Origin: Sphagnum compactum
Taxonomy: Eukaryota
Assembly (NCBI GenBank): GCA_965153455.1
Contig: OZ234493.1
Location: forward strand, 16,978,213-17,042,212
Length of the DNA stretch: 64,000 nucleotides
Direction: 5' to 3'
Below, piece by piece: positions 1 to 64,000 of the stretch. Positions within the stretch are counted from its first letter, which is position 1. Each line of letters starts with the position of its first letter. A program made the position numbers and the translations under genes. Under the pieces are notes generated by a model, which saw only the letters and a program-made list of their open reading frames with translations, was not told where the DNA came from and searched no databases.

Positions 1-2637
1 AATTCCAATAAAAGGAATTTGTAGCGAAATAATTCATATGCAAAAAATTGATTGATCATAATTTTGTAGCATGTCTTACTATTGAAATTTCTCTTCCCAT
101 TCCCTTGTCATGCAACTTGAATGTATATAAAATTGATTTGGTCCAAACATAAATGGGCAAATGATAAATTACAAAGAAAAAATTGTTGAATCATTTAGAA
201 CATGCACTAATGTAGTTTAATTCGTTTGTTGATATTCCATTTCAATGTGATTTGAATGACAAACTTAATCATTGCCAAACAACATTGCTACACAACTCCT
301 TCATGTGCATAATTACATGCATATGCACAAACCTTGTCCAACATTATTGTTGTTTTATTCCATTAGTTGAATGGAATTATTTCCTTGGCAAACATTATTG
401 TAATACTTTACTTATGCAAAATTCATGACTTTTAATTGTTGTAAAACTACTTGGAGTAGCTAGAGGATGCAAGTACCATTTTTGTTTAAATTAAACTCTC
501 TAATATAATCTTGTTTGAAATGTAAGAATATGGTGTTCGTGTTTTAATTACTCACCACTTGAATTTTGAAACAAACTCCATTCATCACAACCTTCATACC
601 CTTGAATAAGAACACAAACTTAGTTTTGATGTTGCAAAACATATTAAATTCAAGATGATAAATGTTTGTGTGTGAAACACATACCTACAAGTTTTGAGAA
701 ATTGCAAAAGAGGTGATGTTTGAATGATGTTGATAGATTTTGTTGTCCTTTTGTGTTGGTTGCTAGCTCAATGAAGTGCATGTGAGCATTGTGGCAATTT
801 AGAAAACACCAAGTTAACCCACCTTAATAACAAATCATGGTAAATGAGCCTTTGTGCAAATTTGAATCATTATACAATTGTTATTCTAGGTCAAATATTC
901 ATGACACTACTAATGCTTTCAAGGACATGGAACCAAAGTTTTGGTGTTTGAGACATACTAGGTTTGACATAAAAGATGTGATGGTATGTGAGAAGCATTC
1001 GCATGTGGCAATTGGATGATGAACACTCTTCTTGTTGTTGCATTGAGCCACAAAGCCCTATAAATGTATGGGAGGAGATTGACGACAATAGTGCAACAAG
1101 GCAACCAACCTTGATAAAAATTGGTAGCAAACTCCTGAATGAAAATATGAGCCAAGGGAGAATTAGTCCATTGGATTTCTTGCATTTATGCCAGACTAGC
1201 GAACAACTTGGAAGGTGGTTGTGATTAGAGGTTGAGAGAACGGATCCACATGCTCCTTCTAGGATGGTCATAACGTGTGCCATAATTTAGGCTGGTTAAA
1301 GTTTTCCGTGCGACCCGTTCAGAACTTTACTGGGGAATATATGCTGTGCTGTCTTTTCTCTTGTTGTCTTGTGCTTTCACATTGCTCAAGATTGGAAGTC
1401 TTTAATAAAATGATGCAATCCGTGTGTAAGTACTAGACCTGCAACTTCCTGTGATCACTATTTTTTTGGCTATAAGATTATGGATGCAAGTGGTCATCGA
1501 TGGATTGCGCCACCCATGTGTCAGCAAAGAAAAGTGAGGCCCGTTAGCAGTCCTTAGTCAGAACTTTCCTCTTACCATATGGTTCATGTCAACTCTTTGC
1601 TTTGTGTAGCTTTTTCTCCCCTCCTTACCTGCTGGGAAACATTGTCATAATTTCATTTCCCATAAAGTCATGGCACGTGCCCCATTTGGTGCTAGGCCCC
1701 AAACTTGAGCATGTGTAGGTTTTAGACTTGAAAATTTTCCTGCGACCGGTGCTTTTCAGGCGTTACAGAATTGATGTATTTGGTCATTGTTTGATGATGC
1801 ACGGGCTGTGTCAGGAGATATAATTGGGGTTGTTAGAGCTGGAACTAGTGAATTTTTTGTGGCTGAAATTCGCCATTTTGCTATTAAAAAGAGTCCCAAG
1901 CAACATGGTCAAGGGAACTTAAATCCTCGTATTTAGTTAATATGTTCTAGTGGTTTGCCAACATGTAATAAGATTCCTGGAATTTCTACTTCTTTATTTG
2001 TCTTGTAGGCAGATCTGACTAAATCCCCTTGTGGGTGATCGCCACTTTTGATGCAACATGAGAAGATTGAAAAAAACAACACTGGCTGGAATCTCTGAAT
2101 TGTGTGTCAGCAAAGAGAACTTATTGGCCATTTTTGGTCTTCTCCAAGTAAAGTGGCCCATTTGAGAACTTCCATTGGCATACATACAATATTAAGGCAA
2201 CAGAAATTATTTGCCGACGTGTCGACTGTTCAGTCTTCATCACATGCTCGCTGGTGATGCCTGTAGTGGAGTTGGACATACATTAGAGAAATCCGTAAAT
2301 TCAACGGGAGATTCACAGGGTGTCTCACACCCTATTAATTTTTTCGCCCTGAGTTCCAGTGGTCCATAAAGTCACCCTGACTGTGGGCGGGGCCCAGGTT
2401 TTGGAAAAACCGACTGTGGGCGGTTTTGGAAAAAGGTGGGGTTGCCCACATGGGTGCGCCTTTAACTGGCTTCAAAAGGTCAAGATTCCAAGACTGGCTT
2501 AAATAAGTGGACAGTCCAAGAAGTTGACAATATCAACTTTTGGATTGGGAAGGTGAGGGGAGTGGAGGGGAGGGTGTTCGGGGGAGGCATTTCAGGGATT
2601 TTGACGGTGGGTGAGGGGATTTGGGTGGCGTTTTTTG

Positions 2638-5600
2638 CAGTGTTGGGTGGTTCTCACGCGTCGGCTGAAAACCGGAGCCGGTTCGATCCGGTTCTCGTTG
2701 AGAACAGGCGGTGAGAACTGCCATGAGAACCTGCTTGGCAGTTCTCATTGGAGATGAGAACCGCCCATGTGCATTAAATCTGAGAACCGGACCGGTTTTC
2801 AATTTTGAAAATGGTCCAGTTTTCATGGTAATTTTTTAAAAAGTAAAAAGTAAATAATGCTATTAAATAGTGAGTAAGAAATAAAAGTAATAGTAAAATA
2901 ATAGTAAAATAATAAATAAAAGTAAGAGTAATAGTCAAATAGTAAGTAATAGTAAGTAAAAAGTAAGAGTAAATTTTTTAAAAATTAAACTTACTGTTTA
3001 TGAAAGTAAAAAGTAAAAAATTAAAATTAAAAAAACTAAACTTATTGTTTATGAAGGTGGTTGTCAAATTAGGGTTAGGGCCCTAACCTTAACCCTAATG
3101 TGACGGTTGCCATGCTTTGGGGTTACAGTTTAAGTTTAATTATAAAATGAGTCCAAACTCCCTATTGAATCCTCTTTGCTCCTACTCACTATCACACATC
3201 CAAATCTTTGCTCTTTTTACTCTTAAGCACTCTTGTTCCATTTAGATTTTTAAAAACTTCTTAATTGGTTTTTTTTGTGTTATTCTTGGTTCTAATCTTG
3301 GTTTCTTGTTATGTTTTGCAGGGTTTGTAATTTGTAATTTCTAAGTTGTGTTTTTTTTTTCCCTTGGTTTGGGCTTGCTCCCTATCCCCCTCTTTGCTTT
3401 TGCACGTAGTCTTTGGAGCTACAAGTAGCAAGCAAAAGCCAACAAGAAAACTAAGTTATTTTTATTTTTAATTTCATTTTTTATTTGATCATTTTAAAGT
3501 TTTTTTATTTTTAGCTTCTCAAAATTTTGTACAATGCAATAGGGATAAACTGGCTGATCACCAAACACATGTCGGTAACCAAACATTTGTTTATATCTTC
3601 TTCATTTTTGCTTCATTTTGAGTGATTTAAAATGTTATGGGAATGCTACCTCAAGCTTTGGAAATCATCTAAATCGTCTTTAAAGTGTAAATGAAAAGGA
3701 ATAATGAAAAAATAACAAGAAATAAAAAGCTTTTCAACTTATAAAACACATTTTTCTTTTATTTTGACCCCAATTACTTTCAAAGTTCATAACTTTCTCA
3801 TTTTTTGTTCATTTTAAATGATTTAAAGTGCTACAAGAGCATCACCTTAAGTTCTACTAATCTTCTTTGAAATTTAGTAACAACAAATCAATATACAAAG
3901 AATTTTTTGGGTGTTCAAGAACCGGCTTTGTAATGTTTTATGCTCTACTTTTTTTGAGTTCTTGACCCTCCTACTTTGGGGGGTAGTAACTTTCTCATTT
4001 CTATTATGTTTTCGATAATTTTTAATACTTCAAATGTGCCAAGAGGAGGGGCTCAAGTTTGTTGGCACACTAGAAACAAATGAGCCCTTCCTTGAATGTT
4101 GTCTGAATCCAAAAAACATTAAGCGCTTGAATGTACTATCACAAGCCTTTTTTACCTGTACAATTTATTTTTGTTTTTATTTTGCAAGAAAGGGAAAGAA
4201 GACAAGAAATTGTCTCTAAAACTTTTAAGTTCTATATCTTTATTTTTTTCTTTTATAAATAGAATTAATCCATTAAATTATCTTCCTTTTTTTGTTTAAT
4301 CTTATTCTTTTTAAACATTCATTTGCATTTGATTTGAAATCTTGTAGATAGTTTGTTTTATTAATTTGTTTAAACTTATTTTTAACATTCCATTTATTTT
4401 ATTTGCAGGTTAGCCTTGATTGTTGGAAGGTGATTGGTATTTGTTTGAGGGGGCAATAGTAGTTTCCATTTAGTTTTTATTCTTTGCATTAAGCCTAAAA
4501 GTGAGTTATTGTTGTTATCTTTGTAAATGTTATCTCCCCTTGACCTTTGATTTCTTTTTTTACCTTTGCCCTTTCGATCATTGATTTTATAATCCGCAAA
4601 TAGAAAACAAATCTAAAAAAATTACAAAAACCTTTTGATTTAAAGGAAATAACTTGTAGTATTTTAATTTTTCCTTGTTGGAAGTTGAAAATTTGCATTG
4701 CTTGTTGCTATTTTTGACATTACTTATAATGGAACAATCAAATGCAAATGAAAATACTAGAAAGGAAATTGAAATTGAAGCTTTTCAAAATGAAGAATTG
4801 ATGGAAGATATACGTAACGAAAACTTCAATTGAGAATTTGAACGTGGAAACTTGAGCAAGCAAGGCTTCTAAAAGTAATGATGAAATATTCATTTTAAAC
4901 TTAGAAAATTGCATGCTCAAAGATTGTTCTGGAAACCTAAAGGGAGAAATGTCATTTGTTGGGCTTTCTATGGGGTTAATGATAATAAACCAATGGATGG
5001 AAAATTTCCTTAAAAGTCATGAAATGTCATTTGTGTTACAAAACACCTATGTTATATAATCCAAGAAAAAATTTAAGGAAGGGACTAATTTCATATTATA
5101 AGACCAATGGGATATCAACTTTAAAAAAAACATGTGGATGCAGAACATGGTCTATTTGCAAAAAAACCTAATGAAGAAATGAATAGTTTAGTGAGAACTC
5201 AAGTTGAAAGACAATTAGTTAAAAAGAGGCAAAATGTTTCTTCATCTAAGATTTCTAAATTTGCTTTTGCAAAACTTCCTTACAAGAAAGATGGAGTGCA
5301 ATATAAACAATTTTTTGAAGATCTAGCCTTGCTGATTGTTAAGAGTCATTTGCTTATACATTTTTTGAAGAGTCCATGGTTGAAGCGATTTGCTTTGCAA
5401 TTGAATCCTCGCATTGTATTTCCCTCTAGAAAAACATTTTCATGACGTGGTTTAAAAAACAAAAAATGTTTATGTTTTACTAATATTTTTTTGATGTATG
5501 TCAACTACAACATGTTTTAAACTTATGGATGTCAAAAGGTGTTTATGACATTTTTGCCTTGGTCATTAACTTTCTAGATGAAAATTGGCAACCCAAGAAG

Positions 5601-7519
5601 GTGACAATTAGTCTTTTTGAAGCAACAAAAACAACAAGTAAAGCCTTAGTTAGAAATTTGAGAAAGCTCTTGGATTTTTATGTATTAAGCAAGAAGATCA
5701 TTACTTATGTTAAAGATGAAGGGGTAGACTTAAACTCTATGATGACAACTTTCAAATTAATTATTAATTGCGAGTTTTTGGGGCTAGAAGAGAGTTTCAA
5801 TGGCACTTGTTTTGGTCATGCATTTGCCAAAACCTATCAATATGCTATTGCTAAAAAGAGGGTATGAAAAAATCTTAAGTATGTTTCAATCAAGTCTGTG
5901 TAATCAGATATCCAAAAGTGTTTAACATGGCCAAAGAAATCTAGAAATGGAAGACAAAAATGGACGAAAGCTTATATTGAGTCTGGAATTCAACCAAGGA
6001 AATCAATACACATGTTAAGACAAGGTAAATGTTTCTTTGTTCATTTTTTTATGTTGCGTATTTTGTATTTTTGAGTAAATATTTTTTTCTAATTTTTTTA
6101 CTAATTGTTTGAATTTTTTTGTAGGTTTGTAAGCAAGGTAATATTATTCTAGGAAGTGTTTTTTTTTTGTAGAGTTATTATCATGTGTTACAATAAGCAA
6201 ACTAATGAACTCAAATGTTTGGCCATGTTCCTCCTCCTATTACATGGTTCATTCATTAAACAATAGTTGATTGTTTGAACCCTATTGTTTCTACTTGCAT
6301 CTTGAACCAATTTGCGAAACATTGGTTATTATTGGATGCCCTAAATTCTGCCATCACTATGAGTTCTAAAGCCAAGGATGAAATGCATTTGAGACCTTCT
6401 TTTGAGTCCCTCATGGATGATGACATTAAACTTTCTTCAGAGTTGGCAACTATTACCTCTAACATTAAATTAGAATTGTTTAGGGTTTTAGATTTTTTCT
6501 GTTCATTAATCTTGAGGACATATGAAAAGAAGAAAACACACAACATGTTGTTTTTGATACTTGACCCTAGGTTCAAGATTCTTCATTTTGTTTCCTCATA
6601 TGTTGGTAAAAAACAATGAGTGTCTACTGTGGAGTAATATGATAGGAGAACATTGTATCCCATGTTGGTCAAATCATACACTCACTTACATCCTATTGGA
6701 AATGTTGATTCTGCTTTTACAAATTAGGATGTTAATTAGGACTATGGACTTGATATTTTCCAAATGACTAGTAATAACATTGAAATTGTAAAGGAAATTA
6801 GATTTCAAGAGGTTTCATGTGGATGTGAAAGATATGAAAAACCCTCTCCAATGGTGGGAGAAACATTAGTCTAAATTCCCTACACTTAACTTTCTTACAA
6901 AACAAATATTAGGAATTGTAGGTTCCCAAATTGAAACTAAATGAATTTTTTCTTTTGCTGCAATTTTGACAAGCCTTAAGAGATGTCAGTGGCAATTTGA
7001 AAATTTAGATAAATTAATTTTTGTTAGTCAAAATTGGCCCAATGATCCTAAAGTAGGATGTAATATGCCATTAACCTTGGTGGAGTTCATAAAGAAGGAT
7101 GAAATTATAGAGGAGGAGTTGGAGGAATTTGAAAGGGAATTTGAAGGTAAAAATTGTAAATATGAGCTTTTTATATTGAAACAATTTATTTTCCATCGTT
7201 TATTAATTTATTTAATTCATCATTTATTATGATTATAAGAAAAAAACACAAAAAAATGAAATATAATTTTTTTAAAAAAAACCTTGATTTATGATATTTG
7301 ATTTGTGAGAATTGCTTTTGAAAACTGGAAGTTTGAAATTTTGTGAAACCCACCAACACTGAAAACCACTTAACCAAATTGTTTTAAAATTCTAAAAATT
7401 GGGATGGTCTCAAATGGGAAATTTCGAAAAAAAGAAAAAGAACCAAGGTGGTTTTTGGAACCTACCCCAAAAACCGAAACCAACAGTTCTCACAAAAAAG
7501 TCAGAACCGCCCAACATTA
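2638..7519 (+). mobile_element. hAT-superfamily DNA transposon (decayed, formerly autonomous)
   Basis: Left TIR CAGTGTTGGGTGGTTCTCAC (2638-2657) matches the reverse complement of 7500-7519 (TAATGTTGGGCGGTTCTGAC) at 16/20. 8-bp flanks GTTTTTTG (2630-2637) and GTTTTTTC (7520-7527) match at 7/8. GAGAACC/GGTTCTC subterminal repeats and an internal transposase relic are present. Confidence 0.85.
4940..7150 (+). pseudogene. hAT transposase pseudogene (BED zinc finger, DDE core, C-terminal dimerisation domain)
   Basis: Fragments read CWAFYG..KCHLCYK..KKHVDAEH (BED-like), LWMSKG-YDIFALVINFLDENWQPKKVTI, CFGHAF, VKTR|F across a GT-AG intron at 6025-6124, LDPRFK, and WWEKH..KFPTL..ILGIVGSQIET..IFS..LKRCQ..ENLDKLIFV. 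Many stops and frameshifts. Confidence 0.85.
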
Positions 7520-8599
7520 GTTTTTTCTTTCTTAAAGGATGGGTGGGCTAAAGGTTTAAGAGGGTCATGATTTTTTTAAATTCATTTATTGGGGGGGGAA
7601 TGGGTTGTTCTAGGGTTCTTAATAAGTACTGGAGGTTGGGAAGGGTTTTTTTTCTTTTAGAGTTAGTAAGTTCGATCCTTTAAATATTTATTTTTGGTTG
7701 TTGGAGGTGTAGGGGATACTTGGATTTATCCCAAGTTTTGTATTTTTAAAAATTGGGTGTGGGTTCATGTTCTAGGGTTTAGGGTCTATATTGGGGGAGG
7801 TTTTCATTTAATGCCCTTGATGTTATATAAATGGGAAGGGTTCCATTTTAACATTTTTTATTCCAATTTCATTTCACTTGAAAGTTTTAAGTTTTCCATT
7901 TCATTTGGGAGTGTCATGTTATTTGATTTTTTTTTTAGGGTTATTGGGAGTCCCATTTCATTTTTCTTTTTGAGGGTTTATTCCACTTGTCATCTATGGA
8001 ATTTATTTTAACACATCTTGACTCAAGCTCTTTCAATAACGATGAAGAGTTTCTTGAAGAATTTGCAACGGATAATTAGATTGTGCTACAAGTGGCAATT
8101 GCTTGTGGCGACACTTGAAATTATTTCATATCACCATAATGAGATGAAGAAAGTGGACAATCGGTCAAGGGCGAACCCATCCTTGGGTCGTACCACTATG
8201 AACCACCTCAAGGAATGGTTGAGGAACCAAAAACAACTAAATCATTTTTTTGGGCCCTTTTCATTAAATATTTTCATAATTATGAATTATTATTTTTTCA
8301 TGTTTATTGATTGCATGTTTTAATATATGGCTTGAAGTTTATTTGGAGATTTTTAAAATTTATATTCCTAATTAAAATGGCCCCTTCAAAAATCAATAAA
8401 TTCAACTTTGGAAATTATGTTCCTGAACTTTTTCTAAATGCAATGATTGGGAACATCAAAATACACATTATTCTTGATATTATTGAGATTTCAAAATCTA
8501 TGGAACCTAATAAATGTATTTAAAAAAAGTTATGAAAATGTTCATTTAAGTGTTTCCTATGAATTTTCAAAGTTCAATGGGTCTAGGAAAATCAAGGTG

Positions 8600-11490
8600 T
8601 AATGTTCTTAGTGGTACCACCCAAGGATAGGACTGCCCAACCTTGATGTAAATGTGTAGGACATCTTAGCGACCATGTGGGGTACACCAAGTTTGTTTAA
8701 ATTTTTCACCAACTTCACTCCTAGAGAATTTGAAAAATTGGCACAACTTGTGGTCCCAACCATTACTAGTCATGCAAGGTCCACATGGGAATCACACCGC
8801 ACTTCTAGGTAACCATCCAAGTTGGCCTCAGAACAATGTTTGTTTAGTTTCATCTTGTTCATGAAACATGTGATTAAATATGATGCCTTCATGTGGAATC
8901 GGAGCAAGACTGCAATAAATGATGATGGCATATTTATTACATCTTGCATCAATTATGTCATTGTCGACAATATTCAATGGCCCACTATTGAGCAACAACA
9001 AGTTTTAGTGACACAACTTCCACAATTTTAGGGCTACATTGGATTTATTGATGGGACCTTTCATCAAAATTTATAAGCCTTGAACAATATGTCCCATCAT
9101 AAGCAATTTAATGGGCGAAAAAAATAGTATTACATGAACAACATGGTTATGGTGGACCACCATGGTTGTTCATATATCTAAACCTCGAGTACCCAAGGTC
9201 ATACCATAACATTAGTATCTTTTGCCAATCGAACATCCACAATTCATTGGGTTAATTTTGTCCACATAGATGAATATTTTCAGTATTTATTGGGTGACCC
9301 TAGTTACTTGGGCAAAGAAATGTTTATGATGTGCTACATTGGGAGGCTTCAGTTGGCACTTAGAATTCATATGGATGTTTTTGAGGTGTATGACAAGATG
9401 CATCAAGGGTGACATCTCATTCTAATTCAAGGTTAGGTTTTAATTTTAAGGTTTAAAGTTTAGGTTTAATGTTTAGGCATAGGTTTAAAGCTCATTTTTA
9501 AGGTTTTACATATAGGTTTTACAAATTAGGTTTAGGTTTTTTGGTTTTTTTAAATAATTTTTTTTGGGTTTGGGTTTGATGTTTAAACATTATAAGAAAA
9601 CGTGACTTTTCAAAAAGTCCAACTTGACTTAAATGTTCACATTGACCAAGGGGGATGGTCGTTTTGACTAAAGGCTTGAGGCATGAAAGACACAAGTTAC
9701 TTTTGACTAAAACATTTGGCTAAAATGAATTTTTTGACCATGTGACAAACCAAAAATTTGGTCAAAAAGGCTAAAGGTCCATCAAGATGACCAAAGCTTA
9801 GTCAAAAGAACCATACTTAATGGTCATTGTGATTTACAATTAGTCAAATTGGTCATTCGAATTTGACATTTAATCAAATCAACCATACTAATTTGGTTAT
9901 TTAACCTACAAGATTATTTTGCTTAAGGTACATACCAAACGTAAATTCATAGTTAGTAGGCCCTACGTTAGCCATATTACACCTATTAAGAACTTATAAA
10001 CTTTAATAGGTTGCCTACATGCTACCTTTAATACTTAAAATTGATAATAATTGATAATAATTAATAGTAGTCAATATATAATTATTAATAATTATTGATA
10101 AGTGATTAATTTAATTTAATTTTTTAATTAATAATAATTCATTATATATAATTCATAATAAACATTAAATAATATTAAATAATCTATAAATAATAATAAA
10201 TAGTAGATAGAAATGATCAATAATCTCTATTTATATCAAATAATTATTAAGTAATAGTAGATAATCATTAAATTTTTTTCATATTTAGTAATTGATAGGA
10301 AATAATTAAATATTAATCATTGATATGATTTATTTATAATTTATAAAAATTAGTCATTCATTACTATTTATTTATATTAATTAATTATTAATTGAGTTAA
10401 TTAGGCGTAGATACTTCCATGTTATCTAGATAGATACTTGGTACATGGTATAACCTCCTACTTAAATAAGTAATACAAAAATATTGAAATTCATTGATGA
10501 ATGTTATAATATGTACATCAAAACAAAAAATTCAATAAAATCTATTACAATATGATGACAAAAGTTTTCAACTTTTGAAATGGTAGTCCAATGGTAAGGA
10601 CTTGACTTCTCAAAGTGGAGGTGAGTTATTCAAGACCTCACACATACAACATTGGTTACCTAGGATACCTTGGTTTTACATGGTTTAGATATAGATAGCT
10701 AGACTAGGCCACCTAGACAAGTAGGTCTAAAGTTGGCCACCTAGCTTAGCCTACTTAGTTTAGGGGGCCCAAGCTTAAATAAGGTAGGTAAGTAAATTAT
10801 TTTATTTTATTTTGACATTAATTATTAGGTAATGTAGGTAGCTAAATTTATTAATTAACATATAAATAAATATTATTATATATATTATATATTATATATT
10901 ATATTAAAATTAAAACATATATAGTTGCTTTCAAAATATTCTTGACTAGTAAAAAAGACAATAAAAAAACTAACCAAAAAGACCATGTCAAAATGGCCAA
11001 GTCCAAAACGACTTGTCCAAGATGGCACCTTGGTCAAGTCGAATGGGGGCCATTTGGGGTACCTTTTGACCAATTTTCCCAGTAAAAAAACCCTTGTTTT
11101 CTTGTAGTGAAGGTTAAGGTATATGTCTAAAGTTTTAAGTTTAGTGTTTTGGTTATATATAAACCCAAATGTTTAGGATTTTAAGTTTAGGTTTAGGGTT
11201 GTGCATAAAATTTTAAGGTTTTGGTTTTTTTGGAAGGTGGTTGGACTAACTTGCAATAAAATCATGCATGTTTTCAAATTAAAATGGAATGGGGATTGGA
11301 GGATTGAAATCCAAGTGGAAAAGGCTAATGAAATGTTTTGACTCAATAAAAGAAAAGTATAATCATTTGTTTAGGATTGTTACATTACTAATTAACTTTT
11401 TACACATGCATCGCCAAGATTTCACAATTTAAATTTTTGGTGAACACCATAATGATCTAACAAAACATGGTTAGGATGGTGACTATTGAC
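8600..11490 (+). pseudogene. PIF/Harbinger (DDE_Tnp_4) nuclease pseudogene with an intron ~9410-11270
   Basis: GYIGFIDGT (~9031-9058), YLLGDPSY (~9283-9308) and YDKMH (~9390-9403). The frame resumes after the intron as FQIKMEWGIGGLKSKWKRLMKCFDS (~11271-11345), supplying the third catalytic residue motif. Confidence 0.75.
9588..11109. mobile_element. Non-autonomous CACTA (EnSpm) element nested in the Harbinger intron
   Basis: Right end ...GTTTTCTTGTAGTG (reverse complement CACTACAAGAAAAC). Left end CATTATAAGAAAAC is the same TIR with two C>T changes. 3-bp flanks AAA/AAG. TGACC/GGTCA subterminal repeats at both ends and an AT-rich non-coding core. Confidence 0.7.
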
Positions 11491-11759
11491 TAAAGGTGTG
11501 ACAAATCTTTGACCCTAGCCTTGAATTTTGCATTCGTAATGATTTCAAACTCTTTAATAGCCTTGAAATTGGCTATTTTGAATGCATATTTTTCTAAGTT
11601 AACATCTACTTTTGCCCTTAACAAAGCTTCTCATCCCTCTTCACTAGCTTTTAATACAGTGGCAAGGCTCTTTGATTATGGTTACAACATCTCCGACTTG
11701 GTCATTAGCCTTTCAATTGATGTACTTGTAGATGTGGTAGGAGGTATAGATGATGACCA

Positions 11760-12710
11760 TGACGCACTCCCAAGTTCCTAGTGGACCCACTTGAGGGTCC
11801 AAGTATGTGGCAATGCGGAAGGAGTTGGAACTTGGAGCACGCTCCCAACTTCCAGCACTAGAGGGGGGGTGAGAGGGGTGTGCTAGAAGTCCCGGGATAG
11901 ACTAGGAAGAGTTGACAAGCTTTACTCACTCACACGGGCCTGCATGAAACCACACAAAGTGGTTAGAACTCATTCTGGGTCCTTTTGGTGTTAGGACAGC
12001 CACGGCTGAACTCGGACTCACTTTGACACACCACACCCCGGGCTCGGGAGTAAGCCACCACCTTACTCCCTATAGTATACTCTGTGACTCGTCGCGGGGG
12101 TGGCATCCAAATGGCCATTTTGTCCCGGGACTCCCGAGACTCCCGCGTGGGAGTCCCGAAATCGCGCATTTTCGAGACTCCCGCGACTTTGAAGCTTCAT
12201 AACTTTCGGAGCAGACCTCCGATCGACTCGCTGTCTGAAGCAAAGTTGTAGGTCTCGTCGAGACCTTTCCAACGGTATGTCGCAAGTTTTCTGCAGCCAA
12301 GTATTTTAGGTCGATTCTCGACTTTTAGTGGTCGAGAGTCAAAACTGGCGGACTCCCGGGAGTTCGACTCCCGGGCCTTCTTTTGGCCATAACTTGTGTT
12401 TCAGATGTCCAAATGAGCAATGCGAGCCCATTTTAGACATCTACACTTCAAAAGCTTTCCATTGATATAAAGAACGCAACAAGCCATTGAGTTTTGACCC
12501 CTCAAAACGCTCTCTGAAGTTTTGGGAGTCCTTTTGGGACTCCACTCTCACCAACTCCCAACATGGGAGTTCACTTGGGAGTGTGAGGGTTCACTCCCTC
12601 ACACTCTTTGCACTCCCGGGAGCATGTGATATGACTCCCAAGTCTACTTATAGGCCCGCACACTTGCGACCCCCTTGCCTTGGTCGCGAGCCAAGACTAG
12701 GGTTGCGACA
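11760..12710 (-). mobile_element. Solo LTR, Gypsy family related to the 27313 element
   Basis: TGACGC...GGGTTGCGACA is the reverse complement of the TGTCGCAACCC...GCGTCA LTR of the Gypsy element. No internal domains are adjacent. 5-bp flanks (GACCA/TCTCA) do not form a good TSD. Confidence 0.85.
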
Positions 12711-13289
12711 TCTCATCTGATGTATGGTTAGGAGTAAGGTTAGGAGGGGAGTGATAAGATGGACCAATTGTACCTTCCATAAAATTCTACTACCTTTTCA
12801 ATACATTCCATGTTGCATGTCCATCAGTTGATTTGAGTTGTGCCAAAACCTAATCATTTTGCAAACAACCATTTATGCACCTTTTTCATTAGTTGTCCAT
12901 GTCTTTAACTCTTTCAATGTATCTCATAGTCTTTTTTTTAGCTCACTTCTTGGAAAGAAAAATTAGGGAATTACAACTTGTAATTTGCATAGACGACTTT
13001 GCAAACTTGGCTAGGCACAAGTTGTGTCACATTTTTTTTGTCTCAATTATAAAACATGGAGTGACCGTTGTAGGAGCTAGATAGGTACCTGAAATGAAAA
13101 TAATCCACAATGCACCTAGGGGCTTTGTGTTTCTGAGGTGCATTTGTGGGCCTTTTACTAGTTAGTATTTCATAATCATTATGTTGGGTCATGAGTGGGT
13201 CAAGGTCTTATCCCTCCACACCTAGTTGACCTTGAAAATGTGCTTGAATCAATGGAAATGTTAGCATAATTCATAGTTTTATACAGAGG

Positions 13290-13830
13290 AGAAAGATTTA
13301 AGGTTTGACAAAAATTGAAAGAAACCAAGTTTAGGGTTAAGGTTTTGAAACCAAATTTTATAGTTGCCAACAAACATAGAAATGTGTTACATGAGTAAAA
13401 AAACACAAACAAAAAAACATATAATCGAGAATATACATAAAATAAAACGAAGGAGAAGGTTTTAGGGTTTGGCAGCTTCAAGATTTTGCAAAAATTGAAA
13501 GAGACCAGGTTTAAGGTTAATCAATTGAAACTAAAATCTATCATTGCCAACATGCATAGGTAGGATGTGTTATCGAATTAAAAGGACAAAGACAAAAAGT
13601 CATATAACCAAAATTATACATAAAAGAAAACAAAGGATAGGGGTTTAGGGTTTGATGACTTTAAGGTTTGATAACAACTGAAAGAAGTGAGGTTTAGGGT
13701 TTACATTTTGAGACCACATTTGTAGCTTTAGGGTTCGACAAAAAATGAAAGAAATAAGGTTTAGGTAATGATTTTGAAAGTAAATTTGTAGTTGCCAATA
13801 GGCATAGAAAGGATGTGTGACAAAATTACA
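13290..13830. repeat. Degenerate ~180-bp tandem repeat containing telomere-like TTTAGGG/TTAAGG motifs
   Basis: The block 'caaaaattgaaagaaaccaagtttagggttaa...tagttgccaa.a.gcatag' recurs at ~13310, ~13490, ~13675 (partial) and ~13740. Confidence 0.6.
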
Positions 13831-15549
13831 AAAACAAAAAAATGAAATTTTATTTCCATTCAACGTTGTACAAAATTTGTGCCCATTTAAAACAAGAAAA
13901 TTATGGTTCAACACATGGATGTAGCAAGGAAGTTATTCCACATTATATAGAGTTACATAAGAAGAATCATTTTTTGAATCATAAAATGTGGGAATAAACT
14001 AGGTCAATGGGATCCAAACACATTTTCAAAGATTGAAGCTCAAACAATTCAAAGCACATTTGGAATGATTGCCTTGGGGTACCGTTAATGGCAAGGTGTT
14101 GGAAGTAGGACCTATGGTTAATTTTCACTACCTCCAATGCATTCCAAGGAAAGCTATTGCCTACAATTGTTACCCATGCCTTATTTACTCAATGAAAATG
14201 CCAAAGCATTGAAGGCATCAAATCAATAAGGTGAAAATGTGTTGCATAACAATAAAATCCAGGAGAGGACACTAAAAGAAAAAAAAACAAAATGTAACTG
14301 CATGTTTGAAAGATCACAAATGAAACATAATAGTTTGGATTGTCATAATTTTTTTTGGAATATTTTCTATTAATTGCAAAGTTTACATGCTCAAATTTTG
14401 ACACAAATAAAAAATCTTTTTGCATGTTCAAAACACTCAAACCTTGAAAGTGCACAATCTTTGTTTTTTCAAACATTTTTTTTAAAAAACAAATGTGCAC
14501 CATTCCTTTTGCAAATTAAAGAGGATTTTAACATTGATGATTAAAAGGGAAAAAAGATTTGAATTAATGCATTTTTTTTATATAACCAATTTGAGCACAT
14601 TTGACTCAAAAGTGTTTTTGACCCTAAAAATTATGGATTTTGAAAATGTGTTTTTAACAAAAGTTGTTCATGTTTATTTGATAGAGGGCATGAATGCATA
14701 ATATACATCATAAAAATCAATTTGTAATCAAAATATATTTATATTTAAAATACAATGTTAAAGGGCCCTACAACAAAAGTATGGTTTTTACATTACTAAC
14801 ATTATGACTAAAATGACTTTATAATCAATGTTTTTAGTTACAATGCTACTTGTCCAAATTTACTAATCATGTCTAATATGACTAACATAACATGTGAGCA
14901 TGTCCATTATGACTGAAAAAAATCATAATTTAGTCAACTTGAACAATAATCTAACCACATGTAGATGTGTTACCTACATGGAGTTGTCCAATTTGACTAA
15001 ACTGACTTAATGTGTTTGAAAGTGGTCATTTAAATTTGACTAAATCTAACTACATTACAATTTTTTGTTTATGTGGCAATATTTTAATTAGTCAATTTAA
15101 AAAAAAATTAAACTATGAAAATATGCATGTGAACATAGTACAACTATTTTGTGTTTTAATTATTATTATTTTTTATTGTATGTGAATAGAAATAGGGGGT
15201 GTAAATGGGAAAAACAACCAAAATTTACATGTGAACATATTAAGAAAATGAAAGATTAAATCTACAATTTTGTATGTATAATATGTAAAATAAATTTGAC
15301 AATTACAACCATGTTCATGAATAGTAGCCGAAATCTTATTGTTTATAATTATCAAAGTAAAAAAAAGAAAAAGAATGTAATTTAAACCATTTAATTCAAC
15401 CAAATTAAACACCACACCAGGGCTTAGCTACATGACATTTTGAACTTTGAATAACTATCCATGAAGGTCCAAGTTGCTTCAAACTTGAACATCTAAATGT
15501 TTTTACTTCCAAATTAAATTACATACAATGACCATCTTGTAGTGCTTTA

Positions 15550-18500
15550 CTAACCATCATTGTCACAACTTGTATTATCCTCTAATGTGTTGTCCATACC
15601 ATCATCTTCCTCCTCATCAGATGCATGATCAACAACCAAATCTATTGGTACAACAATAGAACCTCCTACAATTGTGGTAGGTTGAATTGATTCCTCAATA
15701 GAAACAAGAGCTTGTAGCCCTCTATAATCATCAATGTTGTTGAATCCAAACAAATTAAACTCTATAAGGTCAACTTAGATTGTTTTAGTTATTTGTCTCC
15801 CACAGGGGTATTTTTGTAGCACTACTTTCCACCCCCGTTCTAAAACTTGTTCGACATGTAAGGAGAAAACAAATGATTGATCGAAAATGGGAATAAAGGA
15901 AGAAAAATTTACAAATGTGAAGCCATACTCGTCTCGTTTGATTGTTGCACTCCTCCTAGTGTAATTTGCTTTCACCCAATTGCACAACAAAATAACTGTG
16001 TTAAGCACCCCGTAACTTAACTCTAGATTTTCTTCAACTTGGCCTCTAGATTCCATTTTTGCCAAAATTGGTCTTTGGTCATTTCAACCAGATATGCATT
16101 ATTGTTCAAAAGTTACCACTATGCCACAACCACTTGTTTTTAAATGTTCTTCGGCACTTGAAACACAAATGTGGTTGCGACAAGCATAAATGGATTGATA
16201 AGACATTGCTTCCAATGTTGGTGGCATGGACATGTGCACTGTGTCTTTGTCAATTATCTTTCCATTTTTTATAGCTGATGCAATGGAAGCCTTTATCCAC
16301 ATTACAAAGGCGGGCAATGGGGCAAGGTCATTTGGAAACACATGATTCCTCACTCATGACCAACCTTGAAGTAATAGAAATCTCTCCTTTTTTAAATTTT
16401 GAATCCTAGCTTCTATGGAATATTTCCTGCCAAAAAACCATAATACACATCAATTAGGCTTAATTTACAGCTATTCAAATTGTATGAAACTACTAGACAT
16501 TAGCTATCTAGTAGAAAAAATTGGAACTCCCTGGCATTCTACAATGTCAAACACAAAATGTTAACACAAGTTTTTAAAAACTATGCAACCTTATAATCCA
16601 ATCTTTAGTTTTTAAAAAAACATTATTCATGCCACAAAACCATTAATCCTACGTTTTGGAGCATAAAAGAATGGGCCATGTCCCAAAGGTTTGTAGTTAG
16701 AATTCATGGATGCCCACCACCTTCAAGCACTTCATCAAACATGGAAGGGGTTTTCTTTACAAGTCATTCCACACTCGATGTCTTATGGCTATAAAGTCCA
16801 CCAAATAATTCAATGCAAAATCCAAGTGCTTCTTCTAGTGCATATCTTTTTGCCATGCTACCTTCAGGTTTTGCTCTATTTCCCACATAAATGTTTCAAT
16901 GTCTTCAAGTATTGCTCCACAAGACACATCCATCATGTATGGATTGGTTCACATAATTCCAACTCCTCAACTAAATGAACCAGCAAATGTGTTATGATAT
17001 CAGAAAATGAAGGAGGGAATTTTCACTCTAGCAACACCAATGTCATTATAGCTTCATTTTTCACCTCCCCCATCGTGGCTAGATCCACAACCTTGGCACA
17101 TGGTTGTTTGAAAATCTGACACAATCAAATGATTGCCATTTTATACTCCTTAATCATAAGATGTTACATACACAAGGGCAAGATTTCTTGCATTAGAATG
17201 TGTTAGTCATGTGATTTCATGCCCTTCAAATCCACATCCTTGACCCTCTTCTTGAGTGAGGAGACATAATGTGTATGTGTCTTCAAATTCTCAATGATGT
17301 GGAGAAATCATTTTTTTTCCTCATCTATCAACACATATTTATGCTATTGGTTTAGTGGTCTTGCCTGCAACATCTTATAACCACAAATGTGAACAAATCC
17401 CACACTTTTTCAAGTCTTCCCAAATTGCTATTGTGTCCTTTGTGCCAAATATGGTTTTCAACACATTTTCACAAATATTTTTCTTCGCAATGCATCACAT
17501 CCAGTGTGTTGTGAATGAACAAACCTTGTACAATCATACTCCAACAATCATATTCCAATTCAAGAATCTAAACAATCCCAACTATAAAATAACAAGTTCA
17601 AGTTGCATCATGCATGGATGTGCAATTGATGTTTAAAAAAGTTATTATAAAAACCAAGAAATCAAAAATTGGGATTCAATGTTTTGGTTGAGGGAACTTA
17701 CTTCCCAATATGGGAGTTTAAACATGATGTTACGTCGCTTGATGCCATGTTTATGCACATGGTCCTCTTTTGCACTAGCTTTGATTTTGTAACATTGTAG
17801 CCATGCTTTGCATTCCTTGCCCCACTTTACAATATCTGATGAAATAATTCACATGGGAGCCATCATGTATTCTATTTTTCCATTGAAATCACTTCGAGCT
17901 TGCCGATAGGGATGAATCCTTGGCAAATAATGACGACTCCCACAAATTTATTCTTTTTCAATTTCTTGGAAGATTGTGATTTTTTAGTTGGGTCACAAGG
18001 TGAGCATCCCAAAAGACCTTTGGTAACACAACCTGTAAAAAGTCCATATGTTGGGAAGTCATGAATGCTCCATATGCACATATCCTTTAAATTGAACGTT
18101 GCGCCTTCTAATGAATCAAATGCCTTCACACCTTTCCACAACATTTGTAATTCTTCAATGAGAGGTTCCAAGTACATGTCCATTCTTGCAAATGTCACTA
18201 ATTCCTTGCCATGAATTATTAGGCCCAACATCAAAAAGTAGCGTTTTGTGATGAACCAAGGGGGTAGATTGTAGTTTAGTAGAATGACTGGCCATGTGGA
18301 GTGGTAAGAATTCAAATCTCCAAATGGGCTCACCCCATCTAATGCCAACCCTAATCTAATGTTGTGACTGTCAACAGAAAATTCCATCCACTTTTCAATT
18401 ATGTGTTTCCAACTCATGGAATTTGGCACACTTCAAACTAAGCCATCTATATTTGTTCCACTTTTGTGCCAAATCAAGAACTCCACCAATGTTTTGCACA

Positions 18501-19600
18501 CCTATACATTCACACCAATCATGGAATCAATGGGAAATGTTAAAGTACCTTCATGGGAATGCTTTGTGATCCATCCACAAATTGATTACTATTGCATTTT
18601 GGACACGCCTGCTCATGTGCCAAGGTGCCTTGGAAAAGTACACACCCATTTGGGCTTGCATGAATGGAATCATAAGATAAACCAAGTGCCTTGACCATCT
18701 TTAGAGGCTTCATAAGCGGTAGTTGGCATCTTGTTCCCATTTGGCAATAACTTTTTTGTAGTAATGAAAACAACTTGTCCATGAATGCATTGCTAACACC
18801 ACGCACTACTTTCAAATTTATTAATAGTAACATGGTTGACAACATGATAGTTGAAGCATTTTCATAACATGGGGTTGAAGCTTTTAGGATAATTTCTTCC
18901 ATTAAAACTTCTTGGTGTCCTTCATGACCAACTAAAAAATCTACATCTTATGTTGGATTTTCCATGTGCGATTGACTATCAGGTTGGTTTTGATCTTCAC
19001 ATCATTCATGCAAATTGTCAAATCTGAAAAAGGCTTCAACAATCATTTTATGAATTTGAACTTTTGGGTCTAGTGGTGGGTTTGGTGTTTTTTATGTGTG
19101 GTGTTGGGTCCATAGCCATCTTCCCTATACAAGGTGTGGTCCTTGGTGTAGGGTCATCAAATGCTCTCTGTCCAAAATCCAACTAGTGCACCAATGCCAA
19201 ATTAATAACACACTTTAATATAAAAGTAATTTGTTGTGAATCCTCACCAATAAAACAACAAATACAAATAGAACTAGGGAATCTAAATAGGATTTTGTTC
19301 AAAAATTTAAGCAATCCATACCACCATTGGCCATCGAAAAAATGGGTCTCATCCATTTAGTCTTAAATGTTTTTAAATTCTGCTACAAACTTGTTGTCTT
19401 CCACCATGTCAACATGTGCGTGGGCACTCATAAGATGTTAAACCTTGTTGGTGTGCCTTAAATTCTTCAACATCAAACAATTTCTAGGCATCGATATGTC
19501 ATTGCATATGTGTAGCTAGTATTTGTTTTTCCTTTGACATTGTGCATTATGACCTACCAAAAAAATTGGGACCATATGTTAATGACATTTTTTGATAGAT
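15550..19600 (-). pseudogene. CACTA/EnSpm TnpD-type transposase relic (Transposase_21 plus downstream DUF4218/DUF4216-like parts)
   Basis: ORF 17872-18429 contains NIRLGLALDGVSPFG...STWPVILLNYNLPPW...DMYLEPLIEELQMLW.GV...WSIHDFP.YG. ORF 18540-18902 contains YDSIHASPNGCVLF..CPKC. The region ~16700-17300 reads MKSHD*H and HLLVHLVEEL..CEP. ORF 15775-16065 contains ILELSY..LCNWVK..RDEYGFT. Confidence 0.85.
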
Positions 19601-21599
19601 AAACTTTTTTGCGTGCAAATTCATACTATGCATTGTTTGAAGGAATGTGGGTGTGTGAGATATGTATGAGTAAAAAACATTATAGACATGAATAGACAAT
19701 TAAAATAGAAAAGGGGAGGTCCCAATTTCATATTAATGACATCAAAATCCGACCACTTCATATGGTTGTCCATATACAATCATTTAGGATTAGAAAGGGC
19801 ATTATTTAGTTTAACCCATGAATAAATTCCTTAAAACTAAATCCAATGATTCTAATCCCCATAGTATTTAAGGTAAGGCATTAAACAAACATAAGATTGT
19901 CAATTCTTAATTACTAATTTCTAATACAAGCCATGAATATTTTGAATTTCTAAATTCATTTAAGACCCTTTGTCATCAAGCCATTAATCCCAATTTTGAC
20001 AAACCAGTTCATGCAATTCTAACCACCTCATACATGAATATAAATCAATAATAATTGCATATTGGTTATTTTTTACTAAAATTTATGTTGTTAATTTATA
20101 AATCCACATTGTAATATGATATTATTTATGTAGGATTAGAAAGGGCTATTACAAACAATGATAATACTATTCAATAAACTTGAAAAAAAACCCCGATACT
20201 GATTGTAACCATGCCCCTAATATTTGATGTAATCCAATAAACAAACATAACATTATCACACTTTACTTACTAATTCCTAATGCAAATAATGAATTTTAAA
20301 ATTTATATCAAAATTATATAACATGTAGTACATGGTTAAGGAGTATATAAATACGACTATAATATTAATTTGAACCATTTTACATTTATGGTGGCAAAAC
20401 ATTCAATCATTCAGTGGCAAAATATTTCTTGTGTGTATTTGTCCCAAGAGATATATTGCCACTATGTGATTGAATTTAGTCACCCTTAGTTGAGCACCTA
20501 CTCCCTAAAGGTCTACAATATACCATCTATAAGGGCAAATTATCCATGGAGACTTCAAAGAAGTTATGTCACATTGTACATTATGATAAAGGCAAAGAAG
20601 TTGTTGCATTATTGAGCATGGAAAATGCGATAACATTTTGACATGGGAAAAGGGGCATTGTATACATGTAGCATATACTATTTGTAATCAAGGTGATGGC
20701 GGGTGTGCAGCATGGTGATGGTGAACGCAAATTGCATCTAACAACAACAAAAGACCAAAATTGCATTCCACCTACAATTGATTATGAAGATGTTCATAGA
20801 CACACCATGAAAGAAAATGGAGAGAACATATAATCTATTTTCAGTGCAAACTAGAAGTAAATTGCATTTTGTCTTCACCGAATGTTTTGTTTTGGTTATA
20901 GATTGGCATTTCACCATGTAATTTAGGTTAAGTTGTCATCATTAGTTGGTGAGGTAGTTGGAAAAAGGTTTAGATGTCAAGCGAATTTAGTGGGTTAGTT
21001 TGGCATGCAACCAATGTAGTTCAAATTTTATTCTCCCTTTTTTTCGCTTTCATCTCGCTTTCTTACTCCCCAATGACCTTCTCTTTCATTCCCATGCTTA
21101 TCATTCAAGCTCACTCTCAATTTCCAACTTAATATTTTGTTGAATCTTTATTTCAAAATTTGTGCAAATTTCAAAGAATGTAAGTTTTGAATGTTTTTTT
21201 AGTATTGCAAAAATTAAAAAATTGCAAATAATGTAATATAGACAACATCATGACTTTGCAAGTTGCACCTTAGTGCTGGCGCAACAACTTCCAAACCTCA
21301 ACATAACATGTGACTAAGCAAGCTTGATGCATTTGTCTTCCATATTTTGTATTTTTTGGCAATTCTTGAAATCAAGGATGATGGAGGAGGATGGAAGGCC
21401 CCAAAATGCCAATTTTGGCAAGATTTGAATTTGACATTCTAGAATATTAGATTTCTCAATCTAACATTGGAAAAAAATAATCAATTTGGAATATGCCATT
21501 GCTTCACTTGCTTTTAGGTTTCACTTTTTGATAGCCTAGTGGTTAAGTTTTTTCCCTAATTGTATGTTTTTTTAGTGGATTGCCTACACAAGCAGGAAT

Positions 21600-23470
21600 T
21601 TGCTTCGCTTCAAATAAATGTTCCTTCGAATATCATGTGAACACATTTTGCTCAAGTGCCAGTCTAGGGGCAAGTGCTTGGTTATTAACTCATCCTACCA
21701 CAATTGCATTTCGATATCCTTGGCCCACTTTCTTACAACACTATGTACTTGTCTTGGCTTGCCACATCCTACAATTGCCCATCTTTCACGGTGTTAATGT
21801 GGTCATACCATTGATGATTTAGGTACCCATTTGCTTTGTTGCCCCTGTGAGAGTGAACGTATAGTAGCCCATGACACATTTCGGGATATTGTTGCAACTA
21901 TTACTTTGGAAAGTGGAGCACAAGTTTAATGAGAAGTCTCCCACCTTTTCCCTCACCACGATGAATGGATATCCTTATCACCGGAAACGATTTCCGGACT
22001 TTGATAGATGTTGTCATTGCTAACTTGATTCACACATATATGGTGTAACGAACATTGATGATCACAACACATGTTGCGATGATGGTTGCTTAAGAGAAAA
22101 CACATTCATATGTCGAGCGAACATTGGATGATGACTTCATTCCCCTTGCTATTGAGACATATGGGTGGTTTCATTCTCATTTTGGTTCATTTCTGATCAT
22201 TTGTGCACATACCACTATTGTGCATCAATAGTGGTCTTCTTTAATCCCCTTGATGCTCATTCCTTATTATTAATAATGTGTGTCCATAACCTTGCAACAT
22301 GCGTAAGCCATAATGATTTTTTAGTGGGTTGTTGCATTTAGACGAGGGTTTTCATCTATTCCACACATCATAGCTAGTGCACCTTTGACGCGCTTTCAAG
22401 CTCCTTGATAGATTCAAATATGAGTCTAGTTTGAAAACAGCGGAAGAATAAGGAGTTGGGGCACGCACCCTAGTTCGCAGCACTTTGGGGGTAGAGGGGC
22501 ATGCTGGAACTCCAGGATGAGACTAGGAAGAATTGACAAGCAATCAATCACTCACACGGATCTGCACAAACCAAACAACAAGTTGGTTAGTGCATAGTTA
22601 GAGCACTTTTGGTGCTAGGACAGACCACGGGCAACTTGGACTCACAAGCCTCATCACAGCCCAGACTTAGGGGAAGCCACCACCTTCCCCCATGTAGTAT
22701 ACTCTGTGCCTGGCCACGGGACCAGCACCCAAATGGTTTTTTGTCTTGGGATTCTGAAATTCCCACAACTAGGACTCCCGTGACTTTGGGAGCCCATAAC
22801 TTTATGTGTAAACCTCCGATTGAGATGAGGTCTAAAGCAAAGTTGTAACCCTTGTCGAGAGCTTTCCAACAATATGTCACACATGACCTGCACACAAGGA
22901 TATCAGGTCGCTTCCCGACTTTTAATGGTCGGGAGTCAAATTGCCAATTTGACTCCCGGCCCTTCTTGAGACCATAACTTGTGTTAGAAGTGTCCAAATG
23001 GGTCATGCAAGCCCATTTTAGACATCTAAGTTCCAAAATCTTTCCAATGATATGAAAAACTCTTCAATCCATTGGATTTTAACCCTTGTAATTGATTTAT
23101 GAAGATTCAGGAGTCCACCGGGACTCCAACTCCTAAGGTGGGAGTTCTTTTGGGAGTGTGAAGGGTCATTCCCTGACACTCTCCTACACTCCTGAAAGTT
23201 CTAAATGTGACTCCCGGGATTCCTCTTGGCTCGCACCTTTGCAAGCCTTTGCCTTGGTCGCGAGCCGAAGGCTAGGGTTGCAACAACTTTCGTCATTAGT
23301 CGATTTGTGGCAAAAGACAACTTTTTCAACTTAGGTCTTTTTTGTTATTGTCAATTGTCATTTCATAGCCATGGGTCCCATTTGCATAGGGTTTTTACCT
23401 TATTTTTATTGAATTTTTTTTTCTTTGGGTTGTGTCTATTTGTGCTTTCATTTGCCTTGTATTTTTGATG
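21600..23470 (+). mobile_element. 3' relic of a CRE-like non-LTR retrotransposon (CCHC knuckle plus restriction-like endonuclease), interrupted by a solo LTR
   Basis: Read across frameshifts: SLGASAWLLTHP..LCTCLGLP..C*CGHTIDDLGTHLLCC..ERIVAHDTFRD..MDILI..TLIDVVI..EKTHSY..DDFIPLAIETYG. This is the Zn-knuckle/RHD/PD..D/K..Y/FxPxxxETxG order of RLE-type LINEs. The sequence appears to continue after the LTR at 23291 into a T-rich tail. Confidence 0.7.
22386..23285 (-). mobile_element. Solo LTR (Gypsy family)
   Basis: TGACGCG...GGGTTGCAACA termini, homologous to the LTRs at 27313/33422. 5-bp flanks ACCTT/ACTTT match at 4/5. Confidence 0.9.
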
Positions 23471-23949
23471 GATGGGTTAATTACTATAATTATTATTTTT
23501 TCAAACTAACCATGTTGATTAGATGGGTTTTTTTTACTAAAGGACATTTATTCTTAACTAGAGGCCAAGGGCTTATATCAATGGGTATCTTTTGACTAAT
23601 CAATTTGATTAGAGTGACCGAATTGACAATTAATTAGATCAAACATCTAATAAAATTGGACTTAAAATACAACCTAGTCAAATTAATTAATGACATGGTG
23701 TCAATAAGACCACCCAATCTAGTCAAATTAACAAATGCTCTAGTCAATAAAGCCACCACAAATTATACTCAATTGATAGGGCTAATTAAATAGGCTTGGT
23801 CAAAATGGCCAATGGCTTAATAAAAAAATCAATTACAAATTCCAATATTAGTTGGGTATTTTGGGATTAGATGTAAGAGATTGATTACGTTTGACCATTA
23901 AAAAAAAAGTTGGAAAATGTAAAAGTTCACAAATCATAATTAAATAAAT

Positions 23950-25520
23950 CATGACCAAATTAGTTATGGTTAAGCTAATTATATATATGGTTTATGTAAC
24001 TATGGTTAAATTGATTATATTGAAATTAATTATAGTTTAACTACCTATGAAAAAACTAATTAAAATTAAAAATACCCATAACTAATTTAATCATGTTCAA
24101 TAACAAAGTTTGTTCAACCATAGTTTGTTTAATTGTATATGTTTTATCCATGGTTAGTTTAGTCATATTTAATGTAACCATGATTCATTTATCCATAATT
24201 AATTATTCCATCATTTTTTGGCCATATTTAATTTAATTATGGCTAGTTTAACCATAACTAATTTAGTAATTATAAATAGTTTACCCACGTTCAATTTAAC
24301 AATAGTTGGTTTAACCTTAGTAAATATAACCATGATAATTAATGTAACATAATTCATTTAACCATGGTTACTATAAACATAATTAAATTCACTATATTTA
24401 TTTTAAACATATGATTATTTAACCTAATAAATTTAACCTTTATTAATAAACCTTAATTAATTTAAAACTATTTTTAATTTAGCCATGGTTGGTTTTGCCA
24501 TAATTATTTAAACCATTTTGATTTTAGCCATAATTATTTCATTCGTGTTTATTTTAACCATAATTCATTTTTGCATAATTGGTTTTGCCATAAAATATTT
24601 ATTCATTAATTAGTTTAACCATATTAAATTTATTATATTAGTTTAACCATATTAAGTTTATTAAATTAATTTAGCCAAATTTATTACTTATGATTAGTTT
24701 AACCAATTTTAGTTTAACCATGGATAATTTTGTCATAATTATTTTTAACCATTTTGATCTTAGCCATAATTATTTCATTCATGTTTATTTTAGCCATAAT
24801 TCATTTTTGCATAACCGATTATGCCATAAAATAAATATTCATTCGTTAGTTTAGCCATATTAATTTTATTAGTGGTTAGTTTAGCCAAATTTATTTACTC
24901 ATAGTTAGTTAAACCATTTAAAATTTAACCATGGTTAATTTTGCCATAGTTAATTTAACCATCTTGATTTTAGCCATAATTACTTCATTCATCTTTATAT
25001 TAGCCATAAATAATTTATGCATGGTTTTTTTAACCATAAAATATTTATTCATGGGTTAATTTAGCCATATTAACTTTATTCATGGTTAGTTTAACTATTT
25101 CTAATTTAACCACGATTGGTTTAACCATCAAAAATCTATTCATTAATTAATTTGACCATATTTATTTTATTCATGGTTAGTTGAACCATTTTTAGTTTAG
25201 CCATAAAATATTTATTCATTAATTAGTTTAATAATTTTAAATTTAGCCATGGTTGGTTTTGCCATAATTATTTTACCCAAAATTAGTTTAATCATTATAT
25301 ATTTAAATCTCATATATTTAGATATGGTTAATTGACCATAATTAGTTTAGTCATGGTTATTTTTCCATAATTATTTTTAATTTTTGATTGGTTAGCCATT
25401 ATTAGTTTAATAATCATTAAATTTTCCATAATTACTTTAGTTGTGATTGGTTTAAGCATTATTATTTTACCAATCATTAATTTTGTCATAATTAAATTTT
25501 CCTAGGTTAAATTAGCCATC
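23950..25520. repeat. AT-rich ~15-bp minisatellite with ~210-235-bp higher-order blocks
   Basis: Monomers such as CCATAATTATTTTAG and CCATGGTTAGTTTAA recur about every 15 bp. Higher-order blocks start at ~24483, ~24718 and ~24929. Confidence 0.8.
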
Positions 25521-26469
25521 TATTTAGTTTATGTAATGTAAGTATGTGGCTAAATAGCCTAAATACAAATAGCTTATATGTAGTACCTATACTCCACCTA
25601 TTTATTTATACTTTAGCATATAAGTCACCTAGTTACATAGGCTAGGGTAGGTCATTTATATACCCATGATAAATCATTAGTTGATTTATTAGTTATTTAC
25701 CTAAAATACACTAATGAATGCGTAATTAAGTAGTTAAATATTAATTATTACAAATACATTATTGATAATATATAATGAATTAGGTCAAATTTGTAAAGAT
25801 TAGTTATAATTTTGTTGTATTTATCAATCAATAATATAGTACATTATAACTATCTTGATATTATATATAATTCAAAGATTTATATATGATTGTACTTATT
25901 AATTATAACTAAATAACTAGACATTAACTATTATTAATTTTTATTTTAACTTAATTAACATACATATTTACCTATTTATTTATTTTATTTATTTTATGTA
26001 GTTATTTAGAAATAATGTTGTGTGAATTAAAAGGCTTTATTGTTGTGTGGACATGAAAATGGTTTTCCTTTCCAAAAGTTTGTCCCATATTGTTTGTCAT
26101 CCTTTCCAAATGATGAGCAATATAAATAGAATGAACCATAAGCATTCAAGACATAAGAAATATTTAAAAAAAGGCCACTTGGGATGAACCAAAAGGCTTA
26201 ACCTTAAAGGCCAAATTCAAAATGAAATAGGATTTTCCTACCTAGGTCTTTTAGGTGTAGGCTCAATCTAAGTGGTGTACATTTAAACTTTGTAAAAAAT
26301 CATAGATTAGGTTGCCCTAACCTACTTTAGGCTTTTATACCTAGTCATTAGTTATAAGCTCCTAGATTTAAGCCTAGGAACTTAGGTTGTAGGTTCCTAA
26401 ACATAAGGACTTTAGGAGTAGGTATCTAATTTTAAGCTTAACCTAGGTTGTTTAGGTTCTATCCACGTG

Positions 26470-26605
26470 GCATAGCCTAGTGGTTAATGTTTAAATGCCA
26501 TGTGACATAACCCAGTGGTTAATGTTTAAATGCCACATGACATAACCGGATGACCAATGTTTAAATGCCACATGACATAACCTAAATGACCAATGTTTAA
26601 ATGTC
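26470..26605. repeat. ~35-bp tandem repeat, 4 copies
   Basis: CATAACC.AGTGGTTAATGTTTAAATGCCACATGA and variants repeated four times. Confidence 0.85.
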
Positions 26606-27312
26606 CAAAATGACTCAAAGGTTTTTTTTACGCTGATCCAAAATGGGTTTTTTTAAACCAAAATTTCTCGTAAAAAAACTTAGGAATTCTAGTAGTAACT
26701 TTCCCATCCTTGATTTTCATATATAAGGTTTTTCTTCAAACAAAAAAATTCCACTAAAACCATGAACTAGATCTATGTTGAACATGGTGAAAAGAGGTAA
26801 TGAACATATAAAGCCCATAATCCATTGTAGTCCTTCTACATTGTACTTGCGATGGCATAAACATTTGTGACCTTTTTCATAGTTTTGTAATCCAGATTTC
26901 ACATGTGAATGTTTAAGTTTGAATTTTGCAAAAGACATTTCAACTTTCATGTGATTCTCGTGTCCCTTCATTACTAATGCTTGTAATAGCTCTTCAAATT
27001 TCTTCGACTTTCTCTTTAGATTTTCACAATTTTATAGGCGATGAATTGGGTGCCTACGCAATAACATAGTCCTACTAACAAGCAATACAAACTACAAACA
27101 TACTTTGCATTCAACATTTTAGGGCGCTAGGGTTTTGGAGAGTTTCAAGGCAATTACAAAGGGATGACGTTGAGTTTGGAATTCTGACTGAAAAATGCAT
27201 AGGTGATCATGGTGGTGGGAGGGAGATTCGACTTCGGATGTTCCACAGGGAATGGATTTGGGTCCATTTCGGATGTTCGAAAAAGATTTACATTTGAGTC
27301 TATTTTGGATAT

Positions 27313-30300
27313 TGTCGCAACCCTAGCCTTGGGCTCGCGAGAGAGCGATTACAGAGGTCAAAACACCTTGCATGGAAGATTTCCTTATATCATTGGAAAG
27401 CTATTGAAGTGTAGATGTCTAAAATGGGCTCGCACGACCCATTTGGACATCTACAACACAAGTTATGATCAAAAGAAAGGCTGGTAGTCAAATTGGCAGC
27501 TTAACTCCCGACCACTAAAAGTCAGGAATCGACCCGACTCCCTCGCGTGCAGGTGGCGTATATTGTTGGAAAGCTCTCAACGAGGGCTACAATTTTGCTT
27601 CAGACTTCATTGCAATCGGAGGTCTACACGCGAAGTTATGCGCCCCCAAAGTCGCGGGAGTCCTAGCTGTGGGAATTTCGGGACTCCCATTTGGAAGTCC
27701 TGGGACAAAAAATCATTTGGGAGTCTTGGGACAAAAAGTCATTTGGGAATCCCGGGACAAAAAGCCATTTAGATGTGGCCCCCGTGGAGAGGCGCAGAGT
27801 ATACTATATGGGGGAAGGTGATGACTTCCCCCGAGTTTGGGTCGTGGTGAGTCTTGTGAGTTCGAGGTCGCCCGTGGCTCGTCCTAACACCAAAGGTGCT
27901 CCAACATTGTATTAACCAACGTGTTGGTTGGTTTGATGCGGATTCGAATGAATAAATAAATTGTTTGTCACTATTCTTAGTTTCATCCCGGAGTTCTAGC
28001 ACACCCTCTACCCCTTTAAAGTGTTGAGAGCCAGGGAGCGTTCCCCGAGCTTCTAACCTTTTCGCTGTTTCATACTTTAGACTCATCCTAAGTCTATCAA
28101 GGAGCTTGGGAGCGCGTCACGTGGTATCAGAGCTCTGGTAGAGCTCGATTCACTTTTTGGGAGTCTCGATGGCACCCAAGAAAACCCGTAAGCCAGCTGA
28201 AGAGACCATGGTGGAAGAACCCACCTAGAACCGAGAAGTTTCGCCTGAGTCTATTGGGGAGGAGGAACCAGAAGCCCAAGGGGAGCGCGGTGATCCTGAA
28301 AGTGAAGAGGAGCAACGAAACACAGTCCTCTTCACCCTGGAGTAATTGGAGGTCCTGCTCAAAATGAATAGGCCCGACTTCAATGAATTGGTTGTGGCCC
28401 TCAAAAGAGGATCATCCAAAAGTGCGGGATTCCAACCTGCTAAGCCTGGGAACTTCGATGGGGTTTGCGACCGAAAGTTTGTGGATGCTTGGCTTGTGGA
28501 AATGGAAGACTATATACATGCCGCCAAGGTTGGGCGATATTCGGCCGTGGAACTTGCCCAATCCTACTTAAAGGGTTATGCCTCCACCTAGTGGAGGACA
28601 TTGAAACAAGAGGAAGGGAAGAACCATGGTTATACTTGGGAATTCTTTAAAGAACGTGTCGAGTCAGAATTTATTCCAAAGAATTCTGACTACATTTCAA
28701 GGTGCAAACTCCGCGACCTTGTGAATGCTATAAATGACAACTTGCACCAATATGTGAGGGCATATTCCGAACTCATGTTTGAGATCTGGCACATGCATGA
28801 GCTGGATCGTGTGTGCCATTTTGTGATGGGGCTTCCAATTTGGGCCAAGCGTAAGCTTGAGGAGAATTGGCCTGCCTCACTATTCGAGGCCATCATGTAA
28901 ATGGAAGGCTTTTCGAATGTGGGACAAGGTGAAAAATCCGGGTTCAAGAAGGACAACAAGTTCCTTCACAAGAAACCACGCCATGAAAGGGAATGGAACC
29001 GAGGGCAAGACACCTCAAAGGGGAAATAACCCAAACAATTCCAAGGCTCAGGGTTCAAGCCCCAAAAGAAATTTTGTTAAGAAGGGGGCTCCTTTTAAAG
29101 CAAGCCAACCCAAGGGGGATGTTGGTGGGAAGCGTAAAAGAGCATGTTTTAACTGCAATGAAGTGGGGCATTACTCCAAAAATTGCCCCAAATCCAAATT
29201 GGGGAATGGGGGCTCTAAGGTAATTGCCCTCTTCGCCAACCTAGCCCAAGCTGAATGTAATTGCTTCATTTTCTTGAAGGGGAAGATTGCTAAGCGAGAT
29301 GTGTTGTGCCTTTTGGACATAAGGGTTTCACACAACTTCATAACCCAAGAAAGTGCCGAAAGGATGGAGCTCCAATTGGAGGAGCTCAAGGCACCCATTG
29401 AGGTGCACTTTGCGGATGGGGTTCCCCATCCCACTACGTTACAAGAGACATGCCTCTCCAACTAGGAAATTCAAAAGGAAAGGTGGATTTGTTGGTTTCC
29501 ACCTTTGGGGGGATGGATTGCATTTTGGGAATGGAATTCATCACCCATAATAATGTGCGCATAGAAGGGCGCAATAGATTAGTTAAAATCTCGGCCAAAA
29601 ACGGGATCGTGCGGGTGAAGGCACATGAAGTGCTTAGTGTGGGTGGATCAACCATCCATTTGATGTTAGGAAAAACTTGGGAAAAAAAATGCGTGGGAAG
29701 TTACGGCATGTTGTGTGTGATGCGGGTGTTGGATGAGTTTGAGCCTAAGGAAGCTACCAACTTGGTGACTTTTCCCAAGTGCATTGAACGAGTTTTGGAT
29801 GAGTTCCCGGATGTGATGCTCGAAGAACTATCCGAAGACTTGCCCCCAAGAAGACAAGTTGACCATGCAATAGAGGTGATGCCGGGAATGGCACCTCCCG
29901 CTAAGGCCCCATATCAAATGAGCCATGAGGAGCTGAAAAAACTTAAGGTTCAACTTGAAGAACTCCTCACAAAGGGATACATTAAACCAAACAAATCACC
30001 ATATGGGGCACCCGTCCTTTTTGTGAACAAAAAGGCTGGGACGTTGAGGATGTGTGTGGATTATAGAGCCCTCAACAAGGTGACGGTGAAGAACCGATAT
30101 CCATTACCTCGGATCGATGTTCTCTTTGATCGACTTTCGGGAGCTAAAGTGTTTAGTAAGATTGACCTACGTTCGAGGTATTACCAAATTTGAATTGCGG
30201 AAGGGGATGATGAAAAGACCGTTTGTCACACAAGGTATGGTTCATACAAGTTCTTGGTGATGCCTTTTGGGCTCACCAATGCACCCGCCACATTTTGCAC

Positions 30301-33300
30301 TCTCTTGAATGACATTTTCCGGGAATGGCTTGATGACTTCGTCATTGTATACATAGTCAACATTTTGATCTATAACGGCTCTATGGAGGAGCATGTGAAG
30401 TACCTTTGGAAGGTGTTCCAAAAGTTAAGGGAAAACAAATTGTATGCCAAGTTTGAGAAATGTGAATTTGGGGTGACAAAAGTGAACTTCCTTGGACATA
30501 GGATCATTCAAGAAGGCTTGGAGATGGATGATCACAAGATGAAGGCAATTTTGGATTGGGACCCGCCTAGGTCGGTCCCGGCCTTGAGATCCTTCTTAGG
30601 ATTGGCCTCTTATTATCGCAACTTCATCAAGAACTTTGCGAAGATAGCCGCACCTTTGACAAACCTTTTGAAGAAGTCTTTCGAAACTTACGAATGGGAT
30701 GGAACATGCAAGGAGGCCTTTGAAACCTTGAAAGGCATTTTGGTGAAAGCGCTAGTGTTGAAATTACCTGACTTTGACAAGATTTTGAGATTCACTTCGA
30801 TGCCTCCAACTTTGCGATTGGAGGAGTCCTAGTGCAAAATGGAAGGCTGGTGGCATTCGAAAGCAAGAAGTTGAGTGAGACGGAACGAAGGTGGCCAACA
30901 CATGAGAAGGAAATGTGGGCCGTCATACATTGTTTTAAGACTTGGGGCCATTAGATAGGTTCCAAAGATTTGGTGGTGTAGATTGACAATGTCACCTTGA
31001 AATACTTTACCACTCAGCCAAAGTTGTCATCAAAACAAGTGAGATGGCAAGACACATTGGCCTTATTCAATGTGGACAATCGACATAAGCCTAGGAAGGA
31101 AAACGTGGTGTTTGATGCTCCAAGTCGAAATCACCAACTTAAAGTGGTGTATGGGGGGGAAATAAAACTTCAAAAGGAAGTTTGATTAGCGAGTCGTCGT
31201 GACGAATTCACCAAGGAAGTGAGGCAAAACATTCAAAAGGGAATCAAGTCACACTTCCACTTGTGAAATGGACTATTGTGGTATAAGCAAAATCGTCTTT
31301 ATGTTCCGGAAGGGAGGATGAGGGAAGTGTTATTGAAGGAATGTCATGATGGGCCGCTTGCGAGCCATGGTGGTGCAAAACGCACCACAACATTCCTCAA
31401 GAAGTCCTACTATTAGCTTAATTTAAAAGACGATGCAGAGGAGTACGTGAAGACTTGCTTAACTTACCAACAAAATAGGACATTCAACAAGAAACAAGTA
31501 GGGTTGTTGCGACCATTACCGATTCCTAAAAGGCCGTGGGAAAGTGTGTCCATGAATTTCATGGTGAGCCTACCACCATCAAGGGGTTTTGATGCCATCA
31601 TGGTGGTGGTGGATCGATTTAGCAAGATGGCACACTTCATTCCCACCAAGGATAGTGCCACGACCCAAAAGACGAGAAGGTTGTTCTTCACGCACGTGTT
31701 CAAGCATCATGGCCTCCCAAAGGACATAGTCTCAGATTGAGACCCAAAGTTCACGAGCAAGTTTTGGCGAGCCCTATGGAAGCGCATGGGGTTGGAACTC
31801 AAGATGAGCACCTCTTTCCGACCCCAAATCGATGGACAAACCAAGAGGGTGAACTTGGTTATCCAACAATTCTTAATGAATTATGTGGCGACGGATCAAC
31901 AAGATTGGGTGGACCACTTGGAGTTGGCCGAATTTTGTTATAACAATTCGGAACATTCCGCAATTGGGTCCACCCCCTTTCAAATGGTGACAAGCAAGTC
32001 ACCAATTGTGCCGATGACTTGGGCAGCACATGGACAACCTCCAAGTGATGCAAATGAGGAAGTGCTGATGGTGACACAAGAAAAGAGGCAACTTTTGTGG
32101 GAGATGGCGAAGGCCAACTTGGAAAAGGCGCACAAGCGGTATAAGGATTTTGTGAACAAGTCCCGACGAAAGGTGAATTTTGAAGAAGGGGATGAAGTGT
32201 GGTTGAACATCAAAAATTTTCGATTGCCAGAAGGTTTGAACCACAAGTTCTTGGGCCCATATGCGGGTCCATTCTAAGTGTTGGAAAAGAAATTTCCCAA
32301 CACTTACAAGTTAGAACTACCGGAAAATCTTAGAGTTCATCCCACATTTCACGTTTCGCTTTTGAAGCCGGTCACCCGTGATGCCTCAAGGCCTAATCGA
32401 GAGCACAACTCAAGGCCCCCACCAGACTTGGTTCATAATGAACCAGAATTTGAAGTGGAAGCCGTGTTCAAGTCAAGGCAATTAAGGGGGTGAGAGAGGG
32501 AATACTTAGTTAAGTGGAAGGATACCATCCAATAGAGGCATTTTAGGTGAATGAATCCGATATGGAACATGCCCAAGAAGCCATAGAAGAATTCCACAAT
32601 AGACCGGCAAAGAAGCAAAAGAGACATAGAACGTGATGAAGACATCACCTTTCTTTTAGTGGGCAGGGAGTCACACAAATGTACCACATCAAGTTGCAAG
32701 TGAAATAAAGGTTTAAAAAATTCCAAGAGATTGCATCACAAACATAATGAATATTACAAAAAAGGGTTGTCAAATGGCATGGACAAATGGAACTCTCTTG
32801 CGTAAACCCAAATCAAAATCGGATTCCCACATTCAGGCTAAGAGAAACCTTGGCCCCAAAAGAGGAGGCAAGCAACGTGAGCTTGCGGGGACATGCACAT
32901 GTTCGAAGTGCATCCCAAAGGGTTAGTTGGTAGTGGCGGCCAACGCAGGAAGTCATGACTTCGTTCATGTACTATAATCGTGTAATTTGGGACTTGGGTT
33001 TTCGCAAAACCCAAATGTCGCTTCTCGTACCTTGATAAACATACCTTTAGTTAATGCTTGATTGTTGTGATCAAGGCGCAAGGTTAGGAAAGGAGTCATG
33101 TCAAGTAGCTTAGGTCAAGATTAGACTTGACTTGGGTGCTTCATGAGGGAAAGGATGGAATAATCGCCTCCCAAATGAGGGCTTCGTCAATTAGGCTAGT
33201 TTAGGTCTTTTGACGAAGTAAAGGTTAAAGGTTTTTATGAGACCTTCTTGGACTTGCCAAGGAAATGTTAGAAACTTGGGGACGCTTAAGTTAGCTTGAT

Positions 33301-34000
33301 GCAAGGTCTTGCTGCAAAAGTTGGCAATTCATGGCCAAGGATCCAAGTGAAAGCAATTGCATAAGGGAAATGGTTCTAAGTGTCAATGAGGACATTGACC
33401 TTTTCTTCTAGTGAGGGAGAGTGTCGCAACCCTAGCCTTGGGCTCGCGACCAATGCAAAAAAGGTTACAAGGGCGCGGGCCAGGAGGAGTGTGAGAGAGT
33501 GTGAGAATGATGACTCACACTCCTGAGTGAGTTCCCATTTTGGGAGTTGGAGTCCCAGTGGACTCCCGAACCTTTAAAGAACAATTATAGAGGTCAAAAC
33601 ACCTTGCATGGAAGAGTTCCTTATATCATCGGAAAGCTATTGAAGTGTAGATGTCTAAAATGGGTTTACACGACCCATTTAGACATCTGCAACATAAGTT
33701 ACGATCAAAAGAAAGGCTGGTAGTCAAATTGGCAACTTGATTCCTAACCACTAAAAGTTGGGAATTGACCTGACTCCTTTGCATGCATGTGGCGTATACT
33801 ATTGGAAAGCTTTCAACGAGGGCTATAACTTTGCTTCAAACTTCATCGCAATCGGAGGTCTACACGCGAAATTATGCGCCCCCAAAGTCGTGAGAGTCTT
33901 AGTTGTGGGAATTTCGGGACTCCCATTTGGAAGTCCCGGGACAAAAAGCCATTTGGGAGTCTCGGGACAAAACGCCATTTGGATGTGGCCCCCGTGGAAA
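27313..34000 (+). mobile_element. Ty3/Gypsy chromovirus-type LTR retrotransposon, near full length, inactive
   Basis: 5' LTR 27313-28119 (TG...CA), PBS TGGTATCAGAGC at 28122-28133 (tRNA-iMet), gag-pol relic, PPT at ~33410-33421, and 3' LTR from 33422 truncated at ~34000. Confidence 0.95.
28169..32636 (+). pseudogene. gag-pol polyprotein pseudogene (gag, CCHC, protease, RT, RNase H, integrase, chromodomain)
   Basis: CFNCNEVGHYSKNC zinc knuckle; LLDIRVSHNFI protease; RT motifs [23 protein letters not shown] and YIVN (catalytic YIDD mutated); integrase PWESVSMNF..VVVDRFSKMAHF..RPQIDGQTKR; GPY/F motif; C-terminal EFEVEAV..REYLVKWK chromodomain. Multiple stops and frameshifts. Confidence 0.95.
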
Positions 34001-34484
34001 GTTCCTAACTATAAAATAAAGTTTAAAAAAAAAAAGATTTTTCATATAAGTTTATCATCTTGTATTACACTATATATTATTACCTAATGAAAAATTTGGA
34101 ATAAGAATATCAATATAATTTTTTTAATTTTGCGATCTTTCAATCAAATGACTAATCCATATTTTTCAACTTCAAAAGTCCATTATTACTAACAAATGAG
34201 TTTTTTATTAATATTAATTATCACACAATTCTTTTCATAATAAAATTGTTAATTTAGATCCAAGTCCCAATTAGTAATTCAAAAATATATTAATTCTCAT
34301 ATGCATTTGAATAAAAGATACTCAAGAAAAAAACATCGTTTCATCACAAAAGTAAAGCACTCGATTGTTCACCTACCCCAAAGCAGTTATAAGTTTTCTT
34401 CATGAAGTACATTTGTTTTCTTTACTGAAAAAACTTGACCTGATTATAGTGATAGATTCCAAGGCACATCAAAAGATGGATAGG

Positions 34485-34968
34485 ATCAATGCAAAATGCA
34501 ATACCTCAGTGCAACTTCTATGGGATAAAAGTACTTAATTTGATGGGAAGTTTTTCTGCAGTTCTGGGAGGTCAGATAGAGAAACTATGGCAGGAGTTCT
34601 TGTGTCCTCAGCAATTGAACATCAATCATGTCAGAGTTCATATGTCAATGGATCCATAGCTCTTGTTGGTGTCAATTGTGTTGCTCTCTCTTGGTTGCTA
34701 TCCTGCCATGTCCTAAACTTTGGCAGAAATTCTTTGGCACTGGTCAAATAGTAGTAGTCAATATCCTGTGACATAATTCTTTGCTGTATACAGAAGATCA
34801 GTGATGCTTTCTCTGTTCTTATGATTGCATTTATTCGTGGGATGTGGAGAAGACATGACTGATCAGTTTGATCCGGATTTCTGGTTGTACGCAAATGAAT
34901 GGTCCCCAGATTCCAAACATAAGAACACCCAGGAAGCACTTAGGCTAGAGGTGCGACAAAACCCAACA
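34485..34968 (+). pseudogene. Isolated duplicate of the OSB/PDF-motif exons and intron of the PPR-DYW gene family
   Basis: Clear nucleotide homology to ~55370-55905, including the intron. Encodes GGQIEKLWQEFL and ANEWSPDSKHKNTQEALRLEVRQNP. No PPR repeats follow. Confidence 0.75.
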
Positions 34969-37085
34969 TTTATCCATTCATACCTGGTCACAAGGAGGAG
35001 CAGAGGTGCAGGGCCTTGGCTAGTTCAATTTTGCTGCCCACAATCAGGCAAGGTGGCAACTCTCCTGTAAGATTTATGGTTATCAATTTATGCCTACTGC
35101 AGTTAATTTGCCAGTCTAAGATAAGCGTTGTCCATATTAGGGCACTCTGCCACTGTAGGTTGTCGTGAAGACTTCGTGGCGAACTACAGGGAGTTCTGTA
35201 GTTTTATTTCTCAAATGCACATACATGTCTGACAGCAGTTTAGGTTGTTCTAATCCATGAGTGCACTCTTTGCTGCTGTCAGGTGATTTGAACTGACCAG
35301 GTCTTCCTTTGACACCTTTAATCCACACTTTTGGGATCGAGGAAGAGGAGACTAAGCCCTGTGTTCAACGTCTGAACTATGATGATGACCAGTGGCTGCA
35401 AGAGTATGTGCTCCCATTAAGAGGGATCTAGAGAATCCATATCTGAGAGCTTTGTGAAATGTAATCCGGGTTACCAAGAACACAAATATGACATTGAAGT
35501 GAGCACTCCTGATGAAGGTTGGTTCCCAAATGTATCAAATAGATCTATTGTACGTTTTGTACCAGCCACTGAAGGCAACTTTTGAATTTGGCATACAAAT
35601 TCAAGATGTGAAAACTCATGAGAGTTATTGTCTCATTTGTTCCCTCTTTGCTGATATGTTCATAGATCTGAAATCTCTCTCGCCTTAGAACTAGGTTATT
35701 TTTCAACTCTATTCAGGTGAAACACTGGTCTGTGGTTAGGGATGTTTGAGCTCCAAAGTACTTTGTAGTTAATTATAATAAACTTTGGAGTACAATTCTC
35801 ATGAGTGTTGTGCAGGGTTGTCGATTGTTTCTCTGATATCTATTCAATTGCAGCATTTGTCCAGGCCTTTCAGGCTGGTTCATTAAGATTAAGCAAACAG
35901 GGTACTCAGTGTGTGTCATTAATGTTTCTAACAGCTAGTGATCAAAGGCATTGACCAATGGATGGGCAGTTGCAGGTTTATTTACAAAATCTTCTGGTTT
36001 ATTCCTCAATTATCCCTTTGACAGCAAAGCATGCAGCCATGCCCCTTAACGTTTGTTTGTATCAATGGATCCGAGCCATGTGATTAGGACCATCATGCGT
36101 TTCCTCATTGGCTTGTCCTCAATGCTGTCCTGGATCATCACACAACTGCCTCAATTCATCAGTGACTGGAGATTGCTAAGTGCAGAAGCACCACCTCCTT
36201 GGTTCCTCTTCCAATGGCTTGCAGTAAATAATCATCTTCCATGTGTATCCATCCATCCCACCCATTGCCACATCCTCAAAACATTCATATTTCTCTGGTT
36301 CTTTGACCCTGAGGGCCTTAGGTTGAGGTCCAACTAACCGGAAGAGGAAGTAATTCAGCATTGATGCAATTCTCTCCACCTGCCAATTTGAACTCACTGC
36401 TGAGAGGAGGGGACTGAAGTGAGTTTTGAAACTTTGGGCATGTTTTTGGCAACTGAATTCCCAATTACGCTCAAGGGTTTTTTCTGTTTTATCCACTGCA
36501 CCTTTATGCTAACCCAGGCATTTACAGATCTCTGAAGTAATGCTGCTGCTTTCTATCAAATAATTGCAGCATGGTCTTAATATAATTTTTCATGTTCCAG
36601 GTGTCAGTATACCCAACTTCAGCCTCCACATGGACAACAGCAAACCAGTAACATCTCTCAGCATTGGCCTAGTTTTCCTCAATGATCTCTGCATATTTAG
36701 TGCTTGGGATCTATGCCATGTCTATTATTTTCTATTATTTATCCTTGCTTGCAAAAGAAGCTACTCCGTTCCATTTTCATTCTGCTGTGGATGATAGTAA
36801 ACATTGTATTCTTGCAAGACAGGGAAAGAAGAAGGTGACAACAGGCAGCAAGGCAGCAGAACAGTAAGATTGTATCTCAGGACTGCCTCAGCAAGTGTAT
36901 GTACTTGTCCCTTTCTCAGATGTACATATTGGTGTGTATATGCCTGTTCCACACTGGCTTCAACCTTTGTCAAGCATGTGCTATTATTTCTAAGATTTCC
37001 TGTCATTTCACCATGACAATCTGGAAAAAACCTTCATGCTTTTAAGCTTCATTGTGGTCTTTTTGTTCAGTTTCTTGATCTTCAG

Positions 37086-37410
37086 AATGCAATTTCCTCT
37101 GAGATTCTTGAGAGGAAGTGGAGTGCATGGGGCCAAGCTCTTCTTTCAGGACCTTGGATACTATTTCAATTTGAGTCTTTACAAGACAAACCATTCAAGC
37201 TTATTTACACGGGTCATGTCTCTGGGAAGGGAAAACCATCAGCAAAAGCGTCTGAAGACAATGATCCTCAGAGGGTTGGAAAAGGAACTTGGGAGGTCAA
37301 ATCTGCTGATTTCAAGAGCTCACCTTCGAAATTTCTGAGTGAACATGAATTTGAGAATGATGGTGATGATGTCATAGGCAACAAGGATGCTGCAAAGCAA
37401 GTGGAAACAG
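37086..37410 (+). other. Probable coding exon of an unidentified, possibly degraded, multi-exon gene (~35.3-38.4 kb)
   Basis: Polypyrimidine tract and CAG acceptor, then ~108 stop-free codons (NAISSEILERKWSAWGQALLSGPWILFQFESLQDKPFKL...DAAKQVET) ending at AG|GT. Neighbouring exon-like blocks contain stops. Confidence 0.4.
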
Positions 37411-40400
37411 GTCATCTGTCATCCTGGACTTATGCAAAATAATTTTCCTTTTGCCTTTGAGGGTACTCCCTGTATATAGTCAATGAATGGACATGGTTGA
37501 ACACTGAAGTACTGTGCTGACCTGAACATGTTGCCAGGATACATAGCTTTTGAATTTGTAAACATTGGAAATCAATCATTGCTTTCTTTGCAATACTGCT
37601 TCTGTGTACCTTTCTAGTAAAGATGTGCATGTGCAGATAAGCTTTCTGTTGTGTACAGTCAATCTCGAGGAACTGTGAAGTGGGCGAACCGGTTGTGCTT
37701 TCGTGCATTTTTTAAGGCTATCATCCTATGTTTCCTGTGGCATAAAAAAATTCATGTGAGAATATTAGTAAGGCTTACGGAGACAAAGATGCAGAAAACT
37801 CTATCGAGGAAAATGTATATGGAGTGTCATGGTTTCAGGAAGACCAGATTCAAGGAACATGGCTGTAGGTGCTGCTGCTGATGATAACCAGCCTGTCGTC
37901 AGGCTCCTATCTTCATCTCACTATTGTCCTCTACATTTCTTGTTTCCATTGATCAAACACATTGAGACTACTAGTAGAGATAGTGTCATATGGCCCCAGT
38001 GCTATCAGACTTACTGCAAGGCATAGAGAGATGTGGCAAAGACTGTCTCGTGGCCGTTGGGCTCTGTTGGGACAAAGCATCTTCATTTTGTTTCTTGCTT
38101 GTTAGAACCGAGGATTTCTTGTTCCCTATCTTCAAGAGACCATAGGTCACCCGCGCTTCAGTATACTACAAGCCGTCAGATGGAGGTTTCTGCGTTGAAA
38201 TTAGTGTCATCAATTCCTTGGTGGTTCGTTGTGTAGAATCTGCAATCTTATGATTCTATCTTTCTGTGAGGTGGGTGCATGTTTATGTTTGTGGATGTTT
38301 GGATGAATTCAGACTAAAGCATGATCACCCAGAGGCTCTGTTGCAGGACATGTGGAGAAGGCAAAGACAGATGATACGCTGATTTTGTATGCTGCACTGA
38401 GTCAACTGCAATCATTCCTTGAGCAAGTAACTTTTCAGATGAATACTTCAACCTCAGGATGTTGGTAATTGATTTGTAGTACCGCTGGGAGTTGTTTGGG
38501 GTTGAGCATTAACCACCATTCTGCTGTTAAAGATGCAAGGTGAATCATGTTGGCTGCCTAAGTGATATTGGAACATAAGAGGAGGGATGAATTTCAAATT
38601 AAGCACATAATGTCCTAAGATTACTTCCCTGTGAGTTCATGTCATGATCATGTGGGTTTGTTTTGGGCTCTTGTGGGACTAGGGTTGTGTACGAAGAGAG
38701 ATAAGCTGATTTGTTTCACTACTTTGAATGCTTGGGGCTGATTTACAAGGTCAATTGAAATCCCCTTTAAATCAGCTTTGGGACGAGTTAAGGCATTCTA
38801 CCACTGGGAGATTTGTACTGTTTAGGCCTTTGTGTACTTAGCCTTAGATTTTGCTTGTTTAAGGATGAGCTAAAAGGGAAATGGAAATGAAGTTTAATGT
38901 TTAAACCCCACAAGCTTGTCACAAGTTGAATGAGGATGCTATGAAACTGTAGATTCTCTGTGGCTCAAGTGCGCTGCTGAATGTCATGACTGAGTTTTGC
39001 CTCTGTTTCCAGAAATGCACCAGAAACTCAGTACAGTCATGTTTATGTAATAGTCTACCCAAAAGTAGACACCCCTGCTCATAGATAAGCTGCCCCTGAA
39101 CATGATTCCCAAAAACCCTCAAATTCTTTGAATTGTCAGAGTGGACAACTGCACCTATTGGACCCTATATCTGCTTCACTCATACCACTTCTGATTTACA
39201 TCAAACTAAAATTATACAAGTTTGATTGGAACATCACCAAAGGGCACTTTTCCTTCACCCTAGGCAAATTTTTAGTAATCTACTCCCATCAAACCTCACA
39301 TCAATTTAGACATTGAATCTGTAAATATGTGTACATGACCATCACAAAACACCACAACAACCACTCTCATTCACAAGGCTACTGTAGGGAATATTTCCTT
39401 TACCCTCATGATGAGCAACCTTTCCCTTTCTTGGTTTATCAGCTCACCATCATTATCTTCACATGAATTCTTCACACATCTTTGAAGCTTCTTGTTTATC
39501 AAATTTCCTCCATCAATGGCTTGGTCTTCCTTTTATCAGTATGAAACTTGTTGACGGTGCTTTCCATGTTCCCATTGCTGACCAATGTCACTCTCTAATC
39601 ATGCTCCTGGGAGTCCAAATACTGTTTTGGATTCCCATGAGTCATGGATATTCTGGGAACACAACATAGGGAGCAGCTCAAGAAGGGTGTTGAGAAGGGA
39701 GCCAATTTGATCAAGCTAGCAGAGCATTGATCCTTGAGAAGGGATGTAAGGCATGCATTGAAGCAGTTCTACTGAACCTAAAACACTGCTTTGAGTCACA
39801 CTGCAAGGCTGAAGTTCAGGCTGTAGAATAGAGCTGGTCACACAAAGTGAACTACTTACGTCAACATGAAAAGTTCAATCAACAGCAAAATGATCTTGCA
39901 CCTATCAAAGTATTCCAACGCCTACCTTTCTACTAACAAAATGCAGAGTTTTCAAGCTAAATCAGCATTCTAGGGGTAGCTAGTTGCTGCTTAAGAAAGC
40001 CAATATTTGAAGTATACACAAAGTTGGGGATGACTTGCACCCACTCAATTTTCTAGGTCAGTGAACAAAACTGCGATGCCAAGCCAGGTAGAGAAGATGG
40101 CATTACCTCCATCAGTGCCAAGTGCCACTCCTGGCTGTGATGACAGCAAATTTAAAGAACACAGCTGCATAATAGCACATCTCAAATGTATCTGGGGGAA
40201 GAGAGCTGTAGATGTGTCTTCCGGAATGATACACAGACTACCCACATGATAACCATGCCCAGCCACAATGTGGTGACACTGCACAACAATGTGCTGGATG
40301 TGATCAAATAGTCATTGAGCAAAGAACCCTCCAGGAATAAAAGACTTGAGGAAATCATCGGAGAAAAGAAGTGAAGGAATGTACAGCAGTCTGAGTTTTC

Positions 40401-41418
40401 ACCAGGCTCAGGAAAGTCTTTGAGTATTCCTCACTGTTCATGGAATTCTGATTCAAAAGATCCACACAAGGTATTAACATCACAAGCTGGAACCTCTCAG
40501 CATCTCCAAGTGTGCATGCTTCTATTTTTCTTTCATGCAAAACAGCTCAATGGATAGACCCAAGACCGGAATCCTTAAACTTAACCAGTCTATCCTTGTT
40601 GATTCAGGAAGGGTCTTATTGAAAATGTATAAGATGGTTGAATCACATACAACTAGGTAGGTCCTAATCAATACATACCATCTGTGGGAGAGGTAGGAGA
40701 CCATTGGAACTATAACCCTGAAATTTCACACAGAAAAAATTAGGCCTGGTATCTTCCAAAACTTCAAAGCATACCAGCCAACCTGCATTTTGCCCAGAAA
40801 CAACACTGCACGACACCAACATTTGTACCTTGTCCAGAAGAGGAACAACATGCTGAAGGTGATACAAAACCAAGCGCATTGGCAAGATAGCATTGTCCAT
40901 GCAGCTATTCAATCCTTCCTTCTCAATTCCTGTTTTCCACACAGCCTGGATTCCCACAAGTAAAGGCATTAGTTGATGTTTTACAACCCATGAACTTGAG
41001 CTTGAACCAACTACAAATTAAGTTGACTGATGTCTCAACAAGCTTTTGATTACTTTAACGTAAAGATCAAAGTCATTACACTAGTGGCTAGGACTCATCA
41101 TGGTGCCTTGAAAGTAGTTTTGGGTTGAATTCACTACAAGGTCGTGCTAAATGATGGGCAGGAGCACATGGATACATGAAGGTCACTGGTAAATAGGTCA
41201 TCAAAAAAGTACAAAACGATTTAGGGTTTAGGGTCACACAATCTACTATAATCCACATTGGTCCAATTGTGTGAAACTCTTGCGACCTGCTGAATGGTAC
41301 ACATCAAATTTAGAATAAAAGTCAGAATCAAAGCCAGGTTCAGCAGATGTTCGAAAACACAGTCCAAAAAGGGATTTAACTACTCACCAAGAGAGTAAGG
41401 GCAAGCTCATTGCAAACA

Positions 41419-42325
41419 TCATCGAAATGCTGACCAAATTCTCTTGAGCACAATTAAGTTGTCGGGAGTGAATAAAAATTCCCCTCCAGGAATGTTTTCA
41501 GGCAGAAAGCTTCTGTGCTTGAATCTCAAGCGAAGGACCATCATATTGAACATTAGCGTTCAACGTCAGAGACTGCATCATTCCTGGAATGCGACTGTAG
41601 TTATTAGTGGACCGATTTGGTCGTGTCCTAGGAACTTCCTTCCATCGCTCTACCGAAATTTGCCGGTCTTTCCGGTCGATGCTCAACAGGATCACTATGC
41701 GAGTTTTCCCATCACTGTTGGTGATCCAAAAGGCAGCATCTCTACGCAACATAGCAAGTGACTCTGACACACCAACTTCAATCACAAAACTTGGCCATTC
41801 GTCTTCCATGTCACGAGAACAGGGTTTGTAACAGGGTTTGTAACCAATATCTGCTTCCTTTGATCTACCTCCAGGGCATCCAAATCTATCAGATCTAGTT
41901 GCTACAATTGACGTACGAAAGCCTAGAAGCACCAACTTCATATCGAACATTAAGGTAAATTCATGTGCTACACCTTCATGCATCACATCAACCATAAGTT
42001 TGACGATCTGGTCATTTGAAGTAGCCAACCTCGTCTCGTCTCACCTCGTCTCACGGATCCTATCACTCTCATCAAAACTCTCTTGACTCACATTTGTGAA
42101 TGCCAAGTATTGAGGTGTTTGTGTTCTCTCAACCAGACTCTTGAGGCGTGCCAAGCAAATTCTCTTGAAAGCAACTAAGTTTGCGAAAGGAGTGCGAGAA
42201 ATGTTAGGATATCCCATAAGCACTTCTTCCGAATCCGCATCCACCGAAGTTGGACTCAGATCCTTCAAAGTTGGACAAGATGACACAAACTCAACATCAT
42301 TCTCCCCGCCATGGTATAATGCCAT
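41419..42325 (-). pseudogene. Fungal-type PD-(D/E)xK / Uma2-like nuclease gene with two frame disruptions
   Basis: MALYHGG...QYLAFTNVSQESF (in ORF 42041-42427), then IVKLMVDVMHE...SKEADIGYKP...WPSFVIEVGVSESLAMLRRDAAFWITNSDGKTRIVILLSI (ORF 41498-42028), then a shifted tail LPENIPGGEFLFTP..RIWSAFR*. The HE / KEAD / IEVGVSES pattern is a restriction-endonuclease-fold signature. Coding region is intronless. Putative 5'UTR intron at 42342-42485. Confidence 0.7.
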
Positions 42326-44203
42326 CTTGAAGATGCTGCCCCTGAACCAGCACACACTATATTTCGATACTTGAAAACAAACATTCAATCCAAAAAACAA
42401 TTGCATCAAGTCAATCTCAAAACACAAGAAAATTGACAGAGAGAAACTATATTCAGTTCTCTAAAACTCCCAGAACATGACTTACCTAGGCTATCACTTC
42501 CACAAGAAATAACTTCCACGACTGCCAAAGGAGAGAGCTTGGATCCTGAAATGACTGCAGAGATCGAAAAGCCACAGTTCCGCAAAGTAGTGCTTCACAT
42601 CCAAAAAAATGAGAACTCCATTGAAAGGAATTGCAGACTTTATTACCCCAGAGAAATTTTACAATGCAGCAGTTGAGAAACAAATGCGCAGGTGGAAACG
42701 AACGCGAGAACATGCACGACGTCCATTCATTTGAGCACGCCAATCTGTGTAGAGTGCTCGACGTTGCGAGACGACTGGAAATGATTTCGCGTTTCGCTCG
42801 TTCATCGAGATATTTTGCCCTCTGAAATCGCCAGGTGGCGCCAAGAGCGAACCGAATGAAACGGTGACAGAGCAAAGACAACACAGGCTTGCCCACGGAA
42901 AACGTTGAGCGTCGTTCAGCTGTTGTCAATATCATCAAGAGCCGATTGATGTTGAGATTTTCTCTCTCCTTCGTTTTGTTTTGTTTTTCTACCAGGCAAT
43001 CGAATACATATTGGTGAAGAGTTGTTTGAAGTTGTTTGTTTTGCTTTTTTTCTGTTGTATCGATGCTACAAGTGTTACCTTTTGAGGATCACTTCAGTAC
43101 TTTTTCTACGTATGCTGCGTTTAGGGTCAAGCTTGCTGCGAAGGACGACATGGCGTGTTGCTCGGAACTGCTTTCTTTGCCGTATTTTCTTCGATTTGCT
43201 TGAAACAATGCACCAACATTGAACGAGCTCAGGCGTCTCGTAGCTTTGTTGCTGGACTGGTCACGTTAAGGTGCGGTATCACAACATAGATACCGGGAAC
43301 AACGCCTTAGTAGAGATGGAGAAATCTGCCTGAAGCTGCCTTAGGCTCAATAGCTGTACCTGGAAAGAGCTTTTGGAGTCGAGACGGAGCTTTAAAATCT
43401 TCTCTTCGAATTTGATGTGTTGAGCTTTGTCTCTCGCGTGAGGATGCAACACTGACAATCTTTTCGGAGCAAGAATCTTTCACCGCTTGCTGCGTCTGAG
43501 GCAATCGAAGCAATAAGAACGGCCTGCTTCGTTTCTTCACTTTTTAAAGAGGTTTTGCACAAACTCTTTTCTTATCTTCATGAGTCGTACGCCATATGCT
43601 GTGTGTAGACTCGGGCTCTCAAGAACCTGTAGTTGTCTTACACTTCGAACTACATATGCCTACTTTTGCCACATCAATGCCTTCCTTGCTTTTCGTTTGA
43701 AGAGCAAGACTTGCCATGTTTTGTGTAGGTTAGGCTGTTCTGAAATCTTAGACCTCTGCACTGGTGTAGGGTTCTAAGGTGAAGCGCGTATTAGTCTTGC
43801 AAGACTGTTAGATATGCTGCGGCTGCAAAGTTGTACTATAATTCTTGATGATGACCTACAGGTCTCTTGCATTCTACATTGCCTTACAGAGTTAATATTC
43901 ATCTCCAAGAAGGTTGGTCTGACAGAGATGTGGAGAACCATCAAAGGAACTGTGAATTTTTGTATGCAAGATTGCTTTGATCCATGTTTTGATGTTGTTG
44001 AATTGCTTTTGTAGAACAAGGCTTTGCTTTATACTCCATTTTTTGTATGGTCGTGTTTCTAGCCAAGAGGTGTAAGAGAATGCTGGTTACACATCCTGTC
44101 AAAATATCCTGCAGCGCATTCTGCAGCATCAGTGTCTTTTGTGTCTTTTGTGTCTTTTGGCTGTCTGAGTTTTTCCAAGGCTGGAATCTCAATTGATCAC
44201 CAG

Positions 44204-46339
44204 GCATCTCTTCTTTGACTATGATAAAGAGATTCTATCACATAGTTTGTTCTGCAGTCCCTTCTGCACTGATAAGTTGCACAGAGAGGACTTTGTCGAC
44301 CTTATCAACTGTGGCCAGACAGTGAGTACTAGCTATTTCAACATACTGTCATCCTCTTCCTCCTTTGTCTTGCAACCAGGGCAGTATGGAGCAGACAGCT
44401 GGCCCACTTCCCACTGATGATGTCTCTCATGTTGTGTACCTTGGAGAGGAAGCAGCACCTCTTTTTCCTCTGGCTGAACATTGTGAACTTCCAAGCATTT
44501 CTGCAGATGTTGTGAGTGCAATTCTTCTCCAACTTTCTAAGTCTATCCATATTTGCCAATGACAACCTTATGTCAATGTTTGTCAAACCAGTGAACAACA
44601 ATAGCTGAGAGAATACAATGACCTGTATCAAGGGGACATAACATTTAAGCACTGGAAGTTCTTTGCTGTACTTCCATAATTTCATTCTAGCATGTTGAGT
44701 GCCTGGCATTGGCAGTTTTGAGAAGCAGGAACTTGTCAGGGGTCACAAATTTTATTTTCCTGCTCTGTTGAAATGACTTCTTAAGATATTGTAAATCACA
44801 TCTGTTCTAGAGCCTCAGCATGCAACAAGAATGTTGAATGTGATGGTGTCTGGATATTGAACTTCTTGATGAAAGCATCAGCTAACACTTTCTTTTCAAG
44901 TCTTACTGCAGTTGAAGTCAATCTTAACTGAAGAGCAAGGGTATTCAGCTCAATCAGTTGTGATAGTAGATTCACGCCATCATTTTGAATATGAAGGTGG
45001 CCACATCAAGGTACACCATTCATGGATTACAGCTGCCTCAGTTTCATTTTCCAGAAACTAATGAAAATTTTCTATGACCCAGTTGGTGATTACAATGTTT
45101 CACCTCTTCGATTCATGGATTGGTTACAATTGATGATTGTCCTCATGTACCCTGTCTTGTCAGGGTGCGGTTAATCTTAGAGACCCCAGTGCTATTGAGG
45201 AATTCTACTCTAGGAATATCAATGTTGGGAAGCAGATTGCAATTGTCTTCCACTGTGAGTTCTCTTCCTCAAGGGCACCAAAGCTGTAAGTACACAAACA
45301 TCTTAAACCTTGGCTTCTTACCTATGAATTGTTATACATACCTTCAGTGTTAAGGTGATTAATTGTTGACATAGATATATATATTTCTGATAGTTCTTGG
45401 TAGTGATGATTTTTCTGGTATGTTTGCTTAGGGGTTTTAGCAACATATATCACTCCTAATTGGAGACAGTATATAACCTGTGTGCTCCAGCACACTTGAG
45501 AACTCTCCTGAAAAGTTCCATGTTGCCAAGCTCATAGACTTGGTCTCCACATATTTGGTTTAGTTCATTGCAAGCTGTTTGTATGTAGAAGCTGGGTTGT
45601 GCTTTGTGAGTTGCATGTAGACTTTACACTTGTATTTCTCATATTTTCATTTGCAGTTTCAAGCACATGCGCAACTTGGACAGGCTGGCACATATGGAAA
45701 CCTATCCAGAGTTGGCATTCCCAAACATGTTTCTTCTGAAAGGGGGGTACAAGGCCTTCTTTGAGCTTTATTCGGTGAGCCACTTGCAAATTCTCTGCAC
45801 AAATCTCACACCCTGATCTGTCATGGTACAGTTATTCTGCCTGCAGCAATTTTGCTTGAATTGGTAGTCTCTTCTGATACACAACTCTAGAGATCGAGAG
45901 ACTGAGAGAGAGAGAGAGAATACACCAGGTTGGGACATTATTTTCAGATCTTTCAACCTTGAAGCAGTCAAATGGGGCCCTTTCCAACTCATGGTGACCC
46001 ATTTGTACAGACTTATCTTTGAATGTTTTCAGCCTAGCTCACAATTGAGCATTCCAAATATGTGTATCTGTCACACTTATCTTTCTTTACCATGTGCAGG
46101 AACTCTGTGTGCCGAGAGAATATGTAAAGATGTCTGATCCAAAATTTGTGGACCATCTTCGTGTTTCATCCAGTTCCTTGAAGAGGAGTTGGATCCAACG
46201 GTCAAAAGATTTCATTGATTCTCACTGTGGAGATCGTGATGAACCTCTTATTGATGTCTCAAGTGTACATCAGAAAGAAAAAGTAAATACTACATGCAAA
46301 TGCCCCATCTCTTTACGATTTAATCAACAAGTGCTCTAG
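44204..46339 (+). CDS. CDC25: Cdc25-type M-phase inducer phosphatase (rhodanese fold); spliced, 5' end unresolved
   Basis: In-frame GT-AG exons 44204-44321, 44380-44511, 44912-45010, 45164-45285, 45657-45774 and 46100-46339. They give ...LPSISADV|LKSIL..VVIVDSRHHFEYEGGHIK|GAVNL..IAIVFHCEFSSSRAPKL|FKHMRNLDR..YPELAFPNMFLLKGGYKAFF..|ELCVPREYVKMSDP. No internal stops. Confidence 0.9.
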
Positions 46340-46580
46340 GGATGCCACTAAATGTAGAGCTGAGGGTTGATCTTTTGACTCTCAATATTCTGCAGCCCTT
46401 GCTGAACTTGATCCAGACAACCTGGATCCAAGAACCTGGACAAAGGACAGTGTCCCCTGTTTCGTTACTTCCCACAAGGAGCTATGTGGCAGGTTCTTAG
46501 ATCATGTCAGTTAGAGTGCAGATGCAAAACCTGAAGGACTTCGTTGTCTACTTGTTGCACTTGACATCCAGGATTGTCCA

Positions 46581-46714
46581 CCACTCAAGTATTTTCCGTG
46601 AGTTGATTGTTGTGTGCATGTTTGGTTGCAACATGAATTCCATGGACTTCCCACTCAAGTATTTTCAGTGAGTTGATTGTTGTGTGCATGTTTGGTTGCA
46701 ACATGAATTCCATG
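46581..46714. repeat. ~70-bp near-perfect direct duplication downstream of the Cdc25 stop
   Basis: CCACTCAAGTATTTTC.GTGAGTTGATTGTTGTGTGCATGTTTGGTTGCAACATGAATTCCATG occurs twice in tandem. Confidence 0.9.
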
Positions 46715-48489
46715 TACTTGAGGGGAATGATAGTTGCCAGGGTGAATCACAAGCTTGTTTCAGGTTGAATGAGGATAATGCTAATGACTTTTAAAAATTT
46801 GCTATGCTTCTTGACTGTGAGCCAATTTTCATGGTTGATACCTATATTTGTTTGACTCTGCTCAAATTTTCAACACAAATCAAGACAATTTATGTAAAAT
46901 TAGGACATTAATATGATTGAATCAGCTTTTCAAGAGGTCGAACATGTCATTTGAAGAGACTTAGGCTGTAGGTTTCATACTTATAATCTAACTATATACT
47001 TGGAATGGTGGAGACTGTATGTCAATGTAAGGTTAAAAGAATGCACTAGTGTTAGGGTAAATATGCCCACATCAAACACAGGCTGGTGATCAAGCACCTA
47101 CAATAGGTTATGGCTCCTTATGACCAAATGAACAACATATGAAATTTGTGTTCAGCTTTCTTCAAGGTTCCAACCAATGGTATCATAAATGTGTTTGGTG
47201 AGGGGTGTTTGTTTGGTAATGAATGTGACATATAACAAATGTCAAAAAAAAGTGTTCAGTTATCTAAAAAAGTTGTTTGGTAATGGGTTGGGAGATGTCA
47301 CATTTCAACGGGCAAGGTTGCATGCAAATCCAGGGTATCCCAATACATGGGACTTCAAGTGTTTGACAAAAGGTGCAATGTAGTGCAAATTTTTAAAATT
47401 TAGAGTTCGGTGAGGGTAGGGTTTGGTGATGGGCTCTTACTTGTCACAATCCAATCCACAAAAAAAATAGAAATTTGGAAAAATGTATATGCATGGGGGG
47501 TTTTAAATGATTGTTTAATATTATGATGTAAAGTAGATTCATAAATTTTGAGCTCATTCTGTGAGGACCATGTTTGCTGATGGGAGGCAATTTCTTACAT
47601 TAAAAGGATACAATAGCACTATAAATGCTTTAAAACCTTAATTATCTTTCAATGCACATATAGCCTTGTTGCCTTGGGATGTTAAAACTCAAAATTTATG
47701 CACAACTTAATGGTCTTACCATAAGAATCCTTACACTTTGCATTTCCCACCAAAATAGAAACATCACAATCTCAACTCTAGAATGCCAAGCTCATTCCAA
47801 TTGTTCATCAAGTCATTCATTTCCTTCACACACTCAAAGTGTGTCCAACTCATCAACAAGTGTGCTAGACAAGTTCCAAAATTTCCTAAAGATGTTAGTT
47901 TAAAGCCTAAATATGAAGAGGATAGAATAGATGTGAAAGGAGAAGGCCAATTTGATGATTGCATAATTTTAACAAAGTTTACAAAGAATAGTTTACCAAG
48001 TATGTGTATTATTATTGGATACAACAATTTGTAATTGTCCCACAAGTAGGAAAGAATGTAAAGAAAGTTATCATAGAATGTGCTGCAATTCATAGAAGCT
48101 TAAAAATCACCTACGACCTACACAACAACAATAGATGAGGATTTAGATTAGGAAGATTTTTCAGATTTTTTTATTTCATCTATTTATTAGAATGACAAAA
48201 TGGCATGATGTTTCTTTTTTTAATCTTTTTTTTTTTTCCTTCCCCTAGTATAATTATAGGAAGGACAAGGGCATACCTTTTGTGAGGCCTAGGTGAAAAC
48301 CCCCAACTTGCTTAAGGTTAAGACTAGGAGGACCAAGCTCATAAAATGTTCAATTTGCCTTGTAAGGGAATGAGCCACTTGTTGGATGAGCCAACTATGG
48401 ATAAGGAAAATGTCCCACCTCAACTTACATCACATTCAAAGCAAAAATTCAATAAGAGAAAATAAGATCCTTGTTGCAAATTGAAGACA

Positions 48490-48812
48490 CACATGGACAA
48501 ATGTCTAATTAGAGGCCATGAATGTAATGGAAAGAGGGGTAACATCCATGATGGTGTCCAATAGACATTGGAGCATACCACTAACACCATTTTTTAATCA
48601 TTTGACTTGCAAGATTAAATCCAAGAAAATTATTGGTGCACCAAATGGCAACTATGGTTGCATGGATTTTAAATATGTAGAAATGTGGACTGTTTATATC
48701 ATTGCAATAATTGTTCAAGGTGAAGGCGACAAAATTCATTCATACCATTTCAAGGTGTTGTACTTGGAAATTCTTGGTTCATTGGTTTAAACATAGATAT
48801 CCAAAACTTATA
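48490..48812 (+). pseudogene. pogo/CENP-B-like (Tc1/mariner superfamily) transposase N-terminal HTH relic
   Basis: WTNV*LEAMNVMERGVTSM..SNRHWSIPLT..NHL..KIKSKK (HTH_psq-like), then MVAWILNM*KCGLFISLQ and PFQGVVLGNSW..WFKHRYPKL (Tc5/CENP-B HTH-like). Confidence 0.6.
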
Positions 48813-49383
48813 ATTCATATTATAAAGTGCTTCATAATTTGCAAAAAAAAAAAAGGTCTAAACACTTAATCATGCAAGTTATTTTACCATTTAACTTTCA
48901 AACACTCTACATTCACACAATCACATTATAAATCATGTTTTGAATTTTGATGAGATAAGAATTCAAGCAAATAAACAAGGTGCTTGTGTTTTAATTAAAC
49001 ATGGTTCATTGCAAGTATATAACACCATACTTAAGTTTAGGGAATGGTTGATGGTAAATTGTGTTATAATGCAAGTGGGGGGTTTTTTTAAGGTTTTACA
49101 TATTTAGGGATGAAGGAGTCAAAAATGGTTACATTGAAAACTACAAATTAGGATCATGCATGATGATGCAAACAAATGCATGGATGATGTTCTTTCTTCA
49201 AGAAATTCCTATCATTCCTTAAAAGGTCATTTAAAAATCTAATCACCACCTATTAATTCTAGATGGGCATGGTTAATGCATATAATTTTGGAAGTGATAT
49301 GATAAGTATATATGACAATAGTTTGGGTTGGACATGATCACAATACCTTTACACATTTCCCATGCCTTATAACCCTTAGTTGT

Positions 49384-50251
49384 TGTCGCAACCCTAGCCT
49401 TGGGCTCGCGACCAAGGCAAAGGCTTGCAAGGTTGCGGGCCAAGAGAGAAGCCCGGGAGTCACACCGCATGCTCTTGGGAGTGTACGAGAGTGTGAGGGA
49501 ATGAACCTTCACACTCCCAAGGGAGTTTCCACTTTGGGAGTTGGAGTCCCAGTGGACTTCTGAATTTTCATAGGGCGATTGAAAGAGTCAAAAATGGAAA
49601 GCTTTTGAAACGTAGATGTCTAAAATGGGCTCGCATGACCCATTTGGACAATTGAAACACAAGTTATGGCCAAAAGAAGGGTCGGGAATCAAATTGGCAA
49701 TTTGACTCTCAACCATTAAAAGTCGGGCATCGACCCGATTTCCTCGCGTACAAATGGCGTGTGACATACCGTTGGAAAGCCCTCGACAAGGGCTACAAAT
49801 TTTTTTGAGACCTCATCTCAATCGAAGGCTTACACGCAAAGTTATGGGGCCCCAAAGTTGCGAGAGTCCCAACTTTGGCAAATGGAAGCCCTGGGACAAA
49901 ATGCCATTTGAATGTGGGCCTCGTGGAGAAGCACAAAGTATACTATAAGGGGGAAGGTAGTGGCTGCCCCAAGTCCGGGCCGTGGTGAGTCTTGTGAGTC
50001 TGAGTTTGCTCGTGGCTCGTCCTAACACCAAAAGTGCTCTGACTATGCACTAATCACCTTGTGTTTGGTTTTGTGCAGATTTGTGTGAGTAGTTGATGCT
50101 TGTCACTCTTCTTAGTCCCATTCCAGAGCTCTAGCACGCCCCTTTACCCCCAAAGTGCTACGAGCCACGGAGCGTGCCCCGACTCCTTACTCTTCCTTGT
50201 TTTCAGTTTAGACTCACATTTGAGTCTATTAAAGAGCTTGGGGGTGTGTCA
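49384..50251 (+). mobile_element. Solo LTR (Gypsy family) with perfect TSD
   Basis: TGTCGCAACCC...GTGTGTCA termini, flanked by GTTGT at 49379-49383 and 50252-50256. Confidence 0.95.
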
Positions 50252-51444
50252 GTTGTGGCTTGTTTCAAACCCTAGAAAATAACCTTTAGGGAATAAAAAT
50301 AACATTGTGACTAAAAAATAATTGTAGTGAATATAATAAGAATACATTCACAAGTTAGGTAAATAAGGTTTTAGGTCATCATTGTTCACACAAAACATCA
50401 AACCTAAGTTTAGTGTTACAAAAATCTAGCCACTTAATTTTAGGGCAATAGATGACAAGATAAAACCCAATGAAATACACACAACAATAACAAACATTTT
50501 AAATGAAAACAATTCAATTAGAATGAAACAACTAATGCCCATCAACAATGGGGGGAATATGGTGTTGCCATGGTGAACATAACATCTGCATTACAAATTA
50601 TAAAAACAAGGGATGATGTTAATGAACCTAATCATCAATGGCTCAACAACTAAGATATTATGTGGAGATGCTAAAGAGCCCTCTTATCATTGAAGAAATA
50701 AGGTTAGAAGAAAACATGTCCATGAATGGAAGAAAACCTATTTGGGTTTACTTAGCAATTGAAGTATGAAGTTCAAATTTCTACAAATGAATCCCCATAA
50801 TCTTTGCATCTTGTAAACTTGTTGTCGTTTCTACATCTTTTTGTTAAGAAAACAAGGGAGAAAAAATAGTTAATAGATTATAACTAATCATATGTTGTAA
50901 CCTCTAATGAATATTTGAATATTTTGCAACAAAAAGCTATGGACAAAAAAATAGTAAAGGAAATTCAAAAACACAAATGAAAAAAAAGAAAAGAGAAGAA
51001 GATTAGGTGAATGATTACTTCATTGACTATTGTTGAACAAATAATTCAAAGGTTGGTTGACAAACATGCAATTGTTAAGGACATGAAGATTCACAAGAAC
51101 AAAGGTTAAAGGAAAGGACTAAGTCTAACTTTCAAACAAAAAATAAGACAAGATTATGCGATTCAAAAACAATAACACAAAATTAAGAATAAAACATGAA
51201 ATGTGCAAAACAAACGTGAAAACAAATCTTTATTATCCTAACATATGCAAACATGAACATGAAAAGAACATGACAAGGTTATGGTGCAAGATCATGCTTA
51301 AAATTAATGTTGAACATATTGAAGAAAATGAAGGGTCCTATTTTTATTTATACCCCTTTGAGGACCTAGCTTAAGGAAGCTTCTAAGGAGGCTTTTATGT
51401 GTGCATTAAATAATAAATTTCTTGAGAACTTTCCAAATTAAGAA

Positions 51445-51805
51445 TCAATTATAGTTAACTAATACTTAATTGAAAGTTAATTAAAATTTAATTAAAAGTC
51501 AACTGGGAGTTAACTAGAATTAATTAGGATTTAATTAGGATTTAATTAAGAATTAATTAAGAGTTAACTAGGATTTAATTAAAAATTAATTATGATTTAA
51601 TTGAAATTTAACTAAAAGTTAATTTGGTTAATTAGGACTTAATTCAAAGTTGATTGGAAGTTAATTTGGACTTAATTATAACTTAATTAAAACTTAACTA
51701 AAGTGAGATAAAAATCAATTAGAAATGAATTATGAATTAAGTGGAAGTGAATTAAAACTTAATTGAAAGTTAATTAAAAATGAATTGAAATTAAACTAAA
51801 AATTA
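51445..51805. repeat. AT-rich ~11-bp minisatellite (TTAATTAGGAT-like)
   Basis: About 30 degenerate tandem units with a TTAATT/TTAACT core. Confidence 0.8.
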
Positions 51806-54800
51806 GGTGCATGGATGAATATTCAAATGAATGAACTTTATGGCATTCAAAGCATTTGTGACAACAATAATAACTTTTGATTATTTTTGGTTTGTAATTA
51901 TAATTAGAGATGCATGCCATATTGTTATTCCATTGCCAAGAAGATTTTAAAGTTCACCCATTGGGTTACATTGAAAGGTGTGAAGTTTAGGATTACATGA
52001 AAAAAAAAAAAAAAAGTTAATGTAAGGGCAATAATGAAAACCAAATGTTGCTTAACGAGGTTGCAAATTTTATTTAGCATATAATAACCAAAAGTAACAG
52101 GGGGAGGGAGATCTATGAAACCAAAGAAATATGTAAAAAGATTTAAACATCAAGGAAGGGGTAGGGCTTGAAAAAGAGAAGGTTTAAGATAGAGAATGTG
52201 AAAAATAATGAAAGAAAAAAAAGGTTTAAAAGAAAAGGCTTGAAAGAAAAAGAGGGTCTATGAAAAGATCCAACAATAAAAGGAGAAAAATTTGAAAAAA
52301 AGAAATTTTTCAACAAAGGGTGTAAGAAAAAAAAAGGTTTATGAAAGGGTTGAACACCAAGGAGGGTGGGGGGTGAGGGAAAGAAAAAGGGTCTTTGAAA
52401 GAAAGTTGACCATCATTAGAATCACATAACACACAAGTTTATGAAAAGATTGAACAACAAGGGGGGGGGGGGGGGATTGTGACAAAAAGTGACCACCATC
52501 ATTGGAATGGGTTTAATTAATGAACCTAAAATCAGACAAGGGCATGGGGTTTGTGTGAAAGAGATATCACTAATTTGAAAATCATAACTTATGAGAAGAT
52601 CGAACATCAATAAAAATTCAACACGTGTGGGTTTTTGAACAAATCAAATAACAAGAAGGGAGCTTGTACGAAAGAAATGGTTTATGAAAGGATTAAAATT
52701 CATTGTAGCCTCCAACAATCATTGTAAACACTTGCAACACATAGAAGGAAATGTTAGTGGAAATTTGCAAGTGAATAGTTTACAAACCCAAAAAGGTCAT
52801 GATCAAATAAATGAACATAAACAATGTTCATACCAATCAAAAACTTCATGGGCCATAATTTGCCAATAATAGTTGTGCAAAATGCTTTTCGTAAGTTTAT
52901 GTGGAATAAACATGAATGCCATTCATCTATTTTTATTGTTTAAACAATAATCTTATGCACATTGTTTAAACACGAATGTCATATATTTATTCATATTGTT
53001 TAAACACATATGTTGTATGTTTATTCATGTTGTTTACACACAAAAGTCATACACATGACTTTCATGTTTAAATAATGCACAACATTTGTGTTTAAACAAT
53101 ACAAACTTATGAAATAACATATTTTGCATAGATTTGAAACGAACCTATGAAACTTGTAAATTTAAGTTATTTCATAAATTTTAGCATGTGACAAATTAAT
53201 AATAAAAATTCTGTGAAGTTTGTTCATTTATAGGTTTGTACATTTTACACACAAATATTATGTGTTGAAAACATGTTTGACACATGGATAAACGTGTTGA
53301 TAGATGAAGTACGAATTTACAAATGAATAATATCACACAAAATTTTGCATATTTCTAGAAATTTGTGTGTCAAATGTATTTTCAATGCATGATACTAGTG
53401 CATGAACATACGAATTATGAATGAATAAAATTTGCATGATTTCCATTATTAAGTCGTGAAATGTTAAATTTGTGATGTATGCAAAAATGATAAAATTAAA
53501 TAGCATAATGAACATAAACATCCAAAAACAATAATGATTGAAAAAGAATAGTTATCACCAATAAAAAATGTACCATAAAACAAAATAAACCAAAAGGGGA
53601 GGAAAAAATTGTTGTTGAATGGAAGGTAGGAACACATAGTAAAACCCATAATCTTAATTAAGGTGGTGCCACTTATTGTTTAAAATTTTAGATTTTTCCA
53701 AACTTTTTGCCCCCATCATTGACAATTAATGAACATATATTTTTTTCAAAAACCATGGCCATTGGTGTATAATGCACATTTAAAAAAAAAAACACGATGT
53801 ATAATTTTTTCAATTTTGATAAAAATGTTAGATCTTGTCCAATTGTCTAATACATTAAGTTCATGTGTAGTGTGTAAATTGTTTGTTAATTAAAGGGGCT
53901 TGTGTTTACTTTAAATTATTTTTAGTTGAAAGACATCCTTTACTTTGAGAATTGTATCTGTTTCTCAATTTTAACCAAATTCATTGATTTAAATAACTAC
54001 AAGTGTGCTTGAATTAACCAAATTCATTGATTTAAATATTACAATGTGCCCAAAGATGAAGAAAAAATGTATTTAAATTCTAAGACCAATTGAGCAATGA
54101 TCAACATGCCCTTTCTTTTGGAGACTTAAATATTTACCCACTAGCCCATCTACCCTACCTCCACTAAAGGCAAATTTATTTTTTTGAAAATGATTGATGT
54201 CTTTGTTGCAACATTAGGAAACAATAGATATTTGGTTTGGTCAATCATGAAAACTTCAAACAATACAACATATTTCTTGTCAATCTATTAAGAAAAGTTG
54301 TATTTATGTATACTGGTTCATAGCTATAAGAGATGTTCTATTCAATTGAAAGCTTTGAGAGGTGTTTTTATGAATTTATAACCTCCCAACTTCAATTCTT
54401 ATAAATTGTCTTGATGTATTCACTCATATAAGTGTGAAAATTGACAACCCAACAAAACATGTAATCAAAATGTTTTAAATGTGAGAAATAAGATGTGTAA
54501 TTGCACATTTCTCACATTTATAACATTTCACAACCATAATCAAAACTAGAAATCCAAATATATCTGGTGGTGATGGGAGAGATAGAGAGAGATTGGATTT
54601 GTGTCCACTTTGGAGCGAGACACATATAAACACTCCATAGAACTTCATGGGGCGAGGGTCAAAGCAGTGTCCTGTGTGATGTGGTTCTGCTGTAGGTTGG
54701 AGTATTGTTGGTGAGAACCTTAGTTGAAATTGTAGTTTAGAAATCTATAGCTACAATTAGTCTGCTGGTAACTAATTAGTTCTATAGCGCTGAGGTGCCC

Positions 54801-55158
54801 GGTTCGAATCTAGGTTTTTTAGTACTAGGAACAAAAACTTAAATTATAAGTTATTCGGCGCAGAACTGCGCTGAGCACACCGCCTTGACCCCCGCGATGT
54901 TCGATGGCGGAGTACAACGTCCTGCCACATTGGATGCTCGAGCGGGAATGCATTTGGCTCCACTTCGCACGCTCGAAAAGGGGGTTTGAATTTGGCTTCA
55001 CTGCACATGCCCTTCTCGTGTACAGGATTGTGAGGAGCCAGAGCAATTGCCAAGGTCTTTGAGAAGGAACGTTTTTACTATTGGTGCGGCAAGTGCGATC
55101 GCCGTTGCAGGATACGACTCTTTTCTAGAGCACAAAAGCACCAGCTCCCCGACACCGC

Positions 55159-57389
55159 ATGGAAAGGACGAGGTTGAGTAGGAGGAGCCTGCTGCTGCGT
55201 ATCTGTGTGCACCCGCAACCGCACTCTACCCATTAACAACTTTTGCTGTACACCGCACTTCTTCCCAGCGGCCATCGGATAGAAACAAAGGCGGTCCTCA
55301 GAGATCAGCGCAGTTGTAAGTTTTCTTACGTTGTTCGATATCTTCCGAGGCAATCGAGAGATTGCACACAATCTATACAAGATGCGATACCTCAGCGCGG
55401 CTTCTATGTGATCTAAATGCATGATTCTGCAGGAAGTTTTTCTGCAGTTCCCGGAGGCCAGAGAGAGAAACTGTGGCGGGACTTCTTTTTGGATCCTTCG
55501 AAATTGTGGGATCACCGGTCAGAGGAGGTAACTGAACTTCGATCCGGTCAGACTTCACATTTCAATGGAGCCATAGCTCATGTTGGTGTCAATCTCTTTG
55601 CTCTCTCTCGGTTGCTATCCTGCCATGGTCTAAAAGCTGGCAGGCTTTTTTTCAGACCCTTTGCACGGGTGAGATCGTAGTAGTAGGCCGGAGAAGGTAG
55701 GTAAATGCTATATACTAGCACAAATTTCTCTGATGGAGAAGGTCCATGTGGCTTTCTCTCTTCTTATTATAGCGTTTATGCCTAGGATGTGGAGAGTACA
55801 TGGCTGATCAGCTTGATCTGGATTTCTGGTTGTAGGCAAGTGGAAGACCCTCATTTCATACATAAGAAGACACAGGAAGCACTTTGGCTCGAGGACTGGT
55901 GAAACCCTCCATGGTGGCAGCAGAGATGGCTGCAATGGCACCAGGCACAGAGCAATTGCACATTTTTGCATGGAATAAGAAGCTTACAAAACATGTGAAA
56001 AGGATGGGCAAACTGAGAAGGCAATGCAGCTTTTCCAACAAATGCAACAGAAAGGGAATTCTGACAAATTCACTTTTCTTCAGGTGATTAAAGCATGTGC
56101 TCATTTAGGAGCATTGCAGATGACAGCCATGTTCTTAAACAGATCATTCAAAGTGATTTGAGTCTGATGTCTTTTTGAGGAGTAGCTTGGTTGACATTTA
56201 TGCAAAATGTGGGAGCATTGAGGATGCTGGGAGAGTGTTCAACAAGATGCCATCTCGAGATGTGGTCACTTGGAATGCCATGATATTGGGATATGTGAAT
56301 GTGGGCAAGGGCAGAAGGCACTGAAACTGTTTCGACAAATGCAACAGGAAGATGTGTGACCAACCTCTGTTACTTTTGTGGGGGTGCTGAATGCATGTGC
56401 CAGTGTAGTTGTGCTTGAGGGGGCAGGTGTGCTCATGAGCATTTCAGTCAAAGCGGATGGGATGTCTTTATGGCGAATAACTTGGTTGACACGTATGCAA
56501 AAGTTGACATGATTGACATTCAGTTACCTTCTCTGACCTTTTGATCACGCGATGGCATCTTGTTGAACACTCAGCCAAATGATATCTTTATTTGTCTCCT
56601 GTCAGTGTGCAGTGATGCACGTTTGGTGCAGGAAGCCATGTGGTGCTATGCTTCAATGATCACTGTTTACATGATTTCTGCAAAATTGGAACAATACACC
56701 TGCATGGTTGATCTTATTGGCCATGCTGGCCATCTACAGGAGACAGAATATGATAAAGGAGATGCCCTGGAAACCACGTGTCTGCATGGAGGATGTTGTT
56801 TGGGGCTTGCAGAATTCATTGTAACATGGAGATGAGAGAATATGTTGCTAACCAAATTCTTGAATTGGAGCTTGAAAATGCTGTTGGTTATGTGCTGTTA
56901 TGAAATATCTATGCTGCTGCGGGCAACAGGCATCTTTGTGAGAATGTTGAACAGCAGAGAAAGGAAAGAGGTGTGAAGAAACAACTGGATGGCACCGGGG
57001 TTGAAGTGAACAACAAGGTACAGACATTTGTTGTATGCAATCAAAACTACCCTCAGATGATTGAAATTTGAGCAAAACTGAAAAGACTGTCAGTTCTCAT
57101 GCATGATGCAGGGCATGTGCCATATACAAAATTCATGCTGCATGATGTGGAAGAAGATGAAAATGTTCCTTTCCTTCACCAGAGTGAGAAATTGGTTATT
57201 GCATTCAGGCTCATCAACAGAGCTCCTGGTACTCCACTATAAAAAATGAAAAATCTGCAGGTTTGTGAAAATTGCCACACTTCCACAAAGTTTGTTTCAA
57301 AACAGTTGGGAGACCAATCATGGTGAGGGATGCCGATTGCTTTCATCACTTTTTAGCATGATGTTTCTTCTTGCATGGACTTTTGGTGA
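55159..57389 (+). pseudogene. PLS-class PPR-E-DYW RNA-editing factor pseudogene with N-terminal OSB-type PDF motif and putative organellar transit peptide
   Basis: Exon 1 (55159-55315) reads MERTRLSRRSLLLR..., with one stop. Exon 2 (55448-55527) reads REKLWRDFFLDPSKLWDHRSEE. Exon 3 from 55836 reads PHFIHKKTQEALWL, then PPRs (DKFTFLQVIKACA, SSLVDIYAKCGSIEDAGRVFNKMPSRDVVTWNAMI, SVTFVGVLNACA, YTCMVDLIGHAG), an E domain, and DYW HQSEKL..KNLQVCENCHTSTK..RDADCFHHF..SSCMDFW*. Many frameshifts. Confidence 0.9.
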
Positions 57390-58015
57390 TGCCATCAGTC
57401 TGTCATGTCAATCACTACAAGGAAAGTTCATTTTGTTTGTAGCATTTCTAGTGGTATCATTTGCGGTGCCATAGTTGAACACCATTATCAGATGTTGTAC
57501 CACTGAAAATGTAGTTGAGGAGCCTCTCCTGTTGTTTTGATTTCCTGCCTCTACCTTTTGAACCACTGAAGTTTGGTGCCTCTTTCCTCTTATGGATGAG
57601 TTATTGTGGAAATTGAGTTGAATGTGAGATTACAACAACATTTCCGAGGGATTTTGCTACATTAGAGAGTGTTCCATTCCTACCTGCAATCAATTACTGA
57701 TTTGGATTTATCAATTTGCTGTTGCAATTGACTAGTGAGCCATTTCAGAAAACTATGGTTTAGATTCCCAAACTGCCTCTGAAGATTGTCTCATTGTTCT
57801 CCACTCACTGCTGTTAGTAGTGTGAATGTTATGGTAGGCAGTCAGTATTAGAGAGATGTTGCTGTTGAAGGACCCTGAACATGTGGGTGATGGTGGGTGT
57901 TTATCAAACTCTGTTATTGGTTTTGTTCTATCTGTTCTGTTGGGTTTTGGTTCTTCTTCATCCATTAAACATGATTGCAGTCCAAAACTACTGTATTCCA
58001 TCACTATGTAAAGAA

Positions 58016-58550
58016 TCTTATATATAAATTGTCTTAGTCTGTCAGTCCGTCTGTTTGTCTGTCTAGGTTAGTCTGTCTTGGTCTTGGTTAGTAAAACGGT
58101 TGCTATCCAGGTCCCCAAACTTGGTGGCGTGAGTAAGGCCTGGAATCTGGGGGGTGGGGAATGAAAGGTGCGGCAGGAATCACGGCAACCTCACGGTCGG
58201 TGGCGGTTGTCGCGCGGTCAGGTTTGTTTTTACGTTTTACCGCACTGGGGAAGACAAGTTGGTAAAAACAAGAAGATTCTTTGTAGATTCTCTTTTGACT
58301 GTTGGGCTCCTTTTTCTCGGCGACACATCAAAACTGACAACTTCCGCATTCACACTCGACCAGCCTTTGTTTTGTACCCAAAGGTCGCTTAATTCATTTT
58401 CTGTTGGCTCCTTTTTTGCGGAGATTTCAAACCTAGCAACTTTCGCATTCACACTTACTAACTGAAGTGCTGAAGAACTATGGCAGTCATCAAATCGATC
58501 ATAGCGCGTCAGATGCCGTGCTGTGCCTTGTAGGCACAGGTTACCACTAG
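58016..58550 (+). mobile_element. Non-autonomous Helitron
   Basis: 5' TC (TCTTATATATAAA) follows host A. A GTCT microsatellite lies near the 5' end. 3' hairpin CTGTGCCT-TGT-AGGCACAG (58521-58539) is followed by CTAG (58547-58550) and host T. Confidence 0.8.
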
Positions 58551-61500
58551 TTTAAAGAATGTACCACAGATACAAACCAAATGATTCTTGGCACTATGGA
58601 ACCATAAGTGGAAAGGTGACATACCTAGTGGAAGTTGAAGATGAGATTCAACTCACACCAGGCATGTTCACACCACTCCACAAAGCATTTTATATGATGT
58701 AATTCAAGTTCTCATGTGCTTGGAAACGCACTTGGGGCTTAGGGATGGTAATGGGTCAAGTAAGAAATTACAAGGATTAAGGTCCACAGAATTTGGATTC
58801 AACAAAGGTCTAGAGGGATAGATTGAAAGCTATGAAAGATGTGATGGGCAAGATTTAGTTTCATCATGTTGTGATTGAGATCCTCACCATCAGTATGGAT
58901 AAGTCTGTCAATGAAAAATCATCTCTAATTGACTCCACTATCATTTCTGCAGCAAGAAATTATTTGTTGCATCACCAAACACTGTTGAGGGCAAATTTCT
59001 TAAGCACTTGATTCCATAATGGCTTATGAGAACCTCCATTTTTTGGCTCTCTAAATTTAAGGCGGTCCTTGGTCCAAGATCTTCTTTACTGGATCTTGTG
59101 GAGCACTTGGGCTGATGAGAGGAACTGCAGTCTTGCTTTGTAGGTGAATTCACCAATGTCTGAACTTATGATTTCTCTCATTCTCTATTTCTTTCAAGAT
59201 ATTAAAATGCATTTGCAACTTATAGAAAATCTGTAATTCCATTTCTGGTTGCATTGGTTGGCAAATTGAAGCTGCTGAAATTTTTATTTTGACAATTAAT
59301 TGGAGTTTAGACCATGAACAATGCTGTAATTGGGTAGTTGATTGGCTCTTTGAAGAAGAGTACATACATGCCAGGTAGTTTCTGCATCATCAAGCTCAGC
59401 TCATGAGAAAGTGTTGCCGACAGACCTGGATGAATGTTTGATTCCATGGTTTTTCACACTTGATCCTTCATGACTAATCTTTCTAGTTTTCTATTCCAAA
59501 CAATGAAACGAAGTAAAGGCTTTTCATGCAAGGACCCAACCTTGAGAGCCATTGTCTTTAATGGGGTTATTTACTCTTTGTATCTTGTAGCACAAAATAG
59601 ATGCCTGACCACTGATCACATGAATCCCAAACAATAGCAAACTAGACTACACTGGCAAGTTGGGTGAATTTTGGGGAGGCATGGTCCAATGTCTGTCTTC
59701 TCTCCTTCTAACAGCCTCAGAAATTGTCATTTAGTATTTTGCTGCAATCCTGTCACAACATTTGCTGTTCTTGGGATGTGAATGGGCGGACTACCTTGAA
59801 ACATGCACCACTCTGAAAATGTCATCAGTGATTTCACTTAAGTGAAATAAATTGTAGTTTTGAACATTATTATAAAAAGAAGGACAATAGTTACACATCT
59901 TTGAGTGACACACATGTAATATGGCTTCTAGAATTCAGGAAATTTGGTTTGTTTTGAAGACAACACCTCAACTGACCATGACAGATACACTGTTTCACTC
60001 CATGGCCTGCAACTATAGCTGTGAGTTTGTAGTTTGTACCCACAACTGCATCTCCATCGTATATCATCTCATTTGCCCTAACAAGATTTGAATCAACTTC
60101 TTGCAACATGGACATAAATTAGATCAACTAGAAATTCTGCCTTAATGTTTGATCCCTGATCTCCATTTATGTGTGCAGCTTTAAAGTACATCAAATGTGA
60201 ATTTTTTTGTCCTTTGTATGGGCACACAAAGCTCTTCATTATAATCTCAATTGTGGGCTGTAACCAAGCTTCTTTCACTTTGTTTGAAAATTTGATTTAG
60301 AGTTTGCAACTACTGTAGAAGTCCCCACACAGAACCCTACCATCTTTAAAACACACTACCTGCCAGGTGATTTTTTAAAAACAGGCCAACTTCCCCGCCA
60401 GAGTGAACCAAGAACGCCAGCACATTGTGAGGGATGGATGGTGGGAGGATGTGAAACACTTTTTCATTGGGTTCCACACAAGCATCGAGAAATGGTCCAT
60501 TGGGTTCCAGTTCCCTAGCTAACCACTATGGTTAGCTCAGTTTCTGTTTTTAATACACGCCCAGTAACAACCCACTAACCCTTACCCATTCATGAACCAT
60601 CCACATGTGTCTACTTACCTAATACACACCTATTATCCTAGTTTTGGCCTACTTACGGGATTGGTCACCAAGGTGAAACCTGATGTCAACTCAGTTCGGG
60701 TTCATGGACAACGGTGCCATAACAGGCTTGCAGTGCCCCAACTTCGCAAAATTTAAAGTTGTAAAATGTTTCAAAAGTCTGCTCTCCCACATATCTAGAA
60801 GAAGGACAATAAGGGTAATCAAAGCAACATAAAAGGAGTAGATACTAGATACCCTGCAGGGCTTCTTCATCCACCTAGCTATAGGACCCCACTCTTCAAA
60901 GGCATTGATGCTTTACTCTCTGGCCTTTGTCACATGGCTATCAAGAGTGGAACTGGCACTGTGACCTGGTCCTACTTACCACTTACTCTGGGCGCATTGT
61001 CTGCAATTGCCATGCATGATGTGCTCATCCTAAACATGTTAATATAAACTCTGGATCACATCTTATGGAGAGCTTTTCTCAATTGTATTGTCCAACATTG
61101 CCCCATTTCTATTCAACACTTCTTTTCTGTATACATAAAACTACCTGATGATAAACATGTATACTACTGCAAATTTACTCTACACACATATGAGTTTTGT
61201 CATGAGCATCACATGTCTATCTATCTATTGTATATTTTTTTGCACAGACAAACCTGGTCAATTCTGAAATACATAGTTTGTTCATCATTTTTTTTTTTAG
61301 TGTCAAAAAGATTGTTCAGGTGTCAATTTTGTAAACCAACATTCCTTTTGGCACAATGAATGTCATGTATTTTTGTCCACCTCTCAGGTAGATTCTATCA
61401 TATTTTCTCTATGCTATAAAACACCCACCAAATACTTTCAGAAAAAAAAATGAGGTCATGAAAAAATGATGGGCTGTATTGGTCTCTGCTGACAGTCCCG

Positions 61501-64000
61501 TCCCCTAAAAAATTCACACAGTGCCAGATCTCCTTTGCTTTTGGCATTTTCAGTTTCCTGGAAATTCAGTCTTGACAAATCATAGAAAACATGTGCACAA
61601 AGAGAATATTGACCTGAGGAGCATCAAGTATTTGCAAAGGGTTAATATTTCCATAGGGTTCTATGTCACCATGATGTTAATTTAGCAATGAAGGTCATGT
61701 GCAATGAGGCAGCTTATCTTTTGTTACTGTTTGTTGCCTCAAGGGTGTGTGTTTCCTCAGTTATATGCATGAACTGCTCACTTACATGGCAGATAGAAGA
61801 TGATGCAGTAGACATGTGGGAATGGGGATCTTGTGGGGATTCCTGGAATACCAGGAATAGCTGCAAAAAGGTAAAAAACATTGATATACAATCTGAATGT
61901 CGTACACAAACAAAAAATGTAGATATAGAAATCTGAACTTCATACATAACCTGAACATCAGCACTCAACAAACTAAACACAAAGAAGAACATGTAATTCA
62001 TAACATCAAGTAAGGCTATGATCCTATATGATCCTAATTAGCCAATCTGATGTACTGCTGCATTTGTACAGAGTAGCTTTATGCTCCATCTATGCAGTGT
62101 ACTGGATAATGCATGCTTTCCCTTGGAGCTTAAGCATGTATGCAAACTTGCAATGTAGAACTAGAACTACAACATCTGAAACATGAAGTTGAGATTTCAA
62201 GCTATGTAGATAACATGCCCATATCCTCTTTCCCCTGGTTTTAATTTAATGTCTGAAAATGGAAATTTAACAACATCATGGAACTTCTTTTAAATGCAGA
62301 TTCCAAACAATTTTTAGAGACATTTTTGACCTCCTCAAGCATGACCACCACTTTTATAATCAGGCCCAAACTGTCTTAAAACTCCTATATTGAAAAAATA
62401 GTTCCACAAGTCAAAGAATGGTTCAAAAAGCTTCAAAATCTGTTCCTCAACAAACTATGAGTATCTTCCATGATGGCCGATGCACCTTTCTTGCACCTTC
62501 AAGTTCACTTCTTTCACTCCATATCCTCTTGCCAATCTACCTTCTAAGAATTGCCACCATCATATCTCCATCATCATCCTTTCAATTTGAACACTCCATC
62601 ACCACACTTAAGTGGTTTGTGGGGTAGCTTAAGATAAAGTTCCCCCTTGTCCCTAAATGAGGTGGATTGCCCTTTACTTAACCTCAGTTACATGTTTAGT
62701 ATTTGTCATGCTTCTTATTCAATAGCTACAAAATTATTAGCAATGGCTTGCTTACCTCTTGGATAAGAAGACCATTGACATTGTCGTACTTATTATGTGA
62801 CAAAACATTATTGCTAGATAGCAAATATGTTGTCACCTTCTCCTGGGCTTGTAAGCTTTGGAGAAAGAAGTGAGAATATCTTTCTTGAAATGAAAGTAAG
62901 TTGAACACTTGATAAGGAATCATGTGTTGAACTTGAGTTCCAAGTGATGCTATTAATCAAGGAAAAAACATGTGGGAGTCAAGCAAAAACACTCTTAGGA
63001 TTCCTAACATGAATTTCCATTTTCAATGTTGGGATTCTTCAAGTGTGTTCAAAGTAATGTTGGAGAAATCAAACCTTGTTAGAATTAAGTGATTTTGAGA
63101 ATGTTGCCAAGATGTCTTGAGTTTGACAAGAGAGTGAACTTGTTTTGTGATGACTTGATTTTCGATAACTATGAGGTTTTGAGAAGTCATGTGACAAATT
63201 GTAAAGAAAAAATCTCTCTTTTTAAAGCTTAATTTGGGAGGGCAAATCATGTCCAATTGAGGAAGTTACATTACATTGGTTAACTTAATGGGTAAAAACA
63301 TTGTAAAGTAAATAACATGTGACAATTGTAGGACATTGAACGGAAAGTAGTCATAAAATAAGTTTTGATATATTATTCAGATTTAGAAATGTTATTTAGT
63401 TCAACAATCAATACGATTAGGTTTTTTGATTTTATTACATTCATATTGAAAACCTCCATGGTTAATATGCATTTAAATAGTTTTTTGAAAATTTAGGCAT
63501 ATGCATATATGTTTTTTTATATGAAGGAAGTTTCAAGTACATGAAGTATTGCATTTCATTTACAAGTTGATAGAGCCTTAAAATCATATTTATGTACTTT
63601 CAACTTTTGCATATTAAATTGGATACTTGCTCTGCAATGGTCGATTGGTTTGAAGCAAGAAGCTCTTGAGTTTCCACCAATTTTTGTATTTTTCCCTCTT
63701 GCATAATTTCGATAATTTTTGGCATTTGAAACAAATAATTTCTAATAAAATTGACATTTCCAAAATTTTTTTTACTGCCAGACCTGAAAAGGTACTACAC
63801 TACTAGTGCCAATATTAAGATCATGATGCTTATCCAAACAACAGAAATATCTACACTTAACAATGGGCAACATTGTGTAGTCCATATATAAGTGATGCTG
63901 AATTCCATAATACCATAGGATGAGGGCAGGTTCAACACACGTATGTTGAATAATTAATTGAATTTGAAGATTCCATGTCAAAAAAAAGAGACCATTCTCT

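Follow-up and report, generated by a model that had tools for sequence, protein, structure and literature searches.

To our knowledge, the standard view until a report published in April 2026 was that land plants are without a true Cdc25. The small Arabidopsis 'CDC25'/ACR2 protein was concluded to work other than in CDK activation, and in Arabidopsis the dephosphorylation of CDKA;1 at Thr14/Tyr15 is regarded as dispensable for normal growth. That land plants seemed to have no genuine Cdc25 was a textbook puzzle for two decades (Boudolf et al. 2006, as cited in the available text of PMC13237563), and a functional Cdc25 is reported from the green alga Ostreococcus tauri (Khadaroo et al. 2004, via the same text). 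The 2026 report (PMC13237563, Plant Cell), in the portion accessible, describes a canonical CDC25 clade in bryophytes and charophytes, names the Marchantia polymorpha member MpCDC25;1 (Mp4g01900 in PMC11799827), and places the Arabidopsis-type proteins in a separate, streptophyte-specific clade, with canonical CDC25 lost in many plant lineages. In its Marchantia single-cell data MpCDC25;1 is G2/M-specific, and the Arabidopsis-type MpCDC25;2 is ubiquitous. Sphagnum is nowhere mentioned in that accessible portion, and a literature search returned no paper joining CDC25 and Sphagnum. The literature matches listed held nothing relevant, in the text available, on CDC25 from Ginkgo or other gymnosperms, and PMC3969565, which mentions both CDC25 and Physcomitrella, is silent in its available part on any moss CDC25.

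The DNA analysed here is a 64-kb stretch from Sphagnum compactum (64,000 nucleotides, hereafter the window, with positions counted from its first letter). Between 42982 and about 46870, on the + strand, it contains a Sphagnum gene of six exons, five of them coding. This is an expressed gene for a small Cdc25 of the animal/yeast type, already present in public annotations, and the window protein is identical to P0376, annotated as an "unnamed protein product" of Sphagnum compactum. RNA evidence came from close relatives and moss metatranscriptomes, not from the individual behind the window, and comprised a poly-A raw-read run (X24) and three contig runs (X15, X17 and X18); the figures for X17 and X18 are the same, and the two may represent a single data set. 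The 254 X24 reads divide by likeness into 23 at 99% or above, 170 at 95–99% and 61 at 90–95%.

Exon 1 (42982–43551, +, 570 nt) is a non-coding 5′ leader with several upstream ATGs, delimited by contigs (42982–43552 in X15 and X17, 42994–43552 in X18) and by the joint 43551>44380, and covered on the gene strand at an X24 depth of 3.4–12.4. Removal of intron 1 (43552–44379, +, 828 nt, GT..AG) at this joint is supported by five X24 reads and by one contig each in X15, X17 and X18; a minor acceptor at 44385, 5 nt downstream, is used by three X24 reads and by no contig (as mapped, the two joints are 43549>44378 and 43549>44383, each with a cut of +2). The 3′ third of this intron (about 44010–44379) itself carries RNA signal, which may reflect intron retention or a second start site: X24 coverage rises from 0.73 and 1.78 across 43542–44009 to 6.6 and 8.3 across 44010–44477, and an unspliced contig of 880 nt spans 43523–44407 in X15, X17 and X18.

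The coding exons follow on the + strand. Exon 2 (44380–44511) contains the start codon (44386–44388) and residues 1–42, including the LFPL.EHCELPSIS block, and its translation is 100% identical to residues 1–42 of P0376. Exon 3 (44912–45010; residues 43–75) ends in the DSRHHFEYEGGHIK motif, where D62, R64, E68, G71, G72, H73 and I74 are invariant. The active-site loop lies in exon 4 (45164–45285; residues 76–115 and two bases of codon 116), within GAVNL...FHCEFSSSRAP, and exon 5 (45657–45774; residues 116–155) supplies R..DR..YP, the LLKGGYK block and the residues R121, R125 and Y132. The coding part of exon 6 (46100–46339; residues 156–234, TAG stop at 46337–46339) is again 100% identical to P0376, begins with the C.P.EYV.M.D motif and encodes a long C-terminal helix; no RNA joint is listed inside 46100–46339. 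The four introns between these exons are all GT..AG, with AG/GT ends, and appear as the RNA joints 44511>44912, 45010>45164, 45285>45657 and 45774>46100 (2, 2, 3 and 14 X24 reads, respectively, and for each one contig apiece in X15, X17 and X18). The 3′ untranslated region runs from 46340 to approximately 46873 (+), where the X17 and X18 contigs stop; X24 depth is 14 at 46350–46583 and falls to 0.23 at 46818–47051. It includes a 70-bp tandem duplication (46581–46719), present as one copy in the RNA of relatives (joint 46649>46717).

An earlier note, made from the letters of the window alone, had described six in-frame exons, and for exons 2–6 the RNA joints match its boundaries exactly, with the Cdc25 motifs it quoted lying where it had placed them. 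Its remark that the gene escapes simple ORF calling was fair, as no stop-to-stop frame in the gene exceeds 96 aa. Its 5′ exon, 44204–44321, did not survive: this segment, which lies within intron 1, is open and on paper in frame with 44380, but no joint 44321>44380 is listed, and it is rejected on the observed joints and frames. With it goes the N-terminal extension, put by the note at ~80 aa or more. In the frames of both acceptors the leader upstream of the 43551 joint holds a stop and no ATG, so translation can begin only at the ATG at 44386, giving an open frame of 234 codons and a protein of 234 aa. A tblastn match of Marchantia residues 18–114 to 44260–44526 (E 6e-9) takes its score from the part after 44440, crosses a stop and has little similarity upstream of 44386.

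Models of 234 aa are annotated in S. fallax, S. jensenii, S. troendelagicum, S. magellanicum and S. balticum, and at least six species of Sphagnum keep the frame intact at that length, their differences being no more than scattered substitutions. The earlier assignment to a moss genome is borne out by the identity with the annotated S. compactum protein and by RNA sources labelled moss or plant metagenome. That the gene might be foreign, through animal or protist contamination or horizontal reacquisition, is suggested by the many eukaryotic associates of moss samples and by the nearest non-plant relatives, which among the matches listed are amoebozoan and animal Cdc25s at about 40–45% identity. 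This origin is disfavoured to the point of being scarcely credible, as the 64-kb stretch carries transposon remains of plant type (a tnp2 transposase and an element with reverse transcriptase), each of 14 listed runs (four organism labels and one plant metagenome) contains at least half of the stretch's words, chromosome-scale contigs of seven named Sphagnum species, S. tenellum included, bear the protein in their annotation, and the gene tree reproduces plant phylogeny.

A native gene could also be a decaying relic, transcribed and no longer under selection. Such a fate would suit the loss of canonical CDC25 in many plant lineages given in the available text of PMC13237563, the RNA over part of intron 1, the truncated isoforms among the S. 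magellanicum annotations (P0380), and the presence of no moss other than Sphagnum among the close matches listed, itself a hint that other mosses may be without the gene. It is nevertheless very improbable, given the 234-aa frame kept with scattered substitutions across at least six species, the use of canonical splice sites, and the retention of all 26 alignment positions that plants, amoebozoans and animals have in common without variation.

By sequence and predicted fold, the protein is placed in the canonical Cdc25 group and not in the Arabidopsis-type/ACR2 clade, as the earlier note had proposed. In a HMMER search, residues 30–193 matched human CDC25A/B/C (12 distinct PDB sequences) at E-values of 1.2e-30 to 2e-26, the same search giving 1.6e-6 for Leishmania ACR2 (2j6p), 0.018 for the rhodanese domain of MKP5 and 0.09 for Arabidopsis CDC25 (1t3k). 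The AlphaFold model (mean pLDDT 81.5; C-terminal helix at residues 169–196) found human CDC25A/B/C at all of Foldseek ranks 1–14 (E 3.4e-16 to 6.8e-14, TM on target 0.72–0.83), followed by ACR2 (2.3e-7) and Ygr203w (2e-6); 1t3k was not among the Foldseek matches listed, to rank 50. The placement apart from ACR2 rests on these E-values, the fold ranking and the published orthologue tree in the accessible part of PMC13237563, our own tree being without an ACR2-type sequence. In Pfam, P0002, a protein with 5 differences from the window protein over 234 residues, has the Rhodanese domain PF00581 (E 7.5e-13) as its sole domain and is without PF06617, the N-terminal regulatory domain of metazoan members; single exons give a weak Rhodanese match on exon 3 (E 0.013) and nothing on four of the five. 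An N-terminal regulatory domain was looked for, and about 27 residues were found ahead of the conserved LFPL.EHCELPSIS block and the catalytic domain. Such a domain, with its phosphorylation and 14-3-3 sites, defines the opisthokont proteins; membership of the catalytic family does not depend on it. Other streptophyte members are similarly short (190–379 aa), and a search of proteins over 410 aa returned none.

The active-site loop, H105-C106-E-F-S-S-S-R112, is encoded at 45251–45274, with the Cys codon at 45254–45256 and the Arg codon at 45272–45274. Across 25 sequences, drawn from plants, amoebozoans and animals, C106, E107, F108, S109 and R112 do not vary, and neither do R121, D124, R125, Y132 and P133. 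Human CDC25A binds CDK2–cyclin A through R446, E447, R450 and Y455, through S435 and R437, and through R506, S513 and K514 of its C-terminal helix (PMC11316097, available text). In the HMMER alignment R446, R450 and Y455 have identical counterparts in R121, R125 and Y132, S435 and R437 in S110 and R112, and R506 and S513 in R184 and S190; K514 corresponds to K191 only if the alignment, which ends at query residue 190, is carried one residue further. E447 is replaced by N122, changing one of the four GDSEID-binding residues, and for R502, K504 and R520 of the helix this alignment offers no identical residue. Of the putative CDK/cyclin docking residues R446, E447, R450, Y455, R506, S513 and K514, all outside the active site, E447 is the one not conserved, with K514 counted through the one-residue extension.

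These residues bear on whether a protein with a Cdc25 fold and active site might do another job, as an arsenate reductase or a phosphatase of other substrates. The Sphagnum protein is catalytic-domain-only like the Arabidopsis one (234 aa, PF00581 alone), ACR2-type proteins share the fold and the HCX5R loop and are detectable from it by both sequence and structure searches, and the GDSEID contact at E447 is not kept. We nonetheless consider another job unlikely. The match with human CDC25 is about 24 orders of magnitude closer than that with ACR2 or Arabidopsis CDC25, and the putative docking residues outside the active site, needless for an arsenate reductase, are conserved or invariant. Bryophytes, moreover, keep a separate Arabidopsis-type MpCDC25;2 for that role, and the Marchantia orthologue is G2/M-specific (both from the available text of PMC13237563).

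A tree was built from the catalytic domain, the whole-protein alignment having had 548 poorly aligned, mostly N-terminal columns. It nests as (chlorophyte,(Klebsormidium,(Mesotaenium,(Ginkgo,(Sphagnum,liverworts))))), with supports of 95/80, 87/62, 94/92, 90/90 and 81/67; its sole chlorophyte is [Myrmecia] bisecta (P0126), and it contains no Ostreococcus sequence. Its branching order agrees with that of the plant species, which argues for vertical inheritance and against reacquisition. On this phylogeny, the Sphagnum gene is the moss orthologue of MpCDC25;1, apparently inherited from a green-algal ancestor. The suggestion that the lineage had kept or reacquired a WEE/Cdc25 module is accordingly narrowed, with retention plausible and reacquisition set aside. 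The land-plant clade also takes in two Ginkgo genes, a result that appears to complicate the notion that canonical Cdc25 was "lost in vascular plants". A wider scenario is held as possible but somewhat doubtful: canonical Cdc25 would not have been lost once at the base of the vascular plants, but would have reached seed plants (Ginkgo) and then undergone many independent losses, most non-Sphagnum mosses included, with the surviving plant form reduced to a catalytic domain and docking helix, timed by transcription and an upstream-ATG leader, and wired unlike that of animals and fungi.

Taken as a whole, the locus is best explained, with a probability of roughly 70%, as encoding a near-catalytic-domain-only canonical Cdc25 of 234 residues, orthologous to MpCDC25;1, that would activate CDKs. 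The protein is predicted to adopt a rhodanese fold with an H-C-X5-R active site, C106 as nucleophile and a long C-terminal helix, and would dock on CDK–cyclin through R121, R125, Y132 and the basic C-terminal helix. It would then remove the inhibitory phosphates placed by WEE on the CDK glycine-rich loop (Thr14/Tyr15), thus promoting mitotic entry. A G2/M role is suggested by orthology, from the G2/M-specific expression of MpCDC25;1 in the Marchantia data of the accessible part of PMC13237563. There is no long N-terminal regulatory domain, so control is probably exerted by transcription and the long upstream-ATG leader, and not by N-terminal phosphorylation. If the dispensability of CDKA;1 dephosphorylation holds, the switch may matter less in plants.

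Should the bryophyte proteins truly activate CDKs, the first land plants still had the ancestral eukaryotic WEE/Cdc25 mitotic switch, and its dismantling came afterwards. This point about early land plants is already in print for Marchantia and charophytes in the available text of PMC13237563, where bryophyte orthologues are described, and the novelty claimed for the locus is largely gone with that 2026 report of a canonical bryophyte Cdc25. What is added here is a moss member with an RNA-verified structure, from Sphagnum, a lineage unsampled in the accessible portion of that paper; evidence that the predicted CDK/cyclin docking residues are retained in the plant proteins, although these have only the catalytic domain; the hint of absence from other mosses; and the complication posed by the Ginkgo pair.

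Among known systems, the Cdc25 of Ostreococcus tauri is likewise a canonical Cdc25 of the green lineage, the matches here including no Ostreococcus sequence. Arabidopsis CDC25/ACR2 (1t3k), the Leishmania protein (2j6p) and yeast Ygr203w (3f4a) resemble the Sphagnum protein in their Rhodanese fold, HCX5R-type loop, small size and want of a regulatory domain, but are remote from it, with a Foldseek TM on target of 0.63 and 22–24% identity (2j6p, 3f4a). Human CDC25A/B/C (1c25, 8roz, 1qb0, 3op3) are closer, at 32–38% Foldseek identity, with the catalytic Cys and Arg, the docking Arg/Arg/Tyr and three pivotal residues of the C-terminal helix identical (the third, K191, as read one residue past the alignment end). 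The Sphagnum protein differs from them in being without the N-terminal regulatory domain, in a loop reading C-E-F-S-S-S-R against the human C-E-F-S-S-E-R, in N122 for E447 of CDC25A, and in a two-residue insertion before Y132. The best named match is MpCDC25;1 (P0009, NCBI 'protein MpCDC25_1'; 54% identity over 97% of the query, E 3.5e-72), which at 301 aa has some 70 additional low-conservation N-terminal residues without a counterpart in the window. The two share the same motif set, Rhodanese as their sole domain, and the insertion before the Y-P motif, absent from the animal rows of the alignment, and the tree joins the Sphagnum protein to the liverworts as their sister.

The plus-strand Cdc25-type gene encodes a 234-aa protein from five coding exons (44386–44511, 44912–45010, 45164–45285, 45657–45774 and 46100–46339), which together make 705 bases (234 codons plus the stop); each of the four internal introns has AG/GT borders. 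Among 24 listed public runs, 20 contain some of the stretch, 14 at least half of its words, and six are recorded as RNA, five of these being ‘moss metagenome’ or ‘plant metagenome’ libraries from other studies. RNA was mapped over 40500–47500 from X24, a run of poly-A raw reads from a related organism, and from the metatranscriptome contig sets X15, X17 and X18, the last two of which give identical figures and are perhaps a single data set. Most X24 reads (170 of 254) match the window at 95–99% identity, so the RNA stems from close relatives, not from the window's own individual.

X24 first mates over the gene map to the minus strand; every joint is GT..AG on the plus strand. Four joints, 44511>44912 (two X24 reads), 45010>45164 (two), 45285>45657 (three) and 45774>46100 (14), each also present in one contig per contig run, coincide exactly with the borders of exons 2–6 of the six in-frame exons proposed in the earlier note, so that transcription and internal splicing are both seen in relatives' RNA. 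The first proposed exon, 44204–44321, fared differently: its joining to 44380 is absent from all listed reads and contigs of the four sources. The leader is joined by 43551>44380 (five X24 reads and one contig in each contig run), with a minor joint, 43551>44385, in three X24 reads and no contigs. In the spliced leader (42982–43551 to 44380 or 44385) the frame feeding the start has a stop and no upstream ATG; the first start that translation can use is therefore the ATG at 44386, exon 1 being a 570-nt untranslated leader, and the coding N-terminal extension of at least about 80 residues formerly proposed is not supported. The unspliced form is likewise closed upstream of the start, by a TGA at 44323–44325. 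Several upstream ATGs occur in the leader, seen as short M-initiated frames.

RNA also covers about 44010–44379 at exon-like depth (X24 6.6 and 8.3 versus 0.73 and 1.78 farther upstream), and an unspliced 880-nt contig spans 43523–44407; because of these, intron 1 is either partly retained or holds a second start site. An annotated S. magellanicum isoform of 256 aa, P0379, has 22 extra N-terminal residues that start like the window frame at about 43815–43861 (MLRLQSC...; region of interest 43778–43861), which points to an alternative first exon within intron 1; no such joint is among those listed from the mapped RNA. A 9-bp unit, GTGTCTTTT, stands in 3.1 copies at 44132–44159, and relatives lack one unit, with nine bases missing at 44132 in seven of seven X24 reads. 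In the 3′ untranslated region, 46581–46719 holds a 70-bp tandem unit (2.0 copies, 97% matches), of which relatives' RNA has a single copy, the joint 46649>46717 skipping 67 bases. A divergent, expressed neighbour lies on the minus strand at 40500–42600 (X24 depth up to 9.7; first mates on the plus strand only); its long frames, 41498–42040 and 42041–42460, matched no Pfam family. No more than about 400 bp separates its 5′ end from the Cdc25 leader, so a promoter region may be common to both genes.

The gene model is already public, under uninformative names. Exon 4 alone, used as a database query, retrieved P0002, a 234-aa ‘hypothetical protein’ differing from the window protein at five of 234 positions, and a Sphagnum tenellum protein. 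The 90% cluster of P0002 has 17 members, and the 15 listed include 234-aa proteins from Sphagnum fallax, S. jensenii, S. troendelagicum, S. compactum, S. magellanicum and S. balticum, called ‘hypothetical’ or ‘unnamed’ by NCBI and, for several, ‘protein-tyrosine-phosphatase’ by UniRef. The S. compactum member, P0376, has precisely the five residues separating the window protein from P0002, and shows 100% identity to four of the exon translations; the remaining one of the five, whose first TTG codon was rendered as M and whose fragment was scattered by MAFFT, is identical by eye. Two other NCBI models diverge. P0004 (S. tenellum, 217 aa) skips exon 3 with its D-x-R...EYEGGHIK motif, takes another 3′ end (window 46393–46497) and falls below the Pfam Rhodanese threshold (16.2 bits versus a 22.2 cut-off); it is apparently a misannotation rather than a genuine variant. 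P0380, an annotated S. magellanicum isoform of 176 aa, switches frame after residue 155 and lacks the C-terminal helix; no matching joint is among those listed from the mapped RNA. Were this isoform genuine, it would be deficient in docking, as the available text of PMC11316097 describes this helix of CDC25A as required for CDK-cyclin binding.

The moss gene is an expressed member of the canonical Cdc25 family, not of the ACR2-type group, and the motifs first quoted for it are present where they were placed. Pfam assigns the full-length protein Rhodanese alone (E 7.5e-13), and did not find PF06617, the metazoan N-terminal domain, in it. In a sequence search of solved structures, human CDC25A, B and C take the first 12 places by distinct sequence (E 1.2e-30 to 2e-26), whereas Leishmania ACR2 (1.6e-6) and Arabidopsis ‘CDC25’ (1t3k; 0.09) are far weaker. 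An AlphaFold model from a 25-sequence alignment (mean pLDDT 81.5; above 90 at 147 residues), with disorder confined to residues 1–21 and 211–234, gave human CDC25 chains at Foldseek ranks 1–14 (E 3.4e-16 to 6.8e-14), followed by ACR2 at 2.3e-7 and yeast Ygr203w at 2e-6. An alignment of 25 sequences from plants, amoebozoans and animals has 26 invariant columns, C106, R112, R121, R125 and Y132 among them.

A search of near-length proteins gave 317 matches at E≤0.001 among 403 candidates. Fragments aside, those better than 1e-38 among the best 120 of 317 are Sphagnum, four liverwort proteins (two Riccia, Marchantia MpCDC25_1 and Calypogeia), two Ginkgo biloba models, Klebsormidium, Mesotaenium and three unnamed transcripts; animal Cdc25s, at about 40% identity, come next. 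Proteins above 410 aa gave 647 matches among 1061 candidates at the same threshold, headed by Balamuthia and a chlorophyte, with no streptophyte among the best 120 of 647. An exhaustive HMMER search (3154 matches at E≤0.001, 62 at E≤1e-30) added Mesostigma P0243 (379 aa) and left the range from the liverworts (272 bits) down to Ginkgo (187 bits) empty of 50% clusters, though such clusters can hide members. No moss besides Sphagnum appears among the best 120 of the 317 near-length matches; the gene may conceivably have been lost from other mosses.

For the tree, 32 proteins hand-picked from these matches for taxonomic spread and the window model were aligned over 171 catalytic-domain columns, leaving out the mis-modelled P0004, the fragments P0001, P0003, P0005, P0017 and P0018, and fungal, Ostreococcus and ACR2-type sequences. 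The window groups with P0002 (99/99), joined outward by liverworts (81/67), Ginkgo (90/90), Mesotaenium with an unnamed transcript (94/92), Klebsormidium (87/62) and the chlorophyte (95/80). The branching order thus mirrors plant phylogeny, a pattern that favours vertical inheritance and speaks against both contamination and the reacquisition earlier offered as an alternative to retention. Identity to P0376 places the gene in a moss. A choanoflagellate protein, P0006 (Mylnosiga), and an unnamed transcript adjoin the green clade (94/91), taken as deep-branch uncertainty on 171 columns. The window itself is AT-rich (GC 0.21–0.47 in 2-kb windows) and carries a minus-strand tnp2 (CACTA-type) transposase fragment at 17872–18432 (PF02992, E 5.5e-51) and a plus-strand retroelement at 28827–32277, in which stops interrupt the gag-like, reverse-transcriptase and integrase-like frames (RVT_1 E 2.7e-17; broken reverse-transcriptase element at 29402–30832). 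Remains of this kind are to be expected in plant nuclear DNA.

The headline novelty is already published for bryophytes: canonical Cdc25 there is described in the accessible text of PMC13237563 (Plant Cell, April 2026), a survey of 27 species including Physcomitrium v6.1. That text gives MpCDC25;1 as G2/M-specific in expression and putative in function; Sphagnum and Ginkgo are absent from it and, judging by it, no gymnosperm was sampled. A literature search found no paper combining ‘CDC25’ with ‘Sphagnum’. The Ginkgo proteins P0012 and P0013 (EukProt Gb_10572 and Gb_10573; 192 and 190 aa) come from adjacent-numbered gene models. Both are canonical-type Cdc25 domains, with roughly 50% identity to the moss sequence (E 5.8e-52 and 8.4e-50), and lie within the land-plant clade (90/90) on a long branch. 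The pair does not fit the single loss at the vascular-plant base stated in that text.

Most likely, this minimal Cdc25 would dephosphorylate CDK Thr14/Tyr15 at G2/M, a putative substrate and role suggested by the orthologue's expression and by conserved docking residues. In the available text on the CDK2-cyclin A-CDC25A cryo-EM structure (PMC11316097), CDC25A R446, E447, R450 and Y455 contact the CDK GDSEID motif, S435 and R437 the glycine-rich loop, and R506, S513 and K514 of the C-terminal helix are termed pivotal; numbering along the aligned chain was counted by hand, anchored on C431 and T507 from that text. In the HMMER alignment, R446, R450 and Y455 correspond to identical moss residues R121, R125 and Y132, S435 and R437 to S110 and R112, and R506 and S513 to R184 and S190. 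K514 pairs with an identical K191 by a one-residue extension past the printed alignment, and E447, replaced by N122 in the moss, is the sole listed contact residue that is not identical.

Follow-up and report, generated by a model that had tools for sequence, protein, structure and literature searches.

Structure of the locus

The window, a stretch of 64,000 nucleotides of Sphagnum compactum DNA, contains at 55086-57389 (+ strand) a three-exon PPR gene of the PLS-E-DYW type, whose N-terminus carries an intron-split motif of the PDF type. A second, truncated copy of the motif-bearing module lies elsewhere in the window. The parts of the two copies are as follows (L001 is an intact relative that is described below):

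55086..55315, + strand: exon 1, decayed leader, R/S/L-rich and presequence-like by composition; ATG at 55160
55316..55456, + strand: intron 1, GT..AG, 141 nt; positional equivalent of L001 7281-7481
55457..55527, + strand: exon 2, N-terminal half of the PDF motif, 71 nt, equal in length to L001 exon 2; (C)QREKLWRDFFLDPSKLWDHRSEE
55528..55835, + strand: intron 2, which splits the PDF motif; GT..AG, 308 nt, acceptor AG at 55834-55835
55836..55925, + strand: exon 3 start, C-terminal half of the PDF motif, interrupted within by a 2-nt deletion at ~55848; ASGR, the deletion, PHFIHKKTQEALWLEDW, TGA at 55900, NPPW
55926..56780, + strand: decayed PLS-type PPR tract, with frameshifts, stops at 56357 and 56542, and an internal deletion
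56781..57389, + strand: E motif and DYW deaminase domain, both decayed; HQSEKL and CENCH kept; ends in SSCMDFW, with TGA at 57387-57389
34451..34974, + strand: second, truncated module copy, running from the last part of intron 1 through exon 2 and intron 2 into the beginning of exon 3 (ANEWSPDSKHKNTQEALRLEVRQNPTF)

A preliminary description of this DNA had listed an Arg/Ser/Leu-rich leader, two motif exons, PLS PPRs, and an E/DYW region ending in DFW, and all of these were found at the positions given there. Homology of exon 1 to its relatives begins at ~55086, in a frame other than that of the ATG at 55160. Exon 2 reads ...REKLWRDFFLDPSKLWDHRSEE up to its last base at 55527, with the donor GT at 55528.

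The gene is a pseudogene, as had been proposed at first sight, with at least seven in-frame stops and about 11 frameshifts in total. Exon 1 contains a TAA (55234-55236) at a position where relatives carry Q or R, together with one or more frameshifts near 55149-55175. The reading frame of exon 3 is broken by stops at 55900, 56357, 56542, 56901, 57069, and 57240 and by 9-10 frameshifts; in the DYW region the frame shifts at 57303 and 57356. Within the motif itself, PHFIHK stands where intact relatives have YPDFKHK, LWD replaces WWD, and a frameshift is present. Downstream of the motif, Pfam matches to PPR, E-motif, and DYW_deaminase are spread as fragments over all three frames, with scores of 38.5 bits for PPR, 36.1 bits for PPR_2, and, for mere fragments of the E motif and the DYW deaminase, 28.3 and 17 bits. 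The PPR tract also holds a 29-nt inverted duplicate (56233-56261 and 56544-56572).

The second, diverged copy that the preliminary description had reported is likewise present. It shares 68% nucleotide identity with the first over 34451-34951, with protein homology continuing to 34974, and intron 2 is partly conserved between the two. A deletion in its exon 2 has taken out WWDHRSEK along with the splice donor, and the window sequence downstream of its module contains no PPRs. When the window was translated in six frames and the resulting 3813 peptides were searched with a family HMM, both motif halves of the first copy were retrieved at E = 7.4e-10 (exon 2, HMM positions 3-26) and 1.7e-5 (exon 3, positions 29-47), and exon 3 of the second copy at 4.6e-6. 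The next-best score (E = 0.52) belonged to the decayed exon-2 frame of the second copy (34456-34656), and all peptides outside the two loci scored E ≥ 0.66.

Homology to the PDF motif of OSB proteins

Profile A1, which was built from PPR-attached motifs alone, matched named OSB1, OSB2, and OSB3 proteins with E values from 1e-61 to 1e-29, as well as proteins named single-stranded DNA-binding protein and proteins with the SSB family PF00436. Single motif copies in these named OSB/SSB matches scored 32-74 bits, most of them above 50, and mostly spanned positions 3-60 of the 62 in the profile. A common consensus, LW...F..P..WWD.R..K.NP..PDFKHK.T..ALW......P.WV...L, was obtained from 485 non-PPR and 145 PPR-attached copies. 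Judged from these profile matches, the PPR-attached motif is homologous to the PDF motifs of OSB proteins, in agreement with the identification made earlier from the sequence alone. A phmmer search with the 62-aa motif retrieved 731 cluster representatives at E ≤ 1e-3. A protein search with residues 1-40 of the window ORF, bounded by the limit of the word index, scored one protein among two candidates.

Pfam contains no PDF model and found no family on the two motif exons of the window copy, and it is thus unusable as a test of the motif. Consistent with this, 57 of the best 75 motif matches had no Pfam family at all at E ≤ 1e-6, among them arrays of 9-13 PDF copies. PPR families were found in 78 of the 120 matches listed for A1, and PF00436 in 9 of these 120 and in 9 of the best 75 motif matches. 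PF00436 was absent from the exon-3 ORF of L001, from P0019, P0096, and P0266, and from the Pfam lists of the PPR-type matches. Since they carry no PF00436 OB fold, the PDF-PPR proteins are not OSB proteins, and the PDF motif is all that the two have in common.

Intact and spliced relatives

Relatives of the module are encoded on 317 metagenome stretches. At 44 loci the sequence continued for 2.5 kb or more downstream of the motif; of this redundant set from several samples, which does not amount to a gene count, 12 had an uninterrupted frame from the second half of the motif to the end of the DYW domain, and 32 were interrupted. With so many of these loci interrupted and neither window copy intact, a large part of the family appears to be decaying.

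L001 carries an intact exon-3 ORF (7639-10206) of 855 aa with the C-terminus CSCMDYW, in which Pfam identified PPR_2 (393 bits over 8 stretches), E_motif (57.7 bits), and DYW_deaminase (140 bits, positions 1-93 of 93). The deaminase of the intact relatives has both zinc signatures, HxE and CxxCH, in HHSEKLAIAFGL...CKDCH...CSCMDYW. The intron inside the PDF motif of intact members is in phase 0, and the motif is joined to the PPR tract without a linker. An intronless contig that is 97.4% identical to L001, L033, reads in one frame through ...QREKLWREFFLDPSQWWDHRSEKTNERYPDFKHKKTQEALWLDD... and carries an in-frame stop at a Trp position; this contig may represent a retrocopy instead of an mRNA. 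In assembled contigs from RNA-library runs, whose sides at the joints are short (25-30 nt), we found two GT..AG joints on L001, from 7280 to 7482 (runs X1 and X4) and from 7550 to 7637 (X1 and X3). Both joints were absent from the DNA-like run X19, in which a contig instead runs unbroken from inside intron 1 over its 3' boundary into exon 2 (7229-7505). On this evidence the motif is spliced in frame with the PPRs in intact relatives of the window copy. The question raised by the preliminary description, whether intact, expressed members have the motif in frame with PPRs, was thus answered positively by genomic ORFs, annotated proteins, the spliced contig, and the RNA-library joints. By their sequence, intact members start with a presequence-like leader, which is followed by a single PDF motif of the OSB type (~55-60 residues), a tract of PLS-class PPRs, an E motif, and a DYW deaminase.

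A search for proteins that unite PDF, PPR, and DYW parts, as had been suggested, retrieved annotated PDF+PPR proteins from seven Sphagnum species, Calypogeia fissa, Riccia sorocarpa, Diphasiastrum complanatum, and Adiantum capillus-veneris. Such genes number dozens in Sphagnum and in Diphasiastrum, where the PPR proteins have 2-3 tandem PDF motifs, and single proteins were retrieved from the two liverworts and the fern. The Riccia member has the PDF motif and PPRs but neither an E nor a DYW domain, which suggests that the role of the motif is not tied to deamination. The proposal of a family of editing factors therefore holds for the intact PDF-PPR-E-DYW members and is slightly too narrow in view of the Riccia protein. 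Very probably, the window harbors a dead paralogue and a truncated fragment of nuclear genes that form a large family in a moss of the Sphagnum type and that, where intact, have the PDF-PPR-E-DYW architecture.

Conservation and predicted fold of the motif

In an alignment of 29 proteins, 20 of the 36 invariant columns lie in the motif (residues 92-147 of 564), and by this measure no other part of the PDF-PPR proteins is as strongly conserved. Many aromatic residues of the motif are invariant. Structure prediction yielded a folded motif, a small helix / three-strand / helix unit, with pLDDT values of 70-91 (means of ten-residue blocks) within the full protein and a mean of 85.3 for the motif alone. 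In the predicted structure, the motif adjoins the first PPR helix. The leader (P0013 residues 1-85) is predicted to be disordered.

Searches for a related fold gave no usable match, which says nothing on whether the fold is novel. A PDB sequence search with A1 returned a lectin at E = 0.64 as its sole match. With the 62-residue model, the best match in Foldseek was a WW domain (E = 6.9), and the best of 48,161 chains in VIA-align reached Z = 3.1. ESM Atlas, queried with residues 86-200 of P0013, yielded generic PPR clusters only, with scores of at most 0.90.

Possible roles of the motif

By its domain order, the intact protein is a putative C-to-U editing factor for organellar RNA, with one module added at its N-terminus. 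In excerpts of two reviews that cite Zaegel et al. 2006, the PDF motif of AtOSB1 is described as enough by itself to bind ssDNA (PMC6963530), OSB1 and OSB2 as preferring ssDNA over dsDNA or RNA (PMC4166229), and AtOSB2 as a reported tetramer (PMC6963530). The mechanism that we favor, and to which we give about an even chance of being right, is that the PDF unit, placed on the 5' side of the PPR tract, would grip single-stranded nucleic acid independently of its sequence. Positioned where the tract faces the 5' flank of the cis-element, it would hold RNA, ssDNA, or both, and would thereby raise the affinity or lengthen the residence time of the sequence-specific contact between PPRs and RNA in lineages without MORF-type helpers.

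The preference of OSB proteins for ssDNA over RNA speaks against a simple RNA clamp and for a role at the DNA or the nucleoid. The PDF unit might bind single-stranded DNA of the organelle, for instance the displaced non-template strand or an intermediate of replication or recombination, and tether the editing factor to the nucleoid, so that editing would occur co-transcriptionally while the RNA substrate itself would not be touched by the module. This fits the excerpted reviews (PMC6963530 and PMC4166229), which make PDF the ssDNA-binding part of OSB1, and agrees with the retention of every OSB signature residue in the PPR-attached copies and with the OSB-like tandem motifs of Diphasiastrum. 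However, the linker-less fusion to the first PPR is at least equally compatible with a continuous nucleic-acid surface, and the editing PPRs of other plants function without such a module; we consider a nucleoid tether unlikely, if quite conceivable. It is improbable, in our estimate, that the unit binds no nucleic acid and instead oligomerizes or recruits a partner such as an OSB protein, another PPR, or a MORF-like helper. The reported tetramer of AtOSB2 (in the excerpt of PMC6963530) would suit this reading, the invariant aromatic residues could form an interface, and no known nucleic-acid-binding fold clearly matches the predicted one, but ssDNA binding is the sole biochemical activity that the excerpted reviews report for the motif (PMC6963530 and PMC4166229), and no partner of the PDF unit is known.

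The window alone, with both of its copies dead and the second a module without PPRs, might suggest that an OSB-derived fragment landed by chance upstream of a PPR pseudogene and that no real fused architecture exists. This explanation is almost certainly wrong, as intact genes from several lineages of land plants retain this exon structure, splicing joins their motif in frame, and conservation in the proteins is highest in the motif; the intact ORFs, L033, the annotated proteins, and the RNA-library joints rule it out. A bolder extension, which we regard as a long shot, is that PDF-PPR-DYW proteins would be recruited to ssDNA in the non-template strand of transcription bubbles, in R-loops, or in recombination intermediates. 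If so, editing would be physically coupled to transcription or genome maintenance, and in the boldest form of this idea the DYW domain could reach cytidines in ssDNA. PDF would moreover be a general single-strand-binding domain of the green lineage, as yet without a model, that combines with partners as different as an OB fold and PPRs.

Comparison with known systems

PPR-DYW editing factors rank with the best-studied RNA-binding proteins of organelles and are being engineered as programmable editors. A conserved extra module, predicted to be folded and located where the PPR tract faces 5', would represent an unrecognized determinant of editing without MORF-type helpers in early-diverging land plants. 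PDF would be a portable, independent single-strand-binding unit and no longer a peculiarity of OSB proteins, and its fusion to PPRs opens the question whether editing is tied to nucleoids or to transcription. The window locus itself provides a decayed copy only.

The combination of PDF with PPR-DYW seems to be undescribed. In the literature searched, whose coverage excluded most subscription papers, we found no prior description of a PDF-PPR fusion, and the terms "OSB" and "PDF" are absent from a review of PPR proteins (PMC11897456) and from a 2026 kingdom-wide survey of domain fusions in editing factors (PMC13386178). As PDF is not modeled by Pfam, it is missed by surveys of domain fusions.

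OSB proteins share with the PDF-PPR proteins the same motif of ~50-60 residues and a relation to organelles. They carry one to several copies in tandem, and tandem arrays also occur in the PPR proteins of Diphasiastrum and Adiantum. In OSB proteins, however, the motif lies C-terminal to an SSB-like OB fold, whereas in the PDF-PPR proteins it is N-terminal, has no OB fold beside it, and is partnered with PPR-E-DYW. The PLS-class PPR-E-DYW editors, such as PPR56 and PPR65 of Physcomitrium and the DYW-type proteins of Arabidopsis, have in common with the present family the PLS tract, the E motif, and a DYW deaminase with HxE and CxxCH, as well as the terminal DYW seen in the intact relatives. As described, they are without an N-terminal PDF motif, which the PDF-PPR genes encode in a small exon of its own and the start of the main exon. 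The RRM-PPR fusions, among them maize PPR4 with its N-terminal RRM, resemble the present architecture, as far as excerpts of the sources describe them, in placing an N-terminal module that binds single-stranded nucleic acid on a PPR tract. They differ in that this module is an RRM, whereas here it is PDF, on PLS-DYW editors of bryophytes, lycophytes, and ferns.

Decayed and intact copies of the gene

All of the elements in the preliminary description, which had proposed from the window an OSB-type PDF motif fused to a PPR-DYW editing factor, were found at 55159-57389 (+).

Features of the window copy
55160 (+): ATG of the leader, rich in R/S/L, MERTRLSRRSLLLRICVHP...
55457-55527 (+), 71 nt: exon 2, first half of the motif, encoding (C)QREKLWRDFFLDPSKLWDHRSEE; GT follows at 55528
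from 55836 (+): start of exon 3, preceded by AG, second half of the motif, reading ASGR, a 2-nt deletion, PHFIHKKTQEALWLEDW, TGA, NPPW
57387-57389 (+): TGA at the gene end, last residues SSCMDFW

Downstream of the motif, fragments of PPR, E_motif and DYW_deaminase (Pfam) were spread across all three frames. Aligned, with frameshifts allowed, to the intact relatives P0006 and P0002, exon 3 showed six in-frame stops (55900, 56357, 56542, 56901, 57069 and 57240) and 9-10 frameshifts. In exon 1, a Gln or Arg codon of relatives is replaced by TAA at 55234, and there is at least one frameshift. Two inverted copies of a 29-nt stretch (56233-56261 and 56544-56572, 93% identity) lie inside the pseudogene beside a poorly aligning segment, pointing to an internal rearrangement of the PPR tract by a small inversion or deletion. 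The locus is a pseudogene in an advanced state of decay.

The second copy is 68% identical to it in nucleotides over 34451-34951, with protein homology reaching 34974. It retains just the end of intron 1, exon 2, intron 2 and the start of exon 3; the WWDHRSEK segment and the splice donor are gone, and no PPRs were found downstream of it. As a chance control, the whole six-frame translation of the window (3813 peptides) was scored with a family-motif HMM: the two loci gave E=7.4e-10, 1.7e-5 and 4.6e-6 in their motif frames, the decayed exon-2 frame of the second copy gave E=0.52, and no peptide elsewhere fell below E=0.66.

A word-indexed protein search with the window's exon-2 frame returned one match, P0001, a gene call reading through the introns of a relative, and with P0001 as query we obtained 317 metagenome stretches that encode relatives, the best 80 of which were examined. 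The first half of the motif was matched by regex in 65 of these 80 loci, nearly all as EKLW.EFF.DPSQWWDHR.EK, a tally biased by the presence of DPSQWWDH itself among the patterns searched. In one intact relative, locus L001, the exon-3 frame is open over 855 aa, from TNERYPDFKHKKTQEALWLDD... through at least eight PPR stretches and an E motif to a full DYW domain ending CSCMDYW. Forty-four loci extend 2.5 kb or more beyond the second half of the motif; in 12 of them the frame was open from motif to DYW end, and in 32 it was interrupted. These are loci, redundant across samples, rather than genes, and the 12 open ones represent about six different genes.

Immediately following EALWL.D, intact copies have CGA or CAA codons, whereas the window copy has TGA (55897-55902) and several loci that decayed independently (L008, L011, L034, L045, L055 and L065) have TGA or TAA. 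This is apparently a hot spot at which C-to-T changes have repeatedly turned CpG-containing Arg codons into stops. Of the 80 loci, 24 lose the open frame after about 22 residues or fewer, counted from where the second half of the motif begins.

Splicing joins the motif to the PPR frame

Contigs from three RNA-library runs (X1, X3 and X4) and one DNA-like run (X19) were placed on L001, giving two joints that were both absent from X19.

Splice joints on L001
7280 to 7482: GT..AG; runs X1 and X4; joint side 30 nt
7550 to 7637: GT..AG, cut at +2; runs X1 and X3; joint side 25-26 nt

One X19 contig (7229-7505) runs continuously from within intron 1 into exon 2. From the sequence around the joints, exon 2 spans 7482-7552 and exon 3 starts at 7639, in frame (SEK|TNE). 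The spliced form is present in the RNA libraries, as assembled contigs with short joint sides, which say nothing on abundance. A second metagenome locus, L033, is a 3661-nt contig 97.4% identical to L001 that lacks both introns, has untranslated flanks 5' and 3', and gives ...VHGNCQREKLWREFFLDPSQWWDHRSEKTNERYPDFKHKKTQEALWLDDQQKLPWVAAGIAAMAPG... in a single frame. Its in-frame stop at 1611-1613 falls on the Trp position of a PPR signature, VVTWNAM, and this Trp is present in L001; L033 may be an allelic form, a retrocopy or the product of an assembly error. That the motif stands in frame with PPRs in intact members is borne out by the open frame of L001 to its DYW end and by the one-frame reading of L033.

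The motif is homologous to the OSB PDF motif

A profile built solely from PPR-attached motifs (A1, 14 trimmed motifs) matched 433 proteins at E<=10 (8000 candidates scored) and retrieved proteins named at source as OSB1, OSB2, OSB3 or single-stranded DNA-binding proteins, in support of the proposed OSB identity of the motif. Among the matches listed, ten are so named (for example, Eutrema OSB1, E=1.3e-61, and Quillaja OSB3, E=2.2e-61) and nine contain PF00436 SSB. Single motif copies of the named OSB/SSB proteins scored 32-74 bits, most above 50, mostly over profile positions 3-60 of 62. The consensus LW...F..P..WWD.R..K.NP..PDFKHK.T..ALW......P.WV...L is common to 485 copies from 174 non-PPR proteins and 145 copies from 94 PPR proteins, the classes being set by regex.

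Searching with the 62-residue motif (phmmer) gave 731 cluster representatives at E<=1e-3, 194 of them at E<=1e-10. The best 75 of the 731 contained, at Pfam E<=1e-6, nine SSB, seven PPR and one kinesin motor; one further doubtful match was to DUF4927/NifQ, and 57 had no Pfam family. Because Pfam has no model for the PDF motif, annotation never flagged it.

Pure PDF arrays without a Pfam domain run to 13 copies in one protein of Kingdonia uniflora and to 9 in another labelled Effrenium voratum (dinoflagellate), and a snow-alga Sanguina protein has 5 copies after about 200 other residues (long arrays: P0035, P0037, P0044, P0036 and P0038). Two reviews (PMC6963530 and PMC4166229) describe the motif as confined to green plants. 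Two proteins have three PDF motifs each: one of 1526 aa from Coptis chinensis that includes a kinesin motor, and a Striga protein named for an ICR2-like protein (P0157 and P0147). They may be true fusions or artefacts of merging gene models.

Taxonomic spread and constraint

The spliced motif region of L033 matched 33 proteins, 32 with PPR Pfam families; the exception, P0033 (280 aa), is a gene call that reads through an intron and has no Pfam family. Named matches came from seven Sphagnum species, the lycophyte Diphasiastrum complanatum and the leafy liverwort Calypogeia fissa. PPR Pfam families occur in at least 78 A1 matches (78 of 120 among the matches listed, by our own count), one from the fern Adiantum capillus-veneris. 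A cluster look-up added P0266 (458 aa) of the marchantiid liverwort Riccia sorocarpa, whose single PDF motif precedes PPRs and in which no E or DYW domain was found; the association of PDF motif and PPRs therefore extends beyond DYW editors. Sphagnum PPR proteins have one motif each, except for a partial 169-aa entry showing two, while Diphasiastrum PPR proteins mostly carry tandem sets of two or three, and that of Adiantum carries two.

Across 29 aligned full-length PDF-PPR proteins, 36 columns are invariant, and 20 of these fall in residues 92-147 of the 564-residue reference; the motif is therefore more conserved than the DYW domain. AlphaFold2 predicted residues 1-85, the leader, to be disordered, and the motif to form a helix, three short strands (WWD, FKH and AL) and a helix that continues without a break into the first PPR. 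Averaged over ten-residue blocks, pLDDT in the motif was 70-91 in the full-protein model; modeled alone, the motif reached a mean pLDDT of 85.3 and a pTM of 0.69. Among known structures, we found none matching the motif by sequence and no clear fold match for its model.

Possible role and relation to OSB proteins

The N-terminal repeats of PPR editing factors face the 5' part of the cis-element. A single-strand-binding unit fused without a linker at the PPR N-terminus would touch nucleic acid further 5', and we see roughly an even chance that the PDF unit serves as a sequence-independent single-strand grip aiding substrate binding. According to two reviews, the AtOSB1 PDF motif is sufficient for ssDNA binding (PMC6963530), and OSB1 and OSB2 favour ssDNA over dsDNA or RNA (PMC4166229). 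An ssDNA or nucleoid tether, as put forward in the preliminary description, is a doubtful alternative, and a protein-interaction role for the unit appears quite improbable. Any tie of the motif to deamination is countered by the Riccia protein without E and DYW domains. That motif and PPR gene came together by chance is scarcely credible.

No PPR link was found in literature using the term "PDF motif", and our combined searches for a PDF/OSB motif on PPR proteins found no description; most subscription papers lie outside the search scope, so that an earlier description may exist. By term look-up, neither "OSB" nor "PDF" occurs in a 2024 PPR review (PMC11897456) or in a 2026 kingdom-wide survey of domain fusions among editing factors (PMC13386178). 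As far as sequence, architecture and expression go, the original interpretation is supported. The interest lies in the gene family to which the window locus points, not in the pseudogene itself: as judged from sequence, this family is shown to combine the organellar-type PLS-E-DYW architecture of editing factors with a bona fide N-terminal PDF motif.
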